This document shows, in pieces, positions 1-64,000 of a stretch of 64,000 nucleotides of DNA (its first letter is position 1; each line of letters opens with the position of its first letter). The translations under genes and the position numbers were made by a program. The notes beneath the pieces are model-generated. The model was not told the DNA's origin. It made no database searches and saw nothing but the letters and a program-made list of their open reading frames with translations. Location of the stretch: NCBI GenBank assembly GCA_965277405.1, contig OZ255726.1, positions 1,056,001 to 1,120,000 on the forward strand. The letters are read 5' to 3'. Origin of the DNA: Gammaproteobacteria bacterium. Lineage in GTDB: Bacteria; Pseudomonadota; Gammaproteobacteria; G965277405.

Positions 1-69
1 GTTGAGTGCACAACCGTTCATACAGAGTATGAGACCACTCACATACAACAATCTTTTCGAAAAAAACAA
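1..69 (-). CDS. Partial (5' end only) probable lipoprotein
   Basis: Manual translation from TTG at 69 gives MFFSKRLLYVSGLILCMNGCALN, a signal peptide with a lipobox-like NG-C. An AGAGGA SD lies upstream and the ORF runs off the window edge, downstream of the LpoB-like gene. Confidence 0.5.
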   Translation of the reverse strand, partial: MFFSKRLLYVSGLILCMNGCALN

Positions 70-122
70 ACGTATTATTCCTCTTAAAAAACCGAAATAT
101 TGTGAACGTTAACTTACAGCTG

Positions 123-722
123 CTATAACCTTGTTGCGGGGTTAGATACAGCTTTCTTGATTTTCTTTTGACCGATCCATAACTTTCTATTATTGCTGAT
201 ATCAATCAAGGTTAAATCGATCTGGTAGAACTTTACTTGGTCGGTAAAACTTGTATCAATAATAGTGTTAATCTCACCAAGCAGCATAACATCAGCACCT
301 ATTTCCTGACCAAGTTGTTTGCGGGTTGCTGCGCTTGCGTGCACATCTTGATCCAAGCGCTCTTTGCGAATTTGATCGCGAAAGTCATTCGCTGCGATAA
401 AGTCAACTTGTCCAGAATTAAGCAATTCACGCTCAATATCATTAATAAATGTAGCGGTATTAATATGCTCGTGGCTGAGGTTACGCATTTCACCGACAAC
501 GATACTTGGGATACTGTTTTGGCGTTGCTTTAGTTTGCCATACCATGGCCGTTTGAGTAAATCTGTGACCATTTGTTCAGCTACAAGGCGTGAATCGGTG
601 TCATTCCATCGACCACTTAAATCAATAACTTTGTTGCTATCAATCCGTTCAACGGTTGGGTTGCCAGCACAACTGACGAGCAATGTGGCAATACTAAGGA
701 TAAACCAAGGTTTGTTCGTCAT
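123..722 (-). CDS. LpoB-family lipoprotein (penicillin-binding protein activator-like)
   Basis: Lipobox LVSC; motifs DLSGRWNDTDSR, NLSHEHIN, GQEIGADVMLLGEI and W.G.KKIKK are typical of the LpoB-like family. Confidence 0.75.
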   Translation of the reverse strand: MTNKPWFILSIATLLVSCAGNPTVERIDSNKVIDLSGRWNDTDSRLVAEQMVTDLLKRPWYGKLKQRQNSIPSIVVGEMRNLSHEHINTATFINDIERELLNSGQVDFIAANDFRDQIRKERLDQDVHASAATRKQLGQEIGADVMLLGEINTIIDTSFTDQVKFYQIDLTLIDISNNRKLWIGQKKIKKAVSNPATRL

Positions 723-794
723 AGGCTTTCAAATACGTATAGATCAGCAACATAATATAACGCAACTAGAAAGCTATAAGTAAAATACTTCTAA

Positions 795-1091
795 GGAAGC
801 TCTGATTAATTCCATGATGGGCGAGACGGAGAAAAAACGCTGATGAAAACTTAAGCGAAGTGTGCAGATAATACTAGTGGTCTTGTGGGTTGGGTGTTGC
901 CAAGTGCTGCAACGACGCTAGCGCAGCGTTTTTTCCCGTCCTTTCTGTTGAATATACTTTGGGTTTGCGGCAATTGCGGTGCTTGCCGTGTTGCATCCCT
1001 TGGCGTATATGCTACGGCATGCGCGCTGCGCCTTGCAATCATCAGCAATTGCAGGCAAACTCGCTCCATCAGCGAGTTAATCAGATCTTCC
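795..1091 (+). mobile_element. MITE, full copy 1 (IS5-type ends)
   Basis: TIRs GGAAGCTCTGATTAA / TTAATCAGATCTTCC with a perfect CTAA duplication at 791-794 and 1092-1095. The interior matches four other copies in the window. Confidence 0.92.
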
Positions 1092-1138
1092 CTAACAAAT
1101 ACACGAATGAGATTGATATTAAAAACACATGAAAACAC

Positions 1139-2572
1139 ATGAAAAAGAATGATATGAATATCCTGGTGCTTGGGGCTGGCGGTCGTGAACATGCGATAGC
1201 ATGGAAGTTGCGCCAAAGCAAACATCAACCAAAAGTGTTCGTGATGCCTGGAAATGCTGGCACCGCTAAGGAAGATGCGCAGGTAGTAAATGTCGCTACG
1301 GTTCCCAATGAAGATTTGGTCAAATGGTGCGCACGACAACACATCGACTTGGTGGTGATTGGACCAGAGCAACCTTTGGTCGATGGCGTAGCAGATATAT
1401 TGCGCCAAGCCGATATAGCAACAATTGGTCCAAGTCAGCTTGCCGCTAAGTTAGAAGGGTCGAAGGTCTATTCAAAAGATTTCATGGAACGTTATAAGAT
1501 ACCGACAGCAGCAGCAGCAACATTTATTGACTACGCAACGGCAATTGACTGGGCACAGCAACAAACGTTGCCATTGGTGGTTAAGATAGACCGCCTAGCT
1601 GCAGGAAAGGGGGTGATAATTGCCAATGATATGGCGGCCCTTGAGCGGGCCTTAGATACATTTTTACGCAAAAATATATTTAATCATCGCTGCCCGACTG
1701 TTTTACTAGAGACCTGCTTACAAGGAGAAGAAGTCAGTTTTATATGTCTTACCGATGGAAAAACCGTCATTCCATTTGCAAGTTCGCAAGATCATAAAGC
1801 AGCATTTGATGGTGACCTAGGTCCAAATACAGGTGGCATGGGTGCATTATCACCAGCACCATTAGTCACGCCTGCATTAGCAGCCAAGATTATGGAAACA
1901 ATAATTGGTCCAACATTCGCTGGTTTAGCAGCTGAGGGCATTGACTACCAAGGTTTTTTATACTTTGGGCTGATGGTGGGTGCAAATGATAGTTTGCACC
2001 TATTAGAATATAATTGTCGACTCGGTGACCCTGAAGCACAACCACTGCTGTATAGATTAGAGACTGATTTTGCCGAGTTGCTTGTTGCGGTCACAGCACA
2101 AAAGTTGTCCGAATTTACCGACCTAGCATGGTCTAATTCTCCTGCGCTATGTGTTGTTATGGCAAATGGCGGATATCCTGATACGTATCAAAACGGCCAG
2201 AGTATTGTTGGTTTAGATACAGTAGTCGGGGCAAAAGTGTTTCATGCGGGCACACAGATAAATGCAGATGGTTTGACTGTCACTAATGGAGGCAGAGTGC
2301 TTGGGGTAACAACAACAGCGCCATCGTTGCTTCACGCACAGCAACTGGCATATACGGCATGTCAGTCGATAAACTGGAAAGATGCAAGGTATCGCAATGA
2401 TATCGGTGATAAGGCGATACAACAGATTGCGGCGCAGCTGGAGACACAGAGAATTAAGACACAGCGAATTAAGGCACGACCACTAGCGGCAGATACAGGA
2501 CAACAGTCGATAAAATTGGCAAGTGGAATGTACCCCAACGACAGCGGTTATACAGCGAAACAGCAGGCGTGA
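1139..2572 (+). CDS. purD: Phosphoribosylamine--glycine ligase
   Basis: GAGGREHA, GPEQPL, LEGSK, QDHK, GPNTGGMGA, EYNCRLGDPE, GGRVL motifs. Has an extended C-terminal tail. Confidence 0.96.
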   Translation: MKKNDMNILVLGAGGREHAIAWKLRQSKHQPKVFVMPGNAGTAKEDAQVVNVATVPNEDLVKWCARQHIDLVVIGPEQPLVDGVADILRQADIATIGPSQLAAKLEGSKVYSKDFMERYKIPTAAAATFIDYATAIDWAQQQTLPLVVKIDRLAAGKGVIIANDMAALERALDTFLRKNIFNHRCPTVLLETCLQGEEVSFICLTDGKTVIPFASSQDHKAAFDGDLGPNTGGMGALSPAPLVTPALAAKIMETIIGPTFAGLAAEGIDYQGFLYFGLMVGANDSLHLLEYNCRLGDPEAQPLLYRLETDFAELLVAVTAQKLSEFTDLAWSNSPALCVVMANGGYPDTYQNGQSIVGLDTVVGAKVFHAGTQINADGLTVTNGGRVLGVTTTAPSLLHAQQLAYTACQSINWKDARYRNDIGDKAIQQIAAQLETQRIKTQRIKARPLAADTGQQSIKLASGMYPNDSGYTAKQQA

Positions 2573-2647
2573 TGAATTTCACTAAGAGCCGCATGCTTAT
2601 ATATTCTGAAACATGTTCGTAGTTAATTTTTACAATTAGTTATTCGT

Positions 2648-3604
2648 ATGAGTCAAGATTTTCTTTCATTTGAAAAGCCAATTGAAGAGCTGCGCGAAAA
2701 GCTTGAAGGTTTGCGTATGCTTAGTGATCAATCTGATGTTGATTTGGTTGAAGAGGTTCAAAAAATTGAAGTAAAACTGAGCAAGATGACAACCCGCATT
2801 TTTGCTGATTTGGATGACTGGCAAATTGCTCAGTTAGCGCGACACCCACAGCGTCCATATACGCGTGATTACATCCACAAGATTATTCATGATTTCTATG
2901 AGCTTCACGGCGACCGTCAATTTGGCGATGACCCGGCTTTAATCTGTGGACTTGGTAGATTAGATGGCATGCCAATTGCAATTATTGGACATCAAAAAGG
3001 GCGTGATACAGCAGAAAAAATTCGCCATAATTTCGGCATGCCGCATCCAGAAGGTTATCGCAAAGCAATACGAGTTATGCGCCTCGCTGAAAAATTTAAC
3101 ATACCAATAGTAACATTTATTGATACTCCAGGAGCATATCCAGGCATCCAAGCAGAAGAGCGCGGCCAAAGCGAAGCGATTGCGGTGAACTTACAAGAAA
3201 TGTCAGTATTGAAAACCCCCATTATTACAGTAGTTATTGGTGAGGGCGGATCAGGCGGTGCGTTAGCCATTGGTGTTTGTGATCATTTATGCATGTTGCA
3301 ATATGCCACGTATTCCGTTATCTCACCAGAAGGATGCGCGTCAATATTATGGCGAGATGCCGAAAAAGCAGCAGACGCAGCCAAAGCAATGAAAATAACG
3401 GCAAGCCACTTACAGACAATTGGCATTGTTGATGAAATTATAGCAGAGCCGCAAGGTGGAGCACACCGAGACCATGAGGTAACCGCGCAAACGGTGAGGA
3501 GGTCAGTCATTGATCAATTAAAACAATTAAACGCATTGGACCCCCAGACGTTGGTAAATCGACGCTTTGATCGCTGGATGCAACTAGGAATCAATCTACC
3601 ATGA
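2648..3604 (+). CDS. accA: Acetyl-CoA carboxylase carboxyltransferase alpha subunit
   Basis: [43 protein letters not shown]. Confidence 0.97.
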
Positions 3605-4413
3605 ATGATAGTGTTGCGATAATTAGCTGGAATGTTAATGGATTTCGCGCAGTTGAGCGCAAGGGAGCGTGGCAAGAACTGTTAGACACATATCACCCGC
3701 AAATTGTTTGTGTTCAAGAAATTAAAGGAACGCCAGATAAGTTCCCTAACACGTTAACACAACCAGAAAATTACATGGTGTATTTTCATCCTGCGCAGCA
3801 GCCTGGATATTCAGGGACATCTATTTGGATACACAAAGACTTGCGCACAGGCATGACGAATGTTGTGTATACAACATCAATGAAGAATGACCCAGTTGCA
3901 AATGAAGGCAGAATTAGCGAGTTATGTTTTACCTATAAAGAACAGCAATATGCCGTGCTCGGAGTGTATTTTCCTAATGGCGGAAAATCAGCACAGGCTT
4001 GGGAGCAGAAGTTGGTTTTTTATGCTTCTTTTTTAAAACACGTAAACGCCCGTAGAAGTGCCGGTAAAACTGTTATTTTCTGTGGTGATGTGAATTGTGC
4101 ACACAACCCAATTGACCTGGCACGACCAAATGAAAATGACGGCGCTATTGGCTTTCACCCAGATGAGCGCGCATGGATTGACGCAGTAATAGCAGCCGAT
4201 TGGGTCGATGTTTTTCGCCACTTACATCCAACTACTAAAGAGGTGTATTCATGGTGGCATATGGTAACGCGCGCACGTTCTCGCAATATAGGCTGGAGAA
4301 TCGACTATTTTTTCTGCCCCAAACAACTGGTCGAACATGTGACTGAAATCAGTTATTTAGTCGATCATCAAGGTTCTGACCACTGCCCAGTACTACTGCG
4401 CTACCGTATATAA
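3601..4413 (+). CDS. xth: Exodeoxyribonuclease III / AP endonuclease
   Basis: [44 protein letters not shown]. Confidence 0.93.
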
Positions 4414-4515
4414 AGAGTATGATATTAGCTAATTACATAACAATTCGTTTGAATATTTATAAGTTGCGGCTCCGTTTACGATATCAGTCGTTATACTGCT
4501 GCATAGGAGGAGTGC

Positions 4516-5598
4516 ATGAAACCGATTAGTTTTAAAAGCATTAAAAAAAGTTATGATGGTAATAACTACGTTGTAAAAGATTTAAATTTAGACATAAAAT
4601 CTGGCGAGTTTGTAACGATGCTTGGGCCTTCGGGTTCAGGAAAAACCACCTGCTTGATGATGCTTGCAGGTTTTGAAAGTGTGACCGATGGGCAAATACT
4701 TGTTAGTGGTCAGCCGATACAAGACATTGTGCCAAATAAGCGCAATATCGGCATGGTCTTTCAAAGCTATGCATTATTCCCGCATATGACGGTTGCCCAA
4801 AATTTAGCGTATCCGCTAAAAATCAGAAAAAAATCAACCGCAGAGCAGACCAAGCGCGTTGACGAATATTTAAGCCTTGTTGAAATGACCGAATTTGGCA
4901 GCCGCTACCCAGGCCAGCTATCAGGAGGGCAAAAGCAACGCGTGGCTTTGGCTCGCGCCCTTATTTTTAATCCAGATATTGTATTGATGGACGAGCCGCT
5001 GGGCGCGCTTGATAAAAATCTGCGTGAACAAATGCAGTATGAAATTGTCCGCCTCCACAAAAAATTTGGCTTTACCGTTGTATACGTAACCCATGACCAA
5101 CAAGAAGCGCTGACGATGTCTGATAGAATTGCTGTATTTGATGATGGGGTTATTCAACAATACGACCCCGCCGAAACCGTATATAACTCGCCAAAAAACG
5201 CATTTGTTGCCAACTTCATTGGTGAGAATAATAACATGGATGCGGTGCTGACAGGCGAACCAGATGCAGTGGGTAAATGTATAGATGTTGCTTTATGCAA
5301 TGGTGTGCAAATACAAGCACGATTAACAAACACTCAGCTTAATGCAGAGGTGCGGGTATCTGTGCGTCCAGAAAGTCTTTTTATTCTGAAAAACAAAGTC
5401 GGCGCTGATGTTTCGAGCTTAGCTGGAGTGATAAGAGAAAAAATTTATTTGGGTTCATATTGTCGCTGTATCGTCAGGACAGATGTGGGCGATATTGTCA
5501 TGAAGCTTTCTACAGAAGATGGAGCGAAATATTTTACCACAAATTCTGTTGAAATTGCGTGGCAAAACAGCAACGGAGTTATTACCAACCGCGAGTAG
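4516..5598 (+). CDS. Polyamine-type (PotA-like) ABC transporter ATP-binding protein
   Basis: Walker A GPSGSGKT, LSGGQKQR, MDEPLGALD, YVTHDQ, and a TOBE-like C-terminus. GGAGG SD upstream. Confidence 0.9.
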   Translation: MKPISFKSIKKSYDGNNYVVKDLNLDIKSGEFVTMLGPSGSGKTTCLMMLAGFESVTDGQILVSGQPIQDIVPNKRNIGMVFQSYALFPHMTVAQNLAYPLKIRKKSTAEQTKRVDEYLSLVEMTEFGSRYPGQLSGGQKQRVALARALIFNPDIVLMDEPLGALDKNLREQMQYEIVRLHKKFGFTVVYVTHDQQEALTMSDRIAVFDDGVIQQYDPAETVYNSPKNAFVANFIGENNNMDAVLTGEPDAVGKCIDVALCNGVQIQARLTNTQLNAEVRVSVRPESLFILKNKVGADVSSLAGVIREKIYLGSYCRCIVRTDVGDIVMKLSTEDGAKYFTTNSVEIAWQNSNGVITNRE

Positions 5599-5687
5599 GA
5601 TATGACGCTGATATGACGCTAGTGACTGGCTAGAACCAAGTCGCATGGCGATGAGCAATAGCCTAAACAGAGGATTAAAAAAGAGAG

Positions 5688-5759
5688 GAAGTAAGAAGTG
5701 AAGTAAGAAGTGAAGTAAGAAGTGAAGTAAGAAGTAAAGTAAAAAGTGAAGTAAAAAGT
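5688..5759. repeat. 12-bp tandem repeat (GAAGTAAGAAGT) x6
   Basis: Four perfect units and two variant units, intergenic. Confidence 0.9.
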
Positions 5760-5851
5760 GAGGAGCGAAGATGTAGTAACCCAATGCCATTGAGTTGTAT
5801 GCGGTGGCAATGTAAAAAATGGCTGTATGTGTTTACAGCTTTTAGTAATTT

Positions 5852-6919
5852 ATGGAGAAAAAAATGATGAAAACAATATTTTTGTACGCTGTAAGTGTGT
5901 TGTTGGCGAGTCTCAGTTTGACTGTATCAGCAGCAGAAAGTATTACCGCAGTATCGTTTGGAGGATCATACGGTGGGGCGCAGAAGAAGCATATGATTGA
6001 CCCGTATATGAAAGCAACAGGGAAGAAAGTTTTGTTTGCTGATTATAATGGCGGTATTGCTGAGCTCAAAACCCAAGTTGAAGCAGGTAAAGTGACGTGG
6101 GATGTGCTTGATTTAGAGTACATCGATATGGAGCGAGCATGTGATGAAGGATTGCTAGAAGACTTACCATTAAACACGTTGCCAGCAGGCGACGACAATG
6201 TTGCAGCAGCAGACGACTTTTATGAAGGAGCCTTGAATAGATGTGCTGTTGGCAATATATTTTTTAGTGTAGCCTTCGCGTATAATACCAAACTGGTAAA
6301 GGGAAACCCGCAAACGATTCAAGACTTTTTTGACTTAGACAAATTTCCAGGCAAGCGAGGACTGCGTAAACGACCACAAGTTAATTTAGCTTGGGCATTA
6401 ATTGCTGATGGTGTTGCTACGGCAAAAGTGTACGATGTGCTAGAAACATCAGCAGGTCTGGCGCGGGCATTTAAAAAACTCGACACCATTAAAGACGATC
6501 TTGTCTGGTATGATTCATGGTCACAAGCACCACAAATGTTGAATGATGGTTCTGTAGTGATGGTGCAAGCTGCACATGGTCGGCTATATAGCGCAATCGT
6601 TAAAGACAAAAGCCCTTTTAAAATTGTTTGGGATGCACACGCGTATGACCTTGACGGTTGGACAATTCCTAAAGGTAGTGAAAACTTTGATGCTGCGTGG
6701 GACTTTATTAAATTCGCAACGCAGAGTGTACCGCTAGCAGGAATGCAAGACCTTGCGTATGGTCCTACACGAAAATCATCAACCCCATATTTAGCAGAAA
6801 GTGTTAAGGAGCACCTGCCGTCTGCACATATAGAAGAGGGTTACAAAATTAGTGCGTCGTTTTGGTCTGATAACGACGCTAGTATGAGTGAAAGTTTCAA
6901 TGCTTGGTTATTGAAATAA
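5852..6919 (+). CDS. Polyamine-type ABC transporter substrate-binding protein
   Basis: Signal peptide; SFGGSYG, GKVTWDV, DFFDLDKFPGKRGL, WTIPKGS. Confidence 0.88.
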   Translation: MEKKMMKTIFLYAVSVLLASLSLTVSAAESITAVSFGGSYGGAQKKHMIDPYMKATGKKVLFADYNGGIAELKTQVEAGKVTWDVLDLEYIDMERACDEGLLEDLPLNTLPAGDDNVAAADDFYEGALNRCAVGNIFFSVAFAYNTKLVKGNPQTIQDFFDLDKFPGKRGLRKRPQVNLAWALIADGVATAKVYDVLETSAGLARAFKKLDTIKDDLVWYDSWSQAPQMLNDGSVVMVQAAHGRLYSAIVKDKSPFKIVWDAHAYDLDGWTIPKGSENFDAAWDFIKFATQSVPLAGMQDLAYGPTRKSSTPYLAESVKEHLPSAHIEEGYKISASFWSDNDASMSESFNAWLLK

Positions 6920-6931
6920 ACTGTTGTATTG

Positions 6932-6962
6932 TATGTCCTTCCTCGTCTTGGGGAAGGGCATA
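6932..6962 (+). terminator. Intercistronic 13-bp stem-loop after the SBP gene (terminator or mRNA stabiliser)
   Basis: TATGTCCTTCCTC-GTCTT-GGGGAAGGGCATA pairs fully, with two G.U pairs. The U-tail is weak. Confidence 0.55.
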
Positions 6963-7291
6963 TGTTGTGGATACCGCTGTGTTAATGACGCTTTGATTAA
7001 GCTTAGGTGTTGGAGACGCGGGGCAGGCACTGGTCGGGATTTCATCAGCAAGGCTTGTGTGTTGACTGGCAGTCTCTGGCAGCGAGCGAACTTAAAGCTA
7101 AGTCAATTATTACAATCGAGCGCTGTAGAGTCTTAAACTGCAGTAATATAGGGGGTTATAAAAAACAATTTGTATGAATTTCTCACTTACTCAACTACGT
7201 TCATCGCCACATAGTATTGGTGCGTATTTGCGCAGTGACCCTTGTGATAATCAAGGTTTGTCAAAAATTTGCTTACCTACGAGTTCCTTCA

Positions 7292-8515
7292 ATGAATCAA
7301 CTCACACAAGAATTTAACAAGCAACGTTATAAACAACGTGCCAAAGCATTGTTGTTGGTAGCGCCATTGTTGGTGTTTATAGTAGTTTTTTTTGTCATGC
7401 CAATCGGCAATATGTTGCTGCGTAGTTTTTATAATGACACCGTGGTACAAATGATACCACAGACTACAAAAAACTTGCAACAATGGCTGCCGGGTGATGG
7501 TATTCCAGATAAACAAACCCTGCGTGTGCTGATGCAGGAACTGCAACATCTTGCACAACAGCGCCTTTCTGGCAAGCTCGCCGAAAACGTAAACCGCGTA
7601 TTGCCAAGCCTGGGTAGTGTGATAAAAAAAACGGCGAGAAAGCTAAATACTCCAGCAATTGATACATACGAAAATCCACATGATACGTTGCTGGCAATCA
7701 ATAAGCGCTGGGGAAAAATAGACGTATACGCAGCAATTAAACAAGCTAGCGATACATATACGATTGACTATTATGCGAATGCACTCGATATGCGCTTGGA
7801 TATGCATGGAGACATTGTCGCCCAACCAGAAGGCAGGCAGATATATGTAAAAGTGCTGTTACGCACAATGTTCATATCGTTGTTGATTACACTGCTTACT
7901 ATTATGCTTGGATACCCGCTAGCGTACTATTTAAGTTCGCTTACGGATGCAACAGCAAACGTATTATTTATCTGTGTGTTATTGCCATTTTGGACCTCAT
8001 TGCTAGTTCGAACAACCGCGTGGATCGCTATTTTGCAAGGACAAGGAGTATTGAATGGGCTGTTACAAAGCATTGGGGTGATTGGGATGCCGTTGGAGCT
8101 GCTGAACACTCAATATGCTGTGATTATCGGTATGGTGCATATTCTCCTACCGTTTATGATTCTACCTATATATAGCGTGATGAAGAACATTGACCTTAAT
8201 TATGTGATGGCCTCACAATCACTTGGTGCCAACGGCATAACAACGTTTTTAAAAGTGTACTTACCGATGACATTACCTGGGTTAAGCGCAGGTTCTGTTT
8301 TAGTGTTTATCATTGCGATTGGCTACTACATCACCCCTGCATTATTGGGTGGTGTTGACGGCATTATGATTAGTAATCTTATTGCTGACAATATGGCTCG
8401 CTTTAATAATTGGGATTTGGCATCAGCACTCGGCGCTATGTTATTGGCGATAATATTACTGCTGTACTGGTTGTATGACAGATTAGTTGGTGTTAGCCGT
8501 ATCAGTCTCGGCTAA
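7292..8515 (+). CDS. ABC transporter permease (PotB-like, with extended periplasmic domain)
   Basis: LLPFWTSLLVRT, ASQSLGA (EAA loop), GYYITPALLGG. The ATG at 7292 is preferred over 7217. Confidence 0.88.
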   Translation: MNQLTQEFNKQRYKQRAKALLLVAPLLVFIVVFFVMPIGNMLLRSFYNDTVVQMIPQTTKNLQQWLPGDGIPDKQTLRVLMQELQHLAQQRLSGKLAENVNRVLPSLGSVIKKTARKLNTPAIDTYENPHDTLLAINKRWGKIDVYAAIKQASDTYTIDYYANALDMRLDMHGDIVAQPEGRQIYVKVLLRTMFISLLITLLTIMLGYPLAYYLSSLTDATANVLFICVLLPFWTSLLVRTTAWIAILQGQGVLNGLLQSIGVIGMPLELLNTQYAVIIGMVHILLPFMILPIYSVMKNIDLNYVMASQSLGANGITTFLKVYLPMTLPGLSAGSVLVFIIAIGYYITPALLGGVDGIMISNLIADNMARFNNWDLASALGAMLLAIILLLYWLYDRLVGVSRISLG

Positions 8516-9366
8516 TGCGTTATTATACTATTCCACAAATGTTGCTGCATCGCAGCACGCGCGTATTCTCATGGCTGATATTATTTTTTTTAATAAGTCC
8601 TATTCTGATAATTATACCGCTATCTTTTAATGCCGACCCTTTTTTTACATTCACTGAAGGAATGTTATCGCTGGACCCAGACGCCTACTCACTGCGTTGG
8701 TATACGGAATTTATCACAAGTCCTAATTGGCAGGCATCGATTGTTAACAGCCTGATAGTCGGTGTTGCTGCGATGATAATGGCAACGATATTAGGGACGA
8801 TTGCATCAGTTGGTTTGACATCACAACACATGCCAGCAAAAGGATTGATTACAGCTATTTTGATTTCGCCGATGATTGTGCCGCTGATCATTACAGCCGC
8901 AGGAATGTTTTTTTTCTACGCAAAAATCAATTTAGTCAATTCACTGGTTGGTTTGAGTTTGGCGCACACAGTGTTAGGGATACCATTTGTGATTATTACA
9001 GTTTCTGCAACATTAGCAGGATTTGACCAATCGCTATTTAATGCAGCTAAAAGTCTTGGCGCATCATCGCTGCGAGCTTTTTTAGATATAACTTTTCCAA
9101 TTATACGTCCAGGTATTATTTCAGGCGCATTGTTTGCATTGGTTACATCATTTGATGAAGTGATTTTGGTATTATTCTTAGCAGGTCCAGAACAAGTCAC
9201 TATCCCTAGGCAAATGTTCTCTGGCCTGCGTGAGCAAATCAACCCAACAATTCTTGCCGTCGCCAGCGTGTTAGTAGCAATGTCTGCGTTGTTATTGCTG
9301 GTATTAGAATTGATGCGTAGAAAGGCGGCAAAACTACAAGTAAACATGTTGAATACAAAAACATAG
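8515..9366 (+). CDS. ABC transporter permease (PotC-like)
   Basis: YSLRWY, SPMIVP, AAKSLGAS, SFDEV, TIPRQMF. Confidence 0.9.
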   Translation: MRYYTIPQMLLHRSTRVFSWLILFFLISPILIIIPLSFNADPFFTFTEGMLSLDPDAYSLRWYTEFITSPNWQASIVNSLIVGVAAMIMATILGTIASVGLTSQHMPAKGLITAILISPMIVPLIITAAGMFFFYAKINLVNSLVGLSLAHTVLGIPFVIITVSATLAGFDQSLFNAAKSLGASSLRAFLDITFPIIRPGIISGALFALVTSFDEVILVLFLAGPEQVTIPRQMFSGLREQINPTILAVASVLVAMSALLLLVLELMRRKAAKLQVNMLNTKT

Positions 9367-9528
9367 CCGAGCGTGCCGATGCATGGTTGTTACCCATGTA
9401 CCCATGCTATGGTATTCGGTCTACCGTGGCGTTAAACGGCTAACGGCTACTAAACGGCTACTAGCCCCGTAAATGCTACGGAGATTATGGCGGTTACGCA
9501 TTGGTAGAACAAGCGTAACTAACAAACT

Positions 9529-9858
9529 TTATACAGTAAAGCTTTCTCCGCAGCCACAGCGTGATTTTTCATTTGGATTGGCAAACTGAAAGCCTTCGCC
9601 AAATTTTTCATGTATATAGTCGATTTCCAGCCCGCTCAAATACACTGCACTTTTTGCGTCAATAAAAACTCGTATATTTTGCTTCTCAATTACAGTATCT
9701 TCAACGCCAGCTCGATCGCTATATTCTAAAACATACGCCAGACCCGAACACCCAGTTGTTTTCACACCAAGGCGTATGCCTTCTCCAGAACCGCGCTGCT
9801 GCAATGCTGCTTGCATTTTGCTCGCAGCTTTAGCGGTGATTTGAATATCTATAGTCAT
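9529..9858 (-). CDS. iscA: Iron-sulfur cluster assembly protein IscA
   Basis: TTGCSGLAY and CGCGESF motifs; operon context. Confidence 0.95.
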   Translation of the reverse strand: MTIDIQITAKAASKMQAALQQRGSGEGIRLGVKTTGCSGLAYVLEYSDRAGVEDTVIEKQNIRVFIDAKSAVYLSGLEIDYIHEKFGEGFQFANPNEKSRCGCGESFTV

Positions 9859-9868
9859 CAGCGGTTCT

Positions 9869-10276
9869 CTAAGCGAGCGCTACTTCCTCAACTGTTGGTT
9901 GCTGTTTACTTTTAAAATCGTTAATTGCTGATTTAATTGCATCTTCAGCCAGCACCGAGCAGTGAATTTTTACGGGTGGCAATGCTAACTCTGCAACAAT
10001 ATCAATATTGCGAATTTTATCTGCTTCTTCTAAGGTTTTACCCCGCATCCACTCTGTTGCTAGTGAGCTTGAGGCAATCGCGGAACCGCAGCCATATGTT
10101 TTAAACCGCGCATCTTTAATAATGCCGTCATCACTGACTTCAATTTGCAAGCGCATAACATCGCCACATGCTGGTGCGCCGACCATGCCAGTGCCAACAT
10201 TTTTGCTTGATGCGTCTAACGTTCCAACATTGCGCGGATTGTTATAGTGATCCAATACTTTTTTGCTATATGTCAT
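9869..10276 (-). CDS. iscU: Fe-S scaffold IscU
   Basis: GAPACGDVM, KTYGCGSAIASSS, LPPVKIHCS. Confidence 0.97.
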   Translation of the reverse strand: MTYSKKVLDHYNNPRNVGTLDASSKNVGTGMVGAPACGDVMRLQIEVSDDGIIKDARFKTYGCGSAIASSSLATEWMRGKTLEEADKIRNIDIVAELALPPVKIHCSVLAEDAIKSAINDFKSKQQPTVEEVALA

Positions 10277-10294
10277 GTGTATTCTCCTATGGTT

Positions 10295-11512
10295 TTAATG
10301 TTCTGCCCATTGTACTGTGCTAAGGTCAATGCCTTGTTTATGCATATCCCATAGCGGCGATAATTCTCTTAATTTTTCTACAGCATGCCGTACTGTTTGA
10401 ATTGCTTCATCAATATCGCTTTCGGTTGTGTAACGTCCTATTGAAAACCGTAATGAGCTATGTGCAAGTTCGTCGCTTCGACCTAATGCACGCAACACAT
10501 ATGAAGGTTCCAAACTTGCTGAAGTACAAGCAGATCCAGAAGACAATGCCAGTGTAGTTAATGACATCAACAATGATTCACCTTCAACAAAGTTAAAGCT
10601 TACATTGACATTTCCTGGAAAGCGCTGTGTGGTTGATCCGTTATAATATACTTCCTCAACATCCTGTATCCCAGCACCAAAGCGTTTTGCTAATTTTGCA
10701 ATGCGCACAGCTTCTGCCGCCATTTCTTGTCGAGCAATAGCGAATGCTGCGCCCATACCAACAATTTGATGGGTTGCCAGTGTCCCTGAGCGCATCCCGC
10801 GTTCGTGACCACCGCCATGAATTTGCGCAGTCAAGCGCACGCGTGGCTTGCGGCGTACAAACAAGGCACCAATACCTTTTGGTCCATATATTTTATGCGC
10901 ACACATCGACATTAAATCGACTTTCATTGTTGTTAAATCTATGTTGATTTTGCCTGCGCTTTGCGCGGCATCAACGTGGAATAGTACGCCATTATTACGG
11001 GTGATTTCGCCAATCGCAGCGATATCATTAAGAACACCTATTTCATTATTCATATGCATTAACGATACAAGTATTGTATCTGGACGAATGCTTTGTGCTA
11101 CTTGCTCTGGAGCAATCACTCCCTCTTTGTTTGGCTCTAGGTAGGTAACGTCATATCCTTTGCTTTCTAAATAACGGCATGGATCAAGGACGGCCTTGTG
11201 CTCAATTTTGCTGGTAATAATATGCCTACCTTTATTTTGGTAAAAATCACACACACCTTTTATTGCTAAATTATCTGCCTCAGTTGCACCAGAGGTCCAA
11301 ACTATTTCACGAGGATCACACTGTACTAATTCAGCCACATCATTCCGTGCTTTTTCAACAAGCTCTTCTGCCTGCCAACCATAGGCATGGGAGCGGGATG
11401 CGGGATTGCCGAATACGCCATCTATTGTTAAACAGTCCATCATTTTTGTTACAACACGCGGATCTACGGGCGTGGTTGCAGCATAGTCAAAATAAATAAC
11501 GGGATTCTTCAT
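10295..11512 (-). CDS. iscS: Cysteine desulfurase IscS
   Basis: [41 protein letters not shown]. Confidence 0.97.
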
Positions 11513-11518
11513 ATTCCT

Positions 11519-11968
11519 TCACTGTAGTTTGTGCAATGATTGGTGTGACGCGTCCATTTGCAGCCCATCCATCAAATTTTGTAAAGAGACCTCCTCCAGA
11601 AAGCTATTTATTCTCCAATTCAAGTTTTCCCAAAGGTCGTGAGTAATACATTTTGCATTTCCATGGCAATTTCCTTCCCCTCGACACTTTCTGGTGTCGA
11701 TCTTCCCATGCACAGCCTCAACAATATCGGCAATCGTTATCGATTTAGGTTGTCTTGCTAACTTATACCCACCACCACGACCACGTTGACTCACAACAAT
11801 TTTGCGTTGTTTCAACTGGGCTAATATTTGCTCTAAATATCCTAGAGAAATACACTGCCTTTGCGCAACTGTTGCTAATTGAACCGTTTCACTTGCATCA
11901 CCAACGCCCTGCATAGCTATATCAAGTGCTGCAGTGACGGCATATCGAGTGGTTGTGTTGAGTCGCAT
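11519..11968 (-). CDS. iscR: Rrf2-family Fe-S regulator IscR
   Basis: MRL.T..RYAV, YLEQI, GGGYKL and the C-x5-C-x5-C..H ligand pattern; first gene of the isc operon. Confidence 0.88.
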   Translation of the reverse strand: MRLNTTTRYAVTAALDIAMQGVGDASETVQLATVAQRQCISLGYLEQILAQLKQRKIVVSQRGRGGGYKLARQPKSITIADIVEAVHGKIDTRKCRGEGNCHGNAKCITHDLWENLNWRINSFLEEVSLQNLMDGLQMDASHQSLHKLQ

Positions 11969-11973
11969 TTTAA

Positions 11974-11994
11974 AACCAAGTGTTTTACTAGGTT
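11974..11994. promoter_or_regulatory. Probable IscR/Rrf2 autoregulatory operator
   Basis: Imperfect palindrome AACCAAGT-n5-ACTAGGTT immediately upstream of the iscR start codon. Confidence 0.55.
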
Positions 11995-12156
11995 ATTAGT
12001 ATATGTACATTCTGTAATAATACAAGGGCTCTCTGTACAAACTAACTGCATACAACTATACAATAGCTATGATCTATATTACGTTCTAGGAGTGAATGTA
12101 TGCGTGGGTTGACACGGCAATTGTCTATTTTGGGTGGTATTGTGCATCTTCCAGGG

Positions 12157-13278
12157 TTATCTAGAAAACTGCAAAACTGCGGTTACAACTTGCTCAAGTT
12201 GTTCTTCAGTAATAAACGCGCTCATCGGCAAGCTTAGCACTGTTGCAGCTAAAGCATCTGTATTGGGTAATGATTTTGAGCGTGAAATAGGCAGATATGC
12301 GCTTTGTGTATGGAGTGGTTGCGGATAATAAATTGCCGTTGGAATACCAAGGTGTTGTAAGTGCTGTTGCAGCTGATTTCGCTGTGGATACGTCACGGTA
12401 AACTGAGCAAAAACATGCTCATCATTTGGTAAATAACCAAGCGGTTTGAGCCATTTTGGCAAATATTCCACATACAGTCCTGCGCGTTGACGACGCACAG
12501 CTAGCTCAGTTTCAAAATATTGTAGTTTTACACCCAAAATTGCGGCTTGTAACGCGTCAATGCGACCGTTAATTCCTATTTTAGCATAGCTGTATTGTGC
12601 GTCTTGACCATGGTTGAGCAGTTGACGTAAAGCAACTGTGATTGCGTCATCGTTGGTAAAAACAGCGCCGCCGTCACCATAGCAACCAAGCGGTTTTGCT
12701 GGAAAAAAACTAGTACAGCCAATATCAGCTAATGTGCCAGACATGTGTTGTATTCCGCAACTATCGGTCTGTCTAGCACCAAAACTCTGGGCGGCGTCTT
12801 CAATAAGCACGATATCCCTCGCAGCAGCCTTTGTTACTGCGCGAATCGCAGCATAGTCAGGGCAGCGGCCAAACAAGTTGACACATATAATTGCTTTGGT
12901 TTTCTCAGTGATTTCAGTTGCGATATGCTCTGCTTCACTGCATGCGCTTTGACTATCGACATCTACAAATATTGGCGTTGCGCCAAGCAGCGCAACGACT
13001 TCTGCACTGGCAACGAAGGTAAATGATGGAATAATCACTTCATCACCTCGACCGACTTTTGCTACCATCAATGCCAATAACAACGCATCTGTGCCACTAG
13101 AGCAGCCGATTGCATGTTTGACACCAACATATTTTTGCAACTGTTGTTCAAAATTTGCGACTTCTTTGCCGAGAATAAATTGCCCATGTTCAAATACCCG
13201 TGCAATTGCCGCATCTATGGCGGTTCGATATTGTTGGTACTGGGTGGCTAAATCAATAAACGGAAACTTTGGTTTCAT
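12157..13278 (-). CDS. DegT/DnrJ/EryC1/StrS sugar aminotransferase (WbpE-like)
   Basis: FIDL..QY, SSGTDAL, EDAAQSFGA, SFFPAKPLGCYGDGG, LSLPM. Confidence 0.9.
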   Translation of the reverse strand: MKPKFPFIDLATQYQQYRTAIDAAIARVFEHGQFILGKEVANFEQQLQKYVGVKHAIGCSSGTDALLLALMVAKVGRGDEVIIPSFTFVASAEVVALLGATPIFVDVDSQSACSEAEHIATEITEKTKAIICVNLFGRCPDYAAIRAVTKAAARDIVLIEDAAQSFGARQTDSCGIQHMSGTLADIGCTSFFPAKPLGCYGDGGAVFTNDDAITVALRQLLNHGQDAQYSYAKIGINGRIDALQAAILGVKLQYFETELAVRRQRAGLYVEYLPKWLKPLGYLPNDEHVFAQFTVTYPQRNQLQQHLQHLGIPTAIYYPQPLHTQSAYLPISRSKSLPNTDALAATVLSLPMSAFITEEQLEQVVTAVLQFSR

Positions 13279-13308
13279 ACGTTATCTCAACACTACAACG
13301 CAACGACC

Positions 13309-13818
13309 TTAGAACGGCACTTCGTCATCTAAGTCATCAAATGAAGCTGGTTCTTTATTAGCTGTCGCTGGTTTGGCTGTGGCATTAGCTGGTTGAGCAG
13401 CAGCTGCTGGCTGACGTGCAAAACCGCCGTTACTCGCATTAGCATCAGGCATGCCGCCACCACCTTGGCGTTGCCCAACGCCACCTTGGCGTTGCCCAAG
13501 CATTTGCATCTCTTGGCATATGATTTCTGTGGTATAGCGTTTTACCCCGTCTTTTTCCCACTCATTAGTACGTAACCGACCCTCAACATAGATTTGCGCA
13601 CCTTTTTGCAAATATTGTTTTGCTATGTCCGCAAGTTTATCGAACATCACAACGCGATGCCACTCAGTTTGTTCTTGACGCACTCCTTGTTGATCAGTCC
13701 ATGACCGATTCGTTGCTATAGAAAAATTGCATACACTCGTTCCAGTAGGCGTATACCGTACTTCTGGCGCTTGCCCAACATGTCCGACCAATATGACTTT
13801 ATTAACTCCGCGTGACAT
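13309..13818 (-). CDS. ssb: Single-stranded DNA-binding protein
   Basis: [16 protein letters not shown] and the acidic tip DDEVPF. Contains a 21-bp duplication in the linker (13460-13499). Confidence 0.97.
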
Positions 13819-13940
13819 AAGTTCTCCACAATTAATACTCTTAATACTCTTAATACTCTGATAATATTCTGAGTTTTATTTGATAATTAAAATAATGCAT
13901 TCTGTTGATAGGCTATAGTATGACAAAATTCGGGAGGATT

Positions 13941-14705
13941 ATGTCATTTATCACCGTCAATAACATTAGTAAAGCATTTGCTGGCACGCAAATCTTACGC
14001 GAAATAAGTTTGTCTGTCGAGAAAGGTCAGGTTGTTTCAATTATTGGTTCGAGCGGTTCTGGGAAAAGCACATTGCTTCGTTGCCTCAATTTTTTAACGA
14101 CACCAGACAGCGGTAGCGTACAGATGGATCAAACAATTGTCGAAGTGTGCTACGACAAAAAAAAACAACCATATGTCGACGAGGAACAAGTACGCAAACT
14201 ACGTTCGATTACCGCAATGGTCTTCCAACAGTGGAACCTCTGGTCGCATATGACTATTCTGGACAATATCATTGAAGTACCTGTCCATATTTACAAAAAA
14301 CCCAAACAACAGGCCGTGGCATATGCTCAAGAATTACTCGACAAAGTAGGGATTCTTGAGCAGCAAGATAAATTTCCATTGCAATTATCTGGCGGGCAAC
14401 AACAACGTGCAGCTATTGCTCGTGCATTGGCTATTGATCCTGAAGTGCTATTATTTGATGAGCCAACTTCGGCACTTGATCCAGAGCTTGTTCAAGAAGT
14501 ACTACAAGTTATTAAGCAACTGGCATCAGAGCACAGAACAATGCTGGTTGTTACCCACGAAATGAACTTCGCCATGGATGTAGCTGATCAATTGCTATTC
14601 CTTCACCAAGGAATTATCGAAGAGCAAGGGGATCCAGCGACGGTACTTAACAACCCAAAAAGCCAACGACTACAGCAATTTTTATTGCACACACAAGTTT
14701 TATAA
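13941..14705 (+). CDS. Polar amino-acid ABC transporter ATP-binding protein (HisP/GlnQ-like)
   Basis: GSSGSGKS, LSGGQQQR, FDEPTSALDPELV, VVTHEM. The ATG at 13941 has a GGGAGG SD. Confidence 0.9.
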   Translation: MSFITVNNISKAFAGTQILREISLSVEKGQVVSIIGSSGSGKSTLLRCLNFLTTPDSGSVQMDQTIVEVCYDKKKQPYVDEEQVRKLRSITAMVFQQWNLWSHMTILDNIIEVPVHIYKKPKQQAVAYAQELLDKVGILEQQDKFPLQLSGGQQQRAAIARALAIDPEVLLFDEPTSALDPELVQEVLQVIKQLASEHRTMLVVTHEMNFAMDVADQLLFLHQGIIEEQGDPATVLNNPKSQRLQQFLLHTQVL

Positions 14706-14855
14706 CGTTCTTGGTAGTTATATTAACGTCATATGTGCGATTTTTTAGATGAAATGCTCTGTTGCATAGTCGTTCATATTCGTGGCAAAGGAGGTTTCTT
14801 AAGCCATAATACTGTTTAGTTATGCGTGTATCAGACCACTTTAACGCGTCCATGC

Positions 14856-14956
14856 TTGCATCGCATATGTATTCTAGGACTACCGTATCCTGCATCTTGC
14901 AATCACTTCCAATTCACCGCAAACTTGCTCCATCAGTGACTCAATCAAGAAATTCC
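14856..14956 (+). mobile_element. Decayed MITE 3' portion abutting the alaS start
   Basis: CTTGCAATCACTTCCAATTCACCGCAAACTTGCTCCATCAGTGACTCAATCAAGAAATTCC aligns by eye with the MITE end CTTGCAATCATCAGCAATTGCAGGCAAACTCGCTCCATCAGCGACTTAATCAGAGGTTCC. Confidence 0.7.
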
Positions 14957-14960
14957 TTAC

Positions 14961-17564
14961 ATGAATAGCTCAGAAATCCGCTCAGCCTTTTTGAATTATT
15001 TCAAAAGCAAGCAGCACACTATTATTGCAAGTTCATCGCTCATTCCAGCAGATGACCCAACATTATTATTTGTTAATGCTGGCATGGTGCAGTTTAAAGA
15101 TATTTTTCTCGGTAAGGAGTCGCGCACATATCAACGCGCAACGACAGCACAGCGCTGTATTCGTGCTGGCGGCAAGCATAATGATTTAGAAAATGTTGGC
15201 TATACTGCGCGCCACCACACGTTTTTTGAAATGCTTGGCAACTTTAGTTTTGGAGATTATTTTAAAGAGCAGGCGATTGTATATGCGTGGGAGTTTCTAA
15301 CTCAAGTACTTAAACTGCCCAAAGAAAGACTGTGGGTGACCGTGCATAGCAGCGACACCGATGCAGAAAAAATATGGCTTGAAAAAATTGGTGTGTGTAG
15401 CAGTAGATTTTCACGTTTAGATGAAGACAACTTTTGGTCAATGGGCGATACAGGCCCATGTGGACCATGTTCAGAAGTTTTTTATGACCACGGACCGAAT
15501 ATCGCTGGTGGTCCTCCAGGGTCTGCTAATGATGATGGTGACCGTTATATCGAAATTTGGAATTTAGTGTTCATGCAATATAACCGCCACCCAGACGGCA
15601 GCATGACCCCATTACCCAAACCCTCTGTTGATACTGGTATGGGGCTGGAACGCATAGCAGCGGTGTTACAAAACGTACATAACAACTACGATACCGACGT
15701 CTTCAAAACATTGATTATCCAAGCGGCAAAACTGATAGGAACGGTTGATACTCAATCACAGTCATTGCAAGTCATTGCTGACCATATCCGCTCGTGTGCA
15801 TTTTTAATCATAGATGGTGTAACACCTGGGAATGAAGGTAGAGGGTATGTGCTGCGTCGTATTATTCGCAGAGCAATTCGCCACGGCTACAAACTGAATG
15901 CAAAGCATATTTTTTTTAGTAAATTAATTACAACGTTAGCAGATTTAATGGGCGCTGCTTATCCTGACTTGATCAAAAAAAAGTCATATATTATTGAAGT
16001 GTTGTTCAATGAAGAGCAACAGTTTTCCACAACTATCAAGCAAGGCATGCGCTTAATTAGTGAGCAAAGCCGTCTTGCCACTGATGGCATTATTGCAGCT
16101 GAGACCATTTTTAAACTATATGATACCTACGGATTTCCTGTGGATTTAACCAATGACTACGCACGCGAACATGGCTTTACTCTTGACTTAGATGGCTATG
16201 AAAAACTGATGGCACAACAACGCGTCCGTGCGCGCAGCGCCAGTAAATTCAAACAAATGCAAATCAATTTTCCAATTGACGCAACAACCAATTTTGTCGG
16301 GTATCAGTCGAATACAGCAGCCGCAAAAATAATTGGTATTGTCGTTGACGGTTTATCAGTAGACCAATTACATAATCATAAGACAGACGCGGTTATCGTG
16401 TTAGACAGCTCACCATTTTATGGTGAAAGAGGCGGGCAAACTGGTGATATTGGTACAATATTTAACACCGCGGCTGTGTTTCATGTTCACGATACCCAGC
16501 AGCGCGATGGCATGTTGCTACACTTTGGAATAATTGACGATGGCACCTTGCGGATTGGAGAAACAATCAAGGCAAAAATCAATACTGAACAACGAGACGA
16601 AAGCCGCAAACACCATAGCGCCACACATTTGCTCCACGCGGCACTACGGCAAGTTCTTGGCGAAGGAGTCGTTCAAAAAGGTTCACACGTTAGCCCAGTT
16701 CGGCTGCGGTTTGACTTTTCCCACCCAAAGCCGGTGACGCCAACACAGCTGCGCGAAATTGTAAATATCACCAACGCATCCATTCAGCAAAATTCGCTGG
16801 TAGCTAGTACAGAAATGCCAATTGACAACGCCAAACAATTAGGAGCTATCGCCATGTTTGGAGAGAAATATGGCGCACAAGTGCGCGTGGTCACTATGGG
16901 GGTGTATAACGACAAACCGTGGTCGATTGAATTATGTGGGGGCACGCATGTCGAGCGCACAGGTGATATTGGGGCAGTTGTTTTGTTGAAAGAAAGCGGT
17001 ATTTCTGCTGGTGTACGCCGTATAGAAGCGTTTGCAGGCAAGGCTGCCATCTCCCATATTCACAGCGTACAGCAGCAAGTTTTTGACGTTGAACAACATA
17101 CGCAGACAAAGCTGATTGACTTAGCTGAGCGCATGAGTCAATTACAAAAAACTATTCTCCTGAATAAAAAGAAAAGCACCCAGCCTGTGTCCAAGCGCGA
17201 ACTCACGCAAACAACATGTGGAGCATATACGTTGCGCCACATCGTGCTTGACGATGCACCAGCAGCCGAGCTACGATCATTATATGACCAATATAAACAC
17301 GAATATACCTCATCAGTGCTAGCATTATTCAGCACCTCTACAGCAGGTGTGCGGGCTATCATCGCCGTGAGCAATGATATTGATCAACGGATTGCTGCCA
17401 ATAAAATACTTCAGTTTATCGCCCCATTCATCGATGGGCGTGGCGGCGGTAAACCGCAAATGGCGCAAGGCGGTGGCAAAAATCCTGCGGGGGTAACAGC
17501 GGCAATTCACGCTATGGTTATTGAACTGGAACACCCAAATGCCATACTCTGCTCATGTCTCTAA
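14961..17564 (+). CDS. alaS: Alanine--tRNA ligase
   Basis: NAGMVQFK, GGKHNDLENVG, FFEMLGNFSFGDYFK, editing motifs HSATH and ELCGGTH, GGGKPQMAQGGG. Confidence 0.98.
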   Translation: MNSSEIRSAFLNYFKSKQHTIIASSSLIPADDPTLLFVNAGMVQFKDIFLGKESRTYQRATTAQRCIRAGGKHNDLENVGYTARHHTFFEMLGNFSFGDYFKEQAIVYAWEFLTQVLKLPKERLWVTVHSSDTDAEKIWLEKIGVCSSRFSRLDEDNFWSMGDTGPCGPCSEVFYDHGPNIAGGPPGSANDDGDRYIEIWNLVFMQYNRHPDGSMTPLPKPSVDTGMGLERIAAVLQNVHNNYDTDVFKTLIIQAAKLIGTVDTQSQSLQVIADHIRSCAFLIIDGVTPGNEGRGYVLRRIIRRAIRHGYKLNAKHIFFSKLITTLADLMGAAYPDLIKKKSYIIEVLFNEEQQFSTTIKQGMRLISEQSRLATDGIIAAETIFKLYDTYGFPVDLTNDYAREHGFTLDLDGYEKLMAQQRVRARSASKFKQMQINFPIDATTNFVGYQSNTAAAKIIGIVVDGLSVDQLHNHKTDAVIVLDSSPFYGERGGQTGDIGTIFNTAAVFHVHDTQQRDGMLLHFGIIDDGTLRIGETIKAKINTEQRDESRKHHSATHLLHAALRQVLGEGVVQKGSHVSPVRLRFDFSHPKPVTPTQLREIVNITNASIQQNSLVASTEMPIDNAKQLGAIAMFGEKYGAQVRVVTMGVYNDKPWSIELCGGTHVERTGDIGAVVLLKESGISAGVRRIEAFAGKAAISHIHSVQQQVFDVEQHTQTKLIDLAERMSQLQKTILLNKKKSTQPVSKRELTQTTCGAYTLRHIVLDDAPAAELRSLYDQYKHEYTSSVLALFSTSTAGVRAIIAVSNDIDQRIAANKILQFIAPFIDGRGGGKPQMAQGGGKNPAGVTAAIHAMVIELEHPNAILCSCL

Positions 17565-18799
17565 TAGTACAAAAATATGGAGGCACATCGCTCGGGTCGA
17601 TTGAGCGTATTCAAGCAGTCGCAGCGAACATTGCCCACTGGCGCGATCAAGGACACTCAATCGTTGCGGTTGTATCGGCAATGTCTGGTGAAACTAAGCG
17701 TTTGCTCGCACTCGCATCAGCACTCACTGCCAACCCAAGTCGCCGTGAACTTGACGTGGCTGTTTCGACAGGTGAACAGGTTGCTGCAGCATTACTCTGT
17801 ATGGCTTTGCACACACGCCATTGCCCAGCGCGCTCATTTGCTGGTTGGCAAATCCCAATTTATACAGATAATGTGTTTAACAAAGCGCGGATTCATTCGA
17901 TTGAAACAAACAATATTACCGCAGCCTTGGATGAAAAATTTGTCGCGGTAATTACTGGCTTTCAAGGTGTCACTGCCAATCATGAAATCACCACGCTGGG
18001 GCGCGGTGGCTCAGATACTTCTGCCGTAGCAATAGCAGCTGCGCTCAAAGCAGATGAATGCCATATTTATACTGATGTTGACGGTGTCTATACAACCGAT
18101 CCGCGAATTTATAACGCTGCGGTAAAATTAGACACATTATCATTTGAAGAAATGCTCGAACTTGCCAGCATGGGTTCAAAGGTTTTGCAAATTCGCGCAG
18201 TAGAATTTGCGAGCAAGTATAATATTCCCTTGCGGGTGCTATCGTCGTTTACACTAGGAATTGGAACACTTATCTCATCAGCAGGCTCAGACACTATGGA
18301 AAAACCACTCATTTCCGGCATTACTTGCCAACGCAACGAAGCCAAACTCACGCTATTTGGCGTTCCTGATGTTCCTGGTGTGGCTGCGCAAATACTTGGG
18401 TCAGTGGCGCAGTTGCATATTGATGTCGATATGATTATTCAAAACACTGCTGAAGACGGCACGACCAGCTTCACCTTTACGGTTGCCCGTGCTGATGCAG
18501 ATCAAGCCGAAGCAGCGCTTGGCATATTGAAAACGCAATTGAACGCACGCAATGTAGAATGTGATAGAAAAATTGCCAAAGTGTCCGTGGTCGGTATTGG
18601 CATGAAGTCGCATCCTGGAGTCGCGGCAACTGCATTCGCTTCTCTTGCAAAAGAAGGCATCAACATTATTTTAATTTCCACATCTGAAATTAAAATTACT
18701 GCAGCAATAGATGAACGATATTTAGAACTTGCCGTACATACTTTACACGATGCATTTGAACTTGAGAAACTTGCACAAAATGACACCTTGGCTGGCTGA
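17555..18799 (+). CDS. lysC: Aspartate kinase
   Basis: QKYGGTS, TTLGRGGSDTSA, DVDGVYTTDPR and two ACT domains. alaS-lysC synteny. Confidence 0.95.
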   Translation: MSLIVQKYGGTSLGSIERIQAVAANIAHWRDQGHSIVAVVSAMSGETKRLLALASALTANPSRRELDVAVSTGEQVAAALLCMALHTRHCPARSFAGWQIPIYTDNVFNKARIHSIETNNITAALDEKFVAVITGFQGVTANHEITTLGRGGSDTSAVAIAAALKADECHIYTDVDGVYTTDPRIYNAAVKLDTLSFEEMLELASMGSKVLQIRAVEFASKYNIPLRVLSSFTLGIGTLISSAGSDTMEKPLISGITCQRNEAKLTLFGVPDVPGVAAQILGSVAQLHIDVDMIIQNTAEDGTTSFTFTVARADADQAEAALGILKTQLNARNVECDRKIAKVSVVGIGMKSHPGVAATAFASLAKEGINIILISTSEIKITAAIDERYLELAVHTLHDAFELEKLAQNDTLAG

Positions 18800-21380
18800 T
18801 GCCACGCACAGCCATGTTGTCATTACCGCCACTGAACGCCAAACTCGCTATCTTCGCAATCACTGGCATGCCTTTGTTGCCGCCCAAGGCGGCAGTGTTT
18901 CAGCACCCACAATCACCAGCTATACCACTTTTTGTCAAAGCGTTTGGCAGCAGGCGATAGCTGCTGGTGAGCAGCTCCCAGCGGTGCTACCTCGTCACGT
19001 TGAGCGTAGCCTTTGGTTGCAAACGTTCAACCAACGTTGGCTGGCAAACACAACAGAGATTGTTGAGATTCGCGGCAAGGAAATCAGCAGAATGTTGCTC
19101 GATACTATTGTTATTGCCAATCGGATGTTTCATGTATGGCAATTGCGCCATCACCACTATTCTACCGAATACGAGGTGTTTTATAACTGGCAACGAGCCT
19201 TCCAAAATGCAGCAACGTCGCTTGATGTGATTGACGCTGCAGCCATGCAAAGCAAACTTGCAAAACTTTGCCAATATTGCCCAGATGTTGACCAAGTTAT
19301 TTGGTACGGTTTTAACGAATTGACCACAGTGCAACAACAGCTTAAGCAGCGTTGGGATGGCGTAACCCACCAATCATGCCCATTTTGGCCAGCCCATACC
19401 CCACTAGCAAGCATTGCGTTGCAGCCTTGTGAAAACAACAGCGTGGAGCTAGAAAACGCAGCGCACTGGGCACAGCGTATGGTGCAGCAATACCCGTCTG
19501 CTAGTGTTGCGGTGATTTGCGATAGCCTCACCCAGCAATGGGATGCTTTGCATTATCAGTTTAGCAAGTGCTTTGATGCTGAATGCAATGCGTATGAACA
19601 ATGGAGTGCAGCCAAGCATGTGTTTGCGTTTTCTGCTGGAAAGCCACTAGCTCAACAGCCGCCAATCAGTATTGCGATAAGTTTGTTGCAACTCAATACT
19701 TCCAGCCGTTGCAGCGATATTACGCCACTATGGACGAGTCCGTACCTGCAACATTACTCCAGTTGGCAACGCCAGCGCCATCACGCAGTTAAGGAACTCA
19801 ACGCGCATGCGTGGGAAAATGCAGCGCAATGGTTGCGCAACAACAACAATAGTGATCCGTTGCTAGCAGCATTTTCTCAAGGAATATCGCAGACTAGCTT
19901 GGCAACGGCGCAACAAAACGCTGATGGGTGGATGCACTATATTAGCAAGACCCTAGCAATATTTGGATGGATGGATGGCGTGGTGGCAACAAGCCATGAA
20001 TACCAACAACTCGAACAATGGCACACAATGCTGGCGCAGCTGCGCGCGCTGAATGTGCTTGGTGATATTTCATGGGATGATTTTTTCCATCAATTTCTCG
20101 ATACCTGCAACACAACGATGTATCAACCAGAACGCCACGATGCGCAAATTTCTATTCTAGGGATGCGGGAGGCGCTCGGGTTGCAGTTTGATCACATGCT
20201 GATATTGACGATGCAAGACCATACATTCCCGCCACAGCCGGTCAGCAACCCATTTATTCCTGCCCATGAATTGCAGCGTGCTGTGGTAACCAATGGCAGT
20301 GTTGCTTCCTGTGTCCAAACAGCTGAGCAAATTCTTATTTCTCTGCGCAGCCAATGCCAACATATTGTTGCTAGCTATGTGACGAAAATTGATGAAATTC
20401 CGAGTAAACCAAGTCGCTTAATTGCTGAATACAACACAATAGCTGCAATCAAAGCTGCTGCGTATACACCAACAGAACACCCCCAACTATACACGAGCAT
20501 TGCTGATGATGTGCCGCCGCCGCAATCCAAACAACTTACGGGTGGAATTACCACAATTGAACTACAGGCCGCGTGCCATTTCAAAGGTTTTGCGCGTGGA
20601 AGATTGCGTTTGCAGCCACTGCGCCAACCGCAGGCAAGTATTGACGCCATGCATTTTGGGTCTTGGCTGCATGAGCTGATGCGGCAGATATGGCAGCAGT
20701 TGCAAACGAGTGCTGCATTAAAAATATGGAAAATTGACAAATTACAAGGGTTGGTTGCCAGCCATGCGCACGCCATTGTCGATAATAATACCATGGCACA
20801 GGTGCTGCTGACTCCCCCATTGCAACACGCTTTGATCAATTTATTGACTACAGCAGCCATGCAGGCGCTTACTATTGATCGACAACGCGTTGATTTTTCT
20901 GTTTTGCATAGTGAACACGTACAAGAAATAACGATTGCAGGTTTTACGTTTACCGTACGTATTGACCGTATCGATACCAATCAACAGCTGGATGACGGGC
21001 TGTACATCATTGATTACAAAACTGGCAACGCCAATATAGCAGAGTTGCTTGGACCGCGCATAGCCAAGCCGCAGCTGGCTGTATATTCATTCGTTGTTGC
21101 GAACCCCATTGCCTTGCTGTATTTTCGCGTCAATGCGGAAAGTGATCCGCGGTTTTCTAGCAAATATATCGGCTATGCCGCAGCAGAGGCGGCGCTACCA
21201 CTTAAGTCGCGTGGATTTGAAGTCAAAACATTCGACAAACATATAGCAGTGTCCACGATGCAACACGATATAATTTCTACAATTGAACACTTTCGTGCGG
21301 GCATGACAACTCGTAATCCGCGCACTGTACAACTGTGCACAACTTGTGACTATAGACTGGTGTGCCGGCTGCCGCAATGA
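18780..21380 (+). CDS. AddB/RexB-like DNA repair protein with C-terminal PD-(D/E)XK nuclease
   Basis: RIDRID...IIDYKTG, QL.VY, and an Fe-S staple Cys pattern (AAC.F ... C..C.Y...C). The N-terminus looks like an inactive helicase. Confidence 0.8.
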   Translation: MTPWLADATHSHVVITATERQTRYLRNHWHAFVAAQGGSVSAPTITSYTTFCQSVWQQAIAAGEQLPAVLPRHVERSLWLQTFNQRWLANTTEIVEIRGKEISRMLLDTIVIANRMFHVWQLRHHHYSTEYEVFYNWQRAFQNAATSLDVIDAAAMQSKLAKLCQYCPDVDQVIWYGFNELTTVQQQLKQRWDGVTHQSCPFWPAHTPLASIALQPCENNSVELENAAHWAQRMVQQYPSASVAVICDSLTQQWDALHYQFSKCFDAECNAYEQWSAAKHVFAFSAGKPLAQQPPISIAISLLQLNTSSRCSDITPLWTSPYLQHYSSWQRQRHHAVKELNAHAWENAAQWLRNNNNSDPLLAAFSQGISQTSLATAQQNADGWMHYISKTLAIFGWMDGVVATSHEYQQLEQWHTMLAQLRALNVLGDISWDDFFHQFLDTCNTTMYQPERHDAQISILGMREALGLQFDHMLILTMQDHTFPPQPVSNPFIPAHELQRAVVTNGSVASCVQTAEQILISLRSQCQHIVASYVTKIDEIPSKPSRLIAEYNTIAAIKAAAYTPTEHPQLYTSIADDVPPPQSKQLTGGITTIELQAACHFKGFARGRLRLQPLRQPQASIDAMHFGSWLHELMRQIWQQLQTSAALKIWKIDKLQGLVASHAHAIVDNNTMAQVLLTPPLQHALINLLTTAAMQALTIDRQRVDFSVLHSEHVQEITIAGFTFTVRIDRIDTNQQLDDGLYIIDYKTGNANIAELLGPRIAKPQLAVYSFVVANPIALLYFRVNAESDPRFSSKYIGYAAAEAALPLKSRGFEVKTFDKHIAVSTMQHDIISTIEHFRAGMTTRNPRTVQLCTTCDYRLVCRLPQ

Positions 21381-21405
21381 TTCGTGATAGTTGACGTTAC
21401 TTTAG

Positions 21406-22339
21406 GGAAGCTCTGATTAAGTCGCTATTGTTTTATCTGTAAATGCTCGATACTTTCACTGCTGCGAAATTGCGTTGCTAACAGTAATAGCATCTGTGAG
21501 GGCGTGGGGGTCGTGGGTGCGGATAACGCGTGCGCCGTGCTGGACGGCATATAGCTCTGCCGCAAGTGTTGCGGCTTGGCGTTGATGTATCGGTCGGTTG
21601 GTGAGTGCGGCGAGGAGTGATTTTCGGGAAACACCAATCATAACTCCAGCTATTTCTGGATGGAGGGTCGCCAGCTTTGTTATCTGTTGCAGTAGCTTGA
21701 TGTTGTGATTTGGGCGTTTACCAAAACCGATGCCAGGATCAATCGTTATCCGTTGTGCTTCGATGCCCACGGCAATGCAGCGGATTATTGTCTGTTGCAA
21801 AAATGCGCAGACCTCGTTGACAACGTCGGTATATTGTGGCTCGTTTTGCATGGTTGGCGGGCTGCCTTGCATGTGCATCAAGCAAAGACCTGCTTTGTTG
21901 TTATGTCTGGCTATAATCTGTAGTGCGCTGTGTTTGGCAAGCGCACGGACATCATTAATGGCAATAACACCGGCATCAAGCGCGAGCTGGATGAGTTGTG
22001 GATTACTGGTATCTACTGACACGGGAATTGATTCTGCCAGCAATGCTTCGACAACTGGCATGACTCTGTCTATTTCTGCTGCACTGGCAACAGGCGAGGC
22101 GTTGGGTCGGGTGGATTCGCCGCCAACATCAATTATATCTGCACCGTGTAACGGTTGCACAGCATACATTGCACAGGCGTGATCGACGGCTTGGTTGAGC
22201 GAATTATATTTGCCGCCATCAGAAAATGAATCTGGTGTAACGTTGCAAATAGCTAGAATAGTTGGTGATGTTTTGAAGCGAATATCGCCACAATGCCATG
22301 TGTTCATGTGCGCGTGCTGGTGTGTTAGTCAGAGCTTCC
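21406..22339. mobile_element. Putative transposase-less cassette: IS5-type TIRs enclosing folP
   Basis: Left TIR GGAAGCTCTGATTAA at 21406-21420, right TIR TTAGTCAGAGCTTCC at 22325-22339, TTAG direct repeats at 21402-21405 and 22340-22343. Confidence 0.65.
21456..22307 (-). CDS. folP: Dihydropteroate synthase
   Basis: NVTPDSFSDGG, DVGGESTRP, SVDT, INDV, DPGIGFGK, GVSRKS, IRTHD. Confidence 0.95.
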   Translation of the reverse strand: MNTWHCGDIRFKTSPTILAICNVTPDSFSDGGKYNSLNQAVDHACAMYAVQPLHGADIIDVGGESTRPNASPVASAAEIDRVMPVVEALLAESIPVSVDTSNPQLIQLALDAGVIAINDVRALAKHSALQIIARHNNKAGLCLMHMQGSPPTMQNEPQYTDVVNEVCAFLQQTIIRCIAVGIEAQRITIDPGIGFGKRPNHNIKLLQQITKLATLHPEIAGVMIGVSRKSLLAALTNRPIHQRQAATLAAELYAVQHGARVIRTHDPHALTDAITVSNAISQQ

Positions 22340-22343
22340 TTAG

Positions 22344-22628
22344 TAACCTCTGATTAAGTCGCTGATGGAGCGAGTTTGCCTGCAATTGCTGATGATTGCA
22401 AGGCGCATCCCGCAGGCGCATGCCGTAGCATATACGCCAAGGGATGCAACACAGCAAGCGCAGCAATTGCAGCAAACCGTTATATATTCAACAGAAGGAC
22501 GGGAAAAAACGCTGCGCTAACGTCGTTGCAGCACTTGATAATACTACCAGTATTATCTGCGCACTGCGTCTAGTTATCATCAGCGTTTTTTCTCCGTCTC
22601 GCCCATCATGGACTTAATCAGAGCTTCC
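22344..22628 (-). mobile_element. MITE, full copy 2 (reverse orientation)
   Basis: Reverse complement of copy 1, with TTAG on both sides (22340-22343, 22629-22632). The right TTAG contains the aroB stop codon. The left boundary is uncertain by 1 bp. Confidence 0.92.
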
Positions 22629-23705
22629 TTAGGCGGATGCGTGGGTATGTTGTGCTAAAAATTGTTGCAAGCTAGCTGGTTCATCAATGGTTACAACTTG
22701 GGCATCACCAATTTGTTTGAGGAGAATCAACCGAATGCTGCCAGATCGGCTTTTCTTATCGCGATACATTGCATGCAACATTGTCGGCGCATCAATGCCA
22801 ATAGGCAGCACTGTAGGAATATCAAACAGCTCGAGGGTGGCAATGACGCGGGCAACATCATGCGCTCCAATATATCCAAGCATTTGTGAATACTTTGCCG
22901 CGAGCACCATGCCAATGCCAATAGCATGGCCATGGAGTAATTTGTATTCGCTCCACAGTTCAATTGCATGCCCAAATGTGTGACCAAAATTTAGCAGGGC
23001 GCGCACGCCTGTTTCTGTTTCATCTTTAGCAACAATGTCGGCTTTCATGCTACAGCACGTGGCAATCATCTGCGCCAATATATCTGGTTGCTTAGCAGTA
23101 ATTGCGGCGCAGTTATCGGTCAGCCATTGCAAAAAATCGCTGCTGCCGAGTAAGGCATATTTTACAACTTCTGCCATTCCTGAAATCCACTGATTGTCAG
23201 GAAGCGTTGCGAGGGTGTTGGTGTTAATGGTAACAAGTTTTGGTTGGTTAAACACCCCGAACATATTCTTGCCGAAAGCACTGTTTACCGCTGTTTTACC
23301 GCCGACAGCAGAGTCAACCTGTGCGAGTAACGACGTAGGCATTTGGATATAATCGATGCCACGTTGATATACTGCGGCACAAAAGCCTGCAATATCGCCG
23401 ACGACTCCACCACCTAGCGCAATGACAATCGCGCTGCGATCAACCGTGTGCTGCAACATGAAATCACCAATATTTTCGAGGTATTGGAATGACTTTGTGG
23501 TCTCGCCAGATGGCAGCGTGTATTGCAGCGCGTGAGGGCATCTAGCGATGATGTCTTGTGCGTATAAAGGAGCAACGTTAGTATCGCTAACAAGCACGAC
23601 TTGTCGGTCTTGGGTGAGTTGTGCCAGCGCAGGGGCATCCCAAGCATGCTCGCCTATGTGGATTGGATAGCAGCGCGTGCCTAAATCAACCGTTACTGTG
23701 CGCAT
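22629..23705 (-). CDS. aroB: 3-dehydroquinate synthase
   Basis: ALGGGVVGD, PTSLLAQVDSAVGGKT, LNFGHTFGHAIE, HGHAI, DKK. Confidence 0.96.
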   Translation of the reverse strand: MRTVTVDLGTRCYPIHIGEHAWDAPALAQLTQDRQVVLVSDTNVAPLYAQDIIARCPHALQYTLPSGETTKSFQYLENIGDFMLQHTVDRSAIVIALGGGVVGDIAGFCAAVYQRGIDYIQMPTSLLAQVDSAVGGKTAVNSAFGKNMFGVFNQPKLVTINTNTLATLPDNQWISGMAEVVKYALLGSSDFLQWLTDNCAAITAKQPDILAQMIATCCSMKADIVAKDETETGVRALLNFGHTFGHAIELWSEYKLLHGHAIGIGMVLAAKYSQMLGYIGAHDVARVIATLELFDIPTVLPIGIDAPTMLHAMYRDKKSRSGSIRLILLKQIGDAQVVTIDEPASLQQFLAQHTHASA

Positions 23706-24226
23706 GCAAGGTGGAGTTGCTGGATGATACGAGATGCTGCATGCAGAGGCGTTACGTTCGTTTGCACGAGTTGCCGCGCGAGTGAGCGATACAGCGGGTC
23801 ACGCTCGGCATACATTTGTTGATATGTTTGCCGCGGATTACTGTTTTGCAGCAGTGGGCGGTTTTGGCAATGTTGAATCCGTGCGAACAATACCTGGCAA
23901 TAATCCCAAACATACACCACACGCGGTTGGTTTTGCAGCAGCAATTGGTTGGCGTGAAGTAACGGGGCACCCCCGCCTGTTGCAATAACACAATGCTCAA
24001 TTGTGAGGAGTTCTTGTAAGTACATGTGTTCATATTTTCGAAAACATTGCTCACCTGCTTGGGAAAAAATCGAAGAAACATCGATGCCAAGTTGCTGTTC
24101 AATATAGGCGTCGCAATCATAAAAATCAACGTCAAGCTGTTCGGCAAGTAGTTTGCCAATTGTGGTTTTCCCTGCCCCCATCATCCCGATGAGAACAATC
24201 GGGATGACGCAGGTATCTGCTGTCAT
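23693..24226 (-). CDS. aroK: Shikimate kinase
   Basis: GMMGAGKTT, GE..FR, ATGGG, RPLL; directly upstream of aroB. Confidence 0.93.
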   Translation of the reverse strand: MTADTCVIPIVLIGMMGAGKTTIGKLLAEQLDVDFYDCDAYIEQQLGIDVSSIFSQAGEQCFRKYEHMYLQELLTIEHCVIATGGGAPLLHANQLLLQNQPRVVYVWDYCQVLFARIQHCQNRPLLQNSNPRQTYQQMYAERDPLYRSLARQLVQTNVTPLHAASRIIQQLHLACAQ

Positions 24227-25173
24227 GAACTAGTTGTCTTGGTGCGTATTTCGCGCAGTCGCTGTGTTAAATATTCGCCCGCAGTCATGTTAGAAAATTG
24301 CTTGGGCCTTGTAGCTGTGATGAAGGCATCAAGGCTGCGCAAGTCCATCGACGCAATTGGGTGGAAAAAAAATGGTAATGAATATCTTGAAGTATGCCAG
24401 AGACGACGCGGTGGGTTGATGACGCGGTGAGTCGTAGAAGGCAAATACCCATTGGTCAAGCGTTGCAGCATATCGCCAACATTGACGATGAGATATCCAC
24501 TTGGTGTGTCGATGTCATACCAAGCACCTGTAGTATCACATACTTGCAGCCCAGTTGCTGATGCTCCTACGAGCAACGTGATGAGATTTATATCTTCATG
24601 CGCAGCAGCGCGAATAGCATCTTGTGGCTCGCTGGTAATCGGTGGGTAGTGGATGGCGCGCAGCAGGCTTAGCCCTGCGGTAATAAATTGAGAAAAATAC
24701 TGCTGCGGCAGTTTTAAAAACAGCGCTGTTGCCTCCATGAGTGCAATAGCCGTCTGTTCCAAAGCTACAAATGTTCGTTGTAAAGTTGAGGTAAATGCAG
24801 GAAGTTCTGCAACGTTTATATTGGATAAAGTGCTGGTGTCGGTTGCACGACCATGATGCCAAAATTCTTTAATATCTGCTACCGTGCCGCCTTTTGCTTG
24901 TTCTGACCATAGGCGGTTATAGCCGCGTTGACCGGCAATATCTGGAATCGCATACTGTTCTTTGATATCATCTGCCAATGCAAAAAACTGTTGTATTTGT
25001 GCATGTACCTCGTGCTGTAGCTGCTCGCTTAGGCTGCCGCCTTTAATTGCAGCAAAGCCGATATTGACAAATGAGTCACCGATTTCCTGCACAAATTCAG
25101 CGCGTTTTGTAGCATTGCCGCAGATAAAGTCATCAAGATTGACTGCAGCAATAGGTAATGTAGATTCAGACAT
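24223..25173 (-). CDS. 2-oxoglutarate/Fe(II) oxygenase, isopenicillin N synthase family
   Basis: HEDINLIT, NVGDMLQRLTNG, STTHRV, RYS motif. Confidence 0.88.
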   Translation of the reverse strand: MSESTLPIAAVNLDDFICGNATKRAEFVQEIGDSFVNIGFAAIKGGSLSEQLQHEVHAQIQQFFALADDIKEQYAIPDIAGQRGYNRLWSEQAKGGTVADIKEFWHHGRATDTSTLSNINVAELPAFTSTLQRTFVALEQTAIALMEATALFLKLPQQYFSQFITAGLSLLRAIHYPPITSEPQDAIRAAAHEDINLITLLVGASATGLQVCDTTGAWYDIDTPSGYLIVNVGDMLQRLTNGYLPSTTHRVINPPRRLWHTSRYSLPFFFHPIASMDLRSLDAFITATRPKQFSNMTAGEYLTQRLREIRTKTTSS

Positions 25174-25456
25174 GCGGTGCAGTATAAAACACAATATGAA
25201 TTAGATAAGCTTAAAACCGAATAAATAAAGCTATTGCGCTTGATTGCAACCTTGCTGTGGTAAATGTGCTATGCGTGTCTTGTATGTTTTCGCATTACGG
25301 TAATGCGCGGGCTGCTTTAACAAAATATTTGCAGCAACTTGGCGTTGCGAATATCGTCAAAAAATAAAAAACGCTGCGTTAGCAGTTGAAACCCGTGGCA
25401 TGTTAGTCTACGGTTATTTGCTTATTCAGCACATTAACTCAAACGCTGGCGCGTGT

Positions 25457-25882
25457 TCATCCACCCATTTGTGAATCCATCGCCGCGCTATCTACAACAA
25501 AATTTTCGCCAGAATGGCGTATATAAAAACAATGTGGACGCCCAGTATGGCAGGCCCCACCCGTTTGTAAAACTAAGCAAAGGATGGTATCGCCATCGCA
25601 GTCAATGCGCAATTCCTTGAGATGTTGATGGTGACCGCTGGTTTCTCCCTTACACCAGAGTTTGTTGCGCGAGCGTGAGAAATAGGTGATTCTTCCCGTA
25701 TCGATCGTGGTCGTTAACGCATGTTTGTTCATCCATGCCAGCATTAAAACTTGCATGGTGGAAGCATCTTGGGCAATGACAGGAATCAAGCCAGCGCTAT
25801 TCCATTTGATTGCGGATATAACATCTGCTTGCGCCAATGCTGTGTATTCTGCCGCTTGCTCAAATTCCAAGAATGTAGCCAT
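25457..25882 (-). CDS. hisI: Phosphoribosyl-AMP cyclohydrolase
   Basis: SRSR.KLW.KGETSG, DCDGD, ACHTG..CF. Confidence 0.95.
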
Positions 25883-27393
25883 TATTGTAGAAACAAGGTG
25901 TATGCAGCATTGCGGGTTTCTTCGATGTATTTGTACCCAGTTGTGTTGAGTATGGTGCTAAATTCTTGTTTGCTGATATTACTGGTATCAAAACCCATCA
26001 AAATCTGACTAAAAGCGGCACCGTGGTTGCGGTAGTGAAACATGGTGATGTTGACCTTGCTGGTGCTAATTACTGATAAAAAATTAACAAGTGCGCTCGG
26101 GCGTTCAGGAAATTCAAAATGGTAGACTGATTCTTGTTGAATATACTCAGGCTTGCGACCACCAATCATGTAACGCAAATGGGTTTTTGCCAAGTCATTA
26201 TCGGTTAGATTGGTGACGGCATATCCTTGTTGCTGTAATGCATCAATCAACTCGTCTATGCTTTCTGTAACGCGAACCCCAATAAAAATTTCTGCTTGTG
26301 TGTTGGATTGGTAGCGATAGTTGAACTCGGTGATATTGCGGTTATGCAAGGTTTTGCAAAATCTATTTAAGCTCCCCGCACTTTCTGGCAGTTGCACCGC
26401 CAACAATGCTTCTGATTTTTCACCGACTTCAGCGCGCTCGGCGATATAGCGCAACCGCAAGAAATTGGTATTTGCGCCGCTACTTATGCCAAATAACTGT
26501 TCGCCTGTTACTCCACGCTGGGTAATATATTTTTTAATCCCCGCAACTGCTAATGCACCTGAAGGCTCACTAGTGATGCGTAAATCGTCGAACATATCGT
26601 TCACGGCAGCGCATATTTCATCAACAGACACGGTAATGACTTCATCGACAAATTTTTTGCAAAGCGCAAATGGATGTTTGCCAACTTGTTTTACCGCCAC
26701 ACCATCAGCGAATAGACCTACTTGCTTGAGGGTGACACGGCGACCTGCAGCAAGTGCTTGTTGCATACTGTTGGCATCTTCTGGTTCTACGCCGATCACT
26801 CGAATATTTGGATTGATTTGTTTGACGACGACTGCGATTCCTGCCAACAACCCGCCGCCACCCACAGGCACAAAAATGGCATCAATTGTATTCCCGTGTG
26901 AGCGCAGTAGTTCCAGACCAACGGTGGCTTGACCTGCAATAACATCAGGATCGTCGAATGGCGGGATATATACATTATTATTCTTTTTGACAATCGACTG
27001 CGCGTAAGTAAACGCTTGGTCAAAGTCATCACCATGCTGCACGATATGTCCGCCAAGTGCGCGTACAGAACGCACCTTGGTGTCTGGAGTTGTTTTTGGC
27101 ATCACTATTGTTGCTTTAATACCAAAATGTTTGGCTGCATATGCGACACCTTGGGCGTGGTTGCCTGCTGATGCGGTTACAATACCGCGGGCATGTTCTG
27201 CAGCAGAGAGTTGCGCTATTTTGTTATACGCGCCGCGAATTTTGAAGCAGAAAATAGGCTGCATGTCTTCGCGTTTTAAATAAATAGCATTCTCAAATTT
27301 TTTTGAGAGGTGGGGCATTGGGTGGACAGGTGTTTCGTGCGCGACATCATATACTCGAGAAAGAAGCGCTTTTTTTACGTAATCGTACGACAT
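25882..27393 (-). CDS. ilvA: Threonine ammonia-lyase, biosynthetic
   Basis: [29 protein letters not shown], two regulatory domains (FHYRNHG). Start moved to 27393 to avoid overlapping rpiA. Confidence 0.96.
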
Positions 27394-27440
27394 GTAAATG
27401 CAGATATGTAAGAGTATGGAAAATACTGAACGAATGAAAT

Positions 27441-28142
27441 ATGAATGAGCAACATAAGCAAAAAATGCTAGCCGCACAAGTAGCGATTGCATATCTTCAA
27501 AATCAACTTGCAGCCAAGCCGCTTGTCATAGGAGTTGGCACTGGGTCAACAGTTGGGTGTTTTATCGAACAACTCCAACCATTTGCAGCATCAATTGAGA
27601 GTATTGTTGCAAGCTCTGAACATAGTAAACAGCAATTACGCAAATACGGATTTGCTCCTGTTTCGCTGAACCAAGTCAGTAACATTGACTGTTATATTGA
27701 TGGCGCGGATGAGATAAATACTCATGGGCAGATGATAAAAGGCGGTGGTGGTGCATTGACGGGAGAAAAGCTATTGGCAAGCATGTGCCAGCAGTTTATT
27801 TGTATGGTTGATCAGTCAAAAGTTGTGCAAAACTTAGGGCAGTTTCCTGTTGCTGTTGAAGTGCTACAAGAGGCCAGAAGCATGGTTGCACGCAAATTAG
27901 TAGCTGAATTCAATGCCGACCCTATATACCGTCAAGGATTTATTAGTGATAATAACAATGTGATACTTGACGTCCATCATCTTGATTTAACTGATCCTAG
28001 CAACATAGAAATGCGTTTAAAAGCGATGACTGGTGTTGTAGAAAGCGGGATATTTTCTATATATCGTGCTGATACCACTTTTATCGCAACGCGTACTGGG
28101 ATAGAGCAGAAAACTTATACTGAAACACACAATGCAGATTGA
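27441..28142 (+). CDS. rpiA: Ribose-5-phosphate isomerase A
   Basis: GVGTGST, DGADE, KGGGGAL; divergent from ilvA. Confidence 0.96.
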
Positions 28143-28584
28143 ATATCAAATTCTTGACCCGCGCATTGGCAATGAATTTCCAATCCCAACATACGCAACT
28201 GCTGGCGCTGCTGGTTTGGATTTAGTTGCCTGTATTGATACCCAGTTAATATTGCAACCCAATAGTAAGGCGGAGCTGGTGTCAAGCGGGATTGCCATTC
28301 ATATTAATAATGTGGCATATGCGGCAGTTATATTACCACGCTCAGGTCAAGGGCATACACGTGGTTTGGTATTAGGAAATGGTGTTGGTTTGATAGATTC
28401 TGACTACCAAGGCACATTATTTATTTCGTGTTGGAACAGAGGTCAGTCTATAGTAGCTATTCAACCAGGAGAACGCATTGCGCAATTAGTATTTATTGCG
28501 GTATGTCAAGCTGAACTCAGTAACGTCAACAGATTTACCCCAAGCATGCGAGCAGGTGGTGGGTTTGGTCATACAGGGGAGTAA
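28132..28584 (+). CDS. dut: dUTP diphosphatase
   Basis: [32 protein letters not shown]. Confidence 0.97.
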
Positions 28585-28585
28585 C

Positions 28586-29635
28586 ATGCAGACGCAAGCA
28601 ATAATTATTAACAGGTATGGTTCTGTTGTTGAAATCACCCTGAATCGCCCACGAGTTCATAATGTCCTCAATATGGACATGGTCGAAACATTGATCGAAG
28701 TCCTTAAACAATGCCGCGATGATTCGACCATACATTGCCTGTTGATTCGCGGCAAAGGTGCTAAGGCATTTTGTGCAGGTGGTGATGTTCGTAGCGCGTA
28801 TGATGCTTGGGAAGCACAAGAGTATGCGAAAACCTTAGCGCTTTTTGAGGCGGAATACCGGCTCAATAAAATAATTTATGAATACCACAAGCTAATTATC
28901 GTATGGGCGAATGGGATAACAATGGGCGGTGGTCTGGGTATATTACAAAGCGCACGCATTCGCATCATTACGCCTGAAACATTGATTGCAATGCCAGAAA
29001 TTCATATTGGTTTGATACCAGATGTTGGTGCTGCCCAGTTTTTAAATGCAACGCGTAAACGGCTCGGGCGCTATTTGGCGTTGACAGGCGATACCATCAG
29101 TGCTGCTGATGCAATTTATCTGGGCTTGGCGAATTGGTGTGTAGAGCATAATAAATATGCTGGCTTTCGTACCGCATTGAGCAAATTTGATTGGATGGCG
29201 CATAAGCGTGACGAAGCGTTGAGCTTAGATGCGATGCTCGAGCGTCGCATGGTAAAACTTCCGCTTAGTCAAATTGAAAAACACAGTAGTATATTAGTAG
29301 AAATAATGAACAACACCGATATTGCTATTGTGATTGAAGCATTCAAGCAAGCAGCTGAAGCGTCGCCATTCTTACAAAAAGGGCTACGAAAAATGCGCTA
29401 TGGTTCACCACTTGCCTTGTCGCTGACATGGGAGCATTTACGCATGAAGCACAAGCATTGTTTTAATAAAGTTGCAGCACTAGCCGCAGATTATACCGTG
29501 ATAAAAAGCTTGTTAGAATGTGGTGAGTTTTCAGAAGGGGTGCGTGCATTATTAGTGGATAAAGATCGTAACCCCCAGTGGTCAATGGTAGCGAATGAGC
29601 TGGCGTCATTTAGTAATAGTCGTAGAGAAAAATGA
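28586..29635 (+). CDS. 3-hydroxyisobutyryl-CoA hydrolase-like enoyl-CoA hydratase family protein
   Basis: LNRP, AFCAGGD, MGGGLG, AMPE..IGLIPDVG, EGVRALLVDKDRNPQW. Confidence 0.88.
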   Translation: MQTQAIIINRYGSVVEITLNRPRVHNVLNMDMVETLIEVLKQCRDDSTIHCLLIRGKGAKAFCAGGDVRSAYDAWEAQEYAKTLALFEAEYRLNKIIYEYHKLIIVWANGITMGGGLGILQSARIRIITPETLIAMPEIHIGLIPDVGAAQFLNATRKRLGRYLALTGDTISAADAIYLGLANWCVEHNKYAGFRTALSKFDWMAHKRDEALSLDAMLERRMVKLPLSQIEKHSSILVEIMNNTDIAIVIEAFKQAAEASPFLQKGLRKMRYGSPLALSLTWEHLRMKHKHCFNKVAALAADYTVIKSLLECGEFSEGVRALLVDKDRNPQWSMVANELASFSNSRREK

Positions 29636-30141
29636 ACCATGCGCAGTTACAAGCTGATAAAAGTACCGCTGTGCATCACAAACTGAGGAGTGCGCTTAGT
29701 ACCTTTGCAACTGGTGTTTGTGTTGTCACATGCAGTGATGGCAACAGTGATTATGGCATGACATGCAACAGCTTTACTTCGGTGTCATTAAACCCAGCAA
29801 AAGTATTATGGTGTATTGATAATACAACATTGTATTATGAATCTTTTCATCATGCCCTTGGATATTGCGTGAATGTATTATCGCTTGAGCAGCATCACCT
29901 TGTAGAAAAATTCGCCCACGGTGATCACGCCCAACGCTTTGCTGGAGTGCCGGTAACTAGGCTTGCTTCAGGACGGTTGCAAATAGATGGTGCAGTTGCT
30001 TGGTTTGACTGCACGCTTGAGCGTGCAATTCCTGCTGGTGACCACCATGTTCTACTTGCCAATATCGACGCATTCTCACAAAAAGCCGGCGAGTTGTTAG
30101 TGTTTGGTCATAGTAAATTAGGCTGTTTGCGCAATCTCTGA
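29632..30141 (+). CDS. Flavin reductase family protein
   Basis: FATGVCVVT, NSFTSVSL.P, GDH. Confidence 0.9.
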   Translation: MNHAQLQADKSTAVHHKLRSALSTFATGVCVVTCSDGNSDYGMTCNSFTSVSLNPAKVLWCIDNTTLYYESFHHALGYCVNVLSLEQHHLVEKFAHGDHAQRFAGVPVTRLASGRLQIDGAVAWFDCTLERAIPAGDHHVLLANIDAFSQKAGELLVFGHSKLGCLRNL

Positions 30142-30334
30142 AACCGCTGATGACGTTATTAATCAGTGCGTGTATTATATATCCTGTCATCCTGCAAAAA
30201 CACGTTGCTACGCTACTGATATTGCAACTGTAAAAATCATATAAACAATCCTCGCCGTCTGTTGTTGTTGGCGATAGAATATTGAGTAATTATTTGTTTT
30301 GTTAATTGTCTGAATTCTAAATAGAGGGTGTAAT

Positions 30335-31672
30335 ATGAACACAGAGCAGCAACGTGATTTAGCAATGCATTTGACACCATTTAGCAACTGGCATCAAGAT
30401 CAACAGCGTGGTGGGCGCCGCGTCATTGTTCGCGGTGAAGGCGTGTATGTATATGATGCTGCAGGCAATCAATTCATTGATGGGATGTCAGGGCTATGGA
30501 CGAATATGCTTGGTCACTCCAATACACAGGTCATCAATGCCGCCATTCAACAATTGCAACAATTACCGTTTTACAACACTTTTTTTAACACAACCAACCC
30601 GCCAATTGCTGAGCTTTCACGCCTGCTTAGCGAAGTAACACCACCACAATTCTCACACTTTATCTATGGCTGCAGCGGCTCGGATGCAATCGATACAATG
30701 TATAAAGTTGTCCGTGCGTATTGGCAAGGTCGCGGTAATAGCGACAAACGCATAATTGTTGCGCGTAAAAACGCCTATCATGGATCGAGTGTATTTGGTG
30801 CCGCGCTTGGGGGCATGCAGCCGATGAATGACCTCACGGCAACATTCGACATCATTCGCCACATCAATCAACCGTATACCTTTGGCGCAGGAGTTGCTTA
30901 TAACGATGCGGATTTTGGGCTAGCGATGGCTGCAGAATTGCAGCAACTCGTCGATACAGTGGGTGCAAATACTATCGCGGCATTTGTCGGTGAGCCAGTA
31001 CAAGGTGCTGGCGGGGTGATTGTTCCCCCAGAAAACTACTGGCCAGCAATCGAAAAAATTTGTCGCAGCAATGATATTTTGCTCGTCTGCGATGAAGTTA
31101 TCACCGGATTTGGCAGGACCGGGAAATGGTTTGGCCATCAACACTATGGCATCAACCCAGATATTCTTACTATTGCAAAAGCCTTGAGCGCGGGCTATTT
31201 TCCTATTTCTGCCGTTGCCATTAACGATACTGTCGCTGCCGTTGTTTTGGATATAGATAACGAGTTTGCCCATGGTTATACATGGTCTGGTCACCCAGTA
31301 ATGGCCGCAGCTGCTTGCGCGAGCGTTGCGTATTGTCTTGAACATAACATCCCCGCAATGGCAGCGCAACAAGGTAAAGTATACGGTCAGCACTTAGAGA
31401 CACTGTTGCAATATCCGCTCGTTGGTGAAGTGCGTAACCTTGGGTTGATGGGTGCAATTGAGCTGGTGAAAAATAAGAAAAGTTGCGACAGGTTCGAGAC
31501 AAAAATTGGCAGCGAATGCCGCGATTTGTTGTTCGAGCATGGAGTGATTATGCGCTCATGCGGCGAAGTCATTGTTAGTGCTCCGCCTGCCACCATAACT
31601 GCTGGTGAGCTTGAAGCAATGTTCAAGGCTGTGCATACTGTTTTGCGGATGTTGAGCGATAAATATTGCTAA
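30335..31672 (+). CDS. Class III omega-aminotransferase (SpuC-like putrescine/omega-amine:pyruvate)
   Basis: DGMSGLW, SGSDA, AYHGS, EPVQGAGGVIVP, DEVITGFGRTG, AKALSAGY, HGYTWSGHP. Confidence 0.88.
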   Translation: MNTEQQRDLAMHLTPFSNWHQDQQRGGRRVIVRGEGVYVYDAAGNQFIDGMSGLWTNMLGHSNTQVINAAIQQLQQLPFYNTFFNTTNPPIAELSRLLSEVTPPQFSHFIYGCSGSDAIDTMYKVVRAYWQGRGNSDKRIIVARKNAYHGSSVFGAALGGMQPMNDLTATFDIIRHINQPYTFGAGVAYNDADFGLAMAAELQQLVDTVGANTIAAFVGEPVQGAGGVIVPPENYWPAIEKICRSNDILLVCDEVITGFGRTGKWFGHQHYGINPDILTIAKALSAGYFPISAVAINDTVAAVVLDIDNEFAHGYTWSGHPVMAAAACASVAYCLEHNIPAMAAQQGKVYGQHLETLLQYPLVGEVRNLGLMGAIELVKNKKSCDRFETKIGSECRDLLFEHGVIMRSCGEVIVSAPPATITAGELEAMFKAVHTVLRMLSDKYC

Positions 31673-31911
31673 GTACGCGCTGATGCAAGCGCCGGTGAGA
31701 TTTTTTGTCCGCTACAACGCAGTGAAGCAAGACACCAGTCAACGCTTATGCCATCCACTCTGATGACATTGCGCTGGCGGTGTGACGCTATACAGCGCTG
31801 GATACGCTACTATAACAGCTTGCTGCGAGAGAGATAACCACACAATGCGATACAGTCTTGGTATGCACCTTAGGTCGTATCAGCCCCTCTAATTGCCATT
31901 GTGATTTTAAG

Positions 31912-32769
31912 ATGTCAATATTTGCCTTGCTAATTGTGCTTGGCGCCGCGTTTTGCCACGCTGGCTGGAATTTTCTTTTCAAACGTGTCAACGGTGGCGT
32001 TGCAGTGATTTGGCTGTTCTCACTGCTATCGAGCATAATCTATCTACCGCTTGCTGCTGTTGTGTTTTTGCAACAACAAGCTGCATTTAACGCTACGCAA
32101 CTAATTTTTATTGCTGGCAGTGCGGTATCCCACATGGCTTATTTTTTATTGCTGCAAAGAGGGTATAGGAAAGGTGATTTGTCCCTAGTATATCCAACTG
32201 CAAGGGCCTGTGGTCCGCTGCTAGCAACATTGTTCGCGGTCACGATGTTGGGTGAAGCAATATCATGGCAAATCGGTATTGGGATGCTCGTCATTATTGT
32301 CGGTGTGCTGATGCTAACGGGTGGTTTTTTGCACCGTAGCGTAAGCCAGCGGGCGTCGATTATATTTGGTTTTGCGATAGGTTTGCTGATTGGCGGTTAT
32401 ACCACATGGGATGCCTACGCCGTCACAGCGCTGGTGATACCGCCAATATTGCTTGACTATTGCAACAATATTTTTTGCGTATGTTGGCTTGCTCCGCATG
32501 CCTGCAGGCATCGACAAACCGTACAGGCTCAGTGGCGTGAGCATAAACGCACGATTGTATGGATTGCGCTGCTCAATCCGTTGGCGTACATCTTGGTGCT
32601 GTATGCGCTGACGTTTACTCCAGTGGTATACGTTGCACCGACCAGAGAAATCAGCGTGTTGCTCACCGTGTTGCTGGGCACATGGTTGCTGGGTGAGGGG
32701 TACTGGAAGGTGCGGCTGGCATGGTCTGCGGTTATTTTGTTGGGGGTGACGTTGTTGGCAACAGCGTAG
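31912..32769 (+). CDS. EamA/DMT family transporter
   Basis: HAGWN, GDLSLVYP, RE.SV; about ten hydrophobic segments. Confidence 0.85.
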   Translation: MSIFALLIVLGAAFCHAGWNFLFKRVNGGVAVIWLFSLLSSIIYLPLAAVVFLQQQAAFNATQLIFIAGSAVSHMAYFLLLQRGYRKGDLSLVYPTARACGPLLATLFAVTMLGEAISWQIGIGMLVIIVGVLMLTGGFLHRSVSQRASIIFGFAIGLLIGGYTTWDAYAVTALVIPPILLDYCNNIFCVCWLAPHACRHRQTVQAQWREHKRTIVWIALLNPLAYILVLYALTFTPVVYVAPTREISVLLTVLLGTWLLGEGYWKVRLAWSAVILLGVTLLATA

Positions 32770-32873
32770 GTCGCTGTGGTTGACAACCGGTGTTGCCAGC
32801 TAGCGCATTATGCTGCAAGAAAGACCCTTGCATGCTAGCAACGTTGTTGCAATGCGCGTTGAGTGTATTATTA

Positions 32874-32886
32874 TTCATTTAATGAA
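32874..32886. promoter_or_regulatory. Possible operator of the SorC-family regulator
   Basis: Palindrome TTCAT-n3-ATGAA just downstream of a TATTAT -10-like hexamer and upstream of the regulator start. Confidence 0.3.
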
Positions 32887-32903
32887 AATAAATCGAATTT
32901 ACC

Positions 32904-33941
32904 GTGCAGCCACATAACTTAGACACCATTGCCTCACGGGTTGCTTGGATGTATTACGTTGCTGATATGACGCAGGGTGCTATTGCGGCTGAATTAGAAA
33001 TACCCCAAGCAAAAGTCCATCGATTACTGGTGCGCGCCAAAAAAATGGGGGTTGTGCAGATTACCATTGACCCAATCGTCAAAGAATGTATCGAACTTGA
33101 GCAAACCATTCAACACACCTTTGGGTTGACGATGGTGTGTGTTGCTCCAGCGTTGCCAGCGTCAGCTATAGAGCATGGATTGTTTGATGCGCTAGGGCGC
33201 CGACCATCAGTCGACAACCCCTCTCGCTGCGCTATAGAGCATGGATTGTTTGATGCGCTAGGGCGCATGGGAGCATTGTTTCTGCAAAATCAGTTGAAAA
33301 AAAACAGTTACACAACTGTAGGTTTTGGTCATGGACGAACGATGTCTGCGTTGGTAGTTCACTATATCCATACCAGTACAACCAATACAAGGTTCGTCTC
33401 GTTACTGGGTGGGTTGACGCAAAAATTTGCCGCAAACCCATACGATGTTATCCATAAATTTGCAGAAAAAACCAATGCTGATGCTTTTTTGATTCCTGCG
33501 CCGTTGTTTGCCGACACCGAGGAAGATAAGAATTTGATGATGCAGCAAAGCATGATAAAAAAAGTTGATGAGATTATCGCTGATGTTGGTCTGGCACTAT
33601 TTGGCATCGGTTGTATTGATGATACCAGCGCGGCATACATCGATAAAAGTAGCGCAGATTTGGGCGCGATTGTGCAAACGTTTGCAGAGCAACACGTGTG
33701 CGCAGAATTGCTCGGGTGTTTTTTTGATGTTGACGGTAACCGCGTCCATACAGCGCTAGATGGACGGTTGATGGGTGCCAATATCAACACGTTACATAGC
33801 GCTAAAAAAATCGCTATTGCCGGAGGAGTCAACAAGCGTGGTGCGATTGTTGCAGCGCTGCGGACGGGGTTATTAAACGGACTGATTACCGATGAAGATA
33901 CCGCGCGACATCTTGTGCTCCACGCGGATACTGGTAAATAA
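32904..33941 (+). CDS. SorC/DeoR-family sugar-binding transcriptional regulator (EryD-like) with a 22-aa in-frame insertion
   Basis: AWMYY...TQ..IA HTH, G.GRT, GGL, APL, LITDE.TA. Confidence 0.88.
   Translation: MQPHNLDTIASRVAWMYYVADMTQGAIAAELEIPQAKVHRLLVRAKKMGVVQITIDPIVKECIELEQTIQHTFGLTMVCVAPALPASAIEHGLFDALGRRPSVDNPSRCAIEHGLFDALGRMGALFLQNQLKKNSYTTVGFGHGRTMSALVVHYIHTSTTNTRFVSLLGGLTQKFAANPYDVIHKFAEKTNADAFLIPAPLFADTEEDKNLMMQQSMIKKVDEIIADVGLALFGIGCIDDTSAAYIDKSSADLGAIVQTFAEQHVCAELLGCFFDVDGNRVHTALDGRLMGANINTLHSAKKIAIAGGVNKRGAIVAALRTGLLNGLITDEDTARHLVLHADTGK
33165..33266. repeat. Exact 36-bp direct repeat separated by 30 bp of unique sequence, in frame
   Basis: GCTATAGAGCATGGATTGTTTGATGCGCTAGGGCGC at 33165-33200 and 33231-33266. 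Confidence 0.95.
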
Positions 33942-33946
33942 CCAAT

Positions 33947-35443
33947 ATGACTGCGTACGACGTCTGCGTGATTGGAGGTGGGATCAACGGAGTGGGGATT
34001 GCCCGCGATGCTGCCGGGCGTGGGCTATCAGTAATATTGTGTGAAAAAGGTGACCTTGGCGAAGGAACATCGTCAAAATCGAGTAAATACATCCACGGTG
34101 GGTTGCGATACTTGGAATACTATCAATTTCGCTTGGTGCGTGAAGCGTTGGGTGAACGTGAAGTTATTATGGGAATTGCCCCGCATATTTCACACCCACT
34201 GCGGTTGCATCTTATCCATAGTAAAGAGCAGCGCCCGCGTTGGTTGATTCGACTAGGGTTGTTTTTGTATGATAATCTTAGTAAGCGTAAACAGTTGCCT
34301 GCAAGCACTGCTGTCGATTTTTCAAAGATTCCGCATCAGGGTGTCTTAAAGACTGAATATAAACGCGGCTTTAGCTATTCTGATGGCTGGGTCGACGATG
34401 CTAGATTGGTGGTACTGAATGCAGTAGATGCGCACCAACGTGGGGCAGAGATTGCGGTGCGGACAGCGTTTACTGGTGCAAAAAAAACTGCAGCAGGTTG
34501 GGAAGTAACGTTGGTAAGCGCAGCAATAGGCGAATATACAGTACAAGCTAAATCACTCGTTAACGCAGCTGGGCCATGGGTCGAAAACACTATTCGCAAT
34601 ATTGAACACATAAAAAAAAGCCGCAACATCCGTTTGGTAAAGGGCAGCCACATCATCACCAAACGCTGGTGGCAGGGAGATCATGGCTATGTGTTGCAAA
34701 ATCACGACAAACGTATCGTGTTTGTAAGCCCATATTTTGCTGACCTTGCGTTGATAGGTACGACAGATACACCATATGTAGGAGCTGTCGAAGATGTCGC
34801 TATAGATGATCAAGAACTCAGCTATTTATTATCCGTGTGCAACCGTTATTTCACCCATCAGCTGCGTGCAGATGACGTGCTTACTACGTATTCTGGAGTA
34901 CGCCCATTATTCGACGATGACGCGGCAAAAAATGCATCGGCTGTCAGCCGAGATTATCTACTTGATTTTGATAGAGACACAGCAATGCTGAATGTTTTCG
35001 GTGGTAAACTCACCACATACCGCAAGTTAGCATTTGCTGCGGTGAATACCTTACAGCCACTGTTTCCTAATATAAGTATGGCAGACTGGACTGGTGGTCA
35101 ATCGCTCCCTGGAGGTGAATACCGCAGCAAGGATCTGGAAAAAGTGCGCAATGGCTTTGTTGCGGCACATGCGTGGTTAGATGAGTCACTAGCGCTGCTA
35201 TATTTTAGTTACTATGGCAAGCGCGCTGAGTCAATGTTGGCAGGCAAGCAGAGTATGGGCGACCTTGGGAAACATTTTGGCGGTCAACTTTTCGAAGCTG
35301 AGGTGCGTTGGCTGCAGCAGCACGAATGGGCACACAGCGCTGCTGATATTATTTGGCGGCGCACTAAACACGGATTATGGCTGAGCAAACCGCAAATCAA
35401 AGCCCTTGCTACGTGGCTCGAAGAGAATCCTATATCCGCGTAA
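33947..35443 (+). CDS. FAD-dependent glycerol-3-phosphate dehydrogenase family (GlpD/EryB-like)
   Basis: IGGGING.GIARDA.GRG, HGGLRYLE, DDARLV, KGSHI, GVRPL, GGKLTTYR, WRRTK. Confidence 0.9.
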   Translation: MTAYDVCVIGGGINGVGIARDAAGRGLSVILCEKGDLGEGTSSKSSKYIHGGLRYLEYYQFRLVREALGEREVIMGIAPHISHPLRLHLIHSKEQRPRWLIRLGLFLYDNLSKRKQLPASTAVDFSKIPHQGVLKTEYKRGFSYSDGWVDDARLVVLNAVDAHQRGAEIAVRTAFTGAKKTAAGWEVTLVSAAIGEYTVQAKSLVNAAGPWVENTIRNIEHIKKSRNIRLVKGSHIITKRWWQGDHGYVLQNHDKRIVFVSPYFADLALIGTTDTPYVGAVEDVAIDDQELSYLLSVCNRYFTHQLRADDVLTTYSGVRPLFDDDAAKNASAVSRDYLLDFDRDTAMLNVFGGKLTTYRKLAFAAVNTLQPLFPNISMADWTGGQSLPGGEYRSKDLEKVRNGFVAAHAWLDESLALLYFSYYGKRAESMLAGKQSMGDLGKHFGGQLFEAEVRWLQQHEWAHSAADIIWRRTKHGLWLSKPQIKALATWLEENPISA

Positions 35444-35461
35444 ATTGGTCAATATGTTACG

Positions 35462-36211
35462 ATGATTGTTGACTGGCAATTTTATGCGTTCGCAATTCCT
35501 GCGGTAGTATTATTCGGGATGGGCAAGGGCGGTCTCGGAGGGGTATTCACATTAGCTGCTGTACCGCTTATTACCTTAGGCACAAACACCGTAACAGCGG
35601 TTGCTGTACTCCTGCCAATTCTTTGCGTCATGGATATTATCGTCGTCCACAAATACTGGAAATATTGGGATTACCATACCTGCAAACCTATTTTTGCGGG
35701 AATAGTCGTCGGCAGTATTTTTGGTTTTTGGTTTTGGGGTTCGGTCGATGAACAATTGCTACTACTGGTCATCGGCAGTATTGCCATTGTCTTTGCTACT
35801 AATTTTTTAATCGGTGTCGAACCACAACTACCGCGGCGGTATAATCATATTTTTGGCGTTATTTGTTCAACTATAGCCGGGTTTGCCAGCTTTATTATCC
35901 ATGCTGGGGCTGCGCCGCTTACCATCTATTTGAACACCCTCAAATTATCTCCAATCAAATTTATGGCGACGTTTACCATGGCGTTTGCCTTGAGCAATTA
36001 CGGCAAGTTGATTCCCTACTACATGCTAGATATGTTGAGCACTAAATACCTGCTCACCGCATTGGTATTAATGCCGCTGGCACCAATTGGTGTAGGATTG
36101 GGTTTTTATTTTCTCAAGAAATTCAATGTCAAAATATTCCAAACCTACATTGCGGTAACGCTGCTGATTATTGGCGCGAAGCTCGTATATGATGGATGTA
36201 TTGGCTGGTAA
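35462..36211 (+). CDS. TauE/SafE sulfite exporter family membrane protein
   Basis: G.GKGGLGG, LLPILCVMD, SF..HAG, N..KLIPY. Confidence 0.85.
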   Translation: MIVDWQFYAFAIPAVVLFGMGKGGLGGVFTLAAVPLITLGTNTVTAVAVLLPILCVMDIIVVHKYWKYWDYHTCKPIFAGIVVGSIFGFWFWGSVDEQLLLLVIGSIAIVFATNFLIGVEPQLPRRYNHIFGVICSTIAGFASFIIHAGAAPLTIYLNTLKLSPIKFMATFTMAFALSNYGKLIPYYMLDMLSTKYLLTALVLMPLAPIGVGLGFYFLKKFNVKIFQTYIAVTLLIIGAKLVYDGCIGW

Positions 36212-36243
36212 CAGTATATGTTGTTGTATGTCAGATTCACCAT

Positions 36244-36268
36244 CATCATGGACTTAATCAGAGGTTCC
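36244..36268 (-). mobile_element. Isolated MITE end (25 bp)
   Basis: CATCATGGACTTAATCAGAGGTTCC followed by TTA; matches the end of copy 2 (22604-22628) with one mismatch. Confidence 0.8.
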
Positions 36269-36457
36269 TTATATATCTGTTGTTATGATGTCAAGCACTG
36301 ACGCAGTCATCAAGCCGCAACATGGTACAAACCAGTCATGACAGGGTTGTCCAGATTGTGATGTGCTCCGATATGATTTATGCTGAATATGTAGATGAGC
36401 GCTGGCCATAGGCTAGCAGATGTTCGTCATTCTAGATATTTCGCGCGGGTATAACTG

Positions 36458-37765
36458 ATGAAGAAGTGGTTGAGTGTTGAGGAAATACAGCGATTTCGCC
36501 AGCAACATCCGCAGGTGACAGAAGTAGATGTATTGCTGGCAGATATCAATGGGATTTTACGTGGTAAACGGATGAGGCTAGACAAGATTGACAGCTATGC
36601 CGCAGCTGGACTAGCAGTAATGCCGTTGTCGATGGGGTTGCAATCTATTGCAGGAAATGCTCCACCAGTGTCTACTTTTGTGGCAGATATTGCGTTTGGC
36701 GACCCCGATTATCATTGTCGTGGGCAAGCCAAGACACTCCGAGTTAATCATAGTGACCGCGGGGTGTTGGGGATTGGTGCGACAAGTGATGATGGACTGC
36801 GCTGGCATCAATATGATCCGCGCCGAGTGCTTGATGATATTTGCGAGCGGATTGCCCCGCATGACATTTTATGCACGATTGAACTCGAATTTTATTTGTT
36901 CGGAGCGTCTGCACTTGGCGAAAAAAAGCATGGACAATGTTATGGCATTGAAGAGTTAACGCAGATCGATACTTTTTTGCAGTACGTTACCAACCGTGCA
37001 GCTGCCATTGGTTTGGCATTGGAAAGTATTTCTAAAGAATACGGTTCAGAGCAGTTTGAAATTACGACATTACCAACAACACCACAACAGGCATGCTGGG
37101 ATGTAGTCATGCTACGCTGGTTGGTCCGTCAAGTTGCTCAAGAATGTAACATGGAAGCGACATTCATGGCGAAACCGTATGCGCATCAGGTTGGCAATGG
37201 CATGCATGTCAACGTCAGCCTGTGGCAAGGGCGGGACAATATATTTTTCGATAAGGTACAACAAGGCCCAAGTCAACAATGCATGCACGCCATTGCGGGG
37301 CTGCAACAGCTATTTTTAGAAACGGTGTTGGTGTGCGCACCGCATGTAAATTCGTACAAGCGCTTTGCGGTAGGCAACTATGCTCCGATCAATGCCAGTT
37401 GGGCGGTCAATAGCAGGCATGTTGCGCTGCGCTTGCCGCTTAGTAATGAACAATCGATGCGGCTTGAGCACCGAGTAGCGGGGGCAGACGCCAATCCGTA
37501 CTTAGTGCTTGCCGCAGTACTTGCAGGTATTGATGCAGGGATGCAATGCAAAAAAATGCCATTGGCCGCAGGCAAATATAAACATTCATGCCACGGCATA
37601 GGGTTTGAAACAGCGTTGCTATATTACCGCCGCGGCAAAACTCTCAAGCAGTATTGGCAGCATGGATTTCACAATCTTTTTGCTAAGTTGCGCCAATGGG
37701 AATGGCAGCAATATTCAAGCCAAGTGAGCAGTACAGAGCGCAACTGGTATAGCAGCGTGTTATAA
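36458..37765 (+). CDS. Glutamine synthetase-like gamma-glutamyl ligase (PuuA/SpuI-like)
   Basis: DINGILRGKR, ELEFYL, QFEI, FMAKP...GNGMH, NSYKRF, RLEHRVAGADANPYL. Confidence 0.85.
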   Translation: MKKWLSVEEIQRFRQQHPQVTEVDVLLADINGILRGKRMRLDKIDSYAAAGLAVMPLSMGLQSIAGNAPPVSTFVADIAFGDPDYHCRGQAKTLRVNHSDRGVLGIGATSDDGLRWHQYDPRRVLDDICERIAPHDILCTIELEFYLFGASALGEKKHGQCYGIEELTQIDTFLQYVTNRAAAIGLALESISKEYGSEQFEITTLPTTPQQACWDVVMLRWLVRQVAQECNMEATFMAKPYAHQVGNGMHVNVSLWQGRDNIFFDKVQQGPSQQCMHAIAGLQQLFLETVLVCAPHVNSYKRFAVGNYAPINASWAVNSRHVALRLPLSNEQSMRLEHRVAGADANPYLVLAAVLAGIDAGMQCKKMPLAAGKYKHSCHGIGFETALLYYRRGKTLKQYWQHGFHNLFAKLRQWEWQQYSSQVSSTERNWYSSVL

Positions 37766-39010
37766 GCGCTGGCTGGCGGCGGTATGTTGCAAATGCGCAA
37801 TAGCGGGCAGATCAAACACATCCATTGCTTTGCCAGCGAGGAGAAACGAACCAAATATAAGCAATGGTTGTTGTTGCGCAAGCAGCCATTGCTCGATGTC
37901 CTGCCAATCAATAACTGCTGCATTGCCATCGAATACAGCATTCAGCCTTGCAAGCGGCATTGCCCGAGTGCTTGGTGGCTGAGTGATGAACCAATGCTCA
38001 ACGGTTGGGAATTGCTGATAAAACGGTTGCAGTACTTTGTCGGACATTGCCGTGAAGATTGCCGCCCTGGCGGGAAACTGGCGTTTGGCAAGTGCGTGAA
38101 TGCTTGCTTGATTGTGGGCGCAGTCGATATACACGGTGCTATTGCCGATACGATATCTGCTTTGCCGCGCTGGAAAGGCTAGAGTGGCTAACACCGTATC
38201 GACGCTGGAGGACAGTATTTTTATTTGTGCAGCTTCGCAGGCAGCAAGCGTTAAGGCAATATTTACTGGTTGAAAGTGTGCAGGCATTGGCACTTGTATG
38301 ATGTTATTGCCAACATAGCGACCAGCGGCACTCAAGCTAAAATCTTGGTTGAAAACGCGTAATTCTGCCTGTTGCTGGTGCGCTGCTGTGCGAATAGCCT
38401 GGTGCGCTGCGGCACTACAAATTATTGCATTCTTGGCAATAATTCCTGCCTTTTCATGAGCAATTTTAGCAATCGTACCCCCGAGCCATTGTTGGTGGTC
38501 AAGGTCAATGGTGGTGATGACGGCAATCGGTGCCGGGAATGCTGCGACTGCATCATATCTGCCGCCAAGCCCAACTTCACTGATAATAATATCAAGGCTG
38601 TGTTGTTGAAACACCCAGAATGCCAGCAGCGTGTTGTATTCAAAAAAAGTAAGTTGTAAATCAGCACATTGTGTATGAATTGCCTGCAGCCCTTTGGCAA
38701 GTATTTTGTCTGCAATAGCTAGCCCGTCAATACGAATACGTTCGCTAAAGCTGCGCAAATGTGGCGATGTCAACGTGCCAACACGTAGGTTATGGGCAAT
38801 GGCGCAGTGTTCAATCAACGTTGTCACAGTGCCTTTCCCATTGGTACCAGCAACAGATATATGGGTGGGACGCACTGAAATTGCCAGACGTTGCCGTGCT
38901 GCTTGGACGCGGTCTAACGTCAGATCAATAATGGCACTGGGGGCGGTATGCTCAAGCCAAGCTAACCAGCACGGAAGATTGGCGGAGTTGCGCGGACTAG
39001 CTGGTTGCAA
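37760..39010 (-). CDS. folC: Folylpolyglutamate/dihydrofolate synthase
   Basis: VAGTNGKGT, TSPHL...ERI, EVGLGGRYDA, DLDH, EKAGI, DCAHN, GSF; follows accD. Confidence 0.93.
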   Translation of the reverse strand: MQPASPRNSANLPCWLAWLEHTAPSAIIDLTLDRVQAARQRLAISVRPTHISVAGTNGKGTVTTLIEHCAIAHNLRVGTLTSPHLRSFSERIRIDGLAIADKILAKGLQAIHTQCADLQLTFFEYNTLLAFWVFQQHSLDIIISEVGLGGRYDAVAAFPAPIAVITTIDLDHQQWLGGTIAKIAHEKAGIIAKNAIICSAAAHQAIRTAAHQQQAELRVFNQDFSLSAAGRYVGNNIIQVPMPAHFQPVNIALTLAACEAAQIKILSSSVDTVLATLAFPARQSRYRIGNSTVYIDCAHNQASIHALAKRQFPARAAIFTAMSDKVLQPFYQQFPTVEHWFITQPPSTRAMPLARLNAVFDGNAAVIDWQDIEQWLLAQQQPLLIFGSFLLAGKAMDVFDLPAIAHLQHTAASQRL

Positions 39011-39018
39011 GTGTTGGA

Positions 39019-39885
39019 CTATTTGCTGTTAACATTTGCAGTTAACATTTGTAATAGATGGGCAATTGTTGATCGCATCATTGTTCTGGTGACAATCATA
39101 TCTACAGCACCGTGCTCAAGCAAAAATTTACTGGTTTGAAATCCTTCAGGGAGTGTTTCGCGCACTGTTTGTTGAATAACCCGAGGTCCGGCAAATCCTA
39201 CTGCAGCATCGGCTTCTGCAATAATAACATCACCAAGCATCGCTAAACTGGCGGTTACCCCTCCATATGTTGGGTCGGTGAGCACAGATATAAAAGGAAT
39301 ATTGTGTTGTTTCAGTTTGGCGATTGCCGCGCTAGTTTTCCCCATTTGCATCAGCGACATCAGCCCTTCTTGCATGCGTGCGCCGCCGCTTGATGAAAAG
39401 CAAATAAAAGGATGTTTATTGACAATGGCCAGATCACAACATTGGCGAAAAATTTCACCAATTCCCGAACTCATTGATCCACCAAGAAAGGCGAAGTCAA
39501 ATGCCATAATAACGACGGGCTGTTTCATTAACGTCCCTGAATATGCGAGTGCAGCTTCTTGATTTCCAGTTTTCTTTTGCGCATCAGCAATACGATCTAC
39601 ATAGCGTTTTGAATCTTTGAACTTGAGCCAATCGTAAGGTTTGATATTTTCACAAATAGCAACACGACCTTCGCCGTCAAGAAAAATATCAATGCGCCGT
39701 TTGGCAGAAATTCTGTGGTGGTGTTGACAATGGGGACAAATAGATAGTTTTTTTTCTAAATCAGGAATGTAGAGAGCTTTATCGCAACGAGAACACTTTT
39801 CCCATAGCCCTTTCGGTATTTGATGTTGTCCACTTTGCGCAATGTCGCTTGATAGTCCAGCAACAATCCTATTGAACCAATTCAT
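39019..39885 (-). CDS. accD: Acetyl-CoA carboxylase carboxyltransferase beta subunit
   Basis: Zn-finger CxxC...CxxC, SGGARMQEG, PTYGGVTAS, GFAGPRVI. The real start is MNWF at 39885; the longer ORF runs into the IS. Confidence 0.96.
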   Translation of the reverse strand: MNWFNRIVAGLSSDIAQSGQHQIPKGLWEKCSRCDKALYIPDLEKKLSICPHCQHHHRISAKRRIDIFLDGEGRVAICENIKPYDWLKFKDSKRYVDRIADAQKKTGNQEAALAYSGTLMKQPVVIMAFDFAFLGGSMSSGIGEIFRQCCDLAIVNKHPFICFSSSGGARMQEGLMSLMQMGKTSAAIAKLKQHNIPFISVLTDPTYGGVTASLAMLGDVIIAEADAAVGFAGPRVIQQTVRETLPEGFQTSKFLLEHGAVDMIVTRTMMRSTIAHLLQMLTANVNSK

Positions 39886-39944
39886 TACATATATTGTGTG
39901 AAAAAGGCAGTTTGCATCAAAATTGATATTTTGTAAATGCTTAG

Positions 39945-41172
39945 GGAAGCTCTGATTAAGACTCGCATATACTCCAAGAACTCGCATATACTCCAAAAAA
40001 GTAATAGCAATAATTTTCAATGGTCAATATTTGATCATTTCGCTGATCTTCGTGTTGCTGTTTTACTGTTTTTTTACTGTTTTTTACTGTTTTTCTTGTT
40101 TTTTACTGTTTTTCTTGAATTTTGGGCGGTTCTATCCTGTTAGTCGTCCTCGCAGCATGTATAAGTTCGTCAATGCAAGCAAAGAAAATACTTGTACTCG
40201 ATTCTTTTCTAGTCCTTTGTAGCGAGCTTTCTTATAACCAAACTGACATTTGATTACCCGAAAACAGTGCTCAATCCGGGCGCGCACCTTAGAGTTCTGT
40301 CTATTGCGTTTGCGCTGCGAGCCGCTCATTTGCTGCTTTGGTTTACGTTTATCATTCACGCGCCAATCTATCCCAAGGTGACGCGAGCCGCGTTTATAAC
40401 TGTCGCTCGTATATCCTGCATCGGCAAAGATAACCTTATCTGTTTCACGCAGCAATTTTGGGAGTTCATTGATGTCAGCTTCATTCGCGGCTGTCACTGT
40501 CGCGCTATGAATCATATTGCTATTAGCGTCAGTTCCTATATGAATCTTCATGCCAAAATACCACTGATTGCCTTTCCTTGTTTGATGCATTTCAGGATCA
40601 CGGGCTTTCTCTTTATTCTTCGTAGATGATGGTGCATGGATGATCGTGGCATCAACCATCGACCCTTGTGAGATTGTTATATTATTTTCCATACAATACT
40701 CATTCACCACAGCAAGTATCTTGACGCTGAGTTGATGTTTTTCTATGATCCTGCGGAAGTTCAAGATGGTAGTTTCATCAGGGATGGCATCGTCTATCAG
40801 CTCTATATGGGCAAAACGCCGCATGCTTTCCATGTCATATAGTGCTTCTTCTACCCCTGGGTCTGATAAGTTGTACCATTGCTGTAACAATAAACGCGTA
40901 ACATGGTCTGCATATTAATTGGTGGGCGGCCATTCCCTTTCTTGGGATAATGCGGTTCTATTAACGCTAACAACCGTTGCCATGGAGCTAATTTGTCCAT
41001 CGACTGCAAGAATTTTTCACGTTTTGTTGTTACTTTCTTGTGGTCGTATGCAGCACTGGCAAAAGTTGTTTGTTTCATAAGATTATCCGCTTATTCAAAT
41101 ATTCAAATAGATTCACCATTGTATATCTTTCTAGCTGATATTGCTGTTGTTTGGGACTTAATCAGAGCTTCC
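39945..41172 (-). mobile_element. IS5-family (IS5 subgroup) insertion sequence, 1228 bp
   Basis: Perfect TIRs GGAAGCTCTGATTAAG / CTTAATCAGAGCTTCC, flanked by TTAG and TTAA, enclosing a DDE transposase. Confidence 0.93.
40132..41078 (-). pseudogene. IS5-family transposase split by a 1-nt frameshift near 40885-40890
   Basis: N-part (TKREKFL, GRPP, MLRVY) and C-part (LQQWYNLSD, IPDETTILNFR, VDATII, KGNQWYFGMKIH, ADAGY, RARIEH.F..IK.QFG) are in different frames. Confidence 0.85.
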
Positions 41173-41176
41173 TTAA

Positions 41177-41624
41177 GAAACCTCTGATTAACTCGATGGT
41201 GGGCGCGACGCGGTTTGGCGCGATGCAGGGCGCGGCGGCTTGTGCAAAACCACCGTATAAATTTTGCCTGCCGATTTATGCAATATCACGCTGCCAAGTC
41301 GATGAAAATATTCTATGCTTAATTAGGAAAGCTCTGATTAATTCCATGATGGGCGAGACGGAGAAAAAACGCTGATGATAACTAGACGCAGTACGCAGAT
41401 AATACTGGTGGTATTATCAAGTGCTGCAACGACGTTAGCGCAGCGTTTTTTCCCGTCCTTCTGTTGAATATACTTTGGGTTTGATGGTAGCGGTACTTGC
41501 TGTGTTGCATCCCTTGGCGTATATGCTACAGCATGCGCTTAGCGGTTTTGCGCCTTGCAATCATCAGCAATTGCCATCAAACTCGCTCCATCAGCGACTT
41601 AATCAGAGGTTCCTCAGAGATTCA
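41177..41624 (+). mobile_element. Short variant element (~157 bp) with the same TIR family, its right TIR interrupted by MITE copy 3
   Basis: Left TIR GAAACCTCTGATTAA at 41177. Removing 41323-41613 restores a right TIR-like TTAATCAGAGATTCA. Confidence 0.6.
41327..41613 (+). mobile_element. MITE, full copy 3
   Basis: TIRs GAAAGCTCTGATTAA / TTAATCAGAGGTTCC, flanked by TTAG and TCAG. Confidence 0.92.
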
Positions 41625-41687
41625 TTGCATCTTGGTGTTGTATCAACAACGTCAAGCATTTTATTCACATTCTAATTGGTTAGCATT

Positions 41688-42857
41688 ATGATAGCTTCAA
41701 CCCGCGTGCAGGCGATACAACCTTCCGCAACTATTGCTGTAACGACCAAAGCGCGTCAATTACGGGCGCAAGGGCTGGATATTATCGGCTTAGGCGCAGG
41801 TGAGCCTGACTTCCCAACCCCAAAGCATATCAGCCAAGCTGGGATTGATGCAATCAACGATAATCAAACCAAATACACCGCAGTTGATGGCACACCTGAA
41901 CTCAAGCAGGCGATTGTTGATAAATTCAAACGTGACAATGCGCTGGTATATCAAACCAAGCAAGTATTGGTTTCGTGTGGCGCCAAGCAAAGTATTTTTA
42001 ACTTGGCTTTGGCTATTCTTGATGCAGGAGATGAAGTCATTATTCCTGCTCCATATTGGGTGTCGTATCCAGACATTGTGTTGATTGCTGCAGCTAGGCC
42101 TGTTGTTGTTCGTTGTTCAGTTGCAGATTCTTTCAAATTAACTCCCGCGGCGCTTGCGGCAGCAATCACCAACAAAACGAAGGTATTGATTCTTAACAGC
42201 CCGTCTAATCCAACCGGTGTGGCATATACGCGGGCAGAACTCCAAGCGCTCGGTGCGGTGTTGCGAGATCATCCGCATGTGCTGATTGCAACAGACGATA
42301 TTTATGAATTAATTTGGTGGTCTGATGAGCCATTTAGCAATATTGTGATGGCGTGTCCTGATTTGTATGCAAGAACAATCGTCCTCAACGGCGCATCCAA
42401 GGCGTATTCAATGACAGGTTGGCGGATTGGCTATGCAGCTGGCGACCCAACAATTATCAACAACATGGCAAAAATCCAGTCACAATCCACCTCCAATCCC
42501 TGTTCTATTTCGCAAGCAGCAGTTACTGTCGCATTAAACGGCGACCACGCCCCAGTGGCTGCAATGGTCGTCGCGTTTAAGCGGCGCCATGACTATGTTG
42601 TGCAACATCTTAATGCTATTGATGGCGTTTCATGTTTGCCGTCACAAGGGGCGTTTTATGCGTTTGCCGATATGCGTGAATTGATGAAAAGCCGTGGTAT
42701 AAGTGATGATATCGTGCTTGCCCAAGAGTTATTGGAAAAGGCGCACATTGCCGTTGTTCCAGGAAGTGCGTTTGGCATGGATGGTTTTATCCGTATTTCA
42801 TACGCAACGAGCGATGCCAATATCAGCAAGGCGTTACAACGATTACAAGCATATTAA
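41688..42857 (+). CDS. Class I/II PLP aminotransferase (aspartate aminotransferase-like)
   Basis: GEPDFPTP, PYWVSY, NSPSNPTG, DDIYE, SKAYSMTGWRIGY, RISYA. Confidence 0.92.
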   Translation: MIASTRVQAIQPSATIAVTTKARQLRAQGLDIIGLGAGEPDFPTPKHISQAGIDAINDNQTKYTAVDGTPELKQAIVDKFKRDNALVYQTKQVLVSCGAKQSIFNLALAILDAGDEVIIPAPYWVSYPDIVLIAAARPVVVRCSVADSFKLTPAALAAAITNKTKVLILNSPSNPTGVAYTRAELQALGAVLRDHPHVLIATDDIYELIWWSDEPFSNIVMACPDLYARTIVLNGASKAYSMTGWRIGYAAGDPTIINNMAKIQSQSTSNPCSISQAAVTVALNGDHAPVAAMVVAFKRRHDYVVQHLNAIDGVSCLPSQGAFYAFADMRELMKSRGISDDIVLAQELLEKAHIAVVPGSAFGMDGFIRISYATSDANISKALQRLQAY

Positions 42858-42924
42858 TAATCAGCCTATTCCACATACCGCAACCACATACCGCAATATA
42901 CATGATGACAACGGAGCAATGGAT

Positions 42925-43668
42925 ATGAACTTGGAACTGTTCGCTGGGCAGTTGCTGGACTGGGTAGCGCTGATAAATTTTTGCATTGTTTGGTTTGGCT
43001 ATTATTTTTTTAGCGAGTCGTATTCCAAACAAGCGCACCCTTCATTGTCGCTAGCGATGAATGAATATCGCAGAAATTGGGTGGCAAAGTCATTAACCAA
43101 TGGCAATCAAATTGCGGACGTGCAAATGATTAGCGTCCATGAGCGCAATTGCGTTTTTTTAGCATCGAGTTGTTTGTTGGTGTTGGCGTCGGTGGTGTCG
43201 TTGTTGTGGAATATCGACAGTATCTTGGATTTTAGTAACCTGATGGCGGCGGACGTGATTATTTTCGATAACAGCAGTACTAGTGTGTATTTAGGAAAAT
43301 TATTACTGCTGTGCGCGGTGCTGGCACATGGTTTTTTTTCATTTACTTGGTCATTACGGCAATTCAATATGTTTGGTTTGATGTTGGTATCGGCACCAGA
43401 TATCAATACATTTCCAACACCAGCACGCGAGCAATTTATTGATCAAATTGCAGCGCTGCAAATACGAGCCGGGATTGCATACGCGCATGGTTTTAGGTCG
43501 ATGTATTTTTCATTGGCACTACTGTCTTGGTTGGTGGGTTCAATCGTGTTGATTGTAACAACGTACATCGTGTTATATGTGTTGTTTCGGCGTGAGTTTC
43601 GCTCGAAGGCGTTAAAAAGTCTCCATGGCGGCAGTGTTGCGTTGCAAGCGAGGATGGATTCACAATAG
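42925..43668 (+). CDS. DUF599-family membrane protein
   Basis: M..YR..W, F.ASS, F.FTWSLRQFN, G.R..YF, RREFRS. Start inferred from the GGAG SD. Confidence 0.78.
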   Translation: MNLELFAGQLLDWVALINFCIVWFGYYFFSESYSKQAHPSLSLAMNEYRRNWVAKSLTNGNQIADVQMISVHERNCVFLASSCLLVLASVVSLLWNIDSILDFSNLMAADVIIFDNSSTSVYLGKLLLLCAVLAHGFFSFTWSLRQFNMFGLMLVSAPDINTFPTPAREQFIDQIAALQIRAGIAYAHGFRSMYFSLALLSWLVGSIVLIVTTYIVLYVLFRREFRSKALKSLHGGSVALQARMDSQ

Positions 43669-43669
43669 T

Positions 43670-44185
43670 ATGCCGCACTCATTGCGACAAACCCAAAAAA
43701 TCGGCAAAGGCATGTGGGTGGTCATGTGGGTGGTATTGCTGGTGATGGCAACCTGGTGGTTTGGCTGGCGTGAAGAACAACAACACAACCCCAACCAAAT
43801 GGTTAGTAGCAGCGAACAGCAAGTATACTTGCAACGCAACAGCTATGGCCACTATGTGTTTAACGGGCAAGTCAACGGCAACACAGTGACATTTCTTGTT
43901 GACACGGGCGCCACAGATGTAGTGATTGCCGGTCCAACGGCGCAACAGCTACGACTACAGCGAGGACAGCGGCAATATGTGAATACTGCCAATGGGACGG
44001 TTGCGGTATACCGTACGCATATCGATACGCTGGAAATCGGCGGGATTATATTCCACGATATCGCCGCGGTGATCAATCCAGCCATGACTAATGATTCACT
44101 GCTAGGAATGAATGCCTTGCGGCAAGTTGATTTCCGTCAACAAGGCGACATGTTAATACTCGAGCACAACGATAACACATACTGA
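43670..44185 (+). CDS. Retropepsin-like (clan AA) aspartic protease
   Basis: N-terminal TM segment, GHY, FLVDTGAT, TANG, LLGM. Confidence 0.9.
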   Translation: MPHSLRQTQKIGKGMWVVMWVVLLVMATWWFGWREEQQHNPNQMVSSSEQQVYLQRNSYGHYVFNGQVNGNTVTFLVDTGATDVVIAGPTAQQLRLQRGQRQYVNTANGTVAVYRTHIDTLEIGGIIFHDIAAVINPAMTNDSLLGMNALRQVDFRQQGDMLILEHNDNTY

Positions 44186-44189
44186 TAAT

Positions 44190-46940
44190 ATGACGATTTC
44201 AACAACGTACGACCCAGCAGCAATTGAACGGCATTGGTATGCGTTTTGGGAGAATAACAACTACTTTGCTCCTCGAGGAGACGGCGAGCCGTATACGATT
44301 ATGATTCCCCCGCCAAATGTGACTGGGCGGCTACATATGGGGCATGCTTTTCAGCAAACATTGATGGATGTGCTGATTCGCTACCAGCGCATGCAAGGGC
44401 GTAAAACGTTGTGGCAGGTCGGTGTTGACCATGCTGGGATTGCGACGCAGATGGTTGTTGAGCGCAAATTAAAACAGCAAGGTACGGATCGTTGGGAGCT
44501 CGGTCGTGATAAATTTATTGAACGTACATGGCAATGGAAAGCCGAGTCAGGCGGATTTATCACCCAGCAATTACGGCGGATTGGCGGCTCTGTTGATTGG
44601 AAAAATGAGCGTTTTACCATGGATGATGGCTATGCGGCAGCAGTCCAAAAAGTGTTCATCGACTTATACAACGAAAAGCTCATTTATCGTGGTAAACGCT
44701 TGGTGAATTGGGATCCGGTATTATTGACTGCAATTTCTGATTTAGAAGTTGTCAAAGAAGAGGAACAGGGGAAAATGTACACGGTTCGCTATCCAATTGT
44801 AGATGAAGATAGCTTTGTTGAGATTGCCACGACGCGTCCTGAAACAATTCTCGCTGATGGTGCGATTGCGGTGCACCCAAGTGACGCTAGGTTTCAACAG
44901 CTGTGGGGTAAATTCGTCCAAGTACCACTGACAACTCGAATCATTCCAGTGATTGCTGATAGCTATGTTGATCCAGAATTTGGCACAGGCTGCGTCAAAA
45001 TCACTCCTGCGCATGACTTCAATGATTATCGTGTGGGACAACGGCACGATATGGAAGTAATAAACCTCTTCCACCCCAATGCAACCATGAACGACAATGC
45101 TCCAACTGCATATGTTGGCTTAGATCGTTTTGACGCACGCGATAAAATAGTCGTGGATCTAGAACACGCTGGCCTGTTGGTAAAGGTTGCCGACCACATA
45201 TTCAAACGGCCACGTGGCGATAGGAGCGGTGCGGTGATTGAACCATATTTGACCGATCAATGGTATGTGGCGATGGAGCCACTCGCGGAAAAGGCCTTGA
45301 ACGTTGTTCGTGATGGCAGTATAGAGTTTATTCCAAAACAATGGCAGAACACCTTCTACCGATGGTTAGAAAATATTGAAGACTGGTGTATTTCGCGACA
45401 ATTATGGTGGGGTCATCTAATACCAGCGTGGTATGACAGCGCTGACAATATTTACGTAGGCAATGATGAAGCCGCGGTGAGAGCGCAACACAACCTTAGC
45501 GATAATGTGGTGTTGCAGCGCGATGCAGACGTGCTGGACACGTGGTTTTCTTCGGCATTATGGACGTTTGTAACGCTTGGCTGGCCTGAAAAAACGCAAC
45601 GGCTGAAGGATTTTCATCCTACCAGCGTGTTGATTACTGGTTTTGATATTATTTTCTTTTGGGTTGCGCGCATGATTATGATGACGACCCATACCCTCGG
45701 CACAATTCCTTTTGCCAAGACATATATTCATGGCTTGATTCGTGATGCTGAAGGGCAGAAGATGTCAAAAACCAAAGGAAATGTCATCGACCCAATCGAC
45801 TTGATCGATGGAATCACCTTAGAAAAACTCGTCGAAAAGCGCACAGCAGAATTGCTACTTCAACCTAAAAAAGTAGCTACGATAACGGCGCAAACTAACA
45901 AGCAGTTTCCACAAGGGATAAACGCATACGGCGCTGATGCGTTACGCTTGACGTATTGTTCCTTGGCGTCGACTGGTCGTGATATTCGTTTTGATGTTGG
46001 CCGCATTGGTGGGTATCGCAATTTCTGCAATAAGCTGTGGAACGCCGCGCGGTATGTGTTGTTGCAATGTGGCGATGCACCACGAGCAATGCCCGCAACA
46101 GCTGGTCATTTGCATAACCAATGGATTGTTTCGCGCTTGCATCATTGCGTTGTCAATGTTGATACTGCCCTGCAAACGTATCGATTTGATATTGCTACGC
46201 AACATCTTCAATCTTTCTTTTGGCATGAATATTGCGACTGGTATTTGGAATTAACCAAGCCATTTATCAGTCAAAACAATGAAAAAAATGAAGAAACGTA
46301 TGCGGTGTTGAGCAATGTACTCGAAGTGTTGTTACGGCTGCTCCATCCTCTCGCACCATTTATTACTGAAGAAATATGGCAGAAAATACCCACAGCTAAC
46401 AAAGGCGCAACGATTATGCTGGCTGCATACCCGCGCGCTGATGCATACCCTAACAACGCAGCAGCAGAACAACAAATGCAATTGCTGCAAGATACGATTA
46501 CTGCGGTGCGAACTGTGCGCAGCCAATACACTATTTCTCCAGCGGTACAACTCGATGTGAACATTTGTGCCAGTGAAGGCGACACAGCAATGTTTACTGA
46601 AAATATAGCCACACTCACCACCCTCGCACGGCTTGGGAGGGTCGATTTTAATCAATCGATTGCTAAACACGCGCAAATGCAAGTGGTGGGTGATGCACAA
46701 ATTCATGTGTATTTAGCAGGTGTCATTGACGTCAACAGCGAATTAACCAGGTTAGATGTTGAGTTAGCCAAAGTTACGGGAGAGATTAGTCGGATTCAGA
46801 AAAAACTCGATAATACTGGCTTTGTTGCCCAAGCACCTGCGGCTGTTGTTGCCAAAGAACAGGAAAAAATTGCAGACTACCTGCGTAAGCGCAGCCAACT
46901 TGAAGGACAAAAGATGAGCTTTGCGCAGATGGGACAGTAA
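44190..46940 (+). CDS. valS: Valine--tRNA ligase
   Basis: PPPNVTGRLHMGH, WCISRQLWWGH, KMSKT, C-terminal coiled coil. Confidence 0.98.
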   Translation: MTISTTYDPAAIERHWYAFWENNNYFAPRGDGEPYTIMIPPPNVTGRLHMGHAFQQTLMDVLIRYQRMQGRKTLWQVGVDHAGIATQMVVERKLKQQGTDRWELGRDKFIERTWQWKAESGGFITQQLRRIGGSVDWKNERFTMDDGYAAAVQKVFIDLYNEKLIYRGKRLVNWDPVLLTAISDLEVVKEEEQGKMYTVRYPIVDEDSFVEIATTRPETILADGAIAVHPSDARFQQLWGKFVQVPLTTRIIPVIADSYVDPEFGTGCVKITPAHDFNDYRVGQRHDMEVINLFHPNATMNDNAPTAYVGLDRFDARDKIVVDLEHAGLLVKVADHIFKRPRGDRSGAVIEPYLTDQWYVAMEPLAEKALNVVRDGSIEFIPKQWQNTFYRWLENIEDWCISRQLWWGHLIPAWYDSADNIYVGNDEAAVRAQHNLSDNVVLQRDADVLDTWFSSALWTFVTLGWPEKTQRLKDFHPTSVLITGFDIIFFWVARMIMMTTHTLGTIPFAKTYIHGLIRDAEGQKMSKTKGNVIDPIDLIDGITLEKLVEKRTAELLLQPKKVATITAQTNKQFPQGINAYGADALRLTYCSLASTGRDIRFDVGRIGGYRNFCNKLWNAARYVLLQCGDAPRAMPATAGHLHNQWIVSRLHHCVVNVDTALQTYRFDIATQHLQSFFWHEYCDWYLELTKPFISQNNEKNEETYAVLSNVLEVLLRLLHPLAPFITEEIWQKIPTANKGATIMLAAYPRADAYPNNAAAEQQMQLLQDTITAVRTVRSQYTISPAVQLDVNICASEGDTAMFTENIATLTTLARLGRVDFNQSIAKHAQMQVVGDAQIHVYLAGVIDVNSELTRLDVELAKVTGEISRIQKKLDNTGFVAQAPAAVVAKEQEKIADYLRKRSQLEGQKMSFAQMGQ

Positions 46941-46943
46941 GCA

Positions 46944-46976
46944 CTGCTCACTATATGAATGGAGCAGACTTTTTTA
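46944..46976 (+). terminator. Possible intrinsic terminator after valS
   Basis: CTGCTC...GAGCAG stem followed by a T6 run; the loop is large. Confidence 0.4.
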
Positions 46977-47100
46977 TTATAGCCGCACGCATGCTGCGAG
47001 CATGCCGATAGTTTTCGTCTTTATCAGTAGCTGCATGCACGCTGTGAGCAAGGCGATAGTTTTTGAACATGGGGTTTTCGGCTTTTCAAGGAATAATCAG

Positions 47101-47148
47101 CAGCGTTTTTTCTCCGTCTCGCCCATCATGGAATTAATCAGAGCTTCC
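47101..47148 (-). mobile_element. Truncated MITE (first 48 bp, reverse orientation)
   Basis: CAGCGTTTTTTCTCCGTCTCGCCCATCATGGAATTAATCAGAGCTTCC is the reverse complement of 795-842. Confidence 0.9.
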
Positions 47149-47219
47149 TTCGGTTTATTGACGATGCGTAAGCTGTGTAGCCAGCGGTCTTATTGTTGTA
47201 AGTCGCTATGCTTGGATTA

Positions 47220-49604
47220 CTACGGGATCATCAACCCGTATAGTTTTGGCAGATATTTTTGTTTGTCAATTTGAGTAAGCCCGCCTTTGGTAAGCGTGGC
47301 CAAACGTGCTTTAAGGGTGCTTTTCTGTTTGTCAAATTTAATGTTTGATTTTTGTATTGCCTGCGGCTGTTCGGCGATGAGTTCGTCAAGTTGACTTTGG
47401 CTGCTTACTTTGTGTATGCGCGCTTTATATCTTGCAATGATGGCTGATTCTGCGTTTTTTCGCGCGGCATCAAGCGTAAAGTATTGTTTTGCCACCTTGT
47501 TAAAATAACGGGTTTCACTTGTGTTGTTTGCCACGAACTCAAAAAACGGCTGCCTTTGTATTAGTTTCAGCAATACGTTGGCTCCAAACGCACGGTTTTT
47601 CAAGGATTGCTGGTAAATCAGTTTGCTAACGAGTTGATTGAGCGATAACACAAACACACTGTCTGTATTTAAGACTGCAGGTTGTGCTTGGATTACATTG
47701 GTGTCGATACGAATGGCAGATAACTGCTTGACGCTGGTTAGTTTGTTGCGGACCGCTGCATAACGAAACATTAGCGTTAGTTGCTGCCAGAATAGCTCCT
47801 CGTCCTTGGTCTGCAGCGCCAACTGATACAGCCACTTAATGTTGGGGATGTTATAAACATTGATGCGTTGGAAGGCTCGAGCTTCACGAATCGCGCCTTG
47901 ATAGTCGCCTTTGGCATATAATGCCTTTGAATATTTATACCCCACGTTGCGATACTGTGGAATGATTTCTTTGATTAGGTTGACCGTATCAATGGCTTGA
48001 TCAATCCGCTGATGATTGAGCTGAATACTCAACAGTATGTCTTTTAGATATGGGTTTTCTCCTTGAAGAATAAGTTTTTCAGCCTTTTCGATGGTTGCAA
48101 CAGGGCTGTCGTTACTGATTTGGAGTTCGGTGAATTGATAGAAGGTGCTGGCAATTGATGTGGCGATAACAACCCCTGCAATACTGACCAGCGCGCAGCT
48201 ACCTCGCCAAAAAAAACGCAGATTTGTGTTGTTGGCTAACACTCCGCTGAATGAAATTCTGCTCAACAAAAAGCCGCGACCGTGAATTTGCACATTATGT
48301 TGATAGATAACATAGCAGCCAATTGCCAGTAGCGTGTATAGCGGCAAGTTAGCAACAATCATGCGTTGTGCAACTGAAAATTGACCATGGAAATAAAAGT
48401 TAAAAATACCAGCAATAACGCCTAACGCCACCAGCTTGTGCAGCATTGGCGCGGCTGGGTGGCGAAAAACCGCAAATAGCTTGATTGAAATAACCGTATA
48501 TATGCTGAGCAGGGTTAACAGAATTAGAGCTCCGCCATCTTCAGCAAGCTCTAATGTTTCGTTATGCACGTGGTTATAGCTGTTATTGTCGATGTACAAC
48601 AGTGCATCAGGGTTCATATAAATAAAATTGACATTGTACGAACTCCCAAGCCCATAGCCAATAATTGGGCTTGCTATGATTGCCCGCCACGCGGTTTCGA
48701 ATGGCTTTAAACGCGTATACCATGCGTCGATAGAGAATAGTTGACCGTAGCGTGGAAATAATTCAGCGGCGCTGGCTGGGTGTAATACAAAATAAATAAT
48801 GCCCGCGCCGAGTAACATGCAGATACATCCGATGGCAATAAATGACAAAACACGAAGGCGTGTTGACAGCATATGCAAGGAAAAAACCCCGAATGCGAGG
48901 ATACAACCAGTCCAAGTTGCAGCATTCGCAGCACGAGTTTTCGTCAATAGCATGGCGACTGCGGCAAGAATAAATGCCAGTAAGAACAACAAACCGCCAA
49001 GCGTAAATTTGCGGCGGCATTCGATTAGATATCCGATCGTGAGCAAAAACAATAACGGGATTATGGTGGTTAGGTAGCCAGCAAAGTAGTTGATATTGCC
49101 AAACGTTGCCTTAGGTCGTGCAACAGCAACGCCGTTATCGGTAAGTGGGCTTAGCCCAAGGCGTTCAAGGACTGCCAAAACACATACATATATACACGTC
49201 AACGCAATCCATTTAAGCAAGCCGTTCAGGTCATTGCTGTTTTGTAGGCGACGAAATACATATCCAGCCCAGGCGACGAGGATCAAGTCACTGCTAAGCT
49301 CGTAATAAAAACCATAATCGGCAGGGGTTGTGAATACACCAGGGAGGGTGCTGATGGCAGGAAGCAGTAGGATAACTACCAACAACCACGTCTGTTTCTG
49401 CTTGTTATCTGCAAGCTCGCGCTGCCCACCAAAGCAATCATCAATAACAAACAAAATAGCAACAGATGCTGCAAGCATGAGCATTTTAAACGTATTTACA
49501 TGATAGAACTGGTAGGTTGTATATGCATTAATAGCGAAAAATAAGATGCCTAGGATAGCAATGCGACTGCGCAGCAGGTCACGAAACACCAAGTCGTTAT
49601 TCAT
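47220..49604 (-). CDS. O-antigen ligase/oligosaccharyltransferase-family membrane protein with TPR-like and extended C-terminus
   Basis: Many TM segments, ATFGNINYFAGY, TKTRA, R...F..AW, PIIGYGLGS, HVHNE.L (Wzy_C-like). Confidence 0.78.
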   Translation of the reverse strand: MNNDLVFRDLLRSRIAILGILFFAINAYTTYQFYHVNTFKMLMLAASVAILFVIDDCFGGQRELADNKQKQTWLLVVILLLPAISTLPGVFTTPADYGFYYELSSDLILVAWAGYVFRRLQNSNDLNGLLKWIALTCIYVCVLAVLERLGLSPLTDNGVAVARPKATFGNINYFAGYLTTIIPLLFLLTIGYLIECRRKFTLGGLLFLLAFILAAVAMLLTKTRAANAATWTGCILAFGVFSLHMLSTRLRVLSFIAIGCICMLLGAGIIYFVLHPASAAELFPRYGQLFSIDAWYTRLKPFETAWRAIIASPIIGYGLGSSYNVNFIYMNPDALLYIDNNSYNHVHNETLELAEDGGALILLTLLSIYTVISIKLFAVFRHPAAPMLHKLVALGVIAGIFNFYFHGQFSVAQRMIVANLPLYTLLAIGCYVIYQHNVQIHGRGFLLSRISFSGVLANNTNLRFFWRGSCALVSIAGVVIATSIASTFYQFTELQISNDSPVATIEKAEKLILQGENPYLKDILLSIQLNHQRIDQAIDTVNLIKEIIPQYRNVGYKYSKALYAKGDYQGAIREARAFQRINVYNIPNIKWLYQLALQTKDEELFWQQLTLMFRYAAVRNKLTSVKQLSAIRIDTNVIQAQPAVLNTDSVFVLSLNQLVSKLIYQQSLKNRAFGANVLLKLIQRQPFFEFVANNTSETRYFNKVAKQYFTLDAARKNAESAIIARYKARIHKVSSQSQLDELIAEQPQAIQKSNIKFDKQKSTLKARLATLTKGGLTQIDKQKYLPKLYGLMIP

Positions 49605-49672
49605 TAGTACGTATTTTTTGCATAGCAGAAGTTATAGCGGGATAGGCGGTGAATGGTGTTGGTAACAATACA

Positions 49673-49716
49673 GGAAGTTCTGATTGAGCAATTGCCGCAA
49701 ACAGTTGTATATATAA
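49673..49716 (-). mobile_element. Decayed, internally deleted MITE remnant
   Basis: TIR-like GGAAGTTCTGATTGA joined to GCAATTGCCGCAAACAGTTGTATAT, the reverse complement of the MITE interior (cf. 963-977 and 54856-54880). Confidence 0.6.
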
Positions 49717-49788
49717 TTATTTGAGTTACTCCCATTTTATTTTAAAATTGCCGCATACTTTAATCCATAACTCGATAATGGAGCAAAG

Positions 49789-52700
49789 ATGATAGCTACT
49801 GTGAATGACAAACGTCAACGCATTGCGCAGTATTTGGCAAATAAAGAGGAATTGGATGAAAACTATTTAACTGCTGTTTATGAATACTTTAAGGATGTAG
49901 ATGAAACGGATTTACAGCAATTATCTAGTGCTGATTGGGCTGGAGTATTTATCTCGCATTTACATTTGGGCTATAAACGCCAACCTAATGAACTCAATAT
50001 CCGCACGTATAACCCGAATTTTGACGATAATAAATGGGCTGCGCCGCACACAGCTATAGAAATAACAAGCGATGATTGTGCGTTTTTAGTGGATACAGCC
50101 GTTGTTGCAATAAATCGCCTCGGATATGGCATTCATCAAATTATTCATCCAATCCTGTTGACCCAACGCGATGCAGCTACTGGAAAAATTAAACAATTTG
50201 GGAATAGTGCTAAAAAAAATACCATTGTTGAATCGTGGATACATCTGCAAATAGACCGCATTTCTTGCTCGGATAAACTCACAGAGGTAACTAAGCAATT
50301 AACAACTGTGTTTGAACAGCTGCAAATGTGCGTCGCGGATGTTGATGAGATGCGGGCAAAGTCTGCAGCGGCAGAACAAGTAATCAATGGTCATAACGAC
50401 GGCGGGATGTATGCTGAATACCTCCAATGGCTGCGCGATGATAATTTTATATTTTTAGGTTATCAGTATATACATGCATCTCGCAGCACTACGGTTGCCA
50501 CCACACAGTCACTTGGTTTTTTTCGACACGCAGCCAGCAGCAGTACTGAGTTCGTTGCTCAAGCAGGACAATTTTCCGACGTTGAGTTACAGCAACCAGT
50601 AGTATTGGTTAAATCAACCGAACGTTCGTCAATTCATCGTGATGAATATTTTGACTGTGTTGTCGTCAAGGATTTTGTAGGTGGGAAAGTTATTGGTGAG
50701 CACCAGTTTATCGGTTTATATACAGCCAAGGCATTTAACACCTCGCCACGGCTGATCCCAATAATTCGTGAAAAAATTCAGCGGGTTATTGTCAACTCTA
50801 ACGTTGGGTTAGATTCGCATATCGGCAAGTCGTTGCGCCAAGTGTTTGAAACCTATCCACGAGACGAATTGCGGGAAAGCAGTGACAGCGATTTGCTTAG
50901 AAACGGCGTTGGTATTGCCAAAATGCAAGAGCGTAGACTCGTTAGAGTATTTACGCGTATTGATGGTATGCACCGTTATATTTCATTTTTGGTATACCTG
51001 CCGCGTGACAATGTTAGCACCGATGTGCGCGAGCGGATACGCAACTATTTGGAGCAAACGTTTGCGGCAACCCACAGTGAATTTGAGGTTAGCCTCGGGC
51101 GCGCAGTGTTGGCGAGGATTCACTTTGTTGTATATATTTCAAGCCCTGCTGTTGTTAATAACCTCGATAGTGTTGCGTTACAAGAGCATATCAGTGAAGT
51201 CGCGCGGAGCTGGACTGATGATTTGCGTTTAAATTTGGTCAACCAACTTGGCGAGGAAGTAGGGCTGAGTCTCTTTAATAAATACTCAAAGAGCTTACCT
51301 GCAGACTACAAAGCTGCTTATAACATCCGCACAGCAGTCAGCGATATCGTCAAATGCGAAAAAATGCTGGCAAACGGTGACGTGACCTTAAAGTTGACGG
51401 AAGATAGTCTTGCTGATGGAACACAGTTTCGCCTAAAGATATTATATGGTAAGCCAATTCCACTGAGTCATGGTCTGCCTGTTTTAGAGAATATGGGGGT
51501 TCATGTGAGTGAAGAATACCCGTTTTCATTAGAGTTTGATGATGGTGGGACTGCTTGGATATCAGATATTGCTATTCAACTGCCTAGTGAAGGATTGTTT
51601 GATGGCAAGCACGCCAAGGAAGTGTTTCAGCAAGGTTTTGCCGCGGTGTATACTGGCAAGTGCGAAAACGACGTGCTAAATGCGTTGATATTGCATGCAG
51701 ACATGTCTTGGTGCAGTGTTGCGTTATTGCGATGTTATTCCAAATATATGCGGCAAATTGGATTAACGTATAGCGAGCGGTTATTCGCAGACACATTGAT
51801 ACGTTACAAACACACCGCACTTGATTTGTTGGCGTTATTTGACGCGCAACATAATCCAAAGGCACAATCAACAAATATTGATGCAATTATTGCACGCATT
51901 GCAGATGCGATTACTGCCACGACCAGCATTGATGACGAAACTATTTTACATGGTTTGCTCGAGTGCATGCAAGCAACGTTACGCACCAATTATTTTCAAA
52001 GCACAACCAGTACCGCAATCAGCATCAAATTGGCACCGCAGCAAGTAGCTCGTGTCCCAGAACCAAAACCGCTGTATGAGATTTTTGTATACGCCCCAAC
52101 GTTTGAAGGAATACATTTGCGTTTCGGCAAAGTTGCTCGCGGCGGGCTGCGGTGGTCAGACCGCCGTGAAGACTTTCGCACCGAAGTGCTAGGTCTTGTT
52201 AAAGCGCAGCAAGTAAAAAACACAGTGATTGTGCCAGTTGGTTCAAAGGGCGGCTTTGTTGTCAAGCAGCCAGCAGCAGATCGTGATGCATATATTGAGC
52301 AAGGCAAACACTGCTATACGCAGTTTGTGTGTGGCTTGCTTGATCTAACCGATAATGTTGTCAATGGCAAAGTTGTACATCCAAAAAACACCATATGTTT
52401 AGACGAAGCTGATCCGTATTTAGTTGTTGCCGCAGATAAAGGAACTGCGACGTTTTCTGATCTTGCGAATTCTGTTGCTCAACAGTATGGGTTTTGGCTC
52501 GACGATGCATTTGCCTCGGGCGGATCAGTTGGCTATGACCACAAAAAAATGGGGATTACCGCAAGAGGTGTGTGGGAATCGGTCAAACGACATTTTCGTG
52601 AACGCGGTATAAATATCCAAACGACACCATTCAGCGTAATCGCTATTGGCGACATGATGGGTGACGTGTTTGGTAACGGTATGTTGCAAAGCGAGCATAT

Positions 52701-54504
52701 TAAATTGATTGCGGCGTTTAACCATCAGCATATTTTTATTGACCCAAGTCCAGACATTGCGGTGAGTTTTGCCGAACGCAAACGCATATTTGCATTACCA
52801 CGATCTTCATGGGACGACTATGATACAGCGTTGCTCTCAACAGGCGGAGGTGTGTACAAGCGTGGCTTGAAATCGATTAGTCTTGCGAAAGAAGCACGAA
52901 TAGCACTTGGAATTAGCAAAACCAAGCTCACTCCAAACCAACTGATTCACCTCATTTTGCAAGCGCCTGTTGACTTGTTGTATAACGGAGGAATTGGCAC
53001 ATATTTTAAAGCTTCGTATGAAAATCAAGCAGATGCAAACGATCGCAGCAATGATATGGTGCGGGTAAATGCAAATGAAATTGGTGCGAAGGTAATCGGT
53101 GAAGGCGGCAACCTTGGACTCACCCAGTTAGCGCGCATTGAATACGCGCAAAATGGCGGCAGTATTTATACTGATGCCATCGATAATTCTGCAGGAGTCG
53201 ACTGTTCAGACCACGAAGTGAATTATAAAATATTGCTCAATAGTGTTGTCGCTCAAGGCGAAATGACAAATAAGCAACGCAATCGCTTACTTGCAGAATT
53301 AACCAATGATGTTGCGGTGCACGTCCTCCGCGATAACTATCAACAGACTGCAGCGTTGAGTTTAGAAAACTGGCATTCCCAATCGCTACTCAGTGTGCAT
53401 AAGCGCTTCATACAACATTTAGAAAACGCTGGCTTGTTGAATCGTGCAATTGAGTTTTTGCCAAGCAATATTGAAATAAACGCGCGCAGCCAACGTGGCC
53501 TTGCGCTGACATCGCCTGAGCTTGCTGTCGTGCTGGCGTATGCAAAATTACAACTATACCAACAACTATTAGCAGCAGCAGACATTGAGCCCAAGCAATG
53601 GCATACGGTGTTGATTAAATATTTTCCTGCGACTATCCGCAAAAGATTTGCAACTGCAATTATTGATCACCCATTGCATCGCGAAATAATTGTGACACAG
53701 CTGTCAAATATCTGTATCAACCGCATGGGAACCACGTTTGTATTTCGACTTGCAGAAGAGATGAAAACCACGCCAATGCAAGTTGTAAATGCATGGTATA
53801 TGGCCAGCGAATTAATTTCTGCTATTGAACTATGGCACCAGCTTAAGCAGTTGGATAATGTTATTGATACAGAGCATCAATACGCATTGATGCTCGACTT
53901 GCGTCGTACGTTAGAGTGGGTTGTTCGTTGGTTGTTAAAGAGCACTAGGATCTCTAATACGAGTGATGCAATGTTTGCTGATTTTGCCAAAGATTTTAGC
54001 GCGTTATTGCCTAAATTATACGCGTTGCAGGTTAAGGAATTAATGAAAAACACTAAATATCAACGCTTTCGAGCATTGGATATAGACGAGCAATTATTGT
54101 ATAGAATTTGCTTTCCTAACAATGTCTTAGGTGCGTTGCAGATGATCCAAATAGCTCAGAAAACAAACAAGAAAGTGGAGGCAATTGCCCAAACATATTT
54201 TGCGATAGAAAACGTGTTATGCCTTGGGAAGTTGAGTCTTATGGTCAATGCATTACCGCGCACTAACCGCTGGGAAACTGTTGCTCGTCTGGCATTTCGC
54301 GATGAGATACGCCGCGCACATTCAGCCGTTATCACTGCAGTGGTGGCAGATAAAAGCGCCAATGCCTTGGAAAACTGGCAAGGCAAACATGCCACATCCA
54401 TTAGAAATTATCTTGAAATAGTGGAAGAAATATCAAGCAGCGAGCAAAGTATTGCAATGGTAATAGTAGCAATCGGTGAGTTGAAAAATCTAGTTGCGCC
54501 ATAG
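49789..54504 (+). CDS. Large NAD-specific glutamate dehydrogenase (GdhB type)
   Basis: 1571 aa; ARGGLRWSDR, KAQQVKN, GSKGGF, DPYLVVAADKGTATFSD, GYDHK, DNSAGVDCSDHEVN. Confidence 0.95.
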   Translation: MIATVNDKRQRIAQYLANKEELDENYLTAVYEYFKDVDETDLQQLSSADWAGVFISHLHLGYKRQPNELNIRTYNPNFDDNKWAAPHTAIEITSDDCAFLVDTAVVAINRLGYGIHQIIHPILLTQRDAATGKIKQFGNSAKKNTIVESWIHLQIDRISCSDKLTEVTKQLTTVFEQLQMCVADVDEMRAKSAAAEQVINGHNDGGMYAEYLQWLRDDNFIFLGYQYIHASRSTTVATTQSLGFFRHAASSSTEFVAQAGQFSDVELQQPVVLVKSTERSSIHRDEYFDCVVVKDFVGGKVIGEHQFIGLYTAKAFNTSPRLIPIIREKIQRVIVNSNVGLDSHIGKSLRQVFETYPRDELRESSDSDLLRNGVGIAKMQERRLVRVFTRIDGMHRYISFLVYLPRDNVSTDVRERIRNYLEQTFAATHSEFEVSLGRAVLARIHFVVYISSPAVVNNLDSVALQEHISEVARSWTDDLRLNLVNQLGEEVGLSLFNKYSKSLPADYKAAYNIRTAVSDIVKCEKMLANGDVTLKLTEDSLADGTQFRLKILYGKPIPLSHGLPVLENMGVHVSEEYPFSLEFDDGGTAWISDIAIQLPSEGLFDGKHAKEVFQQGFAAVYTGKCENDVLNALILHADMSWCSVALLRCYSKYMRQIGLTYSERLFADTLIRYKHTALDLLALFDAQHNPKAQSTNIDAIIARIADAITATTSIDDETILHGLLECMQATLRTNYFQSTTSTAISIKLAPQQVARVPEPKPLYEIFVYAPTFEGIHLRFGKVARGGLRWSDRREDFRTEVLGLVKAQQVKNTVIVPVGSKGGFVVKQPAADRDAYIEQGKHCYTQFVCGLLDLTDNVVNGKVVHPKNTICLDEADPYLVVAADKGTATFSDLANSVAQQYGFWLDDAFASGGSVGYDHKKMGITARGVWESVKRHFRERGINIQTTPFSVIAIGDMMGDVFGNGMLQSEHIKLIAAFNHQHIFIDPSPDIAVSFAERKRIFALPRSSWDDYDTALLSTGGGVYKRGLKSISLAKEARIALGISKTKLTPNQLIHLILQAPVDLLYNGGIGTYFKASYENQADANDRSNDMVRVNANEIGAKVIGEGGNLGLTQLARIEYAQNGGSIYTDAIDNSAGVDCSDHEVNYKILLNSVVAQGEMTNKQRNRLLAELTNDVAVHVLRDNYQQTAALSLENWHSQSLLSVHKRFIQHLENAGLLNRAIEFLPSNIEINARSQRGLALTSPELAVVLAYAKLQLYQQLLAAADIEPKQWHTVLIKYFPATIRKRFATAIIDHPLHREIIVTQLSNICINRMGTTFVFRLAEEMKTTPMQVVNAWYMASELISAIELWHQLKQLDNVIDTEHQYALMLDLRRTLEWVVRWLLKSTRISNTSDAMFADFAKDFSALLPKLYALQVKELMKNTKYQRFRALDIDEQLLYRICFPNNVLGALQMIQIAQKTNKKVEAIAQTYFAIENVLCLGKLSLMVNALPRTNRWETVARLAFRDEIRRAHSAVITAVVADKSANALENWQGKHATSIRNYLEIVEEISSSEQSIAMVIVAIGELKNLVAP

Positions 54505-54705
54505 CTGTAGATATGGGCAAACACCCAGCAGCAACAACGCCACGTTATTTTTGCATATTTTCAATTTCGTGATCGGTGCCAGCTGTTTAAAGGTTTTCAG
54601 TGCCGCTGATTGGGCTGATTGCTGTGTGGCTTTGCGTTGCTTCTCTGGCTTATACCCGACCCGATCAAGCAACGGCAGAACAGCAGGGTTTTTGGGGGTT
54701 TTGCG

Positions 54706-55002
54706 GGAAGCTCTGATCAAGTCCATGATGGGCGAGACGGAGAAAAAACGCTGATGATAACTAAACGCAGTGCGCAGATAACACTGGTGGTCTTGTGGGT
54801 GTTGCCAAGTGCTGCAACGACGTTAGCGCAGCGGTTTTTCCCGACCTTCTTTTGAATATACAACGGTTTGCTGCAATTGCTTATGCTTGCTGTGTTGCAT
54901 CCCTTGGCGTATATGCTACGGCATGCGCTTAGCGGTTTGTGCCTTGCAATCATCAGCAATTGCAGGCAAACTCGCTTCATCAGCGACTTAATCAGAGGTT
55001 TG
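54706..55002 (+). mobile_element. MITE, full copy 4
   Basis: GGAAGCTCTGATCAA ... TTAATCAGAGGTTTG followed by TTAG. There is no matching TSD on the left. Confidence 0.9.
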
Positions 55003-55169
55003 TTAGAGATGCCCTAGCGGTTTTCCCATTGTTGCGCGCAAGCATAACTGGTCGTTTTATAATGCGTACAGCATATGGTGCATAAAATGCTCCTAATTTT
55101 ATTAAATAACAAGGTGGTAACTGACGCTTTGTACTATCATCTTTGCGCTATTCTATTTCGCCCGTGTTG

Positions 55170-56225
55170 ATGAATCGAGTTGTAACATCCTCTTTACGTA
55201 TTACGTATTTGCTGTTTGCAGTATTCGTCTGCGTATCGCTCGTTATGTTTGCGCTGCAGCTATTTAATAAGGAAGATTCGACGAACGGCAAAGCACCTTA
55301 TTTTGTGCCAACATTCCGTGCTGCCGTTGCCAAGGCAGCACCTTCGGTTGTCAATATCTTTACAACGCAGCAAGGTAAGCAACAGGACTACTTTTATGAT
55401 ACTTTTTTTGGTCCAGAACAACAGCTCGGCAGCCAAAACAATTTAGGCTCTGGTGTGATATACCATGGGGATGGCTACATCATGACCAACCACCACGTCA
55501 TTAAGGGTGCTGACAGCATTCTGGTTGCGCTCAGTAACGGTTATAAATATCCAGCAGAGATTGTTGGTACAGACCCCGACACAGATTTAGCACTGCTATT
55601 TATTGAGGCTGACAATTTAATTGCCATCGAAAAAGCCGACATGACGGCGGCAGCTGTTGGCGATGTTGTCTTGGCGATTGGCAATCCATTTGGAATTGGA
55701 CAAAGTATTTCGATGGGAATAATCTCTGCATTAGGACGTTCAAGTGTTGGTATCAGTGTGTTTGAGAGTTTTATTCAAACAGATGCAGCGATCAATCCTG
55801 GTAATTCAGGGGGAGCGTTGGTGAATTATAACGGGGAGTTAATCGGGGTAAACACAGCTATATATTCTCGCGCTAGCGGTAATCAAGGAATTGGTTTTTC
55901 AATTCCTGTCAACCTCGTTCAGCAAGTATTTGACGCAATTATCCTTGATGGCAAAGTCATGCGTGGCTGGCTGGGAGTATTATTGGCTAAGAATAAAGCT
56001 AACGTGCAAATTAGTGGCGTGACCAGTAATGGACCAGCAGAGCGAGCTGGCCTCTTAACAGGAGATGTTGTGACAGCAATCGATGCTCAAGCCGTCAAGG
56101 ATGTAGGTGATATATTGAATTATGTGAGTGCGCACGATCCTGGTGAGGTCGTAACGTTGCAGATACAACGCAGCGGCAAAACAATATTGATCGCAGTAAC
56201 ACTTAGTGCCAGACCTATCCCTTGA
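55170..56225 (+). CDS. DegS/AlgW-like serine protease with one PDZ domain
   Basis: N-terminal TM anchor, TNHHV, TDLA, QTDAAINPGNSGG, single PDZ. Confidence 0.88.
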   Translation: MNRVVTSSLRITYLLFAVFVCVSLVMFALQLFNKEDSTNGKAPYFVPTFRAAVAKAAPSVVNIFTTQQGKQQDYFYDTFFGPEQQLGSQNNLGSGVIYHGDGYIMTNHHVIKGADSILVALSNGYKYPAEIVGTDPDTDLALLFIEADNLIAIEKADMTAAAVGDVVLAIGNPFGIGQSISMGIISALGRSSVGISVFESFIQTDAAINPGNSGGALVNYNGELIGVNTAIYSRASGNQGIGFSIPVNLVQQVFDAIILDGKVMRGWLGVLLAKNKANVQISGVTSNGPAERAGLLTGDVVTAIDAQAVKDVGDILNYVSAHDPGEVVTLQIQRSGKTILIAVTLSARPIP

Positions 56226-56232
56226 GAAAACA

Positions 56233-57510
56233 ATGATTAAATCAGTGCGTGGCATGCATGACATCCTGCCTGCTACGAGTAAGCATTGGAGCACGCTTGA
56301 GCAGATTCTAGCAACCCTTGCTGCAAATTATAATTGTCAGCAAATTCGTACGCCAATTGTTGAATCACTCGATTTATTCGTGCACTCGTTAGGTGATACC
56401 ACTGATATTGTAGCAAAAGAAATGTATCAGTTTGCTGATGGCGAGCATTTATTAGCGTTGCGCCCAGAGAACACTGCGGGTTGCGTGCGCAGTGCCATTG
56501 AGCACAATCTGGTCAATCGTGGGCAAACACAGCGGTTGTGGTATTTAGGACCAATGTTTCGCCGCGAACGGCCGCAAGCAGGACGGTATCGGCAATTCCA
56601 TCAATTTGGTGTAGAAGTGTTTGGCTATCCACAGCCTGTCGTTGATGCTGAAGTGATAGCGCTATCTGCTCAACTTTGGCAATTGCTGGGTCTCCAGCCG
56701 CGGCTTGAATTAAATTCCATAGGCAATGCTGATACGCGGGTTAGGTATCGGCAAGCATTGATAGATTTTTTAGCACCGAAAGCGCAGGCATTGCTGCCAC
56801 ACCAACGCGCGCGGTTGCAAGATAATCCACTGCGCATTTTAGATGCCAAAGACGAGCAAAGCAAACAGGCGCTTATTGGTGCGCCGGAATTGGCAGATTT
56901 TTTAGACGCAAACGATGCAGCTCACTTTGCGCAAGTCTGTGAATGCCTTGATCAGTTGGGGATTGCTTATACGTTAAATCAAAATTTGGTGCGTGGGCTG
57001 GATTATTATAACCGCACAGTATTTGAGTGGGTAAGTGATGATCTTGGTGCACAGGCTACGATTTGCGCAGGCGGTCGCTATGATGGGCTTGTTTCGCAGT
57101 TTGGCGGGGAGCATGTTCCAGGGATTGGCTTTGCTTTAGGGCTTGAGCGCTTGTTATTGCTGTTGCAACAACAAGGCTGGCAAGCAGATATCTGTGATAA
57201 AAGTGACGTATATATAATCAGCAGTTGCAGTGACCAGATAACACTGCAGATAACCACGCAGGTACGCGCAATACTCGCTGAAAAAAAGGTATCTGTGGAT
57301 TGGGGCGCAAGAAATTGGAATAAACAGTTTAAAAAGGCTAATGCAAGCGGTGCGACTCTTGCAATTATCCTTGGGGACGACGAGTATCAACAAGGAGTAG
57401 TCGCTGTCAAACCTCTTCGAGCTGCAGTTGGGCAGAAAACGATTGCTCTCAATGCATTACACGATGAATTGCCTAGGCTATTCGCAGAGTTATTATCCTT
57501 AAATTTATAA
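56233..57510 (+). CDS. hisS: Histidine--tRNA ligase
   Basis: RGMHD, LRPENTA, FRRERPQAGRYRQFHQ, LVRGLDYY, GGRYDGL. Confidence 0.97.
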   Translation: MIKSVRGMHDILPATSKHWSTLEQILATLAANYNCQQIRTPIVESLDLFVHSLGDTTDIVAKEMYQFADGEHLLALRPENTAGCVRSAIEHNLVNRGQTQRLWYLGPMFRRERPQAGRYRQFHQFGVEVFGYPQPVVDAEVIALSAQLWQLLGLQPRLELNSIGNADTRVRYRQALIDFLAPKAQALLPHQRARLQDNPLRILDAKDEQSKQALIGAPELADFLDANDAAHFAQVCECLDQLGIAYTLNQNLVRGLDYYNRTVFEWVSDDLGAQATICAGGRYDGLVSQFGGEHVPGIGFALGLERLLLLLQQQGWQADICDKSDVYIISSCSDQITLQITTQVRAILAEKKVSVDWGARNWNKQFKKANASGATLAIILGDDEYQQGVVAVKPLRAAVGQKTIALNALHDELPRLFAELLSLNL

Positions 57511-57513
57511 AAT

Positions 57514-58146
57514 ATGTTTAACACAGATTTAACCGAAGCAGAACAAATTATTATTTTTCGCACATGGATGCGCAGATACTTACCATGGATTCTTGGAACA
57601 TTGGCGCTAGTTATTATAGGCATTCTTGCAAATCAGTTGTTAAAAAACAACTCTGAGAAAAGAAGTTTGGCTGAGTCAGCATTGTATTTTGAATTAACCA
57701 AAGCGGTATCCGTCGCTCAAAGTATAGATATAGATACTGCCACTACAGCGTTTGAGAAGTTGAAATCCACATATCCAGATAGCGGGTATGCCACATTGGC
57801 AAGCTTGCTATATGCCAAGGCGTTGATGCAACAAGATAACTTGCAGGATGCAAAGTCCACATTACTCGCAGCGTTAACAACTACAACAGATGCTGATATT
57901 CTTCCAATAATTGCATATCGTGCGGCATTGCTGCAATGGCAGTTGGATGAGCAAGATGATGCCCTAGGGTTGCTGGAGCAATACCGAGATACAGCGTATA
58001 GCAGCATGTATGATGAACTCAAAGGAGACATACAGTTTGATGCAGGCGACGGCGGCGCAGCAAAAACAACGTGGGAGTCTATTGAGCCAGTTTCAGCAAC
58101 CGACTCCCAACGAATACAAGCAAAGATTGATAACATTGTAGAATGA
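57514..58146 (+). CDS. yfgM: YfgM-family TPR membrane protein
   Basis: TE.EQ....W, one TM segment, ELKGDI; hisS-yfgM-bamB-der synteny. Confidence 0.85.
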   Translation: MFNTDLTEAEQIIIFRTWMRRYLPWILGTLALVIIGILANQLLKNNSEKRSLAESALYFELTKAVSVAQSIDIDTATTAFEKLKSTYPDSGYATLASLLYAKALMQQDNLQDAKSTLLAALTTTTDADILPIIAYRAALLQWQLDEQDDALGLLEQYRDTAYSSMYDELKGDIQFDAGDGGAAKTTWESIEPVSATDSQRIQAKIDNIVE

Positions 58147-59273
58147 AATACTTATATGCAGTTATTTTGCTATTGGCGCTTGGAGGATGCAGTAAAACTG
58201 TAGAAATTAAGCCTACAGCATTAGATAATTTTAAGGAACAACACCAATTTAGCGAACAGTGGCAAGCATTTGTCGGCTTAGGTACGGCCTATTATGATTT
58301 AAATTTTGCTCCAGCAATTATCGAAAATAAAATATACATATTAAGTAAAAATGGACGGCTATATACCATTGATACCACAGATGGCTCTCGCAAGGATGTC
58401 ATAGACTTAGAGATGAATATTCGCTCTGGAATTACCGTGATTCTTGACAAGTTATTATTTAGTAATGACAAGGGCGAAGTGATTGCCTTTGACCTGCAAC
58501 AAAATGAAATCAAGTGGCGTACCCAATTGTTTGGGCTGGTCCTCCACCCGCCAGTAAGTGATGGAAATATAGTTGTTGTTAAAACCAATAACGATAAATT
58601 GCTGGCATTAAATTTGCGTACAGGAAATATCCAATGGGAGAGCTTGACAGAGAGCGGTCCGTTAACATATCGCGGCACCAGCCAACCAATGATATTGCAG
58701 GACATTGTTGTCAGTGGTCATAACAATGGCAAGGTGTTATTAACCCACGTTGGCAATGGTCAACGCTTGGGCGAGTTTGTCATAAGTGATCCAATAGGAA
58801 AAAATGAGTTTACCCAAATTAATGACGTTGATGGAGCGTTGACCATCGCCGCCAATAAGTTGATAGTCGGCGGTGTAAATGGTGAGCTGATGGCGATTGA
58901 TCTCAACACTATAACGAGGGTGTGGAACAGAAAGTTTTCTACGCTGCATGGCGTTGCAAGCAATGGCAAAGGTCAGTTTTTTGCAGTAGATGAGCATAGC
59001 AACATCTTTGGGTTTAACGTAGCAGATGGCAGCCAATTATGGAGCAACGAGGCGCTTGCATTTCGCAAAATAATACAACCAGTTATTGTTAACGACATAG
59101 TGGTTGTTGCAGATGGCTATGGCTATGTTCACGGACTAAATATGGAAACAGGTGAAATTATTGCGCGTAACCGCCTGTCGCCATATCGGATTCAAAGCAC
59201 CCCAACCGTTGTGGACGGCACTGCGTACATATTGGATATTGGGGGTTTTCTAACTGCATTGAGGGTTGAGTGA
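58143..59273 (+). CDS. bamB: Outer membrane assembly lipoprotein BamB
   Basis: Lipobox LGGC, PQQ-like propeller repeats, RGTSQP, DVD; synteny. Confidence 0.88.
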   Translation: MKYLYAVILLLALGGCSKTVEIKPTALDNFKEQHQFSEQWQAFVGLGTAYYDLNFAPAIIENKIYILSKNGRLYTIDTTDGSRKDVIDLEMNIRSGITVILDKLLFSNDKGEVIAFDLQQNEIKWRTQLFGLVLHPPVSDGNIVVVKTNNDKLLALNLRTGNIQWESLTESGPLTYRGTSQPMILQDIVVSGHNNGKVLLTHVGNGQRLGEFVISDPIGKNEFTQINDVDGALTIAANKLIVGGVNGELMAIDLNTITRVWNRKFSTLHGVASNGKGQFFAVDEHSNIFGFNVADGSQLWSNEALAFRKIIQPVIVNDIVVVADGYGYVHGLNMETGEIIARNRLSPYRIQSTPTVVDGTAYILDIGGFLTALRVE

Positions 59274-60652
59274 GTATTCCTGTTATTGCGCTTGTCGGTC
59301 GTCCGAATGTTGGTAAATCAACATTATTTAACCGCATAACTAAAACTCGCGATGCGCTGGTTGCTGATTTCTCAGGGCTGACGCGTGACCGTAAATATGG
59401 CGAAGTGCATCATGGCAAGAAACATTTTATCTGCATTGATACGGGTGGTATTTTAAGCCAATGTACAGCGATAGAAGCGCAGACAACGCAGCAAGCACGA
59501 GCAGCAATTGAAGAAGCTGATATAGCGGCTGTGCTGGTGAGTGCGCGTGATGGATTGGTTGCCGAAGATCAACATATTCTGCGTTTGGCACGCAAAGCAA
59601 ATGTTCCCATAATGCTGTTGGTGAATAAGGCAGACGGTGCTGATCACAATTTTATACTCTCCGAGTTTGCAAGCACAGGCTTGCCGCCTTTTTTAATGAC
59701 TGCAACCCATGGTCGCGGTGTGTTTCAGTGGCTTGATGTTGCCACAAAGACGTTTAGTGATGAACTACCAGTCGAGCAACCTGATGGTATTGCTGTTGCA
59801 GTTATCGGTCGACCTAATGTTGGTAAATCAACATTAATTAATAGAATTTTAGGCGATGAGCGGTTAGTTGTTTCACCAGTGAGTGGCACGACACGTGACA
59901 GCGTTGATGTTGCAATCACCCGCAATGGCAATCAATATTGTTTTATCGATACTGCGGGTATTCGCAAGCGAAAATATGTGAGTTCCGTTATCGAAAAATT
60001 CTCGATTGTCAAAAGCCTGCAGTCTATTCGTCGCTGCGAAATAGCAGTCGTACTTGCAGATGCATCTGCAGGGTTGGTCGAACAAGACATGCATTTGCTT
60101 GATCAAGTGCTGCAATCTAAAAAACCTTTAATTATGGCGTTGAATAAGTGGGATGGTATCGGCAATGAACAGCGACAATCAATCAAAAGTGAAATAAACA
60201 GACGGTTATCGTTTATCGATGATGCCCCACTCATGCCAATTTCAGGCTTACACGGGAGCGGGCTTGGTGAGTTATTTGAAGCGATTGACGCGCTGCATGC
60301 AACGTGTAAAATTCGTTGGCCAACCAGTCAATTAACCGACGTATTACAACATGCTCAAACCCATCACCAGCCGCCAATCCAAGGACGTTTTCGCATTAAA
60401 ATGCGCCTTGCCACCCAAGCGAAACAACAACCACCAACAATCATTGTTCATGGCAGCAACGTTGAGGCATTATCTCCAAGCTATCTACGTTTTTTACAGC
60501 ATTTTTTTGCAAAAGAACTCAACGTTCGCGGTATCGCCTTAAACTTTATTTTGCGCAATAATGCTAATCCTTATAAAGGAAAAAGGCAGCAACTCACCCC
60601 AAGACAAATCCAACGTAAACGCCGGTTAATGGCATACGTAAAACGCAAATGA
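59270..60652 (+). CDS. der: Ribosome biogenesis GTPase Der
   Basis: Two GRPNVGKS G-domains, DTGG and DTAG, KH-like C-terminus. Confidence 0.97.
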   Translation: MSIPVIALVGRPNVGKSTLFNRITKTRDALVADFSGLTRDRKYGEVHHGKKHFICIDTGGILSQCTAIEAQTTQQARAAIEEADIAAVLVSARDGLVAEDQHILRLARKANVPIMLLVNKADGADHNFILSEFASTGLPPFLMTATHGRGVFQWLDVATKTFSDELPVEQPDGIAVAVIGRPNVGKSTLINRILGDERLVVSPVSGTTRDSVDVAITRNGNQYCFIDTAGIRKRKYVSSVIEKFSIVKSLQSIRRCEIAVVLADASAGLVEQDMHLLDQVLQSKKPLIMALNKWDGIGNEQRQSIKSEINRRLSFIDDAPLMPISGLHGSGLGELFEAIDALHATCKIRWPTSQLTDVLQHAQTHHQPPIQGRFRIKMRLATQAKQQPPTIIVHGSNVEALSPSYLRFLQHFFAKELNVRGIALNFILRNNANPYKGKRQQLTPRQIQRKRRLMAYVKRK

Positions 60653-61308
60653 CTATGAAGATAATACAACACGCATTATTATTATTATTCACAATAACTA
60701 CAGTATTGAGCTGCGCCACAGGTGGTAGTAGCAGAACAGTAGCATTCGACCCTGAAGGAGAACATGCATTAATAATAGGGAGCTTTACAGTTACGCAAAA
60801 AGGTGGCAGCAGAGACTTGCTTGAACAAATCAACATCGTCCGCGTATTATTTCAATATACCGCAGGGCTGAGCTTGTTTAGCCCGCTAGAACTCACGGCA
60901 TTTCCGAGTGGCTGGTTAGATGGACAATGGGATTTTGATGCAGGTGATAGCAAGACATTTGTATTTGCTAAAACAACTAAGCCCGAGCCGCTGGCAATGG
61001 TGGGAATGAGTTATGCAAAAGCTGGTAAAACTTATGATGCTACATATAGTTTTGCGAGAGAAATAGATGTGCATGCGGGTGAAATACTCTATGTCGGTGA
61101 GATACAAGTGGAGATTGTGTTTGACGTAGATAATAGTCCTATGATTACAGCGGCAAACATCGAAGTCAGCAATCAACTATCTCGTGATTTGCCAAAATTG
61201 AGCAGCGTATATAAAGAGATTGATTTAACCACAATGCAAACGCGTATTTTTCCAGACAGGCCGGTGCGAGTGAAGCAATTCACCATGCGCATGCAGTTAA
61301 ACGACTAA
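60649..61308 (+). CDS. Hypothetical lipoprotein
   Basis: 219-aa ORF translationally coupled to der and abutting gltX; lipobox VLSC; GEILYVG motif. Confidence 0.7.
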   Translation: MTMKIIQHALLLLFTITTVLSCATGGSSRTVAFDPEGEHALIIGSFTVTQKGGSRDLLEQINIVRVLFQYTAGLSLFSPLELTAFPSGWLDGQWDFDAGDSKTFVFAKTTKPEPLAMVGMSYAKAGKTYDATYSFAREIDVHAGEILYVGEIQVEIVFDVDNSPMITAANIEVSNQLSRDLPKLSSVYKEIDLTTMQTRIFPDRPVRVKQFTMRMQLND

Positions 61309-61310
61309 CT

Positions 61311-62690
61311 GTGCGCACGCGGTTTGCCCCAAGCCCAACAGGCACACTCCACTTAGGTGGCGCAAGGACTGCTTTATTTTGTTATTTACTCGCGCGCCAT
61401 AACCACGGATCGTACCTGCTGCGTATTGAAGACACAGATAGCCAACGCTCAACTGATGCGCATATCCAAACAATATTAGCAAGCCTGGATTGGCTTGGCA
61501 TACACAGTGACGAAGCTGTAGTATATCAGTCACAGAATAAAGCCAAGCACTTAGCACATGCGCATCAACTATTGGCAGATGGCGCGGCATATTATTGCGA
61601 TTGCAGCAGCGAACGCCTGGATGCGTTGCGCGTTGAGCAAATGGCGAATAAACAAAAGCCGCGGTATGACGGCAAATGCCGTGCGCGTAATCTTGCGGTA
61701 AAGCCGAATACTGTTATTCGTTTTGCCACGCCACAGACTGGCTCAATAACGTTTGTCGACGGTGTTGCAGGCGAGACTAGCTATAACAATGCCGAGCTTG
61801 ACGATTTGGTAATTGTGCGCAGCGATGGGCAGCCAACCTACAACTTATCAGTGGTGCTTGACGACCACGCAATGGCGATTACCGATGTCATTCGCGGCAG
61901 TGATCACATCAACAACACACCACGCCAGCTGCATATTTATCGAGCGTTTGGCTATGCAATCCCGCGCTTTACCCACCTGCCACTCATCAATGATGAGAAT
62001 GGAAAAAAACTATCGAAACGCCAGGGAGCGCAGAATGTACTGGAATATCGAGATAAAGGGTATTTACCAGCGGCAATGAATAATTTTCTGGCGCGGCTAG
62101 GTTGGTCGTATGGCGATCAAGAAATTTTTCAGATGGACGAATTGATTGCGCTGTTTGGCAAAGGCAAGTTGAACCGTGCTGCGGCAGCATTTTCAACGAG
62201 CAAGTTGGATTGGGTGAACAGGCAGCACTTATTATCGTTACAACATAGCGCCATTGCCGCGCAGTTGTCAGCGCAATACTCAAATGTAACCCAGGCGACC
62301 CTTGCGGCTAACCTGCCACCGTATTTAGAGCGAGCAAATACATTGAATGATATTGCAGAGGGCATCCGCCCGCTATATCACCCCGTAACGCAATACAATG
62401 CCGCTGCGCTAAAACATATGACATTGACAAACAGACCAGTGTTGTTGCACCTGCATACACAGCTACAGCAACTAACATCATGGGATGCTGCGAGTATTAA
62501 AGCGACAATGCAGACAACAATGGAAGCGCTCAATTGTAACATGGGAAAAGTTGGCATGCCGCTGCGCGCTGCATTGACAGGTAGAGCACAATCACCAGCA
62601 GTCGACTGGGTGGCAGCAACATTAGGACAACAACATACATTACAGCGACTGCAAGCAGCAATTGAATTTATTGACAAAAATTCCGTCTAG
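61311..62690 (+). CDS. gltX: Glutamate--tRNA ligase
   Basis: RFAPSPTG.LHLGG, LRIEDTD, IRGSDH, KLSKR, anticodon-binding domain (PLRAALTG). Confidence 0.97.
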   Translation: MRTRFAPSPTGTLHLGGARTALFCYLLARHNHGSYLLRIEDTDSQRSTDAHIQTILASLDWLGIHSDEAVVYQSQNKAKHLAHAHQLLADGAAYYCDCSSERLDALRVEQMANKQKPRYDGKCRARNLAVKPNTVIRFATPQTGSITFVDGVAGETSYNNAELDDLVIVRSDGQPTYNLSVVLDDHAMAITDVIRGSDHINNTPRQLHIYRAFGYAIPRFTHLPLINDENGKKLSKRQGAQNVLEYRDKGYLPAAMNNFLARLGWSYGDQEIFQMDELIALFGKGKLNRAAAAFSTSKLDWVNRQHLLSLQHSAIAAQLSAQYSNVTQATLAANLPPYLERANTLNDIAEGIRPLYHPVTQYNAAALKHMTLTNRPVLLHLHTQLQQLTSWDAASIKATMQTTMEALNCNMGKVGMPLRAALTGRAQSPAVDWVAATLGQQHTLQRLQAAIEFIDKNSV

Positions 62691-62742
62691 GCGTGTTATA
62701 CATTTAATCAATTATTAGTATATCAAACCTTGATATTTGTAT

Positions 62743-62818
62743 GGGGCTATAGCTCAGCTGGGAGAGCGCTTGCGTGGCACGCAAGAGGTCGGCGGTTCGA
62801 TCCCGCCTAGCTCCACCA
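62743..62818 (+). tRNA. tRNA-Ala (GGC)
   Basis: 76-nt cloverleaf GGGGCTATAGCTCAG...TTCGATCC...CTCCACCA with the G3.U70 identity pair; anticodon loop GTGGCAC. Confidence 0.97.
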
Positions 62819-62892
62819 ATGTTTATATAGGTTTTCTAATAAAAATTGACTTATTATTCATGGGTTAAAGCGCTTATTGCCAGCATATGGCA

Positions 62893-62986
62893 GCTTTTCT
62901 TGTCTTTGTCCAAAGAAACAAAGGCGCACATTCAATCTGCTTTTCTTGTCTTTGTCCAAAGAAACAAAGGCGCACATTCAATCTGC
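62893..62986. repeat. 46-bp perfect tandem duplication
   Basis: GCTTTTCTTGTCTTTGTCCAAAGAAACAAAGGCGCACATTCAATCT x2. Confidence 0.92.
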
Positions 62987-63047
62987 ATCAATTGCAGGTC
63001 TATTGTTTAACAAGATGATAAACACCTCTTTAACAACAGATAAACAT

Positions 63048-63544
63048 ATGAAAAAGATTGTTTTAACGGCAGAAAATGCCAAACACCTACGGTTGCAAAT
63101 GGCATTTTCTCAATCACAGGTATCACAGAAAACGGGCGTCAATCGTTCATATTTATGGCATTTTGAAAAGGCACGAGCAACCTTAGAGAACCTCTGATTA
63201 ATTCCATGATGGGCGAGACGGAGAAAAAACGCTGATGATAAATAGGCGCAGTGCGCAGATAATACTGGTGGTATTATCAAGTGCTGCAACGACGTTAGCG
63301 CAGCGTTTTTTCCCGTCCTTCTGTTGAATATACTTTGGGTTTGCTGCAATTGCTGCGCTTGCTGTGTTGCATCCCTTGGCGTATATGCTACGGCATACGC
63401 CTGCGGAATGCACCTTGCAATCATCAGCAATTGCAGGCAAACTCGCTCCATCAGCGAGTTAATCAGATGTTCCTTAGAGATGCCAAAACAGCCAAACTAG
63501 CACAACTGTATGAATCACAGCCAGAACTGCCAAAGAGACCCTGA
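63048..63544 (+). pseudogene. Cro/XRE-type HTH regulator interrupted by MITE copy 5
   Basis: KHLRLQMAFSQSQVSQKTGVNRSYLWHFEKAR lies before the insertion. DAKTAKLAQLYE after it resembles the remaining HTH helix, but simple excision does not restore the frame. Confidence 0.6.
63187..63473 (+). mobile_element. MITE, full copy 5
   Basis: AGAACCTCTGATTAA ... TTAATCAGATGTTCC with a TTAG duplication at 63183-63186 and 63474-63477. Confidence 0.92.
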
Positions 63545-63581
63545 TCAAACTCGCTCCAGCAGCGAATTAATCAGAGGTGCC
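63534..63581 (+). mobile_element. 48-bp minimal MITE derivative
   Basis: AGAGACCCTGATCAA + ACTCGCTCCAGCAGCGAA + TTAATCAGAGGTGCC: both ends and only the terminal small hairpin remain. Confidence 0.65.
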
Positions 63582-63888
63582 CTTACCAACCTCGTGCGCA
63601 GTCACAAGTATTTGCCGCAACCACAAGGTTAGTGCGTCCAAACAACGGTAAATTCAGCAAAACGGATGAAAAACAAGCAATAATTAACAAAAACTGAAAA
63701 TCAGCTTTTTAGTTTATTGTGCTTGGGGATTGCTGCGGCTAGAAAATTAAATAGTGGTGAATTATTCAGAGGCGCCCAAGTGTAAGTAAAGATATATTCC
63801 AATGTTTTGGACTGGATAGATAATAAACCTGAAAACAAAGAGCTACAATTGCATATAAAGCTATAAATGAACTTACGGAGGAAGGTTG

Positions 63889-64000
63889 ATGGAATTATCA
63901 GATAAAATTACGGACATTGCTAGAAATATTAATAAGCATAAAACACTTGTAGCAACCGAAGAAGCGACGAAAAACGCTTTTGTCATGCCATTCATTAGTG
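63889..64000 (+). CDS. Partial HsdR N-terminal-domain (type I restriction-like) nuclease family protein
   Basis: Manual translation MELSDKITDIARNINKHKTLVATEEATKNAFVMPFIS; the TEEATK.A..MPF motif is characteristic. GGAGG SD upstream; truncated by the window end. Confidence 0.7.
   Translation, partial: MELSDKITDIARNINKHKTLVATEEATKNAFVMPFIS

What the first reader, a model, noticed from the sequence alone, without database searches (positions are those of the whole stretch)
21402..22632. folP packaged as a transposase-less cassette between IS5-type ends, in a TTAG-[folP]-TTAG-[MITE]-TTAG stack
Seen: a 934-bp unit (21406-22339) starts with the perfect TIR GGAAGCTCTGATTAA and ends with TTAGTCAGAGCTTCC (14/15 match), both facing inward. 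It holds only folP, with 17 bp between TIR and ATG and 35 bp between stop and TIR. TTAG occurs at 21402, 22340 and 22629, i.e. on each side of the unit and of the adjacent MITE. Removing both units leaves one TTAG carrying the aroB stop, 21 bp from the convergent AddB-like stop, which is a plausible empty site. Known: IS5-subgroup elements duplicate YTAR tetramers; folP usually lies between ftsH and glmM in Gammaproteobacteria; IS-ended passenger cassettes (IS231 MICs, transporter IS) exist. Inference: the ends captured a core folate gene (the sulfonamide target), apparently without a promoter, and placed it co-directionally behind aroKB, which supply its chorismate-derived substrate. That would be an IS5-end gene-shuffling system acting on housekeeping genes.
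Basis: partly seen in the sequence, partly recalled or inferred. Interest (0 to 1): 0.8.

Follow-up and report, generated by a model that had tools for sequence, protein, structure and literature searches.

The report
folP between two IS5-type ends
The only copy of the folate gene folP sits between two inward-facing ends of a resident IS5-type mobile element, but in this repeat-riddled genome such pairings arise about as often as chance predicts, so it is a possible, unproven mobile cassette.

Summary
The anatomy is real. It reads TTAG, a perfect 21-nt element end, folP, a 14/15 end, TTAG, a 286-bp MITE, then a TTAG that carries the aroB stop. folP is a native-looking, single-copy dihydropteroate synthase, not a sul gene. 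It is displaced from the ftsH-folP-glmM order seen in 8 of 10 relatives' loci checked. Intact IS5-family transposases exist in 12 of 38 IS copies.

The mobile-cassette reading gained no positive support:
- The genome holds about 648 such ends, 159 of them solo.
- Inward solo pairs 151-5000 bp apart number 6. Outward pairs number 7 and tandem pairs 13.
- Of 238 gene-holding L..R pairs, 31 have identical flanks, against 28.5 +/- 5 expected.
- The right end is a poor end: 18 bits, the 5th percentile of intact-element ends.
- No second copy, empty site or close relative was found.

My odds: about 55% two truncated solo ends at rearrangement junctions, about 30% a true mobile insertion cassette. 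Earlier notes of this scan described the same MITE family in other windows of this genome.

The parts
18729..21380 (+). AddB-like probable DNA repair protein (883 aa), convergent with folP. Its stop lies 21 bp before the first TTAG.
   Evidence: TIGR03623 418.6 bits, cut-off 299.6. PF12705 PD-(D/E)XK nuclease.
21402..21405 (.). TTAG flank of the left end (candidate target-site duplication)
   Evidence: Sequence. TTAG and CTAA are the commonest flanks of the family.
21406..21426 (+). Left element end, 21 nt, perfect, with its body side facing folP. Homology to the MITE and IS stops after 21 nt.
   Evidence: 0 mismatches. 36.2 bits, in the top 10% of intact-element ends. Homology extension of 21 nt.
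21456..22307 (-). folP, dihydropteroate synthase, 283 aa, the only copy in the genome
   Evidence: TIGR01496 274.6 bits, cut-off 162.6. The Sul1-4 models score far below their cut-offs. 1 match in the whole genome.
22325..22339 (-). Right element end, 15 nt, matching 14 of 15, with its body side facing folP. It has C at position 12 and no subterminal homology.
   Evidence: 18.0 bits, the 5th percentile of intact-element ends and the 40th percentile of solo ends. Position 12 is T in 418 and C in 4 of 427 intact ends.
22340..22343 (.). Middle TTAG. Its G is also the in-register first base of the adjacent MITE end.
22343..22628 (+). Full-length 286-bp MITE of the same family. The left end scores 28.5 bits (GT instead of GG) and the right end 35.5 bits.
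   Evidence: As RNA on the folP strand it folds at -148.7 kcal/mol, z -8.0.
22629..22632 (.). TTAG flank, which carries the aroB stop codon (TAA on the minus strand)
22629..23705 (-). aroB, 3-dehydroquinate synthase, 358 aa, co-directional and upstream of folP
   Evidence: TIGR01357 360.4 bits, cut-off 305.
23693..24226 (-). Shikimate kinase (aroK-like), 177 aa, overlapping the aroB start
   Evidence: NF010552 E 1.4e-42, 145.6 bits, below the curated cut-off of 186.
39945..41172 (-). 1228-bp IS copy of the same family inside the window. Its transposase frame is split into 75 aa and 252 aa. A truncated and a full MITE are stacked behind it, up to 41613.
   Evidence: The intact homologue L100 scores 330.3 bits on NF033581 IS5 family and hits PF01609 plus PF05598.

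Best explanation
folP is this organism's own essential, single-copy dihydropteroate synthase gene. It was separated from its old neighbours ftsH and glmM during the rearrangement and erosion that came with a massive expansion of an IS5-family element and its MITEs. The two short ends beside folP are solo terminal repeats. They are what is left of resident MITE or IS copies at the TTAG hot spot on the aroB stop codon, after illegitimate recombination or deletion joined folP-bearing DNA to breakpoints inside those copies. When incoming DNA is joined to a break inside a resident element, the part that survives is the part attached to the recipient flank. Its terminus therefore points away from the gene and it looks 'inward-facing'. 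Native intergenic spacers here are short, which makes the unit look tightly packaged. On this reading the unit was not moved by transposase as a cassette.

Shown: the anatomy, the displacement of folP, the abundance of solo ends, and the lack of any excess of inward or flank-matched pairs. Inferred: the truncation history and its mechanism. How folP is expressed is open. It must depend on read-through from aroK-aroB across a strongly folding MITE, or on an unmapped promoter.
For: - About 5.3% of the genome (115,555 bases in 363 intervals) derives from the IS or MITE.
- There are 648 ends at 9 bits or more, and 159 of them are solo, with homology of 60 nt or less.
- Adjacent solo-solo pairs 151-5000 bp apart: 6 inward (340, 934, 1410, 2527, 4407, 4613 bp), 7 outward, and 5 plus 8 tandem. 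Orientation looks random.
- Of 238 L..R pairs 400-6000 bp apart holding at least one non-IS gene, 31 have identical 4-bp flanks. Shuffling flanks gives 28.5 +/- 5.0, and 34% of shuffles reach 31.
- The same anatomy recurs without matching flanks. gcvT lies at C1:42500-43909. dctM-dctP lies at C1:2133557-2136083, where a 44-nt MITE end runs up to the called start codon and a roughly 20-nt end follows the stop. An SDR gene is followed 10 bp after its stop by a 62-nt MITE remnant that keeps its distal terminus.
- Among 46 short solo ends, 9 have a gene 1-40 bp from the body side and 11 have one 1-40 bp from the terminus side.
- The right end looks like a decayed solo: 18.0 bits, and C at a position that is T in 418 of 427 intact ends.
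- ftsH (C1:1153561) and glmM (C1:1914582) are also apart from each other. A single clean excision of folP would not produce that.
- Only 79 of 202 intact elements keep matching flanks, which shows heavy later rearrangement.
- folP has one copy. It looks native: GC 0.50 against 0.452 +/- 0.041 for the genome, codon-usage distance at the 63rd percentile, and best identity to relatives of 50%, like aroB at 47-48%.
Against: - This reading needs two separate truncations, each of which kept only the gene-distal terminus.
- The left end is perfect at 36.2 bits, a score reached by only 2.5% of solo ends against 10% of intact-element ends.
- The literal flanks are TTAG and TTAG, the canonical target. 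Two independent solo ends share a flank with probability about 0.05, and generic ends about 0.12.
- A single 934-bp insertion, or a 1223-bp one, is a more economical account of a lone gene sitting between two unrelated genes.
- Intact transposase is available in trans.
- My gene set for the distance counts is crude: greedy ORFs of at least 150 aa.
Confidence: 0.55

Rival explanations
1. This is a true mobile insertion cassette (MIC). Two element ends came to flank folP at its old locus. The resident IS5-family transposase, acting in trans, then cut out and pasted the end-folP-end unit into the TTAG at the aroB stop codon, and the MITE stacked next to it. In a variant, the unit that moved was the 1223-bp stretch 21406-22628, which uses the two perfect outer ends and carries folP plus the MITE.
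For: - The ends face inward and there is no transposase inside.
- Both pairings have literal TTAG/TTAG flanks: 934 bp and 1223 bp.
- The outer ends of the 1223-bp variant score 36.2 and 35.5 bits, while the two inner ends are the degraded ones at 18.0 and 28.5 bits.
- folP is displaced from ftsH-folP-glmM.
- 12 of 38 IS copies encode an intact IS5-family transposase.
- At 934-1223 bp the unit is no longer than the IS itself, which is 1228 bp.
- MICs moved in trans by a cognate transposase are a described class (passages read in PMC3913671).
Against: - There is no second copy.
- There is no empty site and no excision joint. The joints are other MITE copies that share the 21-nt end.
- Inward pairs and matched flanks show no genome-wide excess.
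- The inner right end is a poor end.
- The middle TTAG shares its G with the MITE.
- ftsH and glmM are not adjacent, as a simple excision would leave them.
- To form such a cassette, the same chance pairing of two solo ends is needed first.
- Only 2 of 17 mini-elements of 46-65 bp have matching flanks, so there is no proof that about 20-nt ends suffice for mobility.
Confidence: 0.3
2. One resident MITE or IS sat at the TTAG between the AddB-like gene and aroB. Its interior was replaced in place by a copied folP segment, for example by template switching during repair of a break in the hairpin-forming element. The original folP copy was lost later. Both ends and both TTAGs then come from one ordinary insertion, without the unit ever transposing.
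For: - It explains the inward ends and the matching TTAG with a single element.
- The MITEs fold very strongly: -148.7 kcal/mol, z -8.0 as RNA.
- Truncated ends with unrelated DNA on the body side are common.
Against: - There is no trace of a second folP copy.
- No Ku and no SbcD were found in this 98% complete genome, so end-joining capture and hairpin cleavage by SbcCD lack their usual enzymes.
- The mechanism is purely inferred.
- Flank matching needs no special explanation here.
Confidence: 0.1

Closest known systems
Mobile insertion cassettes (MIC231 of Bacillus cereus; the mic elements carrying qnrD or qnrS2)
   Same: Two inverted repeats matching an IS bracket a passenger gene, with no transposase inside and a target-site duplication. 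A cognate transposase is encoded elsewhere. The definition and examples come from passages read in PMC3913671. Chen et al. 1999 and De Palmenaer et al. 2004 were seen only as citations there.
   Different: - Those elements derive from the IS4 family or from unknown elements and carry accessory or resistance genes. MIC231 was shown to be mobilised in trans.
- Here the ends are of the IS5 family and the passenger is the single-copy core gene folP.
- One end is degraded.
- There is no evidence of mobility of any kind.
Solo inverted repeats and partial IS copies
   Same: These are isolated terminal repeats of a resident IS. The ISsaga paper lists 'solo IRs' among IS-related objects and calls partial copies scars of ancestral recombination events (passages read in PMC3129680). 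This genome has 159 solo ends.
   Different: Two such ends happen to bracket one essential gene, face inward, and carry the same canonical 4-bp flank.
IS5-group insertion sequences and their MITEs (nearest plasmid-borne relatives are annotated as ISPst7-like and IS1384-like)
   Same: - A DDE transposase scoring 330.3 bits on NF033581, with PF01609 plus PF05598.
- An element of about 1.2 kb with terminal repeats of about 16-20 nt beginning GGAAG.
- 4-bp TTAG/CTAA duplications.
- That IS5 duplicates YTAR is recalled knowledge.
   Different: The transposase is only 51-53% identical to the best plasmid-borne relatives. The family is unnamed here and has about 200 MITE copies.
Composite transposons
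   Same: Outer ends of two element copies could mobilise what lies between them. The 1223-bp variant (left end ... folP ... MITE right end) has this logic.
   Different: There is no complete element on the left side, only a 21-nt end. No duplicated or transposed copy is known.

Membership tests
Mobile insertion cassette (MIC) | Bracketed by two inverted repeats that match the ends of an IS | tested here: met
   The left end matches 21 of 21 and scores 36.2 bits. The right end matches 14 of 15 and scores 18.0 bits. Both face inward.
Mobile insertion cassette (MIC) | No transposase gene inside; the passenger gene is unrelated to transposition | tested here: met
   The only gene inside is folP.
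Mobile insertion cassette (MIC) | Target-site duplication of the type made by the cognate IS | tested here: inconclusive
   The flanks read TTAG and TTAG literally. However, the G of the right copy is also the MITE's first base. Matching flanks around gene-holding L..R pairs also occur at the chance rate, 31 against 28.5 +/- 5.0.
Mobile insertion cassette (MIC) | Cognate transposase available in trans | tested here: met
   12 of 38 IS copies have an intact 315-319 aa IS5-family transposase.
Mobile insertion cassette (MIC) | Evidence of mobility: more than one copy or site, an empty site, or experimental mobilisation | tested here: not met
   folP has one copy. Contigs of 3 runs from one study show the same arrangement and no excision joint. 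There is no match on plasmids. No close relatives exist for an empty-site comparison. Experimental mobilisation cannot be tested with these tools.
Mobile insertion cassette (MIC) | Both ends competent for the transposase | tested here: inconclusive
   The right end scores at the 5th percentile of intact-element ends. It has C at position 12, where 418 of 427 intact ends have T. The function of the ends cannot be tested here.
Solo IRs / partial IS copies | A terminal repeat of a resident IS without the rest of the element | tested here: met
   Homology to the IS and MITE stops after 21 nt on the left and 15 nt on the right. 159 of 648 ends in the genome are of this kind.
IS5 family (IS5 group) for the parent element | DDE transposase of the IS5 type, terminal inverted repeats, and a 4-bp YTAR duplication | tested here: met
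   NF033581 scores 330.3 bits against a cut-off of 140, with PF01609 plus PF05598. TTAG/TTAG and CTAA/CTAA make up 48 of the 61 matching MITE flank pairs.
Acquired sulfonamide-resistant DHPS (Sul1-Sul4) | Score above the curated cut-off of a Sul model | tested here: not met
   Sul2 scores 169 against 575, Sul3 151 against 475, Sul4 132 against 600, and Sul1 121 against 600. This is an ordinary chromosomal folP.

The most novel reading that the evidence does not exclude
In a genome swamped by an IS5-type element, chance pairs of solo ends turn ordinary core genes into accidental mobile cassettes. On this reading the resident transposase really did cut and paste the organism's only folP, as a 934-bp or 1223-bp unit, from the ftsH-glmM locus to a site behind aroK-aroB. 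That would make IS ends a direct driver of core-gene order change, not only a substrate for recombination.
Probability: 0.3. Interest if true: 0.55.

Novelty: new member of a known kind. Interest (0 to 1): 0.3.

Why it matters
If the unit did transpose, it would be a rare case of a mobile insertion cassette carrying a single-copy essential housekeeping gene. It would show that IS ends can reshuffle core gene order directly during an IS expansion. If it did not, the locus still has value as a worked example. It shows how solo ends in an IS-saturated genome can mimic a cassette, and that target-site 'duplications' of a preferred 4-bp target carry little weight there. About 12% of gene-holding end pairs match by chance. 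The gene is a normal folP, not a resistance determinant.

Tried and rejected
- **Empty site in relatives.** All 30 relatives searched are related only at class level, with FolP identity of at most 50%. Among the 80 metagenome loci kept, the best identity is 48%. The AddB-like gene of 17 relatives' loci has no aroB, folP or aspartate kinase within +/-1.5 kb, so synteny tells nothing at this depth.
- **Excision joints.** The joints 21426->22345 and 21426->22369 have only 21 letters on the short side and continue into MITE body. They are other MITE copies, not excision. The runs hold the same strain, with 0 differences over 19500-22374.
- **Horizontal origin of folP.** Rejected. Composition, codon usage and divergence all look native.
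- **The cassette on plasmids.** No match.
- **A TIR remnant 40 bp after the ftsH stop** (3 mismatches). It scores only 2.0 bits, so I treat it as chance.
- **A sharp common breakpoint in solo ends.** Breakpoints spread over 15-36 nt, with many near 20-22. Part of that cluster is due to 47-bp mini-elements, so no firm conclusion.
- **Mini-elements as proof that about 20-nt ends are mobile.** Only 2 of 17 have matching flanks.
- **A promoter for folP.** Three consensus hits against 2.3 +/- 1.6 in shuffles, one of them inside the MITE on the folP strand. This is no evidence.
- **Capture by end joining, or SbcCD cleavage of hairpins.** Ku and SbcD were not found.
- **RNA evidence.** Not obtained.
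Full report
**Observation.**
- TTAG lies at 21402-21405.
- A perfect element end starts at 21406. Its identity to one MITE end type runs for 21 nt, to 21426.
- folP is on the minus strand at 21456-22307.
- A 14/15 copy of the end lies in the opposite orientation at 22325-22339.
- TTAG lies at 22340-22343.
- A full MITE runs to 22628.
- TTAG at 22629-22632 carries the stop codon of aroB (22629-23705, minus strand).
- The spacers are 35 bp (stop to end) and 17 bp (end to ATG). No start codon lies further upstream in the open frame.
- The AddB-like gene (18729-21380, plus strand) stops 21 bp before the first TTAG.

The ends are far beyond chance. The 15-mer gives 18 matches in the window against 0.11 expected. 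A weight matrix gives 641 sites in the genome against 4 in a shuffled genome.

One detail weakens the tidy picture. In register, the MITE's own end begins at 22343: 28.5 bits there and -69 bits at 22344 (one search gives the same register). The G of the middle TTAG is therefore shared with the MITE, and one base is missing at that junction.

**What the genes are.** folP scores 274.6 bits on the DHPS equivalog, cut-off 162.6, over its full length. It falls far below the cut-offs of the Sul1-4 resistance models, so it is an ordinary chromosomal folP. It is the only DHPS match in the 2.17-Mb single-contig genome.

Upstream on the same strand lie aroB and a shikimate kinase. They are preceded by a 2OG-Fe(II) oxygenase gene that overlaps the kinase start.

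folP looks native. Its GC is 0.50 against a gene mean of 0.452 +/- 0.041, close to its neighbours at 0.48. Its codon-usage distance sits at the 63rd percentile of 426 genes of similar length. Its best identity to relatives is 50%, much like aroB at 47-48%.

**The element family.** The genome holds 584 copies of the 15-mer with up to 2 mismatches. These include about 143 MITEs of 240-360 bp and 37-38 IS-sized units of about 1.2 kb.
- 115,555 bases (5.3%) derive from the IS or MITE.
- The transposase belongs to the IS5 family: NF033581 330.3 bits, with PF01609 and PF05598. It is 51-53% identical to the best plasmid-borne relatives.
- The copy in the window (39945-41172) is frame-split. Twelve of 38 copies elsewhere keep a 315-319 aa frame, so transposase is available in trans.
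- Matching flanks are mostly TTAG or CTAA: 48 of the 61 matching MITE flank pairs.
- Only 79 of 202 intact elements still have matching flanks. That points to much later rearrangement.

Earlier notes of this scan on other windows of the same genome describe the same IS5-type MITE family and its 47-bp miniature form. My own counts agree with them.

**Displacement of folP.** In 8 of 10 loci checked from class-level relatives, folP lies between ftsH and glmM. One locus has rnr-folP-glmM. In the tenth, glnD follows folP and the ORF before it matched no NCBIfam family. In this genome ftsH is at C1:1153561, folP at C1:1077456 and glmM at C1:1914582.

So folP has left its old neighbours, but ftsH and glmM have also parted from each other. 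In the five relatives where folP and aroB lie on one contig, they are at least 27 kb apart.

**Is the pairing special?** This is the core of the verdict.
- Of 648 ends at 9 bits or more, 159 are solo, with homology of 60 nt or less.
- Among neighbouring solo-solo pairs 151-5000 bp apart there are 6 inward, 7 outward and 13 tandem. Inward pairs are not enriched.
- The other inward pairs hold ordinary genes too. gcvT sits in a 1410-bp unit. dctM-dctP sits in a 2527-bp unit, where a 44-nt MITE end runs up to the called start codon and a roughly 20-nt end follows the stop.
- An SDR gene is followed 10 bp after its stop by a 62-nt MITE remnant that keeps its distal terminus.
- Among 46 short solo ends, 9 have a gene 1-40 bp from the body side and 11 have one 1-40 bp from the terminus side (the gene set is crude).
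- The matching TTAG carries little weight. Of 238 L..R pairs 400-6000 bp apart that hold a non-IS gene, 31 have identical flanks. Shuffling flanks gives 28.5 +/- 5.0, and 34% of shuffles reach 31.
- For two solo ends alone, the chance of a match is about 0.05. With three to six inward pairs, that is not compelling.

**Quality of the ends.** The left end scores 36.2 bits. That level is reached by 10% of intact-element ends and 2.5% of solo ends. The right end scores 18.0 bits, which is the 5th percentile of intact-element ends and the 40th percentile of solo ends. It has C at position 12, where 418 of 427 intact ends have T.

So one end looks live and the other looks decayed. A variant pairing uses the left end with the MITE's right end (35.5 bits). 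It gives a 1223-bp unit with two excellent outer ends, two degraded inner ends and TTAG on both sides. This is the best form of the cassette hypothesis.

**Tests that could not decide.**
- No relative closer than class level exists among the genomes searched or in the metagenome contigs, where the best identity is 48%.
- Three runs of one study hold the stretch. Their contigs match 19500-22374 with no difference, which confirms the assembly. The apparent joints come from other MITE copies.
- The unit is not on plasmids.

**How it most likely works.** I favour, at about 55%, the reading that the two ends are solo repeats left where folP-bearing DNA was joined to broken or eroded resident copies. 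These copies sat at the TTAG hot spot on the aroB stop codon. Such a junction keeps the part of the element attached to the recipient flank. That automatically gives an inward-facing end close to the gene.

A true mobile insertion cassette, as defined in the passages read in PMC3913671, remains a serious rival at about 30%. Replacement of the interior of a single resident element gets about 10%. Its usual enzymes, Ku and SbcD, were not found. Solo IRs and partial copies as recombination scars are a recognised category (passages read in PMC3129680).

**Expression of folP is unexplained.**
- The 17-bp leader has no Shine-Dalgarno-like motif that I could see.
- The MITE between aroB and folP folds at -148.7 kcal/mol, z -8.0, on the folP strand. 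The fold includes a long hairpin followed by a U run.
- The promoter scan is at background level.

**Verdict.** The structure is real and is a neat candidate. However, the claim of an IS5-end gene-shuffling system is not supported by the genome-wide counts, and mobility of this unit is not shown. Whichever reading holds, the object belongs to a known kind, either a MIC or solo IRs of an unnamed IS5-family element.

Noticed in passing
G000:C1:2133557-2136083 (outside the window): A TRAP transporter pair, dctM-dctP, is bracketed by inward ends. A 44-nt MITE end runs straight into the called GTG start of dctM, and the MITE's own GGAG sits at ribosome-binding-site distance from it. A roughly 20-nt end follows the dctP stop. 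The flanks do not match (CCAA and TTCT).
   Followed up: partly
G000:C1:1914278-1914469 (outside the window): Just upstream of glmM lies a 153-bp unit with inward element ends, whose interior is not MITE-like. A further degraded end lies 25 bp on. So glmM, the old neighbour of folP, also sits next to element scars.
   Followed up: partly
window 22343-22628, minus strand: The MITE between aroB and folP would fold very stably as RNA (-148.7 kcal/mol, z -8.0). The fold contains a long hairpin followed by a U run, so read-through into folP may be impeded.
   Followed up: partly
genome-wide, e.g. G000:C1:356532-356578: 17 mini-elements of 46-65 bp, mostly 47 bp, consist of little more than the two ends around a short palindrome. 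Only 2 of 17 have matching 4-bp flanks, so many may be deletion products formed in place.
   Followed up: partly
G000:C1:246127, 786437, 984206, 1418796, 2156487: A second repeat family shares the first 11 nt or so of the end and then continues differently. It is probably a distinct but related IS.
   Followed up: no
window 39945-41613: A stack of elements: a 1228-bp IS with a frame-split transposase, then 4 bp, then a truncated MITE of about 150 bp, then a full 287-bp MITE. It illustrates repeated insertion into the duplicated target beside an existing element.
   Followed up: partly
whole genome G000: No SbcD and no Ku were found in this 98% complete genome. The lack of the SbcCD hairpin nuclease would fit tolerance of hundreds of hairpin-forming MITEs.
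   Followed up: no
window 24223-25194, minus strand: A 2OG-Fe(II) oxygenase gene (PF03171 and PF14226) overlaps the start of the shikimate kinase gene by 4 bp. It appears to head the aroK-aroB(-folP) transcription unit.
   Followed up: no
G000:C1:535126-540957 and 1682637-1688614: Two near-identical segments of about 5.9 kb each begin with the same weak end-like motif (15.2 bits). They are possibly duplicated operons, perhaps rRNA, and were not examined.
   Followed up: no
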